Below, in pieces: positions 1-64,000 of a DNA stretch of 64,000 bases. The position numbers and the translations under genes are program-made. How positions within the stretch are numbered: the first letter of the stretch is position 1; each line of letters begins with the position of its first letter. Source of the stretch: Macrostomum lignano (taxonomy: Eukaryota); NCBI GenBank assembly GCA_002269645.1, contig NIVC01002811.1, positions 1-64,000 on the forward strand. Reading direction: 5' to 3'. A model generated the notes under the pieces. The model was not told the DNA's origin and ran no database searches. It saw nothing but the letters and a program-made list of their open reading frames with translations.

Positions 1-104
1 CCATAAATTGAGCCAGAAACATCTCTTGGATGGCAACAGGCTGTGGGATCAAGTTTAAGTACAGTTCAACCTCAACTACAGTGCAACTTCAAGGTTCGGG
101 CGCT

Positions 105-611
105 AGAGAGGGGTTAGACTGGGCGTCAGAGAGGGGTTAGACTGGGCGTCAGAGAGACTGGGCGTCAGAGAAGGAGTTAGACTGGGCGTCAGAGAGGGAG
201 CTGGAATGGGTGTAAGGGAGGGGCTAGAATGGGTGTAAGGGAGGGGCTAGAATGGGTGTAAGGGAGGGGCTAGAATGGGTGTAAGGGAGGGGCTAGAATG
301 GGTGTAAGGGAGGGGCTAGAATGGGTGTAAGGGAGGGGCCTAGGATGGGTGTCAGAGAGGAGGCTAGGAGGGCGTCAGAGAGGGGGCTAGAATGGGTGTC
401 AGGTAGGGGGCTAGGATGGGTGTCAGGGAGGGACCTAGGATGGGTGTCGGAGAGGGGGCTAGGAGGGCGTCAGAGAGGGGGCTAGGAGGGGCGTCAGAGA
501 GGGGCTAGGAGGGGCGTCAGAGAGGGGGCTAGGAGGGGCGTCAGAGGGGCTAGGAGGGGCGTCAGAGAGGGGCTAGGAGGGGCGTCAGAGAGGGGCTAGG
601 AGGGGCGTCAG
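105..611 (+). repeat. G-rich ~23-bp minisatellite with unit drift along the array
   Basis: Units GGGAGGGGCTAGAATGGGTGTAA grade into GAGGGGCTAGGAGGGGCGTCAGA; multiple G3-G5 runs. Confidence 0.95.
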
Positions 612-1240
612 CAAGTACGCCAACTATAATGAGGCCGCGCTATCAAATGCCGATAGTCATGTCAACCCAGCCAGTTTCCGTTCGCGGAAGCACCCTATTG
701 ATGATGGGTGTGATGTTATTTTTCTGGTTTCTAGGGAAAATAGAGGTCAGGCAATCCAGCTCCATAGTCAGAGCTTGTCACACATGTTGCCGGAATCGAT
801 CAGTCTATCGCTACTCCTGATCCGAAATATGGACATAAATCTAAAACCGGATTAATAAAGCTGAATGGGGTTGACCCTTAGGGCCGTATGCAGAAAGCTC
901 TGTCTAGGGTAGTCCGGTCTTGAAAAGCTAGTCTGGACTTGGATTTGGTATGCAGAAACACAAAGTTAGACCAGTCTACTATAGACCACAGATTGTATAA
1001 ACACTAGATGGCTCACTCTCGATTCCTTCAGTGGAGGCCAAATTCTCACTGTCTATGGTTGGAATCCCTCGCTCGCGAGACTTCGCCCCCCCCCGCGCCA
1101 GCAGCTTATAACTAGCGTAGAGCCAGCAAAAAACTTTCTCTCACTGATTCTAGCACACCCAGTTCTTTCTCTGCAACAACTAGATAGAATTATATATTTG
1201 ACACTGAACACCGAAGGCGAAGACCAACAAGCTTCTGGTA

Positions 1241-2335
1241 ATGAACTCAAAAATCTGCTGTGCTGCAGGCTGCAAAAATAAGGCAGTTACCTCTCCGCCT
1301 CAAAACACCCCTATCAAGCTGCACCAATTTCCTCAAGATATGGCAACCGCTACGCGATGGATGCAGATTCTGGAGCTGCCGTTCCCGCTCGAGGAAGTTC
1401 GATGCAGACTTAAAAGTGTGCAGCGATCATTTTGTGGAAGAGGCGTACTCTTGCCCAGCTGCCATGCGACATGAACCAGGCTCTCGGCTGAAGTGGAACG
1501 CTCTTCCCGATCTGCAGCTAGTGATGCCTCGATTGCTGCCAGAGAATCTGGAGTCTGTCATCTTGCGGAGTGATGAGGAGCGCGGACAACATGTACCCGC
1601 CACAGCTAACCAGGGAGACACAGCTAGTCACATCCGAGCAGGACGCAGCAGAACTGCAGCTTCAACAGCCTGCCGGCGCGTCCAAGATTGCGGCAGCGGT
1701 TCCCTCGCCCTTGTTGAGCAACGAAAAGACTCGACAGAAGAAAAAGCTAGATCAGAAACGGCGACAGAAAGCAAAGCAGAAGCAGCTGAGGCGTCAGAAG
1801 TCAATAGTGAAGAAGCTACGGCGTCAAGCCCTAAAGCTAAAGGCCCAAGCTGCTCTCAAGAACAACCTGGTCGGTCGGCTGCTGACCAAAGAGTATCGTC
1901 AGCGAAGACTCAAGCCTCTTCGGATGTGCTGGTCAGCAGAGGACATGGCCGCTGCTATTCAACTGCATCACAAGAGCCCTGCTGCGTATCGAATGCTGCG
2001 AGAAGATTGGGAGCTACCGCTACCATCGCACTCTTCATTGAAGCGACGGATCAAAACGTACTTTGCGTCAACGGGCTCTGCCCTGTAACTCTCAGTGGGC
2101 TATCCAAACACATGCAAAGTGGCGACAGTCGTGACCGAGTCTACCTTGTGCTACCTTGTGCTTTGATGGTATGAGCATTTCCCGCTCGGTTCGTTACTAT
2201 CAATACCAGGACGTGATCACTGGGCTTGCCACAATACCAGGAGTGCCAGGCGCAGCCAACCCTGTAGATGAGGTTGTTGTGGCTGTACTGCGCGGTGTTG
2301 GATCAAACTGGAAGCAGCCGATTGCGTACTACCCG
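1241..2335 (+). pseudogene. THAP-domain P-element-like (THAP9 family) transposase, frameshifted and 3'-truncated
   Basis: THAP zinc finger split over two frames (CCAAGC..LHQFP..RW / LKVCSDHF..LKWNALP). P-transposase motifs follow in successive frames: WSAEDMAAAIQLHHKSPAAYRMLR..LPLPSHSSL, then CFDGMSI..QDVITG..VLRGVGSNWKQPIAYY. About 4 frameshifts; similarity ends after WKQPIAYY. Confidence 0.88.
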
Positions 2336-2633
2336 GTGTTCAGATCCCTCGGACAAATTATAAACTTTATCGCCCAAACAATTTGGTTTCTGCTTAAATA
2401 TTTTTGCAACCCATATAAAATATATATCTTAAATATACTGTATACAACAAGTGCCTTTATATCTCCTATTTGTTCAATGCTTAATGTTTCGCCTCGAAAG
2501 TGCCGAAATTTCGCTATAAATTTTGATTCAACAAATTCGGAGGCTTCCAGTTTTACCCAGCCACCTCCACAAATGATGGCACCAGGTTGTGAAAATCTGA
2601 AGGCAGTAGGATTTTCCAATCAGAATTTATGCG

Positions 2634-2698
2634 ACAATTATCGGCACTTTGAGAGACTTCTTTACGATATGCCTTTGTTTTAAAGTGCCGATAATTGT
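2634..2698. repeat. Perfect 17-bp inverted repeat with 31-bp spacer
   Basis: ACAATTATCGGCACTTT (2634-2650) and its reverse complement AAAGTGCCGATAATTGT (2682-2698). Confidence 0.9.
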
Positions 2699-4059
2699 GG
2701 TATAACGTGTGACAAGCAGGTCCTATTGACGTCAGCTTTTCACAGTATGCTGCTTTTATCTAAACGAAGGACAGTGTGAAATTTGAGACATCTTCGATTT
2801 TTCTATCAAACGTTATGGCAAAAAGTTCGGCAATTTTGATCTCGAGCCCTGGATCTCGATCAGCAACTTGTTTTCATTATGCAGCACAAGAATTGTACTT
2901 TTGTACTTTTGCTCCACACTAATCTGGCATGAGCTGCGGGGGCTTACCAAACTCTAGTCTGTAATGAAGAAGCAGTCACGTTTGAGGTAATTCTCAATTC
3001 GAATAGCAAGAAATTGCAGCGATGTGCATCGGAAAAGCATTGAGTCTCTAATACGCTCTTGATAAGCTCGCCTTCATCATTAAGCCGGCGCGCCTGAAGC
3101 TAGTCGAGAGGGATCAGAGACAGCACTGGGCGACACTCAACGCTTTTTTTGCGCCTAAGAATCATCAAACAGGTGGCTACAGTTGCAGATGCTACTGCGC
3201 TAAACAACAACTGAAATTTTACATTGTCTAAACGATGCTCAGTAGAAAGTACTCAACATTTGAGTCGGATGTTTTGTCGCAAAGACAGATACAGTACTAG
3301 TACAAACAGCTTTAGTGTTGTGTTTTTACTTTGATCGGCTTTGTGTAGAAAGCATGTTTCTCCTTCCTTAAAGAACTCTTTTAGGGTGAATGAGTTTCCA
3401 AATCTGACAGCAGACCATAGCATTGATTTGTGTCCCGAATTTGGCATTTGCGTCACTTATTTGTAATATTACCTCCAATTGGGGGCGATAAGCAGCATCG
3501 CATGACAACCAGAGTCAGACGAACCTGCAGTCAGAACTGACAGATAACCAATGTCTACAGAGTATCCATCAGCCAGTCCAGCATCAAATGCATCAACTGA
3601 CAAGGTTAAGTACTTTCTGGATTATTTTAAATGCAAAACTTCGCAGGAAAATGGGAAAACTTCAGAGATAAGAAAACTGCCGACGCGAAGACGCCCTCTC
3701 TTGGCGTCATAGCTCATAGCTCGTTATTTTCTGTCACTAATTAAAGCTTTGCGTAGCCTTGAGAGTGAGTTTCTGGCCAGCCGCCGCCTTTTCGCTTCCT
3801 TGGATTTGCACTTTTCTCTCTGGCACGCTCCTGCCGGCTCACGTGACTGCACGCGACGGGCGGAGTAATTATGCTTATTAAAGCAACTGCAGCTGACGAC
3901 TTAGAAATCTAATAGTTGAGCATTAATAGAATTAGAAATATAAGACGCATCTTCGTCCACATACTAAAAATGGTTCATATGCGTGCTGGTGAGGCTGCGC
4001 GAGTTCACTCTGACGTGCTTTCAAAGCTTCTCCATCCGCATGGCACAATGCGAATGGGC

Positions 4060-4400
4060 GGTGGTCGAAACCGTCCTGCTCTACAACGCCGAGACTTGGA
4101 CGCTGACGGCTACGCTGGAGCGGCAGCTGGACTCAGCGCACTCAGGGCTGCTCCGTGCGGCCTTTCGAGCTGACGAGAGTGTCGGGACCGAGGCCCTGTA
4201 CGATCGGGCCAAGCTGCAGCGCCCGTCCATCATCCTGCGCCGGCGGCGACTTTAACTGGCGGGCCACGTGATCCAGGCCGAAGGCTAGCCCCAACCTGTT
4301 CAGGACGTCCTGCTGCTCACCCTGCAGGGCCCGCTCAGGCGGGGTCAAGCCCAAACCCTAGATACGTGGACTGCTCCTACGCGACGCCGGGGCGCCCGAC
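4060..4400 (+). mobile_element. 5'-truncated RTE-like non-LTR retrotransposon fragment (C-terminal RT/thumb region)
   Basis: Translation AVVETVLLYNAETWTLTATLERQLDSAHSGLLRAAF..RRRRL*LAGHV matches the VLLYxxETW and RRLxxAGHV motifs of RTE-clade ORF2; contains in-frame stops. Confidence 0.8.
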
Positions 4401-6004
4401 ACTGCCAAAGGCGCGACTTCGTTCGCTCTCAGGCTCTGCGGCGCGCAATCTGACGCACCCTGCTCTGTGACTTTGCTTCCGGGGCTGCGTAATTTGTTGT
4501 TTTTGTATGGCACAAGTTAAAATATCAAGTACATGTAATATCAGCGGTGCACAGTTAGAGTACATTCTGTCTCAGCCAGTGCGCCTGGGCGAGAGTTGGA
4601 AAAACTTGCGCCATCACAGTGTAGTGAGCTGAAGTCGTGCAATCGCTCTCGCCAAGGCTGTGAGACGGCGGTTTTCAATGTTGCTGAGTGCAGATGCAGC
4701 TGGTGAAAATTAAAATGATTTTATAAAAATATATTTCGAATTATACTAACACCTTACTGTGAGTAGTAAAATGCATCACACAATAGTTTTCATACAATTA
4801 AGATGTTTATATTTGCTGGTTAATATTTCGAATTAACACCTGGAAGAAAGATGCTGGTTTATGATGTTTTTAAACAAGCTCCTCCATCAGCAACAGGCCG
4901 ACCATAAATGAAACAGATGCCCGAATGCTTTCTGTGGTGTTTTTGACGCATTTTTACCTACTATCCGAGTACGATAATTAGCCTAGACAGCCTGAGATGC
5001 CATAAAGCAGATGAGCGCACTCAATTGTATGTACAGTAGTTGATGTCACTATTAGAGTCGTATTTATCTGTCCATGACTCAGACGCGCCACTGCTTCAGC
5101 ATGAACCGCGAGCTGTCACGCATATTTACCCCTAGTCAGCTCAGTATTGCCCCAATTTGGCTAAATCTTATAATTATTTGCTCGGCTCGGACAGCAAAAA
5201 GCAAACTGGCAAACTATGAATGCGAAACGAATGCGAAACGGAAGCTCACAGCAGGCAGCTAAATAAATAGAATTAGAACTGGGCACTTTGCGATGGACGT
5301 CAAAATATTTTTTCCTAGTTATATTTTCTAGCCTCACAGTAATTCAGTACACGGTATAATTTCAAACAAAATTTGTACCACCGACAGGACAGTAAGCAGT
5401 CTAACTTGACGCACTGAGTTCAGCATTCAACTTTCATTACATGGTAGTTGCGTTCAATATGAATATATAAAAGCATTATAACAAAGCACGTAAATGACTT
5501 AATTTTTATTAAAAACTGCAGCAGTAGTAGATAATGACATTGACCAGTTTAAAAAGACTGCACAGAGAGTAATGGTGCTCATTATTGAGGTGCTGTATTG
5601 TAAGCGGCTGTTACAGTATTATCATGAAGAAAAATGAGTGGCGCAATTATAACTCTAATTGGATAAAAGGACACCGACTGTACGACCTCAAGAAACTGAT
5701 AGTGACTTATTTCCATGACTGTCTGTGCCCGTCATAGCCGCTGATAATTTGGAATCTGAGTAAAACATTTCCTTAGCTAGTTAAGGTAATCCAACTGAAA
5801 CAACTATGTACTAGTTTTCCTGTGGACTAATGCAAACTCGAGACTGATCTCTCTCTCTTGATTAGCATGGCGTATATCGAATCAGAGTCTTACGTGCCCT
5901 CTCTTCTATCCACTTCAATCTAAAAACTCTGCACAGAATGAAACCAAGTCGAACGCGTAGCATTGAGATTGAAATGTCCTGCAATAGTTCGCAAGAATAG
6001 CGGA

Positions 6005-8444
6005 TTAAGCTTTCTGCTGTACAAAATGAAAGCACAGGCTGGGCAGAAGTCTCAATTCGAATGACAAACCATTTACACTGGCCGCTGTTGCGGAACCCAC
6101 CTCTGACTGGCCTGGGGCAGCCGCCCCGGGCGGTGGCGGTAAACGCGATAGGGCTTGGACCCTTCGTCTGCGCTGCCGAATCTTGGTTAGCAAGTCGGTC
6201 AGCAGGTCGTGGAGCGCCGGCTCCATCTCGCCACTCTCCAGCAGGTCGCCAGCGTGCGCTTCAAAGAAGTCCGCATTGACGGCGATGAAGCGCTCTACGC
6301 TGCCTCGAACTGCGTCCGGTGAGGCGAACACGCGGCTGGTCCGGCGGAGAACGGCAACTGCTGACACGACCGAGCGGAACCAGGCCCACAGAGGCATGCC
6401 TGATGGTAGGAGCCATGATCGGGGCAGGCAGGTTGGTGCTGCTGCGGTTTCGGGTGATTGCGCTGAAGCTACAGTTGGACGACGCGTCGAACGATTCGAG
6501 TCGATTCCACAGTTCCGTGTTGTGCTGCAGTCTCGCGAAGAACTGTACAGGCTTGAGCTCTCGGACCAGGCGTTTCAGCGCCTCTTCCGTGCACAGAATT
6601 TGCCGACCCTCTGACGCCTGGTTGACTTCAGACGCGAGCAGCTTCTCAATATTATGTTGAGAGGCAGCGGTGTCGCCTCAGCAAAGCTACGGTTTGTGCA
6701 ACCAACCGCATGCGCGGCATGCGTACTGTTGAGTACGAAGCGTAGGCGATGCTTCTCATGTCGCGTGCGCTCACATTGGCAACAGCCTGTTGTAACTGCT
6801 CGACGCCTCGGGCCAGAGTTTGATATCCTACGATGTCGGATAGTTCGGAGCTGCTCAGCTCTTTGTAAAATCCGTTCAGCAGATCGAGATCGATATCAGT
6901 AAAGTCGGCAGAGCCCGAATGCCTTAGATGCTTCGTTAGATGAATGATTGCTTGGGCGGAAGATACTGCAAATCTGAAGTGCACGAGTACCAATTCAAGT
7001 CCTCTCTCTTTGCTCGCGGTGGCTACCGGATTCCAAAATGTGTTGTCAGGCATATTGTGGTGCCTAATAAGACTCAGCTGGGACTGAAAGGCGACTCGCT
7101 TAGAAAATCTGGCGTTGTGAATCAGCAAAACCTCGCTGAAGTTTAGCACAATCTGGTCGCATAAAAGCAGCATCAATGTGTCTAGCACGTGAGTTAGAAA
7201 GCTTTGAAAACTGGAAACGCTGCCAGAACAAGATGGGCCCAAGAGGCACAAAATTCCCGCGACACATCGCAGATCCCGAGTCGCCTTTATCATCGCTTCA
7301 GATTTATTAATCTCGTACAAATCTACGAGATCGGACAGATAAGCTTGCAGACTTGCTTCCAACGTGGTTAGACCTCCGTTTTCTACCGGCTGGAGGCGCA
7401 GTACCTGATTTTTAAACAGATTCACCGCCACGTCCAGATAAATGCAGTCGCCTTCGTGGCAGCGCTCCGGCTGGTGAAGTCGCCGCAAGATCGAAACATC
7501 TGCGACACCGTCCTCTAGACGGGCTTTCGCTTCCGAGTACAACCTGCCAAGTAACTTCTGTCGGAGCTCATCAAACAGACGATTCACTCGGAACAGACTG
7601 ACCATGTCGGGAATCAGCTGACAGAGCGCTGGGTCTGAAAAATCTAATCGCCTAACCAGTCGATCGAGCAGCACAATGAGGTTTGTAAGGAGGCCAGGAA
7701 TGTCAACAAGGTGCCTGCAGATTGATCTAGGCTCCCCTGTGAAATGCTGCACTACCGACTTCAGCAAAGTGAATGTCTGACTTGTGATTTCCTCTGCGCT
7801 GAGGTTGAATATGTATCCGTAAGCCGAGTATAATACAAACTGGAGAATCTCTAACGAGTAATACTTGTAGTTGAGCTGAAGTATAAGCTTTCCATTCTCC
7901 TTTAGCAGCTGGCTTTTGCTGTCCTGTGGCCAGGAGCGATGCTTATATAGTCGAATGAAGTCATGGAGCAGAAACGAATGGCACGGAATGAGCGAGGCTG
8001 AGTTTGATAGTCTCAAATGAACGTCGACGCCAACCGCAAACGACTGGGCCAGCAGCAGGCAGGCTGCTTCCACATTTGACGGCTGCCATCTCAGGCCCAG
8101 TAGCCGAACGCAAACGGGCACAGACAGGGATCGTACCGGACAGTCTTCCAGTCAATTGGAGCGGCGAGGATGTGCACCCAACAGTTGACCACGGAGTTGT
8201 GCTGGGCTAGCTCTTTCAGAGCCTTGGCACGCCAGTCAGAAAAGTCGCGCACCTCGCCAATCAACCGACAGTGCTGACACTGCTCGGACCGGCAGAAAGC
8301 CTCGTTGAGCTGGTCGACGGCGCTAGTGTCACACTGGGCTGCCAGACGCTCCTGCGCAGCTAACCGCTCTTGACTATCGCTGGAGGCGTTCTTTCGTCCA
8401 TTCAAGTGCACTCCGAGAAAGTCTTGATAGTACAGATGCAGCAT
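6005..8444 (-). pseudogene. Long intronless coding region broken by frameshifts; possible BTB-like domain; function unknown
   Basis: Collinear minus-strand ORFs 8091-8444, 6652-8121 (489 aa) and 6005-6397, bridged by an open alternative frame at about 6400-6660 (QHNIEKLLASEV..). DVHLRLSNSASLIPCHSFLL..LEILQFVLYSAYG resembles a BTB/POZ fold only weakly. Confidence 0.45.
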
Positions 8445-11400
8445 TTTGTTCGGCAGACTATAGAGAGCACTGCTGTACCATGCTCTAAGGTGCGCGCTTA
8501 CCGTGCGGAGCTACTCTCGCCCCTACTTGCATTTTGTCGAGGGTTTTAAACTCTCCCTGATGATATGGTTTTAAGGCGTCTATTGCCACGCCTAAGTGGT
8601 TAAGCACACGTTGCACAAGCACTCGTCTGTTCTCGTCCTAGATTGCAGAATTTCTTTTGTGACAGAGTTGCGGCTTCGCTTCACAGTGAGTCACACCAGA
8701 CGCGAGGTTAAAATTCCTGAGCAGTTGAAAATTCTGTCTGATTTTGGACACTGTCTGCTGCTGCGCAGCGTTTGTACCGTATTATTCTATCGGTGAGAAC
8801 AACAGCACGCTTCGGGCAAGACTATATTCTTGAAGATTGTTGTACAAGCTTGTCCTCGGTTCTTACAATTGTCAGCTCTACTTTGCGAATGGAAAAGCTA
8901 GACGAGTGCGACAGTTGATGAGTGGAAGAATAACTTGCCAGACGAAAGTTGGGGTGGTTCGTCGCTTTACATAGTCGTGCGGCTGCCAACCCCATGCAGT
9001 GCTAACCAATAGGCGCCGAGAGGCAGCACAGAGAGGGCGAAGCGCAAGGGTTCGCACAAATTGTCCGCGGGCTTGAGCTTGGCCCCTTACTTTTAATTGC
9101 CAACCCCCCTGAGCTTTAAACCTTACCTATAGATCGTGCGTGCGCAAATACAGACAGACAGAAGACACGGAAAGACGGCCAGAATAGAAGGCAGGGCCAG
9201 GAAGCCAAAAATCTCAGACAACCAGGCCAAGTATGCAATGATTGTGCGCTCAGTGCTGAAACAGTGGGGCAGAGCGAATCGCCTTAGAAATTGGATTAGA
9301 ATTTTCTCTTTTACTGGCCGCTCAGTTCGATAGCATGCGTGTGCACAAGAGCCCCAACGCATAAGACTGCATCGAAACATTATGCTGCAAATGCAAAAGA
9401 AGCGATTTCCGCTCTCGCGTTTCAACCTTCAAGCCGAACCCTGCGGTCTCGAGTCTACATGTACGTAAAACGCTAGCCGGTCCAGGACCAGGAAGCTCAG
9501 CCGAATTCCTCAGAACAGCTTTGTATTTTTTCGCGAATTGCGACTGCTTCTGACTATTGAGGCGTTAACTTTAAAGAGAGAATTTGCATAAATGCAAGCA
9601 AAAGGAATAAAAAATATTAACCCCAGCAGGCACTGAGTATTGGCCTTACGTTCGCATAAAACAAACTGTATCAGTGCACTTACATGCTTGACTATATACC
9701 TTGCTGCAGCTAAACTGCGCACATGGAAATAGGGCAAACGAGAAACTCAATCGATTGCAATATACATGTACGAATAGAAGGCCGCTGGTTAAATGACTGC
9801 CGGGTGGAGTCAATAATGCAGGGAGAGCAGTTGCTATGCGCAAAGCCTCTATAGTTCTACCAAGCGCGATTGTGCATTGCAATGCAGCAGTGAAACTTGA
9901 ATCTTTCGAGTGAAATCATTTTACTTGAGCAAGCGCATTAGTTACTCCTTATTTAGTAATTAATCGGGCAGCTTCAGATTGTTGTTTGTTGACCACCTGT
10001 CTACGCCCCTGAGTACAGCATAGCGGACCAATGCAGATTAAATTGATTGCAGCTAAATGGTCACAGGGCAGCTGACAGTATGCACACTGCTTACAACAGC
10101 AGGCAACGGCGAAGACGAAGCTGTGTCACCCTTTGGGATCGGTTTGGGATCAGTTCCTTTTTGCCGCTTCATGGACTAACAACGACCACTCGAAGTTACA
10201 CCATTGCATCTGGACGTGTCAGGATCGCTTTCAATGGACAGTTGAATATTTATTTCAAAAGCTTATTTCTAATAAAAACTCTTCGACAAGATATAGGAAC
10301 CTTAATTGTCTGGTCTTCGCAAAAATTCATCTCTGAGATCAGCCCTTAGGAATGTTCAACCTCTGCTGCTTTGTTATAACCTCGGCATGCTTTTAGATGA
10401 AGAACTTGCGTAAGCACTACTTAGAGTAGGAAAATGATCGTTGATTCTCTGTGCTACCGGTATCAACTCGCAAATTTCATTTCTACACGCAGTAGAAAAT
10501 GAAGGATATTGTGCCGAGTCTCATAGGCATTCTCAAAACTGTTGCCTAGAATTTAATTGTTTTAAGACTGATGGTCTCTGAGAAATCTCAGATTTGTTAG
10601 AGTTGCTTGCGTTTATCACAATTTTAATGAATACATGCGACTCGGTTTTCTTGCAGCTACAAATTGCATGTCTCTCAGCATGCGGCCACATGAAGAATAG
10701 ATTGTCGCCGATAATGAAAAATTGATCTGAAATTTAATCAGCCACGGTCACGCCATGGCAAACCCGAAATCGAAATGATTTCACTTCTGACGACCGACCT
10801 GATGAGACAAGAGTGAATCAGAATTCAGCAGCTTTTAGTTGCAGCTCGGTCTCACGTTGGCTGCGTTGACGTTGAGGGCCAGGACCAGGTGGCTTCTGTT
10901 GAAGGTCCAGAAGCTCCGCGGCATATAGTTGGAAGGCCAGTGACCACCGAAGTGCATGCGGTCGATGTGCGGATGAAATTTGAAGGCTTAGCAGGGCTGT
11001 ACTGAGGCGCACAGAGTGGTACTAAATTCACTAGCTTGTAAAAGATATTCTGGCGGAATCGTTGAATATCTTGAAGGTCGACTGGAGGGGTGCTTGAGAA
11101 GGAACACAACAATATAAGTTAGCTTGGCCCGTCTTTTCTTGAATTTCGTGTTTGCCTGAGTCGCTGCATGCATTCTGCTGGCTCAGCAATTCAGGAGAAT
11201 CGTTTTACATGCTACGTCATGCTACATGTATTGCCGGGGGGAATGACAGCGATATTTAGACACGAATGTCCATGGCAAAAGTCTAAATATAAGTGCGTAA
11301 GCATAAAGAGGTAGAGATAGTAGAAGTTCATGCTAATTGCCAAAGCGAGAAAGGTTTCAAGGTTTGAGACACTATAGCTCCATCGTTCTAAAATGATATT

Positions 11401-13124
11401 TTGGAACACTGAAAATGACAGCAAGAATAACCTGCACCGGTCTTCAACGAGGCGGAGAACAGGAGAAAGATTGCGCCTGCCTACCGGAGTTCGGGTAAGA
11501 ACTGCAGTGTTTGGCCTGTCTTAAAGCTATTCAAAAGGATATTTGAGAAATAAATGCAACGGGGACGGACTATCTGGTCTGCATGTCCAACGCACGTACA
11601 TGTACATGTACATGCACACCGTAGCTACAGCTGTAGCCGATCGCTAGGCCTTGAGCCTGCGAGGTTGAGAGTCTTCAAGTCTTGTAATCAAAGCTACTAG
11701 CTGACAGATGCAGTGCCAGATTAAATCCGGATTTTCGTTGGATTATTTTTAGTGCATACATCGAATGTACATGCATATATGTTAAGAGATATAACAGTAG
11801 CTAAAAGATTAATCAATTACAAATTTTCTTGACAAGTCACGAATATCTAAATCTCTCTATATTGCTCTGTTTTTTTCTCAAGAAAATCTCAAAAACGATC
11901 AGAAGGACAGGATTAAATAATAAACGCCATGTAAAAAATGCATCACTTAGTGAATTTCTGCAGTGTAGTTCGACTTTATGCGAAAATTTAAGAGCACAAT
12001 TTCAGTTACATCATTTCATTACAAAAAATTATGTACTATAATAGAAAATTTCACTTATTTTAGTTTTTTAAAGAAATTGTAAAATACAAAAGAGCCAAAC
12101 GTTGTGTGGAATTATACTTTTGTCGTTATTTTTAGTTGAATAATAACAAAGTAAAGATCACAACTTTTTAAAAAATCTGTGCAACTCTATGTGAAGTCAT
12201 TCAAAGAATCTTTACTCTTTAGCTTTACTAAAATATGAATTTGAAAGCTTTTATTCGAAGTTTCGAACCACGGTTAATAATTTAGCTATTTTAAATTTGG
12301 GTGAAACCGTTCTCACTTCACTGAGTCCAAGGAAAAATCCAAAGATAAAAATTTAAACTTATACGAAACGGAGATCGAAGGTAGAACTTAGTATACGGAA
12401 GTGACTTAACATTTTAATTAATTTAGCAATTAAGTGATACTAATTAACTTCGACTCTATTCTCTTCATCCCTGTCTTCCTAAAGGAATCTCAAGCTCACT
12501 CTTTAGTCTTTGCACTACTGAATCTTGTAAGTCTATAAATAATCTATCGAAAAAATGCTGGAGATCAAAAAAAGAATTTCAGAATAATGAATAGGCAGGT
12601 TTTTTGTTTGTTTAAACTTTCTGTGTTAAATAGGCCTAGTTTATTTGAAGTTATCATTAATTTGCAACCCCAAAAGTAACTGGTGTGATTGTTAAAGAAG
12701 CAAAGTTTTTTATTTTATCCTAAATTTATACTGCAATACTAAATAGGTATAGAAATGCAATAATTGTGTCAAAAGTATTCATTTGTCTGCTGGCACATTT
12801 TTATTGTAGTCAGCACTTTCAGGATTTTATAATCATAGCCTATAGCATTTGACAAAGTACAAAAAATTAACTTTTTTCAATTTTGGCAGCATTAATTTTT
12901 ACAATTTAAAATGAAATGTTACATCTAAATTTAACTGCTTGAATTGGAATTGCCATTTAATTTGAAATAAACAAAAATATTTTAGAATATTACTTGAATA
13001 ATGAATTATCAATTTGTTATTATTTTTTATAAAATGCAGCTTTAGTACAAATTGAGTGAACAACCTTTTCAGCGAATTAAATAATCAGTGAATATTATAA
13101 ACTAAAAAAAACAACAAGATAAAA

Positions 13125-16100
13125 ATGCTTGCCGCGGCCACAAGTGTCCAGACTTCCCCATCTGGGAGCCAGCTGATCCAGCAAATGAACAACTTGCAGT
13201 TCACTAGCGATGGAGCCGACTGGCAGCCGGAGTCGCCGAAGGAGCAAAAGAGAAATTTAGCTGAAGAAAATCCCATAGCCATTATAGAAGCCTTGTACCA
13301 GCGATACATATCGCCAGATAATGAGCCAAAGGTCAAAAGCGTTGAGGCAATCGAAAAACAGCTATGGGATGTTGTCAATAGTGAAAAGAGCGAAGAACTG
13401 CAAGTGAAGGAGAAAAGAAATGGTAAGGAGACTGGCTGGGTGCATTTTCCAACTCTAACAAAGGAAAAAAGTACCTTTAGTGCTTAATTCATTCTTACAC
13501 TATAGCTAAAAATTCGGAAATGGAAATAGAAAAAATTGCTTCCGAAAATACATTACAGTCTTCTGCAATGTTTTGTGCATATCTCCGGTCAAACATTACA
13601 GATCCGAGTCCTGGCCCCACCGCTTATGAGCAGCCTGCATTGTAAGTCAGATTTTTTTTCTTACACTCTTGATCAACTGCTGACTCTTGATCAACTGCTG
13701 ACTCTTGATCAACTGCTGACTCTTGATCACCTGCTGACTCTTGACTAAACTGCTGACTCTTGATCAACTGCTGACTCTTGATCAACTGCTGACTCTTGAT
13801 CAACTGCTGACTCTTGATCAACTGCTGACTCTTGATCAACTGCTGACTCTTGATCAACAGCTGACTCTTGATCAACAGCTGACTCTTGATCAACAGCTGA
13901 CTCTTGATCAACTGCTGACTCTTGATCAACTGCTGACTCTTGACTAAACTTTTGATCTACTGCCGACACCTTAGCCCACAACAATAAAACTTATTGCAAT
14001 AATTCCCTCTCACAAATGAACGCAGGCAAATCTCTTTCCCTGAGATGGCTTTGAAACCAAACGGTGGAGACGCAGTGACGGCAGCCCACGTCAACCTATT
14101 GCGCAATGACAGCCTGTGCGACACATTCACGTGCAGTGGGCTGTTCCAGCCGAATTGCGACAACCAAACAGCCCTAATGATTCTGGCGAGCCGACAAGAC
14201 CTCTCGGGTGTTGAATATTGCTGTTTGTTTCTAAAAGATGGCGACGGCGACTCGCTATTCGGACCTCTAGTCGAGTCCGCTCTGCTACAATCCGAGCAGA
14301 TATTTCGACACCTGTTAGAGAAGCTCTGTCGCAATGGATGTGAGTAAAATATGTTGCTAAAACACAATTCTAAACTTTTTTTAAACTATTTTTTTAACTA
14401 AGAATTCAGCGCATGCAAAAAAACAACAAAAACTGTGTATCAAAGCAGCCTTGTAGAGTTTCACAGTGGCTGTTTATTGTTTATGACAACATACAGAGCA
14501 ATACTCAAGAGCACTGTAGGTCAGCTCTCAAGACTCGGGTGCACTGTTGCGTTTATTTGCTGCTCAAAAAATACGGCTACGTCCCTATTCCGGCTCTCTA
14601 ACCCTATCTTTTACGCTGCTATTGTGTAGTCTTGTCGCCTTAAAAAACAAATCTTAAGAAAGAATGATGAGAATTTCTGTCTTCATAGTGCTGCTAGGCA
14701 GAAAGGCTCACGCTTTCGTTCGGGGCTTTAACCGCTCTTATTATCTCGATCTCGCTGAGCATTATACGTTCAACTAATGATGCTAATTACTTGCAGTTGG
14801 CTTAGTCTGAAATAACCTAGTTGAAAGTCTAGAGCCACAAGCAATTAAATTAGGGGACTGCGAAACACAAAGTTCAGAGCAATGACGAGTCAAGGAAGTG
14901 CCGGATTGTGTTTGATAGAGTGCCGGATTGTGTTTGATAGAGTGCCGGATTGTGTTTGATAGAGTGTCGGATTGTGTTTGATAGAGTGTCGGATTGTGTT
15001 TGATAGAGTGCCGGATTGTGTTTGATAGAGTGTCGGATTGTGTTTGATAGAGTGCCGAATTGTGTTTGATAGAGTGCCGGATTGTGTTTGATAGAGTGCC
15101 GGATTGTGTTTGATAGAGTGTCGGATTGTGTTTGATAGAGTGCCGGATTGTGTTTGATAGAGTGCCGGATTGTGTTTGATAGAGTGCCGGATTGTGTTTG
15201 ATAGAGTGCCGAATTGTGTTTGATAGAGTGCCGGATTGTGTTTGATAGAGTGCCGGATTGTGTTTGATAGAGTGCCGGATTGTGTTTGATAGAGTGCCGG
15301 ATTGTGTTTGATAGAGTGCCGAATTGTGTTTGATAGAGTGCCGGATTGTGTTTGATAGAGTGCCGGATTGTGTTTGATAGAGTGCCGGATTGTGTTTGAT
15401 AGAGTGCCGGATTGTGTTTGATAGAGTGCCGGATTGTGTTTGATAGAGTGCCGAATTGTGTTTGATAGAGTGCCGGATTGTGTTTGATAGAGTGCCGAAT
15501 TGTGTTTGATAGAGTGCCGGATTGTGTTTGATAGAGTGCCGGATTGTGTTTGATAGAGTGCCGGATTGTGTTTGATAGAGTGCCGGATTGTGTTTGATAG
15601 AGAACCGGATTGTGTTTGATAGAGTGCCGAATTGTGTTTGATAGAGTGCCGGATTGTGTTTGATAGAGTGTCGGATTGTGTTTGATAGAGTGCCGAATTG
15701 TGTTTGATAGAGTGCCGGATTGTGTTTGATAGAGTGCCAGATTGTGTTTGATAGAGTGCCGAATTGTGTTTGATAGAGTGCCGGATTGTGTTTGATAGAG
15801 TGCCGGATTGTGTTTGATAGAGTGCCGGATTGTGTTTGATAGAGTGCCGGATTGTGTTTGATAGAGTGCCGGATTGTGTTTGATAGAGTGCCGGATTGTG
15901 TTTGATAGAGTGCCGGATTGTGTTTGATAGAGTGCCGGATTGTGTTTGATAGAGTGCCGAATTGTGTTTGATAGAGTGCCGAATTGTGTTTGATAGAGTG
16001 CCGGATTGTGTTTGATAGAGTGCCGGATTGTGTTTGATAGAGTGCCGGATTGTGTTTGATAGAGTGCCGGATTGTGTTTGATAGAGTGCTGGATTGTGTT

Positions 16101-19100
16101 TGATAGAGTGCCGAATTGTGTTTGATAGAGTGCTGGATTGTGTTTGATAGAGTGCCGGATTGTGTTTGATAGAGTGCTGGATTGTGTTTGATAGAGTGCC
16201 GGATTGTGTTTGATAGAGTGCCGGATTGTGTTTGATAGAGTGCCGGATTGTGTTTGATAGAGTGCCGGATTGTGTTTGATAGAGTGCCGGATTGTGTTTA
16301 ATAGAGTGCCGAATTGTGTTTGATAGAGTGCTGGATTGTGTTTGATAGAGTGCCGGATTGTGTTTGATAGAGTGCCGGATTGTGTTTGATAGAGTGCCGA
16401 ATTGTGTTTGATAGAGTGCCGAATTGTGTTTGATAGAGTACCGGATTGTGTTTGATAGAGTGCCGAATTGTGTTTGATAGAGTGCCGGATTGTGTTTGAT
16501 AGAGTGCCGGATTGTGTTTGATAGAGTGCCGGATTGTGTTTGATAGAGTGCCGAATTGTGTTTGATAGAGTGCCGGATTGTGTTTGATAGAGTGCCGAAT
16601 TGTGTTTGATAGAGTGCCGAATTGTGTTTGATAGAGTGCCGGATTGTGTTTGATAGAGTGCCGGATTGTGTTTGATAGAGTGCCGGATTGTGTTTGATAG
16701 AGTGCCGAATTGTGTTTGATAGAGTGCCGGATTGTGTTTGATAGAGTGCCGGATTGTGTTTGATAGAGTGCCGGATTGTGTTTGATAGAGTGCCGGATTG
16801 TGTTTGATAGAGTGCCGGATTGTGTTTGATAGAGTGCCGGATTGTGTTTAATAGAGTGCCGAATTGTGTTTGATAGAGTGCTGGATTGTGTTTGATAGAG
16901 TGCCGGATTGTGTTTGATAGAGTGCCGGATTGTGTTTGATAGAGTGCCGAATTGTGTTTGATAGAGTGCCGAATTGTGTTTGATAGAGTACCGGATTGTG
17001 TTTGATAGAGTGCCGAATTGTGTTTGATAGAGTGCCGGATTGTGTTTGATAGAGTGCCAGATTGTGTTTGATAGAGTGCCGAATTGTGTTTGATAGAGTG
17101 CCGGATTGTGTTTGATAGAGTGCCGGATTGTGTTTGATAGAGTGCCGGATTGTGTTTGATAGAGTGCCGGATTGTGTTTGATAGAGTGCCGGATTGTGTT
17201 TGATAGAGTGCCGGATTGTGTTTGATAGAGTGCCGGATTGTGTTTGATAGAGTGCCGGATTGTGTTTGATAGAGTGCCGGATTGTGTTTGATAGAGTGCC
17301 GAATTGTGTTTGATAGAGTGCCGAATTGTGTTTGATAGAGTGCCGGATTGTGTTTGATAGAGTGCCGAATTGTGTTTGATAGAGTGCCGGATTGTGTTTG
17401 ATAGAGTGCCGGATTGTGTTTGATAGAGTGCTGGATTGTGTTTGATAGAGTGCCGGATTGTGTTTGATAGAGTGCCGGATTGTGTTTGATAGAGTGCCGG
17501 ATTGTGTTTGATAGAGTGCCGGATTGTGTTTGATAGAGTGCCGGATTGTGTTTGATAGAGTGCCGAATTGTGTTTGATAGAGTGCCGGATTGTGTTTGAT
17601 AGAGTGTCGGATTGTGTTTGATAGAGTGCCGAATTGTGTTTGATAGAGTGCCGGATTGTGTTTGATAGAGTGCCGGATTGTGTTTGATAGAGTGCCGAAT
17701 TGTGTTTGATAGAGTGCCGGATTGTGTTTGATAGAGTGTCGGATTGTGTTTGATAGAGTGTCGGATTGTGTTTGATAGAGTGCCGGATTGTGTTTGATAG
17801 AGTGCCAGATTGTGTTTGATAGAGTGCCGAATTGTGTTTGATAGAGTGCCGGATTGTGTTTGATAGAGTGCCGGATTGTGTTTGATAGAGTGCCGGATTG
17901 TGTTTGATAGAGTGCCGGATTGTGTTTGATAGAGTGCCGAATTGTGTTTGATAGAGTACCGGATTGTGTTTGATAGAGTGCCGAATTGTGTTTGATAGAG
18001 TGCCGAATTGTGTTTGATAGAGTGCCGGATTGTGTTTGATAGAGTGTCGGATTGTGTTTGATAGAGTGCCGAATTGTGTTTGATAGAGTGCCGGATTGTG
18101 TTTGATAGAGTGCCGGATTGTGTTTGATAGAGTGCCGAATTGTGTTTGATAGAGTGCCGGATTGTGTTTGATAGAGTGTCGGATTGTGTTTGATAGAGTG
18201 CCGAATTGTGTTTGATAGAGTGCCGGATTGTGTTTGATAGAGTGCCAGATTGTGTTTGATAGAGTGCCGAATTGTGTTTGATAGAGTGCCGGATTGTGTT
18301 TGATAGAGTGTCGGATTGTGTTTGATAGAGTGCCGAATTGTGTTTGATAGAGTGCCGGATTGTGTTTGATAGAGTGCCGAATTGTGTTTGATAGAGTGCC
18401 GGATTGTGTTTGATAGAGTGCCAAATTAGATTAAAAATACATCGGAAAACAAGGTTGTAAAAATCTCAAGCAGAGTTACTCATAGTTTACGAGCTGGTGC
18501 TGCTGTGGCTCACTCAACTAACTGCTTGACTATAATCGCCCCCGCGCGAGCAAATGCAAACTAGACTTGAATGGATTCAAAGTTCCACTTTCGACTGAAC
18601 AAGCGTTGCCAATGTACATTGAGAGACGAACGAGCATGGCACTAATTTTGTACGCTACAGCAGCCTCTCAAGCCCACAAAATAGAAGTCTTTCTTGACTA
18701 CAGCAAAAACCGCACCTAACGTTGTTTCCTTACTAAGCTTCTATTTTTAGCTATTTTTCTTCCAGGTAAATCAGGTGATACTCTGGAAAGCTAGCTGTTT
18801 AAAATAACATCAACGTGTCCTTCTGCTCAAAAATATTTGTTTTTCGAATTTGCAAAAACAAAACTACTTTTTATGCTTGTTTTAAAAATTTGTACGCTAA
18901 AATGTATGCTCTTTTGTCTACTACTCACAGTAGTCTAAACTATATTCTACTCACAGGCGCTCCGATTGCTTTTGTTGACCGGCCGATCGGCGGATGGAAA
19001 TTTCTTAACGCCGATCTGCATCAGTTCAAAGGCTGCAGCCTTGAAGAGGCACTGAGGCTCTGCGGCCGACTGCCAGACCGCTATGAGCTGATAAGGCTGG

Positions 19101-19123
19101 CCAAGAAGTTTGGAAGCGAATAG
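13125..19123 (+). CDS. Spliced gene of unknown function (about 270 aa) with one ankyrin-like segment
   Basis: Phase-compatible exon chain 13125-13422 / 13602-13641 / 14026-14339 / 18957-19123 with GT(A/G)AG donors and CAG acceptors; a possible extra exon lies near 14410-14520. NQTALMILASRQDLSGVEY resembles an ankyrin TALM motif. Confidence 0.6.
13665..13945 (+). repeat. 18-bp minisatellite (ACTCTTGATCAACTGCTG)n in intron 2 of the unknown gene
   Basis: About 15 near-identical units; source of the LTLDQL / ESAVDQ pseudo-ORFs. Confidence 0.97.
14898..18423 (+). repeat. 22-bp satellite (AGAGTGCCGGATTGTGTTTGAT)n, about 160 copies, intronic
   Basis: Continuous 3.5-kb array; variants cluster in the CCGG core. 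Confidence 0.99.
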
Positions 19124-19277
19124 AGAGCGCATGGCTGCTATCTATTGGTGCTACACTGCACATAAAGATTTTAAATATGTGTATCCCCCTTTGCCTGGCA
19201 TGCTTAGTTCATTGCCGTTGTCAAAAAGTACACCTGGGAGCAAATCGAAAAGGATAGGGGAGCTTCATTAAACATAG

Positions 19278-20350
19278 TCGAGGGGGAATTAGGACCATAG
19301 ACATGGTCGGGGAATTAGGGCCATAGACATTATCGGGGAATTAGGACCATAGACATTATCGGGGAATTAGGACCATAGACACGATCGGGGGAATTAGGAC
19401 CATAGACATGGTCGGGGAATTAGGGCCATAGACATTATCGGGGAATTAGGGCCATAGACATTATCGGGGAATTAGGGCCATAGACATGATCGGGGAATTA
19501 GGACCATAGACATTATCGGGGAATTAGGACCATAGACACGATCGGGGGAATTAGGACCATAGACATGATCGGGGGAATTAGGACCATAGACATTATTGGG
19601 GAATTAGGACCATAGACATGATCGGGGAATTAGGACCATAGATATGGTCGGGAATTAGGACCATAGACATGATCGGGGAATTAGGACCATAGACACGATC
19701 GGGGGAATTAGGACCATAGACATGATCGGGGAATTAGGGCCATAGACATGATCGGGGAATTAGGACCATAGACATGATCGGGGGAATTAGGACCATAGAC
19801 ACGATCGGGGGAATTAGGACCATAGACATTATTGGGGAATTAGGACCATAGACATGATCGGGGAATTAGGACCATAGATATGGTCGGGAATTAGGACCAT
19901 AGACATGATCGGGGAATTAGGACCATAGACACGATCGGGGGAATTAGGACCATAGACACGATCGGGGGAATTAGGACCATAGACATGATCGGGGAATTAG
20001 GGCCATAGACATGATCGGGGAATTAGGACCATAGATATGGTCGGGAATTAGGACCATAGACATTTTCGGGGAATTAGGGCCATAGACATGATCGGGGGAA
20101 TTAGGGCCATAGACATGATCGGGGAATTAGGACCATAGATATGGTCGGGGAATTAGGACCATAGACATTATCGGGGAATTAGGGCCATAGACATGGTCGG
20201 GGAATTAGGGCCATAGACATGATCGGGGAATTAGGGCCATAGACATGATCGGGGAATTAGGACCATAGACATGATCGGGGAATTAGGACCATAGACATTA
20301 TCGGGGAATTAGGGCCATAGACATGGTCGGGGAATTAGGGCCATAGACAT
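19278..20350 (+). repeat. 26-27-bp minisatellite (GGGGAATTAGGACCATAGACATGATC)n
   Basis: About 40 units with variable G-run length. Confidence 0.98.
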
Positions 20351-20822
20351 TCCAAATATGATTGGCAGTTGCTATTCCACTGTCAATTTTTTTACAAATA
20401 CTTCGTATTTACACAGCTATATCTCTCTGAAAATCAAACAAATTACTGGGTTTCATTTTACTCATTGTAAAAATCTTTTGCCATAAGGATTTAGTAATCT
20501 CTCTCAGTCTCTCCTCACAGGTTCTGCCATAAAATTATATTTAAAAATTTCTACCATAATTCTCAGTGACTATATATGCTGTTATCATTAAAGAACTCAT
20601 GGTTTCTTGCACAGCATGAGAATTAAAATTTGATTTCATTTTTTGCGATTTTATAGAGTCCGTCCTAGTAGATGTGATTTTTGTATAAAATTCAACTATC
20701 TTTGTGTTTAACACCATTTTTATTTTATATCAATATACATTCCAGCGAAATTTTAAATGTACTTTTTTAACTTACGCCCTTGAGTGCAAATTGAGTAATG
20801 AAGCAGTACTTCGGGATTCCCT

Positions 20823-22638
20823 ATGGAGAGTAGCCCCAGTTTAGTGTGGAGGGTAGCCCCAGTTTAGTGTGGAGGGTAGCCCCAGTGTAGTGTGGAGGGT
20901 AGCCCCAGTTTAGTGTGGAGGGTAGCCCCAGTTTAGTGTGGAGGGTAGCCCCAGTTCAGTGTGGAGGGTAGCCCCAGTTTAGTGTGGAGGGTAGCCCCAG
21001 TTCAGTGTGGAGGGTAGCCCCAGTGTAGTGTGGAGGGTAGCCCCAGTTTAGTGTGGAGGGTAGCCCCAGTTTAGTGTAGAGGGTAGCCCCAGTGTAGTGT
21101 GGAGGGTAGCCCCAGTGTAGTGTGGAGGGTAGCCCCAGTGTAGTGTGGAGGGTAGCCCCAGTTCAGTGTGGAGGGTAGCCCCAGTTCAGTGTGGAGGGTA
21201 GCCCCAGTGTAGTGTGGAGGGTAGCCCCAGTTTAGTGTGGAGGGTAGCCCCAGTTTAGTGTGGAGGGTAGCCCCAGTGTAGTGTGGAGGGTAGCCCCAGT
21301 GTAGTGTGGAGGGTAGCCCCAGTTTAGTGTGGAGGGTAGCCCCAGTGTAGTGTGGAGGGTAGCCCCAGTTCAGTGTGGAGGGTAGCCCCAGTTCAGTGTG
21401 GAGGGTAGCCCCAGTGTAGTGTGGAGGGTAGCCCCAGTTTAGTGTGGAGGGTAGCCCCAGTTCAGTGTGGAGGGTAGCCCCAGTTTAGTGTGGAGGGTAG
21501 CCCCAGTTTAGTGTGGAGGGTAGCCCCAGTTTAGTGTGGAGGGTAGCCCCAGTTTAGTGTGGAGGGTAGCCCCAGTTTAGTGTGGAGGGTAGCCCCAGTT
21601 TAGTGTGGAGGGTAGCCCCAGTTTAGTGTGGAGGGTAGCCCCAGTTTAGTGTGGAGGGTAGCCCCAGTTCAGTGTGGAGGGTAGCCCCAGTTTAGTGTGG
21701 AGGGTAGCCCCAGTGTAGTGTGGAGGGTAGCCCCAGTTTAGTGTGGAGGGTAGCCCCAGTTTAGTGTGGAGGGTAGCCCCAGTTCAGTGTGGAGGGTAGC
21801 CCCAGTTCAGTGTGGAGGGTAGCCCCAGTGTAGTGTGGAGGGTAGCCCCAGTTTAGTGTGGAGGGTAGCCCCAGTTCAGTGTGGAGGGTAGCCCCAGTTC
21901 AGTGTGGAGGGTAGCCCCAGTTTAGTGTGGAGGGTAGCCCCAGTTTAGTGTGGAGGGTAGCCCCAGTTTAGTGTGGAGGGTAGCCCCAGTTTAGTGTGGA
22001 GGGTAGCCCCAGTTTAGTGTGGAGGGTAGCCCCAGTTCAGTGTGGAGGGTAGCCCCAGTTTAGTGTGGAGGGTAGCCCCAGTGTAGTGTGGAGGGTAGCC
22101 CCAGTTTAGTGTGGAGGGTAGCCCCAGTGTAGTGTGGAGGGTAGCCCCAGTTTAGTGTGGAGGGTAGCCCCAGTTTAGTGTGGAGGGTAGCCCCAGTGTA
22201 GTGTGGAGGGTAGCCCCAGTTTAGTGTGGAGGGTAGCCCCAGTTCAGTGTGGAGGGTAGCCCCAGTTTAGTGTGGAGGGTAGCCCCAGTTTAGTGTGGAG
22301 GGTAGCCCCAGTTTAGTGTGGAGGGTAGCCCCAGTTTAGTGTGGAGGGTAGCCCCAGTTTAGTGTGGAGGGTAGCCCCAGTTTAGTGTGGAGGGTAGCCC
22401 CAGTTCAGTGTGGAGGGTAGCCCCAGTTTAGTGTGGAGGGTACAGTTTAGTGTGGAGGGTAGCCCCAGTTTAGTGTGGAGGGTAGCCCCAGTTTAGTGTG
22501 GAGGGTACAGTTTAGTGTGGAGGGTAGCCCCAGTTCAGTGTGGAGGGTAGCCCCAGTTTAGTGTGGAGGGTAGCCCCAGTTCAGTGTGGAGGGTAGCCCC
22601 AGTTTAGTGTGGAGGGTAGCCCCAGTTCAGTGTGGAGG
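20823..22638 (+). repeat. 21-bp minisatellite (GTGGAGGGTAGCCCCAGTTTA)n
   Basis: About 86 units with TTTA/TGTA/TTCA variants; two units near 22440 and 22505 carry a short internal deletion. Confidence 0.99.
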
Positions 22639-23169
22639 TATGCTTAAATTTGCATTGTTCAACGAGCGTTAGCAGTGCACTAGCTATTTATATTCAATTT
22701 TAACCCAGATGATTTTTAAACGCTTTATATACTACTAAACATTTTGCGGAGTAGTACTGTTATGTAGAATTTCATACAAATGCTTGAAATATCAGCCCTG
22801 GCTGATTGTAATTTAATTATAACTTTTTTGTTTCATTTAGAATTTCATGTAGAATTTCATTGCCTCAATGCTAGAGTAATTGATGAAATATATGAGTATA
22901 TTTGCTTATTTACTTATCAATCCAGCAATTTTAATCTTTGAAGAAAAATAAGTAATAATTATTTTACTGCACTGCACGCAGTGTGCCATTTTTAATATCG
23001 TTTCATTGCACAAATAGAACCGAAGCACTCGTGGGTTTTCACATTTATTGAACAAAGCAAACCCTTATTATTCAATAATTAAAAACCATTCTTTTCATTG
23101 CATTTTGAATTATTAAAAACTGTTAGAGTGATACATTTGTATTATTATTTTATTGACTCTGCCCCGCGG

Positions 23170-23300
23170 TGGTGTCAAACGGGGGTCCCTCAACGATGCT
23201 TTGGTGGGGAGCATTCGCTGGTATGGATGGAGCGAGGTCTCATCTCAACGCTCGTGTGATGTCGAACAGCCACAGCTTCCGCCATATTCACCCTTTATAT
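23170..23300 (+). mobile_element. Possible Tc1/mariner DDE transposase remnant
   Basis: GGPSTMLWWGAF resembles the Tc1 GGxSVMVWGxF motif; very short and frameshifted. Confidence 0.25.
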
Positions 23301-23959
23301 ATCAGCACTGCACTGAAAGCGGCAGTAACACAGAGAGAATTCACAGAGAGAACTCTATTACTGGAGTTCGTCTTCATTCGTAAACTGTAATTCAAAATAT
23401 TTGTAGTCACAAATTGCTTCGTTCCGTGTGCATTAGATATGCACAAGCGCACGATACCTCCAGCTTTGTGAACCCTTTACTTTCCTGAGTAACTTCCTGA
23501 GCCACCATTCAGCATCATTAATAATGCAAGTTGGTGATTTCAGTGCTGGGGTACTGATGACGGGCGTACCTTGCGCGGGCTGTTCTTCGTGTGCCGGCGT
23601 GTGGGGGTGCGTGGGGTGGCGGGGAGGCTGGCCTTTTATGTACGTGGCGCACACTTTTTCTGTTATCCTATGATTTTTGTTTCTCCTGTTTACTTAATTT
23701 TGTTTCTTTTATGCTTCAATACTATCGAAATATACTCGTACTTGATAGCGGGCTCGCTTCGCCTGCCCTTCGTCGTCCTCGCCATCCCCGCGCCTTCCGC
23801 CTTTGTCCTGTTGGCTAATGAAAAAAAACGGCGAACGGCAGTTGCTTCTGACTGAACCCAAATTTATTTTTCACCAAAAAGTAAATTGGCAGACTTTGTA
23901 ATGCCATTGAAATTGTTTGTTTATCAGATCCCGTCTTTGTCGGTTAGAGCTGTTGAGGC

Positions 23960-25934
23960 TCAGCAGTCGGGAATGTCGCAGTAGCCCCAGCTGCTAGCCG
24001 TGTAACACCAGGGTCCGGTGCCCGACGAGGCGGGGTTCCTGCAGTAATTCTGCGCGTCGTTCTTGTTCCGGTCCGGGAACTCGAAACCGTTGTAGTAGTT
24101 GGTCCTGGCGTCGTTGGTTTTCCACGGGATGCAGGCCTCGCCGTTCTTTGTTTGGCTCTTTGTTCCAGCGTAGGTAAGACCGTTGCCGACTTTGCACTCC
24201 CTCCCTGTGTGGTGCGATAGTGACATTTATGGAATGGCCTCATCCAAAGTTTGCTCATTGCTGAAGCCTCCCACATCTACCAACCCCACTAAGTCACAGA
24301 CCACAGCCAGTGATAGTGCACTGATAACATTTCTGCCGCATTGCTGCTGAAGCCGCCTCAAGCCCGGTTTGGCCAGGGTGGCACCAACTCACTGTCAATG
24401 GTTGTCAGCTTCTCGCACAAGTCGCTGGTCACGTTGATAGATTTGGCGCACACTTTGCCAACATTGACACCGCCGCACCAGCCGCAGGTGGCTTTGCAGT
24501 TCTGCTGGGCGAACAATAGGTAGGGCGAATCGGCGTCGCAGGCCCGGATGGTGGGGTAGTCCCTGTAGGCAGGGCAGGACGGGTTGAGGTCCTTGCACTC
24601 GCTGGTGCTGTCTGTGCTGGGCGGCGCGGAGCAGCGGTCACCGGCGCAGTTCATCTTGTCGCTGCACAACCCGTTGTCCAGGCACATCTGGCCGCTCTTG
24701 CACTGGGTGCACGGCTCGCCACTAACGTAGGGCTTCTTGCCCTCGATGTTGCCGCCGGGGCCGTAGTTGCAGACGAGTCGGCCGTGCGGCTTGCCGGAGC
24801 ACTGGTCGTAGGCGCAGCCGAGGCACTGCGTCTCCGCCCACACCAGCGCCGTGTAGTGGCCGCAGACGTGGGCCCGGCCGGCCTTGGCGGTGTCGCAATA
24901 GTTGTTTTCGAAGTCGTAGCCGTTGCACTCTTCAAGGAAGCCCTCCATAGCCCTGAAAAACGGTAACGTACAATCGTGTTGCAGAATCGCTTGCACCCAA
25001 GTGGCATACAGCTGCACGTCCAACAAGATCGTTTAATTACGAGCAAAGAGCGAAAACAATGTGAAAAAGGATAGATGGATAGAATTTTTTCTGGCAGAGT
25101 TGAGGTGACTCGAAAATTACCAGATGACCTGGGAACTTTTGAGCATTGTCATATATCAGGCCGACAGTGGACAGGAGTTCTCAGAGCCAACAAGAAGTGA
25201 TGACTGTTCCACCGATCTGATTTTGTTTGCTCCTCACGGACGAAAGTCTTACGACAATTTTCAAAACCAATTACCGTGCGGAAGGGAACCCTTTGGTTTC
25301 AATCTTTGCAAGTTCTTAGAAAACATGGTTGGATTTCAAAACTCACTCATCAATTGGCGACGATCGCAAGGTGTTCATGAGGCTCTGGCCTACATCCGGG
25401 AAGTTGGCCGTCTTCCGACCGGATCGCTTGTCGTGCGGCGGGCCGCTGCAGTTGCTGGCGTGCTCCTGGGCCTTGGCGACGAGTTCCTCGCACCAGCACT
25501 TGATAAAGTAGCGATGAGTAATGAGCAATGAACAATATAGAGGGGTGAGTTTCAGGCGGAGGGGTCCTAGGTGTCGGGGAACATCAAAGGACCCATCAAA
25601 AGAGCGTGTGGTGTCGTACGTAAACGGCTGGGTTTAAACTAGAGCTCACCAAGGCCTGCATGTTGGCAGCCTTTGGCTGCGACTTGTAGCCAGTATCTCC
25701 ACCCTTGGCCACCTGAGCTCGGATCCGGTTGTGCTGGCACATGATGTACAACTTGGCATTGTCCGACAGACCGATGGCGTGCTCCAGCGGGCCGTACAGC
25801 GAGAAAGCTGGCGTTATGATGGGGCGGAGGTCAAGGATGCTGGTTTGTTGCAGTTTAGCTTCACAGTTGGAGTGAAGAGTTCACTTACCAGACGGCAGCA
25901 GGGCCAGCAGAACGATGGGAGCAAAGAGTTTCAT
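23960..25934 (-). CDS. Secreted CAP (SCP/TAPS, CRISP-like) protein with C-terminal ShK and kringle domains
   Basis: Exons 25889-25934 (signal peptide MKLFAPIVLLALLPS), about 25650-25839 (HNRIRAQVA..QPKAANMQAL), 25347-25498 (WCEELVAKAQEHASNC..VGQSL), 24393-24952 (GHYTALVWA..LVCNYGPGGN, hinge, six-Cys ShK CKDLNPSC..CKATCGWC) and 23960-24204 (kringle ..NYCRNP..GPWCYT..WGYCDIPDC). Introns 2-4 are phase-matched; the first junction needs a 30-nt intron or a 1-nt frameshift. Confidence 0.9.
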
Positions 25935-26556
25935 TGCTGATTTCTAGGCAAGTAAGGCTTGAATTAGACTGAGCAAGCTGACTGAGAGAAAGCCAAAGTC
26001 CCCGCCTTGACAGACTGGGACAGGCAGAGCCCCCCCAGAAGCGGTATTTATGCTGGCTGTTTCAGCATGAGATCGGCATCGCGATACTTGCGCTTGGACA
26101 GCTCCGGCAGATTGATTGGATCAGCGGCCGATTAAAATATTTTCTACTAAGATGGGTTTGCAATGGGCGCATGCCGGTCCAAATTTGGTAGTCTGGCTAT
26201 TCGTCCGATTCCTTGCAAAGCGAGGCGTGGAATTGATTGACCATTTTTTACAACCTCCATTGTTAACTGATTTCAGCTTTTAATCACCTCTTAACAATGC
26301 AGCTGCAGCCGATTGGAAAGATACAAATCGGATTTTTATGGCCGCACGAGAGCTGCTGCTGCTGCAACCTTCGCAGTCCCAGTGGAGAACGCTGTTGAGC
26401 CTTCAGGCTCAAAAGATTTGGTTCAAGATTAGAACGAACGAAGCCTTCAGAGTTGAATTGAATTCAATTCTATATTGAAATCTCTTGTCGCGGATTTTCC
26501 ATTTTTGTAAGAATCTCTTTCTTTTGAGCAGGAAATTCAGCATAAATATATATACA

Positions 26557-26581
26557 TGTGTGTGTGTGTGTGTGTGTGTGT
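26557..26581 (+). repeat. (TG)n microsatellite
   Basis: About 12 TG units. Confidence 0.95.
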
Positions 26582-26680
26582 AATTAAATCTATTTATCTC
26601 AGCACTCACAAATATTCGGCAATCACCGAGAGCTGAAAGATTTACGCTCGTACAAACAATCGCGAGCCACGAGAAGACTG

Positions 26681-26798
26681 ATGGTAAGCAGTGCTTACTA
26701 TGGCCCAACTCAACTTTCTGCCCACCAGAGTAAATTAAATTCTATGGCTAAATTGGTAGTATCCGTTCTTGCCGGATATGGTAAGCACTGCTTACCAT
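26681..26798. repeat. Pair of 21-bp palindromes ATGGTAAGCA(C/G)TGCTTACCAT; third copy at 29133-29152
   Basis: 26681-26701 (one mismatch) and 26778-26798 (perfect 10-bp arms around a 1-nt centre); 20 nt identical again at 29133. Confidence 0.85.
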
Positions 26799-27206
26799 GA
26801 GTATTCTAGGCTTTCTTGTTTTCTGACAATTATAGGCTTTGCATTCTACATTCTTAATTGTTTCGTCAGTAACGTTTCTTAGTGCTTTGGTTCAAAAACA
26901 CACATTTTGTTCGAAGAGGCTTCAATAAAGTTTGAAATCGAGTTTACTAATAACAGAGTTAAACAACAAAAACGAGAATGAAAAACCTGATAATATTCTG
27001 GCTGATCGAACTTACTGCGCATACAGAGCGTACGGCTCGTGCACTACAGAAACTATAACTAGTGAAACTAATATAAATTATCAAGAGTTGGGAACTAATA
27101 TGAGCTAAAGACAAGAGCCAAAAACAGTAACAGAAAGGATGAAAACTTTAGTTTTAGCGGAAAATGAGTCCATTCTGCCGATGCTCGTACTTTAACGCTG
27201 CGAATG

Positions 27207-28345
27207 TCAGCGTTGGAAGCAATCTAACAAACAAAGTCCCGGGCATCTTGGACATCGGCTGCAGAAATAAACTGTGCGCCGGGAACTGGCAGAACTGTAG
27301 CACATTCTGCACCTTTTCGTAGGTCTGGGCTGGGTAGGACGACCTGGGATTTTCTCCGGAAAATGCTGCTCAGGGACTGCAACTGTTTGCAGCATGGAAG
27401 CCGGTCGCTTCCTGCCATTTCCAGTTCGCTCTATCAAATCACGGATGCTGGCTTCGAGATATCTGATAAAAGTATTCTGGCCACCACACTTGCAGTACAG
27501 AACCCAAGCGTTGCGCACCATTTGAGGGCAGGTATGCAAACCCAGCTTGTGGAACCATTTCGTTGTCTTTCTGCCGGCATCATAGGGCTGCAGGGTGCCG
27601 TCCAGCGTGTCCACTCCACCCATGCAGCGATTGTAAGTTAGCACACTGCGGCTCTTCTGCACTGCCACATGCTGACCAGCTCGATTGATCTTGACTTTCT
27701 CTGCCTTTGACGCAACGTCCTTCGTGTCCAGCAAATACAAGGTCTTGACTCCACTCTGCTTTCTCTCGACAGCCTTCACAATCAGAACACGTCCCTTCCT
27801 CGCGAAAGCTACATTATTCGGAACCACTAAAGCCTGCCGAAGCTGAGCCGGAACTCCTCGGTCTGGCCTCACGGTGCCCGTCAAGAACGTTGAATGGTCG
27901 ATAAGGAACTGGGACAACCTGTATGATGTAAACCAGGTGTCGGTAAATATTCTGTACCCCTGGTCCAGAATGTCCTTGGCCAGCTCAGCTACGATTCGCT
28001 CACTGAGAGAAAGATGTTCCCAGTCGTGTGTGGAGCCAAACTTCCGATTTTCTTCTGGAGTTGAGTGCACAAGGAAACTGAAGAGATAAGCAGACTTCGA
28101 CTCATACAGACAGTACATTTTCATGTACTGACAATGACAAGTCGCCAAACATTCTTAACTTCAGCAGCATCGCCATCTGCAAACTCCTGTTCTTCCTCGC
28201 CGTCAGGCCCTTCTATGGTTGGAGGATTGCCATCCAGTGCTTCTTCGCCAACCTCCTCGCCAGGCTCCTCGTCTATTGTTAAGTAGGAGTCGAGGCTTGC
28301 TTCACTGTCAGAGGTCATGTAGTCGATCTCAGAGGCAGAAGCCAT
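27207..28345 (-). mobile_element. piggyBac-like (PGBD4-type) transposase, internally deleted
   Basis: Acidic N-terminus MASASEIDYMTSDSE.. (ATG 28345) joined directly to MKMYCL..GYRIFTDTWFTS..TGTVRPDRG..YNRCMGGVDTLD..RKTTKWFHKL and a C-terminal Cys-rich domain (CRMC..CSRC..LCLLDCF). The region holding the first catalytic Asp is missing. A TTAA lies about 11 bp past the stop. Confidence 0.92.
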
Positions 28346-28466
28346 GTACTTTAGGATATCAGTGAGTAAATACTGTGTAAAATTTAGCGAGAAAACAGGT
28401 AAAGTGGCTCGCTTGATGAAAAGTAGATAAATAAAGGTAAATATCAACATGAAGTATTATTTGAGT

Positions 28467-28510
28467 TGCCGATGCATTTCGTCCATTTGCATTAGGACAT
28501 CGTCAGGGTC
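28467..28510 (-). ncRNA. Minimal type I hammerhead ribozyme motif (inverted copy)
   Basis: Reverse complement of the 28791-28834 motif, in the left arm. Confidence 0.68.
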
Positions 28511-28790
28511 TTTTTATTGAGAAACAATTTGAACGAATATTCAGTATATATAGATAGTTGAGAGTAACAAGAGTAGTTGAATTGAGTTTTTAATTGATGG
28601 TTTAAAACTTGTACATAGTAATCAATTTTTGATACAGTATTGGTTGGGTAAAGTGCATATCAGTTTCAAGCCAGTCCGGTCATTGACACCAAGTTTTAAA
28701 CCATCAATTAAAAACTCAATTCAACTACTCTTGTTACTCTCAACTATCTATATATACTGAATATTCGTTCAAATTGTTTCTCAATAAAAA

Positions 28791-28834
28791 GACCCTGACG
28801 ATGTCCTAATGCAAATGGACGAAATGCATCGGCA
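28791..28834 (+). ncRNA. Minimal type I hammerhead ribozyme motif
   Basis: CUGACGA (28795-28801), U, stem II GUCC/UAAUGCAAAU/GGAC, GAAA (28821-28824), palindromic stem III A-UGCA-U, C17 at 28830. Only 2 bp of stem I are evident. Confidence 0.68.
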
Positions 28835-29383
28835 ACTCAAATAATACTTCATGTTGATATTTACCTTTATTTAGCGAGAAAAGGCTAACAAACAAGACGG
28901 TAAGAGTGTTGCTGTAAGAAAGCTAGTTTTACTACAAAGGGGACTTGCTGTCTGTGCACAGATTTCTATTGTGAGCAGCGCATACCAAGCAGGCAGCAAG
29001 TGAAACTGTTCTATTGGCTAAAGCAGTAGTGCTGTTCATTTCCTTTCCGTCTAGCGCGTCAGTTTGAGCCAAGCTGGATCAGTATGTCTAGCCGGCAGGA
29101 ATGGAAGTGACATGCTATGCCAGAAAATATCTATGGTAAGCACTGCTTACCAAGCAGTCGGGAACAGACAAATTATGGATTCTGGTTAGGCAGGAAGAGG
29201 TTTTAAAGTGTCAATAAAATCAGAAAATTACTCGGCTGGCTAAAAGTTTAAATTGGGCTGAATGACTTCAAAAAACCTGTTTCAATGGTCTGTATTTCAT
29301 GAAGCTGTAAATAGAGCCATAAATGCCATTCAATCAGGTCAAACCAATTATAATTAGCAAAGCTGGTCGGTACGCTCCGATGC

Positions 29384-32300
29384 TTATGATGCCAGGAGGT
29401 GTCCCACAGGCCCAGCCTCCTCCACAGACTGATGGCTGGCGCAGGCGCGGCACCGCAACTGCGGACAGCTGCGCAGGTCTGGCAGGCTGCGGGCCTGGCC
29501 AGCAACTCGCCACTGCCAGTTCTCGCCGTCTGGCGGCGGCGACGGCGATGCGGCGTCCGCAGCCAGCTGGCGTTGCGGCAGCGTAGCAGCTGCCAGGCCC
29601 AGCCGCTGTGTGCAGCAACGACGCAGTAACAGAGCCGACGGCGGACGCCTTCTCCGCCTGGCGACGCCGTTATCGCCGCCGCGATCCGCCGCCCCGGTCG
29701 ACCGGCCGCACCAGTTAAACCGGCGGACAATGCGCCAGGCGCGCAGGAAGTTGGACTTGCGCAGCAGGATGTACAGCCAGGGATCCAGGATCTGGTTGAT
29801 GCTTGCCAGGTGGACGGCGGAGAGGTCGCGTGCGCAGTCAAAGCGCGACTGCAGCAGCGAGTTGAGCACAAGGCGGATCTACGAAGAAATTCAAGGTTTC
29901 ATTTTCTTTAATTTAGCTAATTGAAACGGTGCGAAACTATCGCGAATTTAGTCGTAAAGAGCGAAGAAAGGGAGACATGTGGGAGACGGAGATGGGGAGA
30001 CAGGGAGACGGGTGGGAGAGGGAGAGATGGAGACAGGTGGGAGAGGGAGACATGGAGACAGGTGGGAGAGGGAGACATGGAGACAGGTGGGAGAAGGAGA
30101 GAAGGAGATAGATGGAAGAGGGAGACATGGAGACAGGTGGGAGAGGGAGAGAAGGAGATAGATGGAAGAGGGAGACATGGAGACAGGTGGGAGAGGGAGA
30201 CATGGAGACAGGTGGGAGAAGGAGAGAAGGAGATAGATGGAAGAGGGAGACATGGAGACAGGTGGGAGAGGGAGACATGGAGACAGGTGGGAGAAGGAGA
30301 GAAGGAGATAGATGGAAGAGGGAGACATGGAGACAGGTGGGAGAGGGAGACATGGAGACAGGTGGGAGAAGGAGAGAAGGAGATAGATGGAAGAGGGAAA
30401 CATGGAGACAGGTGGGAGAGGGAGACATGGAGACAGGTGGGAGAGGGAGACATGGAGACAGGTGGGAGAGGGAGACATGGAGACAGGTGGGAGAGGGAGA
30501 CATGGAGACAGGTGGGAGAAGGAGAGAAGGAGATAGATGGAAGAGGGAGACATGGAGACAGGTGGGAGAGGGAGACATGGAGACAGGTGGGAGAGGGAGA
30601 CATGGAGACAGGTGGGAGAAGGAGAGAAGGAGATAGATGGAAGAGGGAGACATGGAGACAGGTGGGAGAGGGAGACATGGAGACAGGTGGGAGAAGGAGA
30701 GAAGGAGATAGATGGAAGAGGGAGACATGGAGACAGGTGGGAGAGGGAGAGAAGGAGACAGATGGAAGAGGGAGACATGGAGACAGGTGGGAGAGGGAGA
30801 CATGGAGACAGGTGGGAGAGGGAGACATGGAGACAGGTGGGAGAGGGAGACATGGAGACAGGTGGGAGAGGGAGACATGGAGATAGATGGAAGAGGGAAA
30901 CATGGAGACAGGTGGGAGAGGGAGACATGGAGACAGGTGGGAGAGGGAGACATGGAGACAGGTGGGAGAGGGAGACATGGAGACAGGTGGGAGAGGGAGA
31001 CATGGAGACAGGTGGGAGAGGGAGACATGGAGACAGGTGGGAGAGGGAGACATGGAGACAGGTGGGAGAAGGAGAGAAGGAGATAGATGGAAGAGGGAGA
31101 CATGGAGACAGGTGGGAGAGGGAGACATGGAGACAGGTGGGAGAGGGAGACATGGAGACAGGTGGGAGAGGGAGACATGGAGACAGGTGGGAGAAGGAGA
31201 GAAGGAGATAGATGGAAGAGGGAGACATGGAGACAGGTGGGAGAGGGAGACATGGAGACAGGTGGGAGAGGGAGATAGATGGAAGAGGGAGACATGGAGA
31301 CAGGTGGGAGAGGGAGACATGGAGACAGATGGGAGAGGGAAACATGGAGACAGGTGGGAGAGGGAGAGAAGGAGATAGATGGAAGAGGGAGACATGGAGA
31401 CAGGTGGGAGAGGGAGACATGGAGACAGGTGGGAGAGGGAGACATGGAGACAGGTGGGAGAGGGAGACATGGAGACAGGTGGGAGAGGGAGATAGATGGA
31501 AGAGGGAGACATGGAGACAGGTGGGAGAGGGAGACATGGAGACAGGTGGGAGAGGGAAACATGGAGACAGGTGGGAGAGGGAGAGAAGGAGATAGATGGA
31601 AGAGGGAGACAGCTGTAAATTATTAGAAAGCTATAAGTAGTAATTGTTGATATCAGATATTTATCAGCCACATTAGGTTGTAAAAATGAATAAATTAGGC
31701 AAAATATATGATGAATATCATGAAATATGATGCATAATCGGCAGAATGAACGATAGCACTGCAAGTAAAGCAGAGTTGGGCGCGGTTAGCGTGCAATCAG
31801 GAATTCATTCAGTGCATTACTCATTTATTCAGTGATTTATCGCTGCAACACCTATATTACCTGAATCAGAGAATTACATATCACACTTTAAATATTTTAT
31901 ATTTCATACATTAATACTTGTATCTTCCGAGACAGCTACTTCCAGTAGCCAAGCAGAGTAAAAAACTCGCTTTTTAAAAGCACAGGAACTTATAGGAATT
32001 GGAGTACTTAATAAACTTTAATTTTCACTAGCAAAGAGCTTCTAAGGCTCATTTTAACCTGGTAGGTACAAACACCATCGGTCGTTTAAGTATAAAATAC
32101 CATAAAGACCCTTCGCTTACTATGAGTAATATTCCTGCGGTAGATATTTTTAGCTACCCAGAAGAACAAAGTACAATACAACGCAATAAATACTGTTGGC
32201 TCAAAATTTTCGAATCGAATTATACATGCTGACTTACTGTAAAATTCAAACGAATAATTAAAGATTTTGGCTGCGCTGAATGACGGGTTGAAAATTTTTC

Positions 32301-35300
32301 GTTAACCCTCGGTTGGGAAGTGAAGTGTGAAGTAAGTGGCTCATTAGATTGATACTCCGCTCTGCATGGAAGACCCATTGAATATGGAGAATAGCTAGGA
32401 AGGACATTAGGGAATGAATCTTATATTCTTTACGGTTTTGTAGCTCATATTTGTGCACTTTTGGGTTAAAGTAGTCTGAGAAAGCAGTAAATTTGAGATA
32501 GAAAAGGCTAGAACTAGGTGGGTGGGAGAATGAGAGGGAAAGAGGGAGACAGCTGTGAGACGAAGACAGGTGGGAGAGGGAGACAGGTGGGAGAGGGAGA
32601 CAGGTGGGAGAGGGAGACAGGTGGGAGAGGGAGACAGCTGTGAAAGGGAGACAGGTGGGAGAGGGAGACGGGTGGGAGAGGGAGACAGGTGGGAGAGGGA
32701 GACAGCTGTGAGAGGGAGACAGGTGGGAGAGGGAGACAGGTGGGAGAGGGAGACAGGTGGGAGAGGGAGACAGGTGGGAGAGGGAGACAGGTGGGAGAGG
32801 GAGACAGGTGGGAGAGGGAGACAGGTGGGAGAGGGAGACAGCTGTGAAAGGGAGACAGGTGGGAGAGGGAGACAGCTGTGAAAGGGAGACAGGTGGGAGA
32901 GGGAGACAGCTGTGAGAGGGAGACAGGTGGGAGAGGGAGACAGGTGGGAGAGGGAGACAGGTGGGAGAGGGAGACAGGTGGGAGAGGGAGACAGGTGGGA
33001 GAGGGAGACAGGTGGGAGAGGGAGACAGGTGGGAGAGGGAGACAGGTGGGAGAGGGAGACAGGTGGGAGAGGGAGACAGGTGGGAGAGGGAGACAGGTGT
33101 GAGAGGGAGACAGCTGTGAGAGGGAGACAGGTGAGAGAGGGAGACAGGTGGAAGAGGGACACAGCTGTGAGAGGGAGACAGCTGTGAGAGGGAGACAGCT
33201 GTGAGAGGGAGACAACTGTGAGAGGAAGAAGAAGACAGATAGGAGACAGGTGGGAGAGGAAGAAGAAGACAGATAGGAGACAGGTGGGAGAGGGAGACAG
33301 CTGTGAGAGGTAGACAGCTGTGAGAGGAAGACAGCTGTGAGAGGGAGACAGCTGTGAGAGGGAGACAGCTGTGAGAGGGAGACAGCTGTGAGAGGGAGAC
33401 AACTGTGAGAGGGAGACAGCTGTGAGAGGAAGAAGAAGACAGATAGGAGACAGGTGGGAGAGGGAGACAGCTGTGAGAGGTAGACAGCTGTGAGAGGAAG
33501 ACAGCTGTGAGAGGGAGACAGCTGTGAGAGGGAGACAGCTGTGAGAGGGAGACAGCTGTGAGAGGGAGACAACTGTGAGAGGGAGACAACTGTGAGAGGG
33601 AGACAACTGTGAGAGGGAGACAACTGTGAGAGGGAGACAGCTGTGAGAGGGAGACAGCTGTGAGAGGGAGACAACTGTGAGAGGTAGACAGCTGTGAGAG
33701 GAAGAAGAAGACAGATAGGAGACAGGTGGGAGAGGGAGACAGCTGTGAGAGGTAGACAGCTGTGAGAGGAAGACAGCTGTGAGAGGAAGAAGAAGACAGA
33801 TAGGAGACAGGTGCGAAAGAAGCTGTGACAGATGATGAAGACGGCATGAGAATGCTTCGAAGGTCGATTCAAGGACAAACCCAGTTGAGCTGCAGAATTG
33901 GTTGAAGCGGGCGGCAGCGCAGCATCCCCTCAGCATTTGAATCTGGTGTTTGCATTGCAAAGCCAATAAACTGTGCTCAGACCGTCTGGCGGTGCGCTGC
34001 AGAAAGAAATTTACAATTTGTCAACTTTGCCCCGAACGAGCTTGAGAGCAGGGAAAAGCAGCAACTGGAACAGAATTGGAGCAGAAGCCGCATTTTCGGG
34101 CCGCCAGCTGTAAATCAGAAGCAAAAATATTTTTTAACCCGGGTTTATTGCTTTGAAAGGCTCTTGCTACTGTTTGCTCTTCCATCCTGTGTTCGGCAAA
34201 TAAGAAGAGTTTGAAATCCTGTACCGGCTAAAGTGCGTTCTTTGATGCGAAACTGCTTGATAGTTTTGCCAAGAAACAGGACCAGGACCACATCAACTGG
34301 GAAACTTTTGCTCTGGGAGCATCTCGGAGGGATTCCAGGGAGAATCTCGGAGGGATTCCAGGGAGAATCTCGGAGGGATTCCAGGGAAAATCTTGAAGAG
34401 ATTCCAGGGAGAATCTCGTCGGGAATCCAGGGAGAATCTCGGAGGGATTCCAGTGAGAATCTCGGAGGGATTCCAGGGAGAATCTTGAAGGGATTCCAGG
34501 GAGAATCTCGGAGGGAATTTCAAGGAGAAGCTCTGGGGGGAATTCCATCAAGAATATCGGAGGGAATTTCAGGGAGAATTTCGGAAGTAATCTCTGGGGG
34601 AATTCCATCGAGAATATCGAAGGGAATTTCAGGGAAAGTCCAGGGAGAATATCAGAGACAATCTTAAAGGGAATCGCGGAAAATCTCAACGAATTGGTAT
34701 TTCAGCGAAATCTCAATCAATTTTCTCAGATTTCAAGGAGATTTCAGGGAATTTTGAGAGGAAAACCTAGAGGAGTATCTTTGGGAATATTGGGATCAAA
34801 GAGAGTGTTTAACATACACAATGCAACCTATGGACGCAGATCAGAGCCCTCACCATCAGCGGAGACCAGCAGAGGGCGAAGGATGCCGTGATGGCCACGA
34901 GGATGACCAGCAGCTGCACCTCCATGGCCCGCATGTACTTCGGCCGCGCCGCCCCGCGAAACGACAGCCTATCGTTGCCCCTGGCCATCGCCTTGCGGAC
35001 CCGCCGGACGGACAGCAGCCGCCAGATGACCCACAGGTTGCTGGCCACGATGAGCACAATGACGGCCACGTTCCACAGGCCCAGGCCCGCGGCGAAGGCC
35101 CGGTCGGCCGGACGTCCGGAACGCGAGTCGACGAAGCACCAGGTGGCCGGATACTGCAGCCGGTAGGAGCCCAGCCCGGCCAGGGGCAGGCAGGCCGTCA
35201 GCAGGGCCGCGCAGAGCAGGCCTAGCAACCACCTGGTCACGTGACACCTGCGCCTATTAGCCAGGCACAATAGCCGTTCAATCGACATGCAAAGTACTAG

Positions 35301-35693
35301 AAGGGGCTCGCCTAGAGACACGGTTGTCATGACAACCGCGTGAGCCTGGCAGGCCAGATCGCCGCCAGTCCAGACGAGGCGCAGCCGACGGGAGCTGGAG
35401 TTGTAGCTGCCCTGAGCGTACACGGCCAGCGGTGCACTTGAGGTGAGCAGCTGGGCCAGCAGGTCGGCGGCAATCAGGGCGGTGAGCAGTGAGTAGAACA
35501 GGCTGGTTCGGCCCGATTTCGCCGGCCGGCGACGCCGCAGCAGCACCAGCAGGGCGAGCAGGTTGCCGGCGGCGCCAACGAGGAAGAGGCTGAGGGTCGG
35601 CCAGATGTTCGCGCCGCTCTGGCTCGGCAGCTCGCAGACTGACAGCGAGGCGTTGCCGGCGTCCAACTGGCCGCCGCAGCAGGTGTCGGCCAT
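29384..35693 (-). CDS. Prostanoid (prostaglandin EP-type) receptor-like class A GPCR, two coding exons
   Basis: Exon 1 34854-35693: GNLLAL (TM1), DLLAQL (TM2), MSIERLL (TM3), GLGSYRLQYPATWCF (ECL2 signature), EVQLLVIL..CWSPLM. Phase-0 intron in TM6, as in prostanoid receptors. Exon 2 29384-29878: DLSAVHLASINQILDPWLYILLRK (DPWxY motif). Confidence 0.93.
29970..31612 (+). repeat. Polypurine 25-bp composite minisatellite (GGAGACAGGTGGGAGAGGGAGACAT)n in the GPCR intron
   Basis: Main unit interspersed with GGAGAGAAGGAGATAGATGGAAGA variants; source of all long ORFs at 29.9-31.8 kb. Confidence 0.98.
32519..33830 (+). repeat. Polypurine 17-bp minisatellite (GGGAGACAGGTGGGAGA grading to GGGAGACAGCTGTGAGA) in the GPCR intron
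   Basis: Core shared with the 25-bp array; source of the ORFs at 32.2-34.0 kb. Confidence 0.97.
34313..34790 (+). repeat. Degenerate ~23-bp repeat (GGGAGAATCTCGGAGGGATTCCA) in the GPCR intron
   Basis: Well conserved at 34313-34520, decaying toward 34790. Confidence 0.9.
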
Positions 35694-35916
35694 CGGTTTT
35701 GGCGGGTCGAACTGGAGAGCTGATTACGGGGTTGGATTGTCCATTAGCGTGGACTTCTAAAGCTATAAGTACCTGGACTGGAAGCACCACCGCCAAAATG
35801 GGAAGTTTAGTCCAGGCGCTATTTTTAGAAGTCCATGATAATAAAAGTTGAAAGCTTGTCGGTCTATAAGTTTTGCTCTACATGTCCATAGTATTTTAGT
35901 AGTCTTTGCATACAGA

Positions 35917-36227
35917 TTGCCTACAAGGGGTTGTAGCCTAGTGGTTAGAGCATAGGACTCACGACTGAAAGGTCGGGGGTTCGATTCCCGACCCACTGGA
36001 ACAATTTATATCCTTGAGCAAGACACTTAACTCTGCATTGCTTCAGTTCACCCAGCTGTAAAATGGGTGCCAGCATTAGCTGGGGTAATTGAGGCTGTGT
36101 GTGGCGACCCCCCAGTCCTTGGACTGAACAGCCGTACGCAGCCTTCAGATGCGCCGCGCAATAGCTGCGGCTGAGCTGTCGGTTGCACATTTGGCCCAAT
36201 TGGGGCAAGTGTAATCAATTCAAATAA
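35917..36227 (+). mobile_element. tRNA-derived SINE with a conserved central domain (CORE/Meta-like) and 11-bp TSD
   Basis: A box TAGCCTAGTGG and B box GGTTCGATTCC; central CCTTGAGCAAGACACTTAAC..CACCCAGCTGTAAAATGGG; direct repeat TTGCATACAGA at 35906-35916 and 36228-36238. Confidence 0.85.
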
Positions 36228-37236
36228 TTGCATACAGAACTTGCCATCAGTAGCCGTTAAGGACTTCTAAATTATACATACAAAATACTTGAGAATCGTG
36301 GAGTGAGTAGACCAGCAAGGATTTCGCTTTTATAAGTTTACATTTTCAGAAATCTCTGACTAATAAATGCGTGAAAAAGCCCAGGGCCCAAGTGCGTAAA
36401 AGTGCACCGGGCTGCTGTCTGTACAAACCTCGTGAGCGACCTTTCCTTGAATACAGCAGAGATGCTCCTTAGCCTACAGTGCAATTCTCTGACGCTCCGC
36501 ACTGCTATTGCAACAAAGGGCATATTGGTGAATTGGCAGTCACCTGTTCAGTGAGCTCTTTTCATGGTAGAGAGATTTCATGGCAGGCAGCTCAAGAGTG
36601 TGAAGGCTGGCCTTGAAGAAGTTTTCGTGTTTGCCATTGCTGGCGGAGCAAACACAGGCGCCCCGTCACGCATCCGAGGGATGGCCTGAGCCAAAATTCA
36701 AAAAGGCCTGTCTTCATCTCACTATCCAGCTGCCCCAGGCCTCCCAGTCAGAGAAGAATATTTTATACAACTAGAGAGGCACATGATTGAGAGAGACGAG
36801 AAGCAGGATAATTATGAGCATAGTTTTCCGCCAGAGTCTCCAGTTGCAGGCTGTAAGACGAGTTGATAATGGCCGCGGCGAGCATTAATTACGGGAGGCT
36901 TCTTTCCAATAGCAAAGCGGGAAAAGTGCGTTAAGTCTCGGGGCTCAATTTCGATCGAATTGTTGGTTTCTGCACCGTGGAAACTGGGCACCCCAACTCA
37001 AGACTTAAAACATGACAGTCGCTAATCCCCAAGTGCATGGAGGATTTCCAAGACGAGGAGGCATGGGAGCCCATGCCCATAGACAGCTCAATGCTCTGTT
37101 TAACCAGCTTGTTTATTCCCCATCAGGTCTCAAATACTCAGCTCGAGTACTTGCTATAGGAACCCATTATTATTCAATAAGCTAAAAGGTTGCTCTCTGG
37201 CTGTCTGTTGCCTTCTAGAAGTGTAGAAGAAGAGCT

Positions 37237-38193
37237 ATGCCTGAGCCGGATACAGTGGAAGAACTTGTCATGCCACAGCAGCCAGACGAGCAGCCAGACC
37301 AGCAACAGCAACAAACCGAAGCTGCGTCAGATGAGGAAACACCAGTTGAAGAACCGTTGGCAGATCCAGCAGGAGAGCCACCAGTTCAAGAGTTTCAGTT
37401 GCACTCGGCCGGCAGCGCCAGCATCACTCAGCAGCCGCTGCCGCTGCCGCTGCAGCCTCTACCGCCACCGCAGGAGGGCCGGAACTGGCACTTCACTGTG
37501 GCGTTCGCCGGTCCGAGCCGGGTCGGCAAGACCAAACTGATCTGCCGCTTCACCCACAGTCAGTTCAGCGACGGTTACACAGAGACTCTGTCAGCCGCTC
37601 CGCGATCCAAAGCCGTAGCCATCGGTCGGCATCACGTGACCTTCCAGTGCTGGGACACGCCAGGCCGGGCCACCCTGGAAACCGGCCTGGACAGGCAGCT
37701 GCGCTTCCTGCACGCGTTGTTCATCGTCTTTGACGCGTCGCGCGACTGCACCCACGAGCTGGGCAGATGGTGCGCACTGGCCGAGACCTGCGGCCCGCCG
37801 CGCCCGATGCTGGTGCTGGTGGGCAACAAGACCGACCTCGGGCAGCACACCGCCACCCTGTCCGCCGCAAGGCAGCTGGCCGCCTCAGCTGCGCCAATCT
37901 TCTGCCTCAGCGTCTTGGCCGACGATGAGAACGTCGAGGTCGACGCCATGATGCTGGAGGTGGCCAAGGAGCTCACGGAGAGGCACAGCCGGCCGCTCGG
38001 AGGTCCGCGGCCGGGCCCAGCTGGCGAGCTGCCGGCCGGCCCGAGTCCCGACTCGTCCAGCGGCTGCGGAGACGGCGACGTCGAAGACAGCGGAGTCGGC
38101 AAGGCGAAGGGCGACGACGGGCGAAAGTCCGGGGTCGGTGCGAAGGTCAAAGAGGCGCTGACGGGCTGGCTGAACCGTTGCCAATGCTGCTGA
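37237..38193 (+). CDS. Intronless divergent Rab-like small GTPase with an acidic/Gln/Pro-rich N-terminal extension
   Basis: 318-aa ORF with G1 GPSRVGKT, G3 WDTPGR, G4 GNKTD and C-terminal CQCC prenylation motif. Confidence 0.88.
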   Translation: MPEPDTVEELVMPQQPDEQPDQQQQQTEAASDEETPVEEPLADPAGEPPVQEFQLHSAGSASITQQPLPLPLQPLPPPQEGRNWHFTVAFAGPSRVGKTKLICRFTHSQFSDGYTETLSAAPRSKAVAIGRHHVTFQCWDTPGRATLETGLDRQLRFLHALFIVFDASRDCTHELGRWCALAETCGPPRPMLVLVGNKTDLGQHTATLSAARQLAASAAPIFCLSVLADDENVEVDAMMLEVAKELTERHSRPLGGPRPGPAGELPAGPSPDSSSGCGDGDVEDSGVGKAKGDDGRKSGVGAKVKEALTGWLNRCQCC

Positions 38194-38367
38194 GCACCCA
38201 GAGCCCCCCCCCCGACCGACTCCATCTGGAATCAACTCCATATCAAGAAACCGCGGTCTCGGGAAATGCGACTGGATCTGGGATGAATGGTCGGGGGAGG
38301 GGGAGGGTCTTTAGTCGGCCGCAGTGCGACAGCCGTGCATTTATTATTTACATAGGAGAAACCGAGC

Positions 38368-38391
38368 GAGAGAGAGAGAGAGAGAGAGAGA
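38368..38391 (+). repeat. (GA)n microsatellite
   Basis: 12 GA units. Confidence 0.95.
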
Positions 38392-39012
38392 GGCAGCTCA
38401 AGTCCGTTTGCTTTGAAAGTCCTAGGCCATTCATTTCATTCTTTACCCTTAGCAACCGCAGCAGCAAGTGAGCATATCTTCAAACACTACCGACTCCGAC
38501 CAGGAAGAATCATTCATTTCTGAGCAGCGTACTCAACTCTGTCAGACGTTTTTTTTAATTTTCGGTTATTATTTCTGTTGCAAAATTGTGTGGCTCAGTT
38601 AGACTGCCCGCTCCGCTTGTAACCCCGGCGCATTTCAGTTGCAGCATTTTAAGTTTATCTACTCGTACCTGCACCTGCTTCTCAGATGTACCATATGACT
38701 ATGTGATACACATGCACTGTATTTACATATGTGTATGTATAGTACTACTCATAATACTAATGGTATCTATGCACAAGTACCCTTATTAACGGATTAACAA
38801 GTAAACATTTACAAAAGCTCGGCTACTCCTGTTGTAGCTGCTATCTTAGCAAAGTGTCCGACAACTCAACTGGGTGGCTGCTGCTTTCGTGCACTGGTCG
38901 ATGAAGCTTCCTCGGTGCTTTTAATGATGCTGGACTTCAGTGAAACTTCGGCTTCAGGTTTCCATTCTGAATGGGAACTCGGCTACATAATGTAACTTTA
39001 GGGTCCACTGTT

Positions 39013-39395
<383 letters not shown>

Positions 39396-40075
39396 TGGTG
39401 TAGAGCCATAGAACCCACAGAGACTTACACTTGCACTCAGTAAGCTGGCAGGGATTTGGCAAGTTTCGCATTAATAAGCCGTGGATTCCGAGAGGCCCCA
39501 GTTGGCCAGCTGGAATTCAATTTCAGCTGGCTACAGCGGACTTGATTGCAACTATTCCTGCCTCAGCCGGGGCTGCTCAGTTCCTTCTCTGAGCAGTAGA
39601 GTTCGGGCAGTTCATCATTCTGTGTTCCGCGCTCTCTCATGTAGCGCGATTCCCCATAGCAACACGAGAGCAGGTCCTCATCATGCGTAGCCGCAGCTCT
39701 AGGAATTAAGAGACGGACAATAATAACAGCTCACATGGCCGCGGAATTGGGCCAAGTGGCCTCGCTACAATTGCCTTCCACTTCCACTGAGTCCCTGGGG
39801 CATCTGCCTTCTGTGGCTGCCTGCCTGCCTGTCTGTCCGCCTGCCGCTAGCCGCCGCTAAGTGCGCCTCAAGGCTCTCAAAGCAGCTGTTTGTGCGGCCA
39901 ACTGTGCTGCATCACATTGGGATGTGCAGCTCTTTCATCTCGGCTTCAATCACCGCTGTTTGATTTTTCGCTTCAATAGCTTGCTCCAGGTATTGGGTGT
40001 TGGTGTATGTACTTTTGTTAGCGAAGGCTCAATCAGTTGGAATTATTGATTTCTTTACATCTTGCCTTGTGTGTT

Positions 40076-40460
40076 AGTCAGTCAGTCAGTCAGTCAGTCA
40101 GTCAGTCAGTCAGTCAGTCAGTCAGTCAGTCAGTCACTCACTCACTCACTCAAGTCAGTCAGTCAGTCAGTCAGTCAGTCAGTCAGTCAGTCAGTCAGTC
40201 AGTCAGTCAGTCAGTCAGTCAGTCAGTCAGTCAGTCAGTCAGTCAGTCAGTCAGTCAGTCAGTCAGTCAGTCAGTCAGTCATTCAGTCAGTCAGTCAGTC
40301 AGTCAGTCAGTCAGTCAGTCAGTCAGTCAGTCAGTCAGTCAGTCAGTCAGTTAGTCAGGCAGGCAGTCAGTCAGTCAGTCAGTCAGTCAGTCAGTCAGTC
40401 AGTCAGTCAGTTAGTCAGGCAGGCAGTCAGTCAGTCAGTCAGTCAGTCAGTCAGTCAGTC
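40076..40460 (+). repeat. (GTCA)n microsatellite
   Basis: About 95 units with minor variants. Confidence 0.99.
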
Positions 40461-41586
40461 GCAGGCGGAACGGAGCACTCGGTCGTGATCAGGGGAAGCG
40501 ATGTTCAGGTGAAGAGCACTCGATAGATAAGCAGACTCGGTGGTTGAACTTCCACTCGGAGTCGCAAGTGAGCTCAGCCGCATGCATAAGACACGCATTA
40601 GAAAATCCACTTTGAGTCCCAGCAACGATCACAGAGCCCCACGGAGTACACAGAGAGTAGAGAGGCCAGAACCAAATTCAAGTGAAACTCACAACGCTTG
40701 CCAGCTGGCGCAGAAAAAAAGGTTGCTGTTTTGAGAATTCGGAAAATCGATGCCGCTGTGCTGGAAAACAGATTTAGTGCACTTTCCAGATCGGAGCTCC
40801 GCTACTTTTTAAGCAGCTATTAGCCAGTACCCCACCCCCCCCCACCCTGCTGGTCCTTCAGCGAATCAGCGGTCGAAGAGGCTTAAAAAATCAACTGCAA
40901 CTTGATTCGCTGTAACCGTTACAGCAGTTTGTCTGTTTCTGTCATACAGTTTTGACCTTCCACAAGATTACATAAATTTTTGAATGCCCAAATTAAAGCG
41001 CTGAATTGGCTAGTTTTTAACGCAGAGACGTACAGCTAAACTATATATTTCAGCTCAAGAGGTCAATTGAAGGTTACATGTAGTTACAAGTGGCTGGAAA
41101 TAGGCCAAAGTGTCTGTATTTTTCTGAATCTAATTATTTACCTAATAATTAATTGGCCAGGAGAGGATGAAATGTAGATTGTCGATTGTTATATTCGTAG
41201 CTATCGCTTTTGCGGAACAGACGGAATGCACCTTTAAAGGTGAGGCCAATAGAGCTTGAAGCGCCAGCAAAAGGAACAGAATTCAGGCAACGCAAAGGTC
41301 TGCTGCTATCCTAGGGACCCCTCAGTCACAGGGAAGGCCTCAGCTAATAAAAAATAACTGACAGACCATACGATTTTGCACCTGTCTGCTTTCTTTAAAA
41401 GAAGCTGAGCCTCTTAAAAGGTTTCTAAAGAATGTTTTACTAAGGCAGAAAAATCGCTGATAAAATGGTGCCAAATGCTGTTATGCTTGCGACTTCATCT
41501 TCAGTCTGGTTCGACTTTCAGAAGAGCAATTGACACATCGACTCCATTGTGACACAATTTCTAAAGACTAGGACACATTAGACTCC

Positions 41587-43780
41587 AGATTGAGACACAT
41601 CATTACTGTAGATTGAGACACATCATTACTGCAGATTGAGAGACATCATTACTGCAGATTGAGACACATCATTACTGCAGATTGAGACACATCATTACTG
41701 GAGATTGAGACACATCATTACTGCAGATTGAGACACATCATTACTGTAGTTTGAGACACATCATTACTGGAGATTGAGACACCCCAGGTAGAGGTAGATG
41801 ACGGAGACACATCTGACCTTTGTTGTCATGCAATCGGCTGCTCGGTCGCTCTCCAGTCACTTCCCTTGCAGATTAAGAGGTCGAGCAGGCATCGCGTGAG
41901 CTGCGGTGCGGCCCTCTCAAACAGGAAACTTGCAATCGCCCTGCGCCTTCTGATTAATGAGCCCAGTTTATCACCCGACAGCTCAGAGAAGTACTGCTGC
42001 GGCCTGTCTCTGATCACGGATCGGTGGGGCGCATGGTTACACCATGGTGATAAGCTATAGAGCTCCAACAAGCATGGTCTGCAGAGTTCTCCAACCCCCC
42101 GGAGCGATGACGGAGTGACACGTGACAATCGCTCAGCAGATTGGAAACCGTAAAGACCTTCCGAGTTCGTGAGGTTGCAGAAGCGATTGAAACTGCGGCT
42201 TTCCGTGAATATTTTTAATGTGCACCGGATACGGCAGTTATATTCTCTACTCGCTACTTTCTCCAATTGATGAGTAGAGTACTCAACTCAAACTTGAAAT
42301 TGAAATGCATCCATCCAATATTCTTAAAATGTATTGCTTAAAATTTAGAAGCAGCAATACTGTTGGTTAGGACCGGCTATTACTCGAGATTGAGACACAT
42401 GAATACTGGAGATTGAGACACATCAATACTGGAGATTGAGACACATCAATACTGTAGATTAAGACACATCATTACTGTAGATTGAGACACGTCCATACTG
42501 TAGATTGAGACAAATCAATACTGTAGATTAAGACACATCATTACTGTAGATTGAGACACATCATTACTGTAGATTGAGACACATCATTACTGTAGGCTGA
42601 GACACATCAATACTGGAGATTGAGACACATCAATACTGTAGATTAAGACACATCATTACTGGAGATTGAGACACATCATTACTGTAGATTGAGACACATC
42701 ATTACTGTAGGCTGAGACACATTATTACTGTAGGCTGAGACACATCAATACTGTAGATTAAGACACATCCATACTGTAGATTGAGACACATCATTACTGT
42801 AGGCTGAGACACATCAATACTGGAGATTGAGACACATCAATACTGGAGATTGAGACACATCAATACTGGAGATTAAGACACATCATTACTGTAGATTGAG
42901 ACACATCCATACTGTAGGCTGAGACACATCATTACTGGAGATTAAGACACATCATTACTGTAGATTGAGACACATCATTACTGTAGGCTGAGACACATCA
43001 ATACTGGAGATTGAGACACATCATTACTGTAGATTGAGACACATCATTACTGTAGGCTGAGACACATCAATACTGGAGATTGAGACACATCATTACTGTA
43101 GATTAAGACACATCATTACTGTAGATTGAGACACATCAATACTGGAGATTGAGACACATCAATACTGGAGATTGAGACACATCAATACTGGAGATTAAGA
43201 CACATCATTACTGTAGATTGAGACACATCCATACTGTAGGCTGAGACACATCATTACTGGAGATTAAGACACATCATTACTGTAGATTGAGACACATCTA
43301 TACTGTAGGCTGAGACACATCAATACTGGAGATTGAGACACATCAATACTGTAGATTAAGACACATCATTACTGTAGATTGAGACACATCATTACTGTAG
43401 GCTGAGACACATCAATACTGGAGATTGAGACACATCAATACTGTAGATTAAGACACATCATTACTGTAGATTGAGACACATCATTACTGTAGGCTGAGAC
43501 ACATCATTACTGTAGGCTGAGACACATTATTACTGTAGGCTGAGACACATCAATACTGTAGATTAAGACACATCCATACTGTAGATTGAGACACATCCAT
43601 ACTGTAGATTGAGACACATCATTACTGTAGATTGAGACACATCTATACTGTAGGCTGAGACACATCAATACTGTAGATTGAGACACATCATTACTGTAGA
43701 TTGAGACACATCCATACTGTAGATTGAGACACATCCATACTGTAGGCTGAGACACATCCATACTGTAGGCTGAGACACAT
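41587..43780 (+). repeat. 23-bp minisatellite (AGATTGAGACACATCATTACTGT)n in two blocks, 41587-41782 and 42387-43780
   Basis: Same unit on both sides of about 600 bp of non-repetitive sequence. Confidence 0.97.
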
Positions 43781-44011
43781 GGTTACTAGAGTAAAGTAGG
43801 ACATAATTAGTGTGCACCGAATACCACAATTATATCCGCTAGTGACTACTTGTTCTAGCTCGTAGAGTAGTCATGGAAACTAAAGCAGAAGGACCTGCAC
43901 ACGTAAAGCAAGCACGCGTTTTGTCCGACTGTTGAGCCACAATCTGCCCAATTGGCTGTCACAAAATCGTGATAGCCTACAAACTGAGCCGCTTGTATAC
44001 CAGACGGAAAA

Positions 44012-47000
44012 ATGGCATTGCAGTCCCAGTCTGTCAAGGACAAAATGCAGCCGAGTCCGGAAAAGACAGCCGCGAATAGCGGTGACCAGATGAAGCGGCA
44101 GTCGGGCCAAAGAAAGCGGAGCTTCATGATCAAGGATCTGCTGGACGAGGCCGACAGTACAGCATGGCGTACCGGTGAGTTACATCTCTGGTTCTGATTA
44201 TTGGTCAATTTACAAGCTCTGATGGATGAGCAAATAGCAAAGGAAAGATCAAGGATTATGCTTCAAATAGAAGAATTATCAAAGTTTCAGATCTCTTTCC
44301 TATCGCTCAAAGAGAATTAATCGCTTAGGATGTCAAACCCTCCCAATATGCTTGTAGAATGATTGTCCAAATGCTCATAGGGCTCATTGCTCAGGTGGTC
44401 AAGTGCTCATAGGGCTCATTGCTCAGGTGGTCAAGTGCTCATAGGGCTCATTGCTCACATGGTCAAGTGCTCATAGGGCTCATTGCTCACATGGTCAAGT
44501 GCTCATAGGGCTCATTGCTCACATGGTCAAGTGCTCATAGGGCTCATTGCTCAGGTGGTCAAGTGCTCATAGGGCTCATTGCTCAGGTGGTCAAGTGCTC
44601 ATAGGGCTCATTGCTCAGGTGGTCAAGTGCTCATAGGGCTCATTGCTCAGGTGGTCAAGTGCTCATAGAGCTCATTGCTCAGGTGGTCAAGTGCTCATAG
44701 GGCTCATTGCTCAGGTGGTCAAGTGCTCATAGGGCTCATTGCTCAGGTGGTCAAGTGCTCATAGAGCTCATTGCTCAGGTGGTCAAGTGCTCATAGGGCT
44801 CATTGCTCAGGTGGTCAAGTGCTCATAGGGCTCATTGCTCACATGGTCAAGTGCTCATAGGGCTCATTACTCACATGGTCAAGTGCTCATAGGGCTCATT
44901 GCTCACATGGTCAAGTGCTCATAGGGCTCATTGCTCACATGGTCAAGTGCTCATAGGGCTCATTGCTCAGGTGGTCAAGTGCTGATAGGGCTCATTGCTC
45001 AGGTGGTCAAGTGCTCATAGGGCTCATTGCTCAGGTGGTCAAGTGCTCATAGGGCTCATTGCTCACATGGTCAAGTGCTCATAGGGCTCATTGCTCACAT
45101 GGTCAAGTGCTCATAGGGCTCATTGCTCACATGGTCAAGTGCTCATAGGGCTCATTGCTCAGGTGGTCAAGTGCTCATAGAGCTCATTGCTCAGGTGGTC
45201 AAGTGCTCATAGGGCTCATTGCTCAGGTGGTCAAGTGCTCATAGGGCTCATTGCTCACATGGTCAAGTGCTCATAGGGCTCATTGCTCAGGTGGTCAAGT
45301 GCTCATAGGGCTCATTGCTCACATGGTCAAGTGCTCATAGGGCTCATTGCTCAGGTGGTCAAGTGCTCATAGGGCTCATTGCTCACATGGTCAAGTGCTC
45401 ATAGGGCTCATTACTCACATGGTCAAGTGCTCATAGGGCTCATTGCTCACATGGTCAAGTGCTCATAGGGCTCATTGCTCACATGGTCAAGTGCTCATAG
45501 GGCTCATTGCTCACATGGTCAAGTGCTCATAGGGCTCATTGCTCAGGTAGTCAAGTGCTCATAGGGCTCATTGCTCACATGGTCAAGTGCTCATAGGGCT
45601 CATTGCTCAGGTGGTCAAGTGCTCATAGGGCTCATTGCTCAGGTGGTCAAGTGCTCATAGGGCTCATTGCTCTCATGGTCAAGTGCTCATAGGGCTCATT
45701 GCTCAGGTGGTCAAGTGCTCATAGGGCTCATTGCTCACATGGTCATGCCAGCCCATGAAAAGCATTGCTACGCCGCATCCATCAACCAGCCGCTTCGCTG
45801 AAATCAAAGTCAGCTAATGGCACCGCGGCGGCCGCATTGCCATGGCAACGGAAGCAGCGCAAAGCTCGCACCGCATTCACCGAGGCGCAGCTAAGTGGAC
45901 TCGAGCGAGCATTCAGCCAGCGGAAATACCTGAGCCTGGCTGACCGAAACCGGCTAGCGGCCGGATTGCGCCTCAGCGACGTCCAGGTGAAGACCTGGTA
46001 CCAGAACCGGCGGTGAGTGACCGACAGATGCGGGCTGTCGAGGTGACTGGGGTTCAGTTTAGCGGCGCGTTCTTGTCCTTAAAAATTTCTGCACTTATTC
46101 TCCCATAGATCAGGGTGCCACAGGGTATAAAATATTCCGCAATGTGATTTGCGATTCAGTAATATGGGAAGCTTGCAGTGGGGGCGACATTTCATTTGAT
46201 GGTGCTTTATTTCAGCTGAGGGGGCGCTACTTTAGTTGAGGGAGCGCCAGTTCTATTGAGAGGGCGCCATTTCAGTTGAAGGGGCGCCATTTCAGTTGAG
46301 GGGTGCCATTTTGGGTGAGGGGGCGCCATTTCAATTAAGGAGAGCGCCATTTCAGTCCAGAGGGCGCCCTTTTAAGTTAAGGAACTAAAGAACTCAGTTG
46401 AGAGAGGCGCCATTTCAGTTAAGGAAAGCGCCATTTCAGTTGAGAGAGGCGCCATTTCAGTTAAGGAAAGCGCCATTTCAGTTGAGAGAGGCGCCATTTC
46501 AGTTAAGGAAAGCGCCATTTCAGTTGAGAGAGGCGCCATTTCAGTTAAGGAAAGCGCCATTTCAGTTGAGAGAGGCGCCATTTCAATTAAGGAGAGCGCC
46601 ATTTCAGTCTAGAGGGCGCCCTTTTAAGTTAAGGAACTAAAGAACTCAGTTGAGAGAGGCGCCATTTCAGTTGAGAGAGGCGCCATTTGACTATAGCTCG
46701 GTGTAATACCTGACAGGGAAATTCATGTGTATCATAGCCACAGATTATAGTTATTATATCTGTGATCATAGCTATCCAATTCAATAGAAGTACCTCCCTG
46801 TACTTGCACCTAAACCCACCCCAAAACTGATTTGATTGTCAACCAAGCACCAAATGGAAGCGAGAGGCGGCAGCGCTACGGGACTCGACTCGCCTGCGTG
46901 TATCTGGCACCGCGGCCGCGTCGCCTCAGCCTGGGGAATTCTGCTGCTGCTGTTGCAGCGCAGCTGCCTACGCACACAAGCCAGCCAATAACGATAGCCG

Positions 47001-47058
47001 AAACAAGAGCAAAGCCAAATCTAGCACGACTGCAGCAGCTGGAGCAGCAGAGAAGTGA
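44012..47058 (+). CDS. BARHL: BarH-like (NK-like class) homeobox transcription factor
   Basis: Exon 1 44012(or 44045)-44174 with eh1 motif SFMIKDLL; exon 2 45790-46012 [54 protein letters not shown]; exon 3 46848-47058 completes TKWKR. Splice phases 1 and 2 match. WYQNRR with [10 protein letters not shown] is Bar-typical. Confidence 0.88.
44372..45745 (+). repeat. 32-bp minisatellite (GCTCATAGGGCTCATTGCTCAGGTGGTCAAGT)n in BarH intron 1
   Basis: About 43 units with CAGGT/CACAT variants. Confidence 0.99.
46207..46690 (+). repeat. GCGCCATTTCAGTT-based ~21-22-bp alternating repeat in BarH intron 2
   Basis: Alternating TGAGAGAGGCGCCATTTCAGT / TAAGGAAAGCGCCATTTCAGT units, plus a duplicated block near 46330-46400 and 46580-46650. 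Confidence 0.92.
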
Positions 47059-47202
47059 GGCTGATCGGCTTGGCGACATTCAATAAACTCTGCTCTGAAT
47101 AAATACAACTTTGTGCATCTGTTGCCTAAGGAGCACCAGCCAGCGCCATTTACATGTTCGCGCATACAGTTGCTAATCCATGCCAAAGTTTGATAAATAG
47201 TA

Positions 47203-48153
47203 TAGAGTGAGGGATGGGGGTGACAGATGGAGTGAGGGATGGGTGTGACAGATAGAGTGAGGGATGGGTGTGACAGATGGAGTGAGGGATGGCTGTGACA
47301 GATGGAGTGAGGGATGGGTGTGACGGATGGAGTGAGGGATGGGTGTGACAGATGGAGTGAGGGATGGGTGTGACAGATGGAGTGAGGGATGGGGGTGACA
47401 GATGGAGTGAGGGATGGGTGTGACAGATGGAGTGAGGGATGGGGGTGACAGATGGAGTGAGGGATGGGTGTGACAGATGGAGTGAGGGATGGGTGTGACA
47501 GATGGAGTGAGGGATGGGTGTGACAGATGGAGTGAGGGATGGGGGTGACAGATGGAGTGAGGGATGGGTGTGACAGATGGAGTGAGGGATGGGTGTGACG
47601 GATGGAGTGAGGGATGGGTGTGACAGATGGAGTGAGGGATGGGTGTGACAGATGGAGTGAGGGATGGGGGTGACAGATGGAGTGAGGGATGGGTGTGACA
47701 GATGGAGTGAGGGATGGGGGTGACAGATGGAGTGAGGGATGGGTGTGACAGATGGAGTGAGGGATGGGTGTGACAGATGGAGTGAGGGATGGGTGTGACG
47801 GATGGAGTGAGGGATGGGGGTGACAGATGGAGTGAGGGATGGGGGTGACAGATGGAGTGAGGGATGGGTGTGACAGATGGAGTGAGGGATGGGGGTGACA
47901 GATGGAGTGAGGGATGGGTGTGACAGATGGAGTGAGGGATGGGTGTGACAGATGGAGTGAGGGATGGGTGTGACAGATGGAGTGAGGGATGGGTGTGACA
48001 GATGGAGTGAGGGATGGGTGTGACAGATGGAGTGAGGGATGGGTGTGACGGATGGAGTGAGGGATGGGTGTGACAGATAGAGTGAGGGATGGGTGTGACG
48101 GATGGAGTGAGGGATGGGTGTGACGGATGGAGTGAGGGATGGGTGTGACAGAT
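47203..48153 (+). repeat. 25-bp G-rich minisatellite (GGGATGGGTGTGACAGATGGAGTGA)n
   Basis: About 38 units, downstream of the BarH stop. Confidence 0.99.
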
Positions 48154-48607
48154 CTAGTCTGACTGTTAAATAGAACCATCTGAATGCCACAAATCCACTA
48201 AGAAACGCAGCACTGCATCAGATCAAAGAGTTCAGCTGATTATTTGCAGGACAATAAAATACAAGAAATCTGAAAGCAGAGAATCCAGTTGTCAAGATTA
48301 CCATAATTTCCGATAAAAGCGGTTTTAAAATTTTATTTTACCACACTTAGCCAGCTTAACAAACGGCACAAAACCATGATAAAGCGATTACGGTTCTAAA
48401 GTTTGTTTAACTGCTTGCTAATCCGGTACGAGCTGGTTAAGCATGCTGCGAACTGTCACACTAGCTACCGACTTATCTCGTCTGAAGCTTTTAAAATCGA
48501 ACCCCAATTCAAGATTTGCAACAGCTGTTTCTGCTAGAGCCCTGAATTTGACTTTGTTGCTTTTTAATAGCAGTTTTTTTTCCTGGCCAATAAAATCATA
48601 ATTGTCT

Positions 48608-48930
48608 AGTGACATGAGAATTCTGCTACAGTGACATGAGAATGCCGCTACAGTGACATGAGAATGCCGTACAGTGACATGAGAATGCCGCTACAGTGAC
48701 ATGAGAATGCCGTACAGTGACATGAGAATGCCGCTACAGTGACATGAGAATGCCGCTACAGTGACATGAGAATGCCGCTACAGTGACATGAGAATGCCTC
48801 CCCAGTGACATGAGAATGCCTCCCCAGTGACATGAGAATGCCGCTACAGTGACATGAGAATGCCTCCCCAGTGACATGAGAATGCCGCTACAGTGACATG
48901 AGAATGCCTCCCCAGTGACATGAGAATGCA
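48608..48930 (+). repeat. 22-bp minisatellite (ACAGTGACATGAGAATGCCGCT)n
   Basis: About 14 units. Confidence 0.96.
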
Positions 48931-49550
48931 GAAAGTAGGCACACACTATAACACTCAAATGGCATTTTTGCTTGGCCACCACGGGCAGCGGGAGGGTGAG
49001 TAGCGCAAATAGAAAAATAAATTGACATGAAATATTTTATTTCATAGGCCCGCAACTGGGCAGCCGTGACAGTGGTGTGGTAGATGGGGTACAGAAAAAG
49101 TAATAAGTCAATAAATACATAAAAGAATTCGATGCACTATAATTAGGGGTAAGAAAAGCTTGACTATGTGTAGACTATAAACATACTAACCAAAGGATTA
49201 GCTCACTACATATGGGCACTATTTAAAATGCTGCAGAGTATGCATTGGTCATAAATATTAGACACAAATTGATTATTTAAATGCTTTAACTACTTGCAAT
49301 TGAGCGTCTGTTTCGAGTTTTGTAAACTAAATTTATGCGGAAAACAAGTATTATATGGACTTCAATGTTGATCGTGCACTTTGCAGGAAAATATTTTGCG
49401 AATGGCCTATGCATAATAACCAGTCTAAGTGGTTTTCTCCTAATACCCGCAGGCTGAAACCAGATGTTGGCTCACTAATAAGTCTCATACATACACAAAT
49501 ATGTATATATACATAGAAATACCGACCACTCGGATAAAACACTAAGCATA

Positions 49551-52085
49551 TCACTGGCCCTCGCTGGCGCCGCTGCCGCTCCCACCACCGCCGCCACCGC
49601 CGTTTCCGACGCAGGAGCTGATAGTGAAAAACGACACGCGGCGCTTCTTGCGCAACGGACTGTCGACATTGTCGGAAGTGCCGGCGGCCGATGTCGAGGC
49701 AACTGTCGATGGTGCAGCGGCGGCAGCTACACTTGTCGTCATTGGCGCCGCTGTTGTCGGCGTTCCAGGCGCCGAATTGGCGCCAGCCGACGCTGCATCC
49801 AGGCTCGTCGCCAGCGTCACGAACGGCACCCGACGCTTCTGACCCCGCGGTGTCAGCGGGTCGCCAGGTGAGGCTGCGGGCGCAGCAGCGGAAGAGGCGG
49901 CGACGGCAGCAGCTGGCGGGGTGGCCGGCGGCGCCTGAGGCGGCTTTGTCGACGACTGCGGCGTTGGAGGCGGCGGCGGCGGAGGCGCCAGTGGAGTCTG
50001 CGGAGCGTCCAGATTCTCCTTCTCGGGCTCGGCAAACGGCTGGCCGAGTTCGCCTTCGCCGAAGCGCACAATGGAACAGTAGCCGTCTGTGCTAGCCAGC
50101 ACCAGCTGGCTGCCGTCTGCCGACCAGGCGGCATCGTTCAGTGCCTGGTAGTGCAGGTTGCGCAGCGCCCCGATGGGGAACGGATGCTGGGTGTCGCACA
50201 GGAGCACCCCGGATTCCAGCACCACGGCGAACACCTGCCCGTTGGGTTGGGATGAAGCTCCCGCTTGGAGTTGAATCTTGACGACGAGATGCTTAGATCT
50301 CACCAACGATAGCTAGCGAATTCTCGAAGCTCATACTCAACTATCTAAATCCTTAAATCTCACCCTCACTAACTAAATCCTTAAATCTCACACTCACTAA
50401 CTAAATCCTTAAATCTCACACTCACTAACTAAATCCTTAAATCTCTCATTCACTAACTAAATCCTTAAATCTCACCATCACTAACCAAATCCTTAAATCT
50501 CACCATCACTAACCAAATCCTTAAATCTCACCATCACTAACTAAATCCTTAAATCTCACTCTCACTAACTAAATGCTTCACTATCTAAATCCTTCCCTAA
50601 CGAAATCCTTCACTAACTAAATCCTTCACTAACTAAATCCTCATATCTCGCCCTCACCAAAGTACTTAAATCCCAGCATTAGCAAAGGATTTGTGAAGTG
50701 TCAGCTGATCAATCATAGCTACCTCAGCCCTCATAAAAGCGCACCAAAGCCTTACCCATCTATACGGCAGCTTAACCAGATCCTGCTGAATTCTGCGCCT
50801 GCCCAGCTCCAGTTGCGGATGATAAGCCAGCGCAAATCGGCGCTGACAGAAACGCACAGCAACGGGCGCGGACTGGCCGGTAACCAGGGACGCGAACGGC
50901 TTGTCCAGCTTGGCCCTGCCGAACAGGTGAACGCAATAATTATCATTCCAATGCAGGCCGGCCGGGGCTGCCAGGACTTTTCCGTCTGGCGAGAATGACA
51001 GCCTGCGAAAGAATGATTTCCAGCTGTCGTCTGCGAATAGGCGATAATTGTTGGATTGCTGCTGCTGCTGCTGCTGCTGCTGCTCAGTGTTCCTGACGCA
51101 CTTGGCTATCACAACGGCCCTGGCGCTGCAACCGTAGACTCGCACGGTCCGATCCGAGCTCTGGGTGGCCACCAATCGTCCGAGGGGATCGCAGGCGATG
51201 CCCTGGACAAAGTGGGCGTGCTCGCGTACAATTGTGCGCTGCTGCTCTTTGGCCAGGTTCCAGCGGACAATGGACCGGTCAACTGAGCCAGACACGAGGC
51301 CCTGCGGGGGGTGTTAAGGTTCACTCATTTATCACTGATAATCTATTCGCTTGACTGGTAGCCAATGCGTGAGATTCTATTGAATAGAGGGTTGGGGCTT
51401 CTAAATCTCACGGATCAAATTTGAGGATGAGTACTCAGAATCTAATAGATCAAATATGAGGATGAGTACTCAAAATCTCACATATCAAATATGAGGATGA
51501 GTACTCAAAATCTAACAGATCAAATATGAGGATGAGTACTCGAAATCCCATGGATCAAATTTGAGGATGAGTACTCAAAATCTCATGGATCAAATTTGAG
51601 GATGAGTACTCAAAATCTCATGGATCAATGAGTTAAGCCAAACTCACCATGGAGTCTGGCATCCATCCCAGATCGTACACATCCTCCAAGTGAGCTCGCA
51701 GCGCCCGCCAAACAGTCCAAGTCTCCTTGCACACGAGGTCATCCTCGTCCGCTGCCGAGGGAGCGGGGAGCTCAGGCTGGACCTCCTGCCGGGCCCACAA
51801 CAGCACGGTGGCATCGTCAGAGCCGCTGGCCAACAGGCGCTGGTCTGGCGAGAATCGGACCACATTGACCGGCTTTTCGTGTCGACGCAGCGACGATAAA
51901 AACTCTACGACGGCGTCGCCCGCGGCGGGCAGCTTCCACAGCTGGACTCGATTGTCCCTACCGCCTGTTGCTAGGCGGTACCAGCCGTTGGCGCCGTTAG
52001 AATCCGTGTTCAATGTCTGCTGAATGTCGCACGAATAAATTGGCGTAGTCTCGTGCCAGGAGATCTCGGGAGTGATCAGCCTCAT
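49551..52085 (-). CDS. CHAF1B: Chromatin assembly factor 1 subunit B (p60/Cac2), WD40 protein
   Basis: Exons 51648-52085 (MRLITPEISWH..RHEKPVNVVRFSP..HLEDVYDL), 50756-51301 (LVSGSVD..FVQG..SFFRRLSFSPDG..LPYR) and 49551-50234 (FAV..NLHY..LNDAAWSADG..STDGYCS), with phase-0 junctions. C-terminal KRRVPFVTL / KRRVSFFTI resemble B-domain motifs. Confidence 0.95.
50340..50660 (+). repeat. ~28-bp repeat (CACTAACTAAATCCTTAAATCTCACCCT) in CHAF1B intron 2
   Basis: About 9 units, decaying toward the right. Confidence 0.92.
51405..51630 (+). repeat. ~35-bp repeat (ATTTGAGGATGAGTACTCAAAATCTCATGGATCAA) in CHAF1B intron 1
   Basis: About 6 units. Confidence 0.92.
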
Positions 52086-52210
52086 TGCTGCAAGCTTTGG
52101 CGCGTGCATTGATATTGATTTTAATTTTGTCATAGCGCGTGTCAGTGAAAAATCAACTTCAATTTCGGCATTTCGAATTCAGACTGAGGATGCTAAATGG
52201 CAGTGTGATT

Positions 52211-53468
52211 CCACCATCAGCCATGGATCCTTAAATGCCACCCTCAGGCATGGATCCTTAAATGCCAGCCTCAGCCATGGATCCTTAAATGCCACCCTTA
52301 GCCATGGATCCTTAAATGCCACCATCAGCCATGGATCCTTAAATGCCACCCTCAGGCATGGATCCTTAAATGCCAGCCTCAGCCATGGATCCTTAAATGC
52401 CACCCTCAGCCATGGATCCTTAAATGCCACCCTCAGCCATGGATCCTTAAATGCCACCCTTAGCCATGGATCCTTAAATGCCACCCTCAGCCATGGATCC
52501 TTAAATGCCACCCTTAGCCATGGATCCTTAAATGCCACCCTCAGCCATGGATCCTTAAATGCCACCCTCAGGCATGGATCCTTAAATGCCACCCTCAGAC
52601 ATGGATCCTTAAATGCCACCCTCAGCCATGGATCCTTAAATGCCACCCTTAGCCATGGATCCTTAAATGCCACCCTCAGCCATGGATCCTTAAATGCCAC
52701 CCTCAGGCATGGATCCTTAAATGCCAGCCTCAGCCATGGATCCTTAAATGCCACCCTTAGCCATGGATCCTTAAATGCCACCATCAGCCATGGATCCTTA
52801 AATGCCACCCTCAGGCATGGATCCTTAAATGCCACCCTCAGCCATGGATCCTTAAATGCCACCCTCAGCCATGGATCCTTAAATGCCACCCTCAGCCATG
52901 GATCCTTAAATGCCACCCTTAGCCATGGATCCTTAAATGCCACCCTCAGCCATGGATCCTTAAATGCCACCCTTAGCCATGGATCCTTAAATGCCACCCT
53001 CAGCCATGGATCCTTAAATGCCACCCTCAGGCATGGATCCTTAAATGCCACCCTCAGACATGGATCCTTAAATGCCACCCTCAGCCATGGATCCTTAAAT
53101 GCCACCCTTAGCCATGGATCCTTAAATGCCACCCTCAGCCATGGATCCTTAAATGCCACCCTCAGACATGGATCCTTAAATGCCACCCTCAGACATGGAT
53201 CCTTAAATGCCACCCTCAGCCATGGATCCTTAAATGCCACCCTTAGCCATGGATCCTTAAATGCCACCCTCAGACATGGATCCTTAAATGCCAGCCTCAG
53301 CCATGGATCCTTAAATGCCACCCTCAGACATGGATCCTTAAATGCCAGCCTCAGCCATGGATCCTTAAATGCCACCCTTAGCCATGGATCCTTAAATGCC
53401 ACCCTCAGACATGGATCCTTAAATGCCAGCCTCAGCCATGGATCCTTAAATGCCACCCTCAGCCATGG
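52211..53468 (+). repeat. 27-bp minisatellite (AGCCATGGATCCTTAAATGCCACCCTC)n upstream of CHAF1B
   Basis: About 46 units; the unit length is a multiple of 3, which creates the stop-free SHGSLNATL / VAFKDPWLR pseudo-ORFs. Confidence 0.99.
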
Positions 53469-56400
53469 AACCATGGATTTTTTGCTTTTCTAACTAGATG
53501 TTGTTTGTGTTGATTTGTGCTAGAGCAAGATGGATATTGCAAGTTCTATTTTAAAAAATTGTAACAGAAATGTATGGCAAAGGTGTGAAACAGAATACTA
53601 TAATATATCAATATACAAGCTTAAATCAATTGTGCTTTTCTTAACTTTCTTCTATTTTTCACTCATAAATATCATGTTATATATATTTGTCTTACATTTC
53701 AAAAATCCTGTCAATGGAAAAATCAATAGTAGCTTTATTTTCAAAAACATTTGTAACCTAAACTTAGTCTAGAAATGTGTAGCACTTTTAACAGTTTTGG
53801 TTTTGTTATAAAAATACCTTATATCTTATGTTGTAAAACATGAATAGGGAATTACAAGCTAATTTGATAACAAAGTAAAAATATTGTCATATCACTTCAA
53901 ACAACCAAACTGAAAAAGCAATACATATCCAAGCAAAGCTTGTGCCACAAGGAGCTTTGCACTGCACTCAAATATACAACCTATTGGACATGCCAAGCAA
54001 ACATTTAAAATACTTGAAGCCAACTAGATGACAAACTGATCACCCCTACCTAACTTTTTTGCAAGTTGCCATCATAAACCCAAAAAATCAATGGCAGAAG
54101 CAATTATCTGCTTTATGGAATGCAAATTTTGCATGATAAATTTTGGCTAAGTATGTATCCCCTAGTGGTACTTATTGACTTTAGCAAGGTATATGGAAAA
54201 AGTACAAATGAGATATAACCAACCTACTTTGGATTGCAAACAGGTGACAAGTCACTAGGGTATTAGTGTCACCTATAGCATATAGACTAGTAAGGCATGT
54301 CATTTGCTTTTCTTTTATTAAGCTATAGCAAAGAGCAATACCAATTGCTATACATCAGTAACCTATTTTAGGACACTTTATTAGCCTTACATAAAGTTCT
54401 TAAGCAAGTCTATGGCAAATTGGTATCTATTGCTAGCAAAGGGGCTTCACTAAAGCCAGCCATGACAAGGGTACCACTGATAATATGAGAATAGCCATTA
54501 AGTGGCAATGTGACAACTAGGTATCTATTATTTGCCTATTTGCATTATATATGCATTATTTATTTATTTATTTATTTATTATGCATTATATATGCAATAT
54601 ATGCAATATTTGCCTATAAATAGAGGCAAATGGTCATGGTATAGAACATGATAAAGGCAATGATGATCATTAGCAATAATGAAGAAATAGAAGAAAGGTA
54701 GATGCATAGAGATTGGAGTGATCAAAGCATGTAAAATTATCTAAACCTTGTTGTCATCAAATATCAATATTGAATACTTCAATAGTTCAACAGAGGAGAA
54801 ATATGATCAATTTCCTATTTAGCACTATGATTGCAACTCACTTCTAGTTAGGGTAGCAACATAAGTATTGCCAAAAGTTATGCTTGTCTTTAGTTGTTAT
54901 AGTAAATTATTATTTTTTTATAATATTATACATTTACTAGTTATAAGAGAAAGTTTTATTAACACATGGTATCCCTCAGGTTGTGAATCCATTAATTGCT
55001 GCATCTAAATATCAGCATGATAGTTGTTTCTTTGATGCATTACAAAGTTGATCAATTACTCAATGGCAACAACAAGAAAATGAAGTCCAAATTAGTATCT
55101 AAACTATCAGGTATTTTTGCAATAATTTTGTATATTACTTAAATAGCATACTTTTTCAATTCTGAACCTAACTACTAGTATGTCACCAATGTGGCAAGAT
55201 CTAGATATCTCTTTTTGTTTAAACCTAAAGCAAATGCTACCTATGTGCTCAAAAACATTTTTATACCTAATTAATATTATTGTTTCCTTTGCAGCTAATA
55301 TGTGACTGATTAATTGTATATTTAATCATGAATTAGTTTTATAAGTACTATTTTCTATTTTTTAATCAGCTCCATCAGGCAAATTTACTATTAGGACAAG
55401 TTTAGAATCATCAAAGTAAAGCATGTACTTTAATAGGATAGAAAAAATTGTGGAGTCATAATTTGCTCTTTTGCTTTCTAGGTCTCATTGAAGATGAATC
55501 TTTGCTTCAACTTAGCCACTATGATAAAGAATGAAAAAATATTTAAACTTTGGCAAAAATTAATATTTAAAATACTAATAAATAAAGAACATTTATATTG
55601 GCATTGTAGAAAAGAAGAAATAGATGTCCTTTCCACTAGCAAAAATATTGACTGGGTAAGTTGCAATCAACTGTAGCATTTTGCTAGTTAGCATTATTCC
55701 AATGTCCCTAACTTCTAGAAGTTTCCATTCCTTTCACATATTCTAAAGTAAAATTTCCAAATTAATTCAAAGAAGTTTCTACATTTCTCTAGAAATTTCC
55801 ATAACAAACTATTTCTATGCTTTAACTTTATATACTTTATAGTTTAATTATTAGCCATATTATTATTAAATGTGTTTGCTCATTATAGTTACAAAACATG
55901 TTACAAGTATAATATTGTATCTTTATTATAATCCCAAACATATTTCTAGAACAACATTATTTTCTCTCTCTCTATATATATATATATATAAATATACACC
56001 AGGCAAACCTAGCTGATAAGCACCTCTTTTTCTGACTTCTTGATAACAAAACAAAACAAAGACGAATTAGAACCACCCTTCTGCCTCACTCATTTAATTA
56101 AATTGCTACAACTGGTCCTATGAGGCATCTAAATGACTACCAAACAATTGACTTGGCCAACTGCGACAAACAACATGTCTCATCATTTGTGGCTTTACCT
56201 GCATCAATACAAGTTAAACAGCCTATACTAAACAAGGAATCCACCCTTGCTATGATGAGTCTTAAAGTCCTATCTGTTAATAGGAACAATGCATAAGCCT
56301 GGTTTTGAATGCTAGATGCTCAATTCAACTTGTGTGACATTACATTGGAAAACACATGTTTTAGCCATCTCATCACATCTTAACTACTATTATGTTTCTA

Positions 56401-57723
56401 TTTTTTGTAATTAATTGAAATATTATCAATTACTATATGTAAATTGCAAGTGAAATATGACAATTGCTTAAAATGGTACCGCCAATGCTATATTCATCTT
56501 TCTAGAACAAAAGAAGAGGTGGTACATACCTCAAAAGAGGTGATGGACACCCAATAGCCAAGAGGGGTGGTAAACATTCAAGAGACTAAGTGGCCAGCTC
56601 TGAAATTGTTTGTCATAAAGATGACTCTGGTGCCACACAATTCCAACACTTGCCTGGCAATATTGAAAAGGCAAGCAGAAAAGCACACTGGTCACTAGGG
56701 GTGCATAGGAACCAGTGACCAGCCCAACAAAATAAGATGGCATTTGGGGAAAACTATTTGGCCATTCTAGCAGAGATCGTAGGCTTGCAACATGAAAGCT
56801 ACAAACAACTGATTGGCCAGCTGAAGATCTATTTTATGTGAATTGCACTACTATGATTAGATGGCAAAGGGTTCTTACCCTAGATGAGTGAACCAAAGGT
56901 GGTGTTCTAAGAGCTAAGAGCCTCATTTTCACATGAACAATGCATAGTCACCTAAAAGCAAGTGGTAATATATGCACTGCAATTGATCATGCAGTCTAGC
57001 TAGGCGTACTGGCAGCTTCAGCTGCAACATGAAATGTGCTAGACTGTAATAGAAGTCAATTGACCAGTACAAGATAGCCAGTCAATGGAGTTTAGCATAA
57101 ACTAATTTCAATTAAACTGACATTTTGAGTAAAATAAAGTTGCAAAATATTTTTATGTTATTGCTTATTTTATTATGCTCACATGCCATTGCTTATAATA
57201 TTACATTCTATTGTTTACATGCTACTTTTGTAGTACAATGTCTTGTTCATTATATTATGCTCATTATATTTAGTCACCCATGCTCATTATAATGTTTTGC
57301 TCATAATAATATATCTTGCTCATGATATAATGTTCCTATTTAGCCCCCTTAGCTTAATTATGTATTATTTAACTAGAATTATGTAACCAGAAGTGTCAAA
57401 CTTCTAGTTTTATATTTTTCACATAGCTGCTTATGAATTCTAAAATAACTAAACACATAGAAGTGCAAAAACTGTTCTGTTATGGTTCAAAAGTTACAAG
57501 TGCTAAAAGTTTGTTTAGAATTTTAGATGACTATGTGATCAATTAGAAAAAAAACAGCTCAACCAATTTTCTTTGAACTTGTTCTGTTCAATTAGAAATT
57601 TTCCTGTGCCAGTACATGTATCTTGGCTAAGAAATTGCTTGATGCTAAATGGATTAAATATTTGAAAAACAGGCTTTTTTGCAAAAGTCAAGTAGCTCTT
57701 TTGACTTGAAATGAATTGTAAGA

Positions 57724-58720
57724 ATGCTAGGAGTTAAAATTTCATTCTCAGTGTCAGACTATTATACTCCTAAAGGTCACTATATACTGATTCCAGTTGA
57801 GGCTTATGATATTTTATGTAAATCAGACAAATCTGTCTGTGTTGACAGGCCTCCTGTTAGACCAAATTGTAAAGATGTTTTCTTGTTTGCTATTGACAAA
57901 GAGAACTGTAAGTGAACTATACATTATTTAGTTACCTACAATATATTACCAGTTATTAACTAATCAACTAAAAATATTATTTTAGGTGGCAAGGACTACC
58001 TCTATGACTAGCATCAATGGCACAACAATGGAGCTCAGAAGCTGCTGCCTTCAAACATTGACTATCCACTAATAAAGAAAGCCTACTATACATAACAAAA
58101 TATCAATAAGCAGGATAATGGTTGGTGCTATATATTTGAGCTAGCTGGCTCTAACTGCTAGACAAGACGGACAAGAAGTATTGTCTGATTTGGGAAGCAT
58201 ATCTCTTATACAAGCTAAAGACCCCTTGGAAATCTTAACCTTATAATAGAGGATTGCATTCAAGTGAATTAAATGAGTGCAACTCCTTGAAAGTTGGTTT
58301 TGACATATTTGTCAGAATAATATCTGACTTTGGTGACCTAAACAACTTTAAATTTGTTCTTTTCTACTCATTTTCTAAAGTCTTACTATATGTAGAATCA
58401 TTAGCTAGTTTAAATAGATTTTTGTCAAAATTATAAGTTGCTTCTATTTTAAACTGGGGGATGTGTTTTTTCTATATAAGACTACATCCACACTTTTTCT
58501 ATAAAAGTCTATTATTACGCGTCTTACAGAATATAGATTATGTTTAAGTTAGTTAATTGAGCAAGATAAATAGCTGCCATATAGTTTCTATTGACATTGA
58601 AGCATTTAACATTGATATTGAAGCAAGTAAACTTATGGTCATGGCTTGGGACTATGTAAACTATAATGTAAACTATATATGTTATATATATATATATATA
58701 TATAATTATAAATATAAAGT
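57724..58720 (+). pseudogene. Decayed spliced MULE-like transposase with a CG-1-like N-terminal DNA-binding domain
   Basis: AYDILCK..RPPVRPNCKDVFLF, then a phase-1 intron (57908-57985), then CGKDYLYD*HQWHNNGAQKLLP..YPLIKKAYY. Downstream IFKLGDVFF resembles DTTFxLGDFY, and IVSIDIEAF..AWDYV resembles IVTDxE..CWNH. Motif assignments are from recall of family consensus. Confidence 0.55.
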
Positions 58721-60759
58721 CATACAAACTTGCTCTTCTATATTTAGTAAATGAATAACACCTATTTGTTCATTCAGCAACACAATTAAGTGAAGGTTAA
58801 TAATTATACTATGTAAGAAAATTGCTATGCTATTGTTGGCACTTGATCATTGCATTACAATTATTGGTTGCAGCCTGCTAAACCCATGAATCATAGAAGT
58901 AAGTTATTCTAGGTAATCTGAATGGATGTGGCGTATCAAAATTGCTTACTTTATTTCTTTCTATGCAATTGAACTTCTGTGATGTACCAGAAGTTCAAAT
59001 TCAAGTTGAAGTTCAAAAAAAATAAAAATTGGTTAAGATGCCATCACATTATATGTACTATATATTGCACATATCCATACTTGTATAGAAACAATTGAAT
59101 ACAAGACCATATACCAATATATTTACTCTTTAACACTCAAGAATATTAACTTTAATCTTCTTTGCACCTAAAAAGCAACTAGCTAGCTAAAGTATACCAG
59201 CTTATCAACTAATTGTCTAATGGAAATTGAAGATGTCTATCTAGCATATGTCAGAGCAGTAACTAATGAGCAGCCTGCACTAAGTTATGACATTGCAAAC
59301 ATTGGTTCCATCAACTGTGTTTGAGTAGTAATTTTATGCTTTATATTCTGCATTCTATCAAATTAGCATGCATTCACTCTTAAAATAGAAGAGGAGAAAG
59401 AGGGTAGAAAGGGAAAAGGTAGAGGAGAAAATGAAAAGGGGAAAAGATGGGGGAGAGGACAGAAGGGAGAAAAAGAAGAGGGGAAAGAGGGTATGTGGAA
59501 AAAGGGTAAATTGCTAAATTGTTTTTGCTTTTTATTTTAGGAGCATTATTCATTTCTGCTGCATTATATAAAGAATTGATGAAGAAGAGTTCTTTTTCTT
59601 AGTGCTGCATGATCTGCATTACTTAGGAGATACATATAGAAAGTGATGCTGAAGTTAAAGTTGCTGTTGGTAGTAGCAAAAGTGATGAGATAGAGAGCAA
59701 TGCCAAAATTCAAGTTGCTGCTATTGCTGATTCATTGATTGAAGACTTAGAACCTTAACCAATCACTGATCACAATTGTCTAGAGAAATTTGAGGTACTT
59801 TAAAATGGAAGCAGTAGGAGGTTCAGTCATTGTTGTTTCCTCAAAAGGATATAGCTATGGTTTTTACTATAGGTGTGATCATGAATATTACAGATCTACT
59901 CAGCACAATCAACATATACTATGCTATATGACCCTAAATTGCAAAGCCAGTGAAGACCTTTGACTGGGAAAAAAGAACCACTGCCATGCAATGTGCACCA
60001 ATAGCTCTCTCTCTCTTCACTCTAACCTGTGGCCGCCTGCAAGAGACCAGGTTGGGGCCGCTCTGCCACCTGTACCAATAGCTAATACTTGTGCTTATAA
60101 GGCAAGTGCGCATTGTAGTGTTATGCCTCAAAATATATTAAAAAATGATAATTGATAGGTCTATCATACACATACATGCGCAACTTCTGAAATTACGCTG
60201 GCCGTGCGACTTAGTTTTCGATAAAAAATGCGACTTACCTATGAAAGAGCCAAGCAAAAACTTTAGGTAAACGGCAGGAGTAACTATGACCATATTTTTA
60301 AAGCTAAATGCCTCGCCAGCTAATTAGTGCTGCGTGCAGATTCCGCGTTTTTATAACAGCTAATCAGTATGTCATCTAGTGGCGGCATGAAGCAATTAGT
60401 AAATTGTCAGTACAGTGTAGTGAGCATACTACAAAAGTCATGATTCATGAATGTCCAAAAGTAAGTGAAGTGAATACAGTGTGACCTATAGCTCAAGAAC
60501 GATTTGCTAGACGATTTGGCATGGAAGATGAGAGCCCTGATTCAGATGGCTCATCAGATGCAGAATACGAATCCAGTAGAGATACAAGCTGTGAAAACCC
60601 ACAGATTTTTAAACCACTGAATTCTAATTCCCGGAACTATTTTTGCATAGATTCTAAATTTGAAGTCATGCTCAAAACAAAACTTGTTAACAGTTAGGAA
60701 AAAGGCAAAGATGGGAGTAATGCATGTTAAACTAAGATTTGAGGCCTTTGCAAATCCTC

Positions 60760-61440
60760 TCCATTTCTCAATCTTCTCATCCTCTTTTTCTTTTCTCTCT
60801 CATCCCTTATCCCTTCTCTCTTTCCTCTCCTCTCTCCTCTCTTTCCTCTCCTCTCCTATCTCTTCTGTCTCCTCTCTACATTCTTATCTCTTCTCTCGTC
60901 TCTCTCCATTCCACTCTACTCTCTCATCTTATCTTCCCTCTCGTCTCTCTCCACTCTACTCTCTCATCTTATCTCTTCTCTCTTTTCTACTTTCTCATCT
61001 CTCCTCTCTTCACTCTCCTCTCATCTCCTCTTTATCCTCTCTTCTCTCATCTACTCTCTCCTCTTTCCTCTTTCCTCTCTTCTGATCTCATCCATCATCT
61101 TTTCTTTCCTCTTTCCTCTCATCTCCTCTTCTCTCTCATCTCTTTTTCCTCCCTCAGCTTTTCTCTCCTCTTCTATCTTTTCTCCCATCGCATCGCTTGC
61201 CTCTCCTCTGTTTGCTTATCTCTAATCTTCTATTCCCTCTACTTTGAAGTAAGAAAATATGCACATATTTTTGCTGAAGATAAGAGGAGAGAAGAGGGCA
61301 TTGAGGAGAAAGGGTAGAGAGAAAGGGGGAGAAGAGAGGAGAGTAAAAATGAGAGGAGAGAGAAGAGGGAAAAGGGGGAGAGAGAGAAGAGGGGAGGCAA
61401 GGTAGAGAAGAAGAGAGAGATGAGAGTTGAAGAGACACCA
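60760..61440. repeat. Polypyrimidine (60760-61240) then polypurine (61270-61440) low-complexity tracts inside the TIR element
   Basis: CT-rich tract followed by a GA-rich tract. Confidence 0.9.
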
Positions 61441-61649
61441 ACCTTGCTACTCGTAGTTAGGAAGTTTCAAAGAACCCGAGGGGCGAGGGCCAGATAGAGG
61501 GGCTTCGCGAGCCGGAGTTTGCCAACCCCTGCTCCAGAGTTTAAGAAATCAATGGGAAACTGTTGACGCGGGCTTCTGATTTCAAAGATCTTGTCTGTGG
61601 TTGAAGGCTTCTATTCTGTTTTTGCTCTCCTGCCACACTTGCACCTACT

Positions 61650-62310
61650 ACCCCCTGATTGCCTCTGATTGTGACTTACTTCCCTCTTATTGCGACTTAG
61701 TTGCTTCTTTTTGTGACTTACCTAATCCTTTTTGCGACTTACTTAATCCTTTTTGCGACTTACCTAATCCTTTTACGACTTACCTAACCCTTTTGCGACT
61801 TACCTAATCCTTTTTGCGACTTACTTAATCCTTTTTGCGACTTACTTAATCCTTTTGCGACTTACCTAACCCTTTGTGACTAACCTAATCCTTTTTGCGA
61901 CTTACCTAATCCTTTTTGCGACTTACTTAATCCTTTTTGCGACTTACCTAATCCTTTTGCGACTTACCTAACCCTTTTGCGACTTACCTAACCCTTTTGC
62001 TACTTAGCTGATCCTTTTGCAACTTACCTGATTCTTTTTGCGACTTACCTGATCCTTTTTGCGACTTACCTAATCCTTTTTGCGACTTACCTAATCCTTT
62101 TTGGGACTTACCTAATCCTTTTTGCGACTTACCTAACCCTTTTTCGACTTACCTGATCCTTTTTGCGACTTAGTTTGCTTCTTTTGCGACTTACCTGATT
62201 CCTGTTGCGACTTACCTGATCCTTTTTGCGACTTAGTTTGCTTCTTTTGCGACTTACCTGATCCTTTTTGCAACTTACCTGATTATTTTTACAACTTAGT
62301 TTGCTTCTTT
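61650..62310 (+). repeat. 21-22-bp minisatellite (TTTTTGCGACTTACCTAATCC)n inside the TIR element
   Basis: About 30 variable units, nearly all retaining GCGA. Confidence 0.95.
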
Positions 62311-64000
62311 TGCGAATTGTTTTTCTTTTGCTTCACCATTTTCCCTGAACTGCTCTTTCTTTCGCTTTCCTCTTGCCTGTCTTGGTTCTTGTGTTTTTTG
62401 GTTTTTGGTTGACTCAATTTTGCGACTTACCCCTGGTCAGCCACGATTTACGGTGGCCGGATCGGCCAGGTCGGCCAGCAGTTGCGCATGTATGTATCAT
62501 ACAGACCTTATAACTTAATAAGAGTTTATCAACAGCTATATATCAATATTTAACTATGGAAAATAGTAAAATCAAGTATAAAAAGTGGTTGATAGTCATT
62601 TCATCTGCTACCAGTTTGTCTATCATTCTTTTGTCTGCAAAAATACAATGCAGTTATTTTGTCTACCAATACAATATTATTATGACATTAATATTCACGT
62701 TTATACAATATTAAAAGGATCATCTAGACTGTATATCTTAAAAATACTCAAAGTTAAGATAACAAAATCATTTTTAAAGTACATATGTATTTAAAAATAT
62801 TACCCAAAAGACCTAACCAAACATTCACTTGACTTGACCTATATACTAACTTTTTGTTTATTACTTTGCAATAGGATAGCAAATGCATTATTATCATTAG
62901 ATGGGGGTAGAGCCAGGGATCATAACAATGCTCACAATAGCCAGCCAATCATGATCATATTCAACTGCAAACTACCTGTCTGGCTACTATTGTCACAAAA
63001 CTTTTTTAATGGATATTTAAATTAAACATAATTTCTTTGAAATGTTGCAATAAACAAAATTACACAAACAAAAGACACTTTAGTCCTTACAATAACTTTT
63101 TGCATGACTTGCAATATCTTATTGTAAAAAAATAGCTTGACAAGTTAGGCCTATGTAGCTATACTTTACTTTTTCTTTTTAATAATCATTTTGTCTGCCA
63201 GTAGATAAAAAGGCGGCAGACAAAATGACTGAATACCTAAAAAGTTGGTTACTAAATTGACCATTGGTATAATCAAAATGTCCTAAGTTGTTACCAAAGT
63301 TATTATTACTAAAATGTCTTGTCACCAAATTGACCTAGGACCTTCTAACTACCCTAAGGCACTGCTATATTGGAAGATTATTGTGTACATAGATGATGTC
63401 TCATAGGCAACTTAAGGCCACTAGTTGTCTAGCCATTTAAAAGAATTAGAGAATAGTAATCTAAAATAAAAAAGTAGACCTCCAGGGTCCAGATCATGTA
63501 GTAATATACACTAGAACAAGAATCCTATCTCAGCTATATATACACCAAAAGCAAAAAATTTCCCTAAAATGTATACCAAAAATTCTGCCTAAAAAGGTCA
63601 TTCAGTTCACGAGTAGAGTTTCTTGAGAAAGGCTTTTGTATGAAAAGTCTTTTTAAAATATTACAAATATTTTCATTTTGAACAAACCTAAATCATTTAA
63701 TCAAACCTATGGAAATAATAATGCAAAATTTATGGTCTTAGCAATCATTTATACTAATTTTATTTATTGTTAATTTTAAAGAAACAAAAGGTTTATCACT
63801 GACTTTCTAGACTATACAAATTTTCTATTATTTCACATAAAAATGTTAAGTTAGTAGGCCTACATTACAATTTTTATGCATGATATCAACAATATTGGTA
63901 CACCAAAAAATGGCATGAATTTGTATGCCAAAATTTTATGCCAACTTTGAAAGGGGTCATTTGCACACTGGAATTTTCTGGCATACATATAACCTAGAGT

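What the first reader, a model, noticed from the sequence alone, without database searches (positions are those of the whole stretch)
28396..28868. Fold-back retroelement carrying two opposed hammerhead ribozymes, inserted just upstream of a piggyBac transposase
Seen: a 473-bp insert bounded by a 14-bp direct repeat. Inside are two 184-bp inverted arms, each with CUGACGA-U-[GUCC..GGAC]-GAAA-UGCA-UC. Established: Penelope-like elements and metazoan retrozymes carry minimal type I hammerheads with a tiny palindromic stem III, and PLEs can form inverted pLTR structures; a long TSD fits retrotransposition better than a TA-type MITE. Inference: this is a non-autonomous PLE/retrozyme in inverted form. 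It sits about 50 bp upstream of the piggyBac ATG (28345, minus strand). A read-through transcript could be cleaved by the minus-strand ribozyme or fold into a 184-bp dsRNA hairpin that feeds small-RNA silencing, i.e. a ribozyme-bearing hairpin cassette acting on a neighbouring transposon.
Basis: partly seen in the sequence, partly recalled or inferred. Interest (0 to 1): 0.85.

Follow-up and report, generated by a model that had tools for sequence, protein, structure and literature searches.

The report
Inverted Penelope-element end pair with hammerheads
The 473-bp insert is real, but it is an ordinary by-product of a Penelope-like retrotransposon: two head-to-head copies of the element's ribozyme-bearing end, landed inside a broken piggyBac transposon of the flatworm Macrostomum lignano, with nothing showing that it regulates its neighbour.

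Summary
A 14-bp direct repeat (28382-95, 28869-82) brackets a 473-bp insert with two perfect 184-nt inverted arms, and each arm carries CUGACGA-U-GUCC..GGAC-GAAA-UGCA-UC.

The motif has every published hallmark of Penelope-like-element (PLE) minimal type I hammerheads. A strict descriptor never matched 1000 shuffles of the window. The same hammerhead subtype occurs in unrelated animal contigs with covarying stems, once 130 nt downstream of a PLE-type GIY-YIG endonuclease ORF.

This is the known PLE "tail". Direct repeat, tail, pLTR, spacer, inverted pLTR, direct repeat is the standard PLE insertion architecture, and a second example is present in a metagenome contig. It fits reverse transcription primed from both nicked target strands.

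The insert is not a retrozyme, because it has no tandem same-strand hammerheads. The proposed regulatory role is unsupported. Any read-through RNA folds into a -315 kcal/mol hairpin that buries the weak hammerhead.

The host piggyBac-like element (26664-29202) is internally deleted and absent from two paralogous M. lignano loci.

Verdict: a new member of a known kind, of low interest. Not testable here: genome copy number, the parent PLE, an empty site for this insert, and cleavage activity.

The parts
28382..28395 (.). Left copy of the target-site duplication (ATTTAGCGAGAAAA)
   Evidence: Exact 14-nt direct repeat with 28869-28882.
28396..28427 (-). 32-nt one-sided 'tail': the extra 3'-terminal sequence of the minus-sense copy, absent from the right-hand copy
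   Evidence: Lies between the left repeat and the left arm and has no inverted partner. It matches the 30-40-bp PLE tail found at only one end. L006 has a 44-nt counterpart.
28428..28611 (-). Left arm: minus-sense copy of the PLE terminal (pLTR) region, with its 3' end pointing left
   Evidence: 184 nt, 100% complementary to 28690-28873. The hammerhead sense strand is the - strand.
28471..28506 (-). Minimal type I hammerhead motif, minus strand (C3 = 28506, C17 = 28471)
   Evidence: Descriptor hit. Mirror image of 28795-28830.
28612..28689 (.). 78-nt unique spacer. Most likely the extra 5' length of one of the two truncated copies; which copy cannot be told.
   Evidence: Lies between the arms. 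No other copy in the window. The 48-codon open frame on the + strand has no homologue.
28690..28868 (+). Right arm: plus-sense copy of the PLE terminal (pLTR) region, with its 3' end pointing right. Complementarity continues to 28873, into the duplication.
   Evidence: The 5-nt ATTTA overlap with the direct repeat was read.
28795..28830 (+). Minimal type I hammerhead motif. Core CUGACGA (28795-28801), unpaired U28802, helix II 28803-06/28817-20, GAAA 28821-24, palindromic AUGCAU 28824-29, C17 28830. Helix I is only C28794-G28831 and C28793-G28832.
   Evidence: Features as published for PLE hammerheads. The architecture is supported by covariation in 16 related motifs. No Rfam match.
28869..28882 (.). 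Right copy of the target-site duplication
28749..28756 (+). TATATATA, 39 nt upstream of the hammerhead (mirror at 28545-28552 on the - strand). Possible pLTR TATA box; inference only.
   Evidence: Read. By analogy with the TATATATA in the Adineta vaga pLTR. L013 has TATATAT about 25 nt upstream of its hammerhead.
26664..29202 (-). Host element: piggyBac-like transposon remnant that contains the insert
   Evidence: Absent from both paralogous M. lignano loci L001 and L002, which carry AAACAATTGC-TTAA-AGTG at the site. Subterminal palindromic repeats at both ends.
27207..28345 (-). Defective piggyBac transposase. A 74-aa N-terminal ORF (28345-28121) and a 313-aa ORF (28148-27207) lie in different frames.
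   Evidence: Pfam DDE_Tnp_1_7 matches only profile positions 156-349. Frame break seen. Relatives align only from about residue 80-100 onward.

Best explanation
The insert is a non-functional ('dead on arrival') integration product of a Penelope-like retroelement. It consists of two 5'-truncated copies of the element's terminal pLTR region joined head to head. Each copy carries the pLTR's minimal type I hammerhead on its outward-reading strand.

Proposed mechanism. The PLE GIY-YIG endonuclease nicked both target strands 9-14 bp apart. Both 3' ends primed reverse transcription of PLE RNA. The right-hand cDNA started at the inner of two adjacent start sites, 38 nt past the ribozyme cut site, at a 5-nt ATTTA match with the target. 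The left-hand cDNA started at the outer site, 32 nt further on, which gives the one-sided tail. Both cDNAs stopped after about 180-260 nt and were joined. Filling the staggered nicks made the direct repeat.

The hammerheads are passengers of the pLTR. At this locus they most likely do nothing, and the element is a young, neutral insertion in the 5' leader of an already defective piggyBac-like transposon.

Shown: the anatomy, the PLE-type hammerhead, its link to a GIY-YIG ORF in a relative, a recurrent identical architecture, and the hairpin energetics. Inferred: dual-strand priming, the two start sites, and neutrality.
For: - Anatomy: direct repeat, 32-nt tail, 184-nt arm, 78-nt spacer, 184-nt arm, direct repeat. 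Both hammerheads read outward and the tail lies downstream of one of them.
- Published PLE insertion features match: 5' truncation, an adjacent inverted copy, and a 30-40-bp tail at only one end. A 9-bp duplication with a 31-bp tail on one of the inverted 181-218-bp pLTRs in Adineta vaga.
- A purified PLE protein cleaves and extends both strands and starts reverse transcription at two adjacent internal sites that define the tail.
[quoted passage not shown] Opposite-strand hammerhead pairs 100-700 bp apart were already reported.
- The strict descriptor gave 0 hits in 1000 shuffles.
- A pattern that left helix II free retrieved 9 loci (7 distinct sequences) carrying hammerhead-like motifs on animal-like contigs; most have a paired helix II of different sequence.
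- Across 16 motifs, 82.7% of cells are paired against 60% in shuffles. The covariation score is 0.624 against 0.202 (0 of 500 shuffles as high), and slid controls reach at most 38%.
- L013 has a GIY-YIG ORF with a Cys/His cluster that ends 130 nt upstream of such a hammerhead on the same strand.
- L006 746-1159 is an independent twin: an 11-bp duplication, a 44-nt one-sided tail, arms of about 198 nt at 95% complementarity, and outward-reading hammerheads.
Against: - No RT or GIY-YIG ORF was found among the 16 ORFs scanned in the window.
- There is no other copy of the arm in the window or in L001/L002. The parent element and the family copy number are therefore unknown.
- No empty site for this particular insertion could be obtained. 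L001 and L002 lack the whole host transposon.
- No Rfam hammerhead model matches, even on 76 nt at E <= 10.
- Helix I has only 2 bp here, against 3-6 bp in most relatives. Helix II has 4 bp, whereas the minimal PLE motifs of Schistosoma and D. virilis have 6-8.
- The 14-bp repeat is longer than the 8-10 bp reported in A. vaga, though it may really be 9 bp.
- The PAc study reports start sites that are not homologous to the target. Here there is a 5-nt match.
Confidence: 0.85

Rival explanations
1. It is a dedicated non-autonomous hairpin-shaped element. It would be transcribed and retrotransposed as a unit by PLE enzymes, rather than arising as a one-off truncated by-product.
For: Non-autonomous PLE derivatives and pLTR-only mobilised units exist. 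Retrozymes are proposed to derive from pLTRs. The compact size and the intact duplication are compatible with this.
Against: A hairpin RNA copied as a unit would not give a tail on one side only. The unit lacks tandem same-strand hammerheads, so nothing can be excised or circularised. Only one copy was seen in the 106 kb of M. lignano DNA examined. The identical architecture in an unrelated sequence (L006) points to a mechanism and not to a family.
Confidence: 0.08
2. It is a TIR-type DNA transposon (MITE, Foldback or Mutator-like, with long terminal inverted repeats) that merely contains a hammerhead-like string.
For: The arms are long and perfectly inverted, the element is short, and it is flanked by a direct repeat.
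Against: The left arm does not abut the duplication, because 32 unique nt intervene. The bases directly flanking the two arms do not repeat. A 9-14-bp duplication with a junction overlap is atypical for such elements. The hammerhead carries PLE-specific features well beyond chance, in the orientation expected of pLTRs.
Confidence: 0.03
3. The perfect palindrome is an assembly artefact or a fold-back repair product, and not a single integration event.
For: The arms are 100% identical. PLE tandem and inverted structures are known to confuse assemblies.
Against: A clean direct repeat brackets the whole unit. The asymmetry matches a biological signature, the tail. A diverged natural counterpart exists in L006/L015 on two separate contigs.
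Confidence: 0.03
4. The cassette has been co-opted. The left pLTR would promote transcription into the piggyBac ORF, or the hairpin would feed small-RNA silencing, or the ribozyme would cut read-through transcripts.
For: TATATATA lies 39 nt upstream of each outward-facing hammerhead. pLTRs carry promoters in other PLEs. The hairpin is very stable. A 109-aa ORF runs in frame from the left arm into the transposase N-terminus.
Against: There are no expression or small-RNA data. The hairpin out-competes the hammerhead fold. Minimal hammerheads are barely active as monomers, and a PLE hammerhead left no cleaved ends in RNA-seq. The target gene is already broken. The locus is absent from paralogous copies, so no conservation can be shown.
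Confidence: 0.04

Closest known systems
PLE insertions with inverted pLTRs and a one-sided 'tail' (e.g. Pen2a_Av of Adineta vaga; Penelope of Drosophila virilis; Naiad elements)
   Same: A target-site duplication, a head-to-head inverted pLTR of about 180-220 bp, a 30-40-bp tail at the 3' end of only one pLTR, 5' truncation, and a hammerhead inside the pLTR.
   Different: Nothing lies between the pLTRs here: no RT/EN ORF and no direct pLTR. It is the bare inverted pair, with a 78-nt spacer. The duplication is 9-14 bp against 8-10 bp.
Minimal type I hammerheads of PLEs (Cervera and de la Pena 2014)
   Same: The CUGANGA/GAAA/UH core, an unpaired nucleotide after A9, G10.1-C11.1, and a short palindromic helix III suited to dimer formation. 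Pairs on opposite strands 100-700 bp apart were noted in Schistosoma.
   Different: Helix II has 4 bp with a 10-nt loop, whereas the Schistosoma and D. virilis minimal motifs have 6-8 bp. Helix I has only 2 bp, as in D. virilis. No Rfam model recognises the motif.
Metazoan non-LTR retrozymes
   Same: A short, AT-rich, non-coding unit with a type I hammerhead, probably mobilised by PLE enzymes.
   Different: Retrozymes are tandem direct repeats with canonical hammerheads and give circular RNAs. Here the copies are inverted, there is one minimal hammerhead per strand, and no excisable unit exists.
Poseidon element of Anolis carolinensis (PAc) in vitro integration
   Same: It explains the anatomy: both target strands are cleaved and extended, two adjacent internal RT start sites define the tail, and the target is AT-rich.
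   Different: In PAc the start sites lie about 85-125 nt past the ribozyme cut site and show no homology to the target. Here they lie 38 and 70 nt past it, with a 5-nt match at one junction.
L1 twin-priming inversions (from my own knowledge; not checked here)
   Same: A second priming event on the other target strand produces an inverted, truncated retrotransposon copy within one duplication.
   Different: In L1 the two segments come from different parts of the element and are not a palindrome. Here both start at the same end of the template.

Membership tests
Penelope-like element (PLE) insertion | Flanking target-site duplication | tested here: met
   Exact 14-nt repeat, of which 5 nt are ambiguous with the element's end, so 9-14 bp.
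Penelope-like element (PLE) insertion | pLTR copies in inverted head-to-head arrangement | tested here: met
   184-nt arms at 100% complementarity, with the hammerhead sense strands reading outward.
Penelope-like element (PLE) insertion | Optional 30-40-bp tail at the 3' end of only one copy | tested here: met
   The 32 unique nt at 28396-28427 lie downstream of the minus-strand hammerhead and are absent on the right.
Penelope-like element (PLE) insertion | Hammerhead motif inside the pLTR | tested here: met
   The same subtype lies 130 nt downstream of a GIY-YIG ORF in L013.
Penelope-like element (PLE) insertion | RT plus GIY-YIG ORF, or sequence identity of the arms to the end of an element that encodes them | not testable with these tools
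   No such ORF was found among the 16 window ORFs scanned. No searchable M. lignano genome was available. The 48-aa frame has no homologue.
Hammerhead ribozyme, type I (Rfam models) | Match to a curated covariance model | tested here: not met
   No hammerhead hit at the gathering threshold, nor at E <= 10 on 651 nt or on 76 nt.
Hammerhead ribozyme, PLE minimal variant | Conserved core C3-A9, G12-A14, A15.1-U16.1 and H17 | tested here: met
   CUGACGA ... GAAA ... U-C, read and matched by the descriptor.
Hammerhead ribozyme, PLE minimal variant | Extra nucleotide between 9 and 10.1; G10.1-C11.1; palindromic helix III | tested here: met
   U28802; G28803-C28820; AUGCAU at 28824-28829.
Hammerhead ribozyme, PLE minimal variant | Helices I and II supported by covariation | tested here: inconclusive
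   The class shows strong covariation. However, the relatives come from other animals, not from copies of this family. This copy forms helix II (4 bp) but only 2 bp of helix I.
Hammerhead ribozyme, PLE minimal variant | Self-cleavage | not testable with these tools
   This needs in vitro transcription of monomer and tandem-dimer constructs.
Metazoan non-LTR retrozyme | Tandem direct repeats of 150-450 bp, each with a hammerhead on the same strand | tested here: not met
   There is one hammerhead per strand, in inverted orientation, and no direct repeat of the unit.
Metazoan non-LTR retrozyme | Canonical type I hammerhead with 6-bp helix I and loop 1-loop 2 contacts | tested here: not met
   Helix I has 2 bp and no loop 1 can be defined.
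TIR DNA transposon (MITE / Foldback / Mutator-like) | Terminal inverted repeats that abut the target-site duplication on both sides | tested here: not met
   32 unique nt separate the left arm from the repeat. The bases directly flanking the two arms do not match.

The most novel reading that the evidence does not exclude
The unit is not a dead by-product. One reading is that it belongs to a dedicated hairpin-shaped family that parasitises PLE enzymes. The other is that it has been co-opted: its outward-facing pLTR promoter and in-frame start codon would drive a chimeric transcript into the piggyBac ORF, and its 184-bp hairpin would generate small RNAs against PLEs.
Probability: 0.07. Interest if true: 0.5.

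Novelty: new member of a known kind. Interest (0 to 1): 0.18.

Why it matters
This is a very clean and very young natural example of the smallest product of PLE integration: two ends, one tail and one target-site duplication. It agrees with the in vitro finding that a PLE protein primes on both target strands from two adjacent start sites. It also shows that PLEs carrying hammerheads have been recently active in Macrostomum lignano, a flatworm model for which the literature searched holds no account of PLE hammerheads. Beyond that it is ordinary repeat annotation. It should not be read as a regulatory ribozyme cassette.

Tried and rejected
- Rfam at the gathering threshold over the window, and at E <= 10 on 651 nt and on 76 nt: no hammerhead family.
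- Exact family pattern in metagenome contigs: 0 hits.
- The same core pattern in viral contigs: 6 hits, none with a paired helix II, so chance matches.
- Five of the 14 hits in the second metagenome scan (L004, L005, L008, L009, L010) also lack helix II and were discarded.
- Homologue search with the 48-codon open frame of spacer plus arm: nothing.
- Exact-protein look-ups of the 74-aa and 109-aa ORFs, to find other copies or an empty site: not on record.
- The piggyBac ORF search returned relatives at 70% identity or less and no second copy of the family. L003 is too short and too diverged to help.
- Full-text search for the ribozyme strings: only unrelated primer matches.
- Two key papers (Lunse et al. 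2017; Pyatkov et al. 2004) are not held, and there are no supplements for Cervera 2014.
- tblastn of the L013 endonuclease against the window: nothing. blastn of the element against the metagenome and viral loci gave only a weak 40-nt match at 80% identity to L022, treated as chance.
- Snap-back self-priming was considered as the origin of the palindrome and rejected as the main model. It would copy the tail and the target flank into both arms and leave only a short loop.

Full report
**What is in the sequence**

The finding's description is accurate. ATTTAGCGAGAAAA occurs at 28382-28395 and again at 28869-28882. Between the two copies lie two arms, 28428-28611 and 28690-28873. They are 184 nt long, 100% complementary, and separated by 78 nt. 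The string CTGACGATGTCCTAATGCAAATGGACGAAATGCATC sits at 28795-28830 on the + strand, and its mirror at 28506-28471 on the - strand.

- The 32 nt at 28396-28427, between the left repeat and the left arm, have no partner on the right.
- The right arm's complementarity runs 5 nt (ATTTA) into the right repeat. The real target-site duplication is therefore somewhere between 9 and 14 bp.

No other copy of the element exists in the window.

**Is the hammerhead real?**

No Rfam hammerhead model matches: not at the gathering score over the window, not at E <= 10 on 651 nt, and not on 76 nt.

The literature explains why. PLE hammerheads are minimal variants that needed a relaxed descriptor to be found. 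Their hallmarks are listed below (Cervera and de la Pena 2014, PMC4209133).
- A conserved G10.1-C11.1 pair.
- A tiny palindromic helix III, suited to acting as a dimer.

All three are present here: U28802, G28803-C28820, and AUGCAU at 28824-28829. They come with a full CUGANGA / GAAA / U-C core.

A loose descriptor expects 0.245 hits per window by chance, so the bare core proves little. A descriptor that demands the published PLE features plus 2 bp of helix I gave 0 hits in 1000 dinucleotide shuffles of the window. It gave 0 in 20000 shuffles of the 257-nt unit. I wrote that descriptor after seeing the sequence.

**Independent relatives**

I scanned metagenome contigs with CCCTGANGA-N(14-24)-CGAAATGCATCGG, which leaves helix II free. 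The scan returned 14 loci.
- Five lack any helix II and are taken as chance matches.
- Nine (seven distinct sequences) lie on AT-rich contigs. One of these contigs carries a Frizzled gene, so it is animal DNA.
- All nine have the 1-nt bulge. Most have a paired helix II of a different sequence in each: GGUG/CACC, GACCGA/UCGGUC, GGCAUC/GAUGCC, GAGCC/GGCUC and GACAC/GUGUC.
- The same contigs hold further motifs whose helix III is ACAUGU, on both strands.

Across the 16 distinct motifs, 82.7% of cells pair, against 60% in shuffles. The covariation score is 0.624 against 0.202, reached by 0 of 500 shuffles. Sliding the partners by 1-3 columns drops pairing to 38% or less. Part of helix I, and the G10.1-C11.1 pair, were fixed by my search patterns. 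The other pairs were free.

In L013, an ORF with a GIY-YIG domain and a Cys/His cluster ends 130 nt upstream of such a hammerhead on the same strand. This ties the hammerhead subtype directly to a PLE endonuclease.

The window's copy fits helices II and III. It forms only 2 bp of helix I, against 3-6 bp in most relatives. D. virilis Penelope also has a 2-bp helix I.

**Architecture**

Both hammerheads read outward, away from the centre. The 32-nt extra segment lies downstream of the minus-strand hammerhead. This is the published structure of PLE insertions:
- heavy 5' truncation;
- an inverted 5'-truncated copy adjacent at the 5' end;
- a 30-40-bp "tail" often present at only one end (PMC8557442).

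In Adineta vaga, pLTRs of 181-218 bp flank elements in inverted orientation, with 8-10-bp duplications and a 31-bp tail at the 3' end of one pLTR (PMC3846280). Opposite-strand hammerhead pairs 100-700 bp apart were already noted in Schistosoma.

I also found an independent twin. L006 746-1159 (duplicated in L015) has the following features:
- an 11-bp duplication, ATATGAATTCA;
- a 44-nt tail on one side only;
- arms of about 198 nt at 95% complementarity;
- an 18-nt loop;
- outward-reading hammerheads.

L017 holds an older, 77%-complementary pair. So the "fold-back" form is a recurrent product of a mechanism. It is not a peculiarity of this locus.

**Mechanism**

A purified PLE protein (PAc, from Anolis) cleaves and extends both target strands. 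It starts reverse transcription at two adjacent internal sites, and the interval between them is the tail (PMC11167929).

Applied here, as inference:
1. Staggered nicks 9-14 bp apart opened the target.
2. The bottom-strand 3' end primed the right-hand copy at the inner start site, 38 nt past C17, at a 5-nt ATTTA match.
3. The top-strand 3' end primed the left-hand copy at the outer site, 70 nt past C17.
4. Both cDNAs aborted after about 180-260 nt and were joined. The 78-nt spacer is the extra length of one of them.
5. Gap filling made the direct repeat.

Snap-back self-priming fits worse. It would duplicate the tail and the target flank in inverted form.

The arms show 0 differences in 184 nt, so the event is young, unless gene conversion keeps them identical.

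**Context**

A Ras-family ORF in the window is 99% identical to Macrostomum lignano BOX15_Mlig032775g3. Two paralogous loci from assembly GCA_002269645.1 align to the window at 96-97% identity, but they lack 26664-29202 altogether. At that site they read AAACAATTGC-TTAA-AGTG.

That 2.5-kb segment is a piggyBac-like element with subterminal palindromic repeats. The PLE insert sits in its 5' leader, 50 nt upstream of the ATG at 28345.

The transposase is defective.
- Pfam DDE_Tnp_1_7 matches only profile positions 156-349.
- The 74-aa N-terminal ORF and the 313-aa ORF are in different frames.
- Relatives align only from about residue 80-100 onward.

No RT or GIY-YIG ORF was found among the 16 ORFs scanned.

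**Does it act on its neighbour?**

Nothing supports that.
- An RNA spanning the whole insert folds into the 184-bp duplex at -315 (+ strand) or -308 (- strand) kcal/mol. The hammerhead fold is worth -3.6 kcal/mol.
- In a transcript coming from upstream of the piggyBac gene, the antisense arm is made first. It would capture the ribozyme strand as that strand emerges.
- Minimal PLE hammerheads show no monomer activity and little dimer activity in vitro.
- Hammerhead mutants of PAc did not change insertion, and no RNA-seq reads ended at its cut site.

Two possibilities remain as inference. The hairpin could feed small-RNA pathways. The TATATATA box 39 nt upstream of each hammerhead (28749-56, mirrored at 28545-52) could promote outward transcription, as pLTR promoters do in other PLEs. 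Either would need expression data.

**Comparison and verdict**

It works like, and by four of five defining features is, a PLE insertion. The fifth feature, a link to an RT/GIY-YIG parent in the same genome, could not be tested.

It is not a retrozyme. Retrozymes are tandem direct repeats with canonical hammerheads.

It is not a TIR transposon. The left arm does not abut the duplication.

The kind is well described. This instance in M. lignano is not mentioned in the literature I could search. I rate it a new member of a known kind, of low interest.

**Dead ends**

The main ones are listed here; the rest are under tried and rejected.
- Exact family pattern in metagenomes: no hits.
- Viral contigs: only chance matches.
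- The 48-codon frame has no homologues.
- Exact-protein look-ups were empty.
- Searches for the ribozyme sequence strings in papers gave only unrelated hits.
- Two key papers are not held.

Noticed in passing
window 26664-29202 (flanks 26639-26663 and 29203-29206): The whole piggyBac-like element is absent from both paralogous M. lignano loci (L001, L002), which have a single TTAA at the site. In the window the right end abuts TTAA. The left end does not, and 8 extra bases (GCTCGTAC, 26646-26653) sit just outside. This suggests a truncated or rearranged left end.
   Followed up: partly
window 28121-28450 (- strand): A 109-aa ORF starts at an ATG 18 nt inside the left arm. It runs open through the 32-nt tail and the duplication, in frame into the piggyBac N-terminal ORF. 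In A. vaga the pLTR plus tail carries the first codons of the PLE ORF, so this ATG may be the PLE's own start codon. It could equally be chance.
   Followed up: partly
window 29965-31611, 32541-33790, 34315-34585: Three long G-rich minisatellite arrays, with periods of 25 (or 33), 17 and 23 nt and up to 73 copies, lie between the insert and the GPCR and Ras genes. They create long spurious ORFs, and their lengths differ between the window and L001/L002.
   Followed up: partly
L006 3106, 4259, 5466 (- strand); same in L015: Three same-strand minimal hammerheads are spaced about 1.15-1.2 kb apart on an unidentified animal contig. They could be tandem PLE-derived units. The same contig also holds the fold-back twin at 746-1159.
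   Followed up: no
L013 39-764: A 1-kb metagenome contig carries the C-terminal end of a PLE-type GIY-YIG endonuclease ORF. This is followed, 130 nt later, by a TATATAT stretch and a minimal hammerhead with the same helix III (AUGCAU) as the window's motif.
   Followed up: partly
window 28386-28391 and 28409-28415: The hexamer AGCGAG of the target-site duplication recurs in inverted form (GCTCGCT) inside the 32-nt tail. This is probably chance, at roughly 0.1 by a rough count of my own, but it might reflect target recognition.
   Followed up: no
window 23944-25046, 34809-35693, 37237-38193, 49551-51295: The neighbouring host genes are a CAP plus Kringle secreted protein, a rhodopsin-type GPCR, a Ras/Roc GTPase (99% identical to the M. 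lignano protein) and CAF1B/HIR1 WD40 exons. The window is 96-97% identical to two Mlig_3_7 loci, so it is a third paralogue or haplotype.
   Followed up: partly
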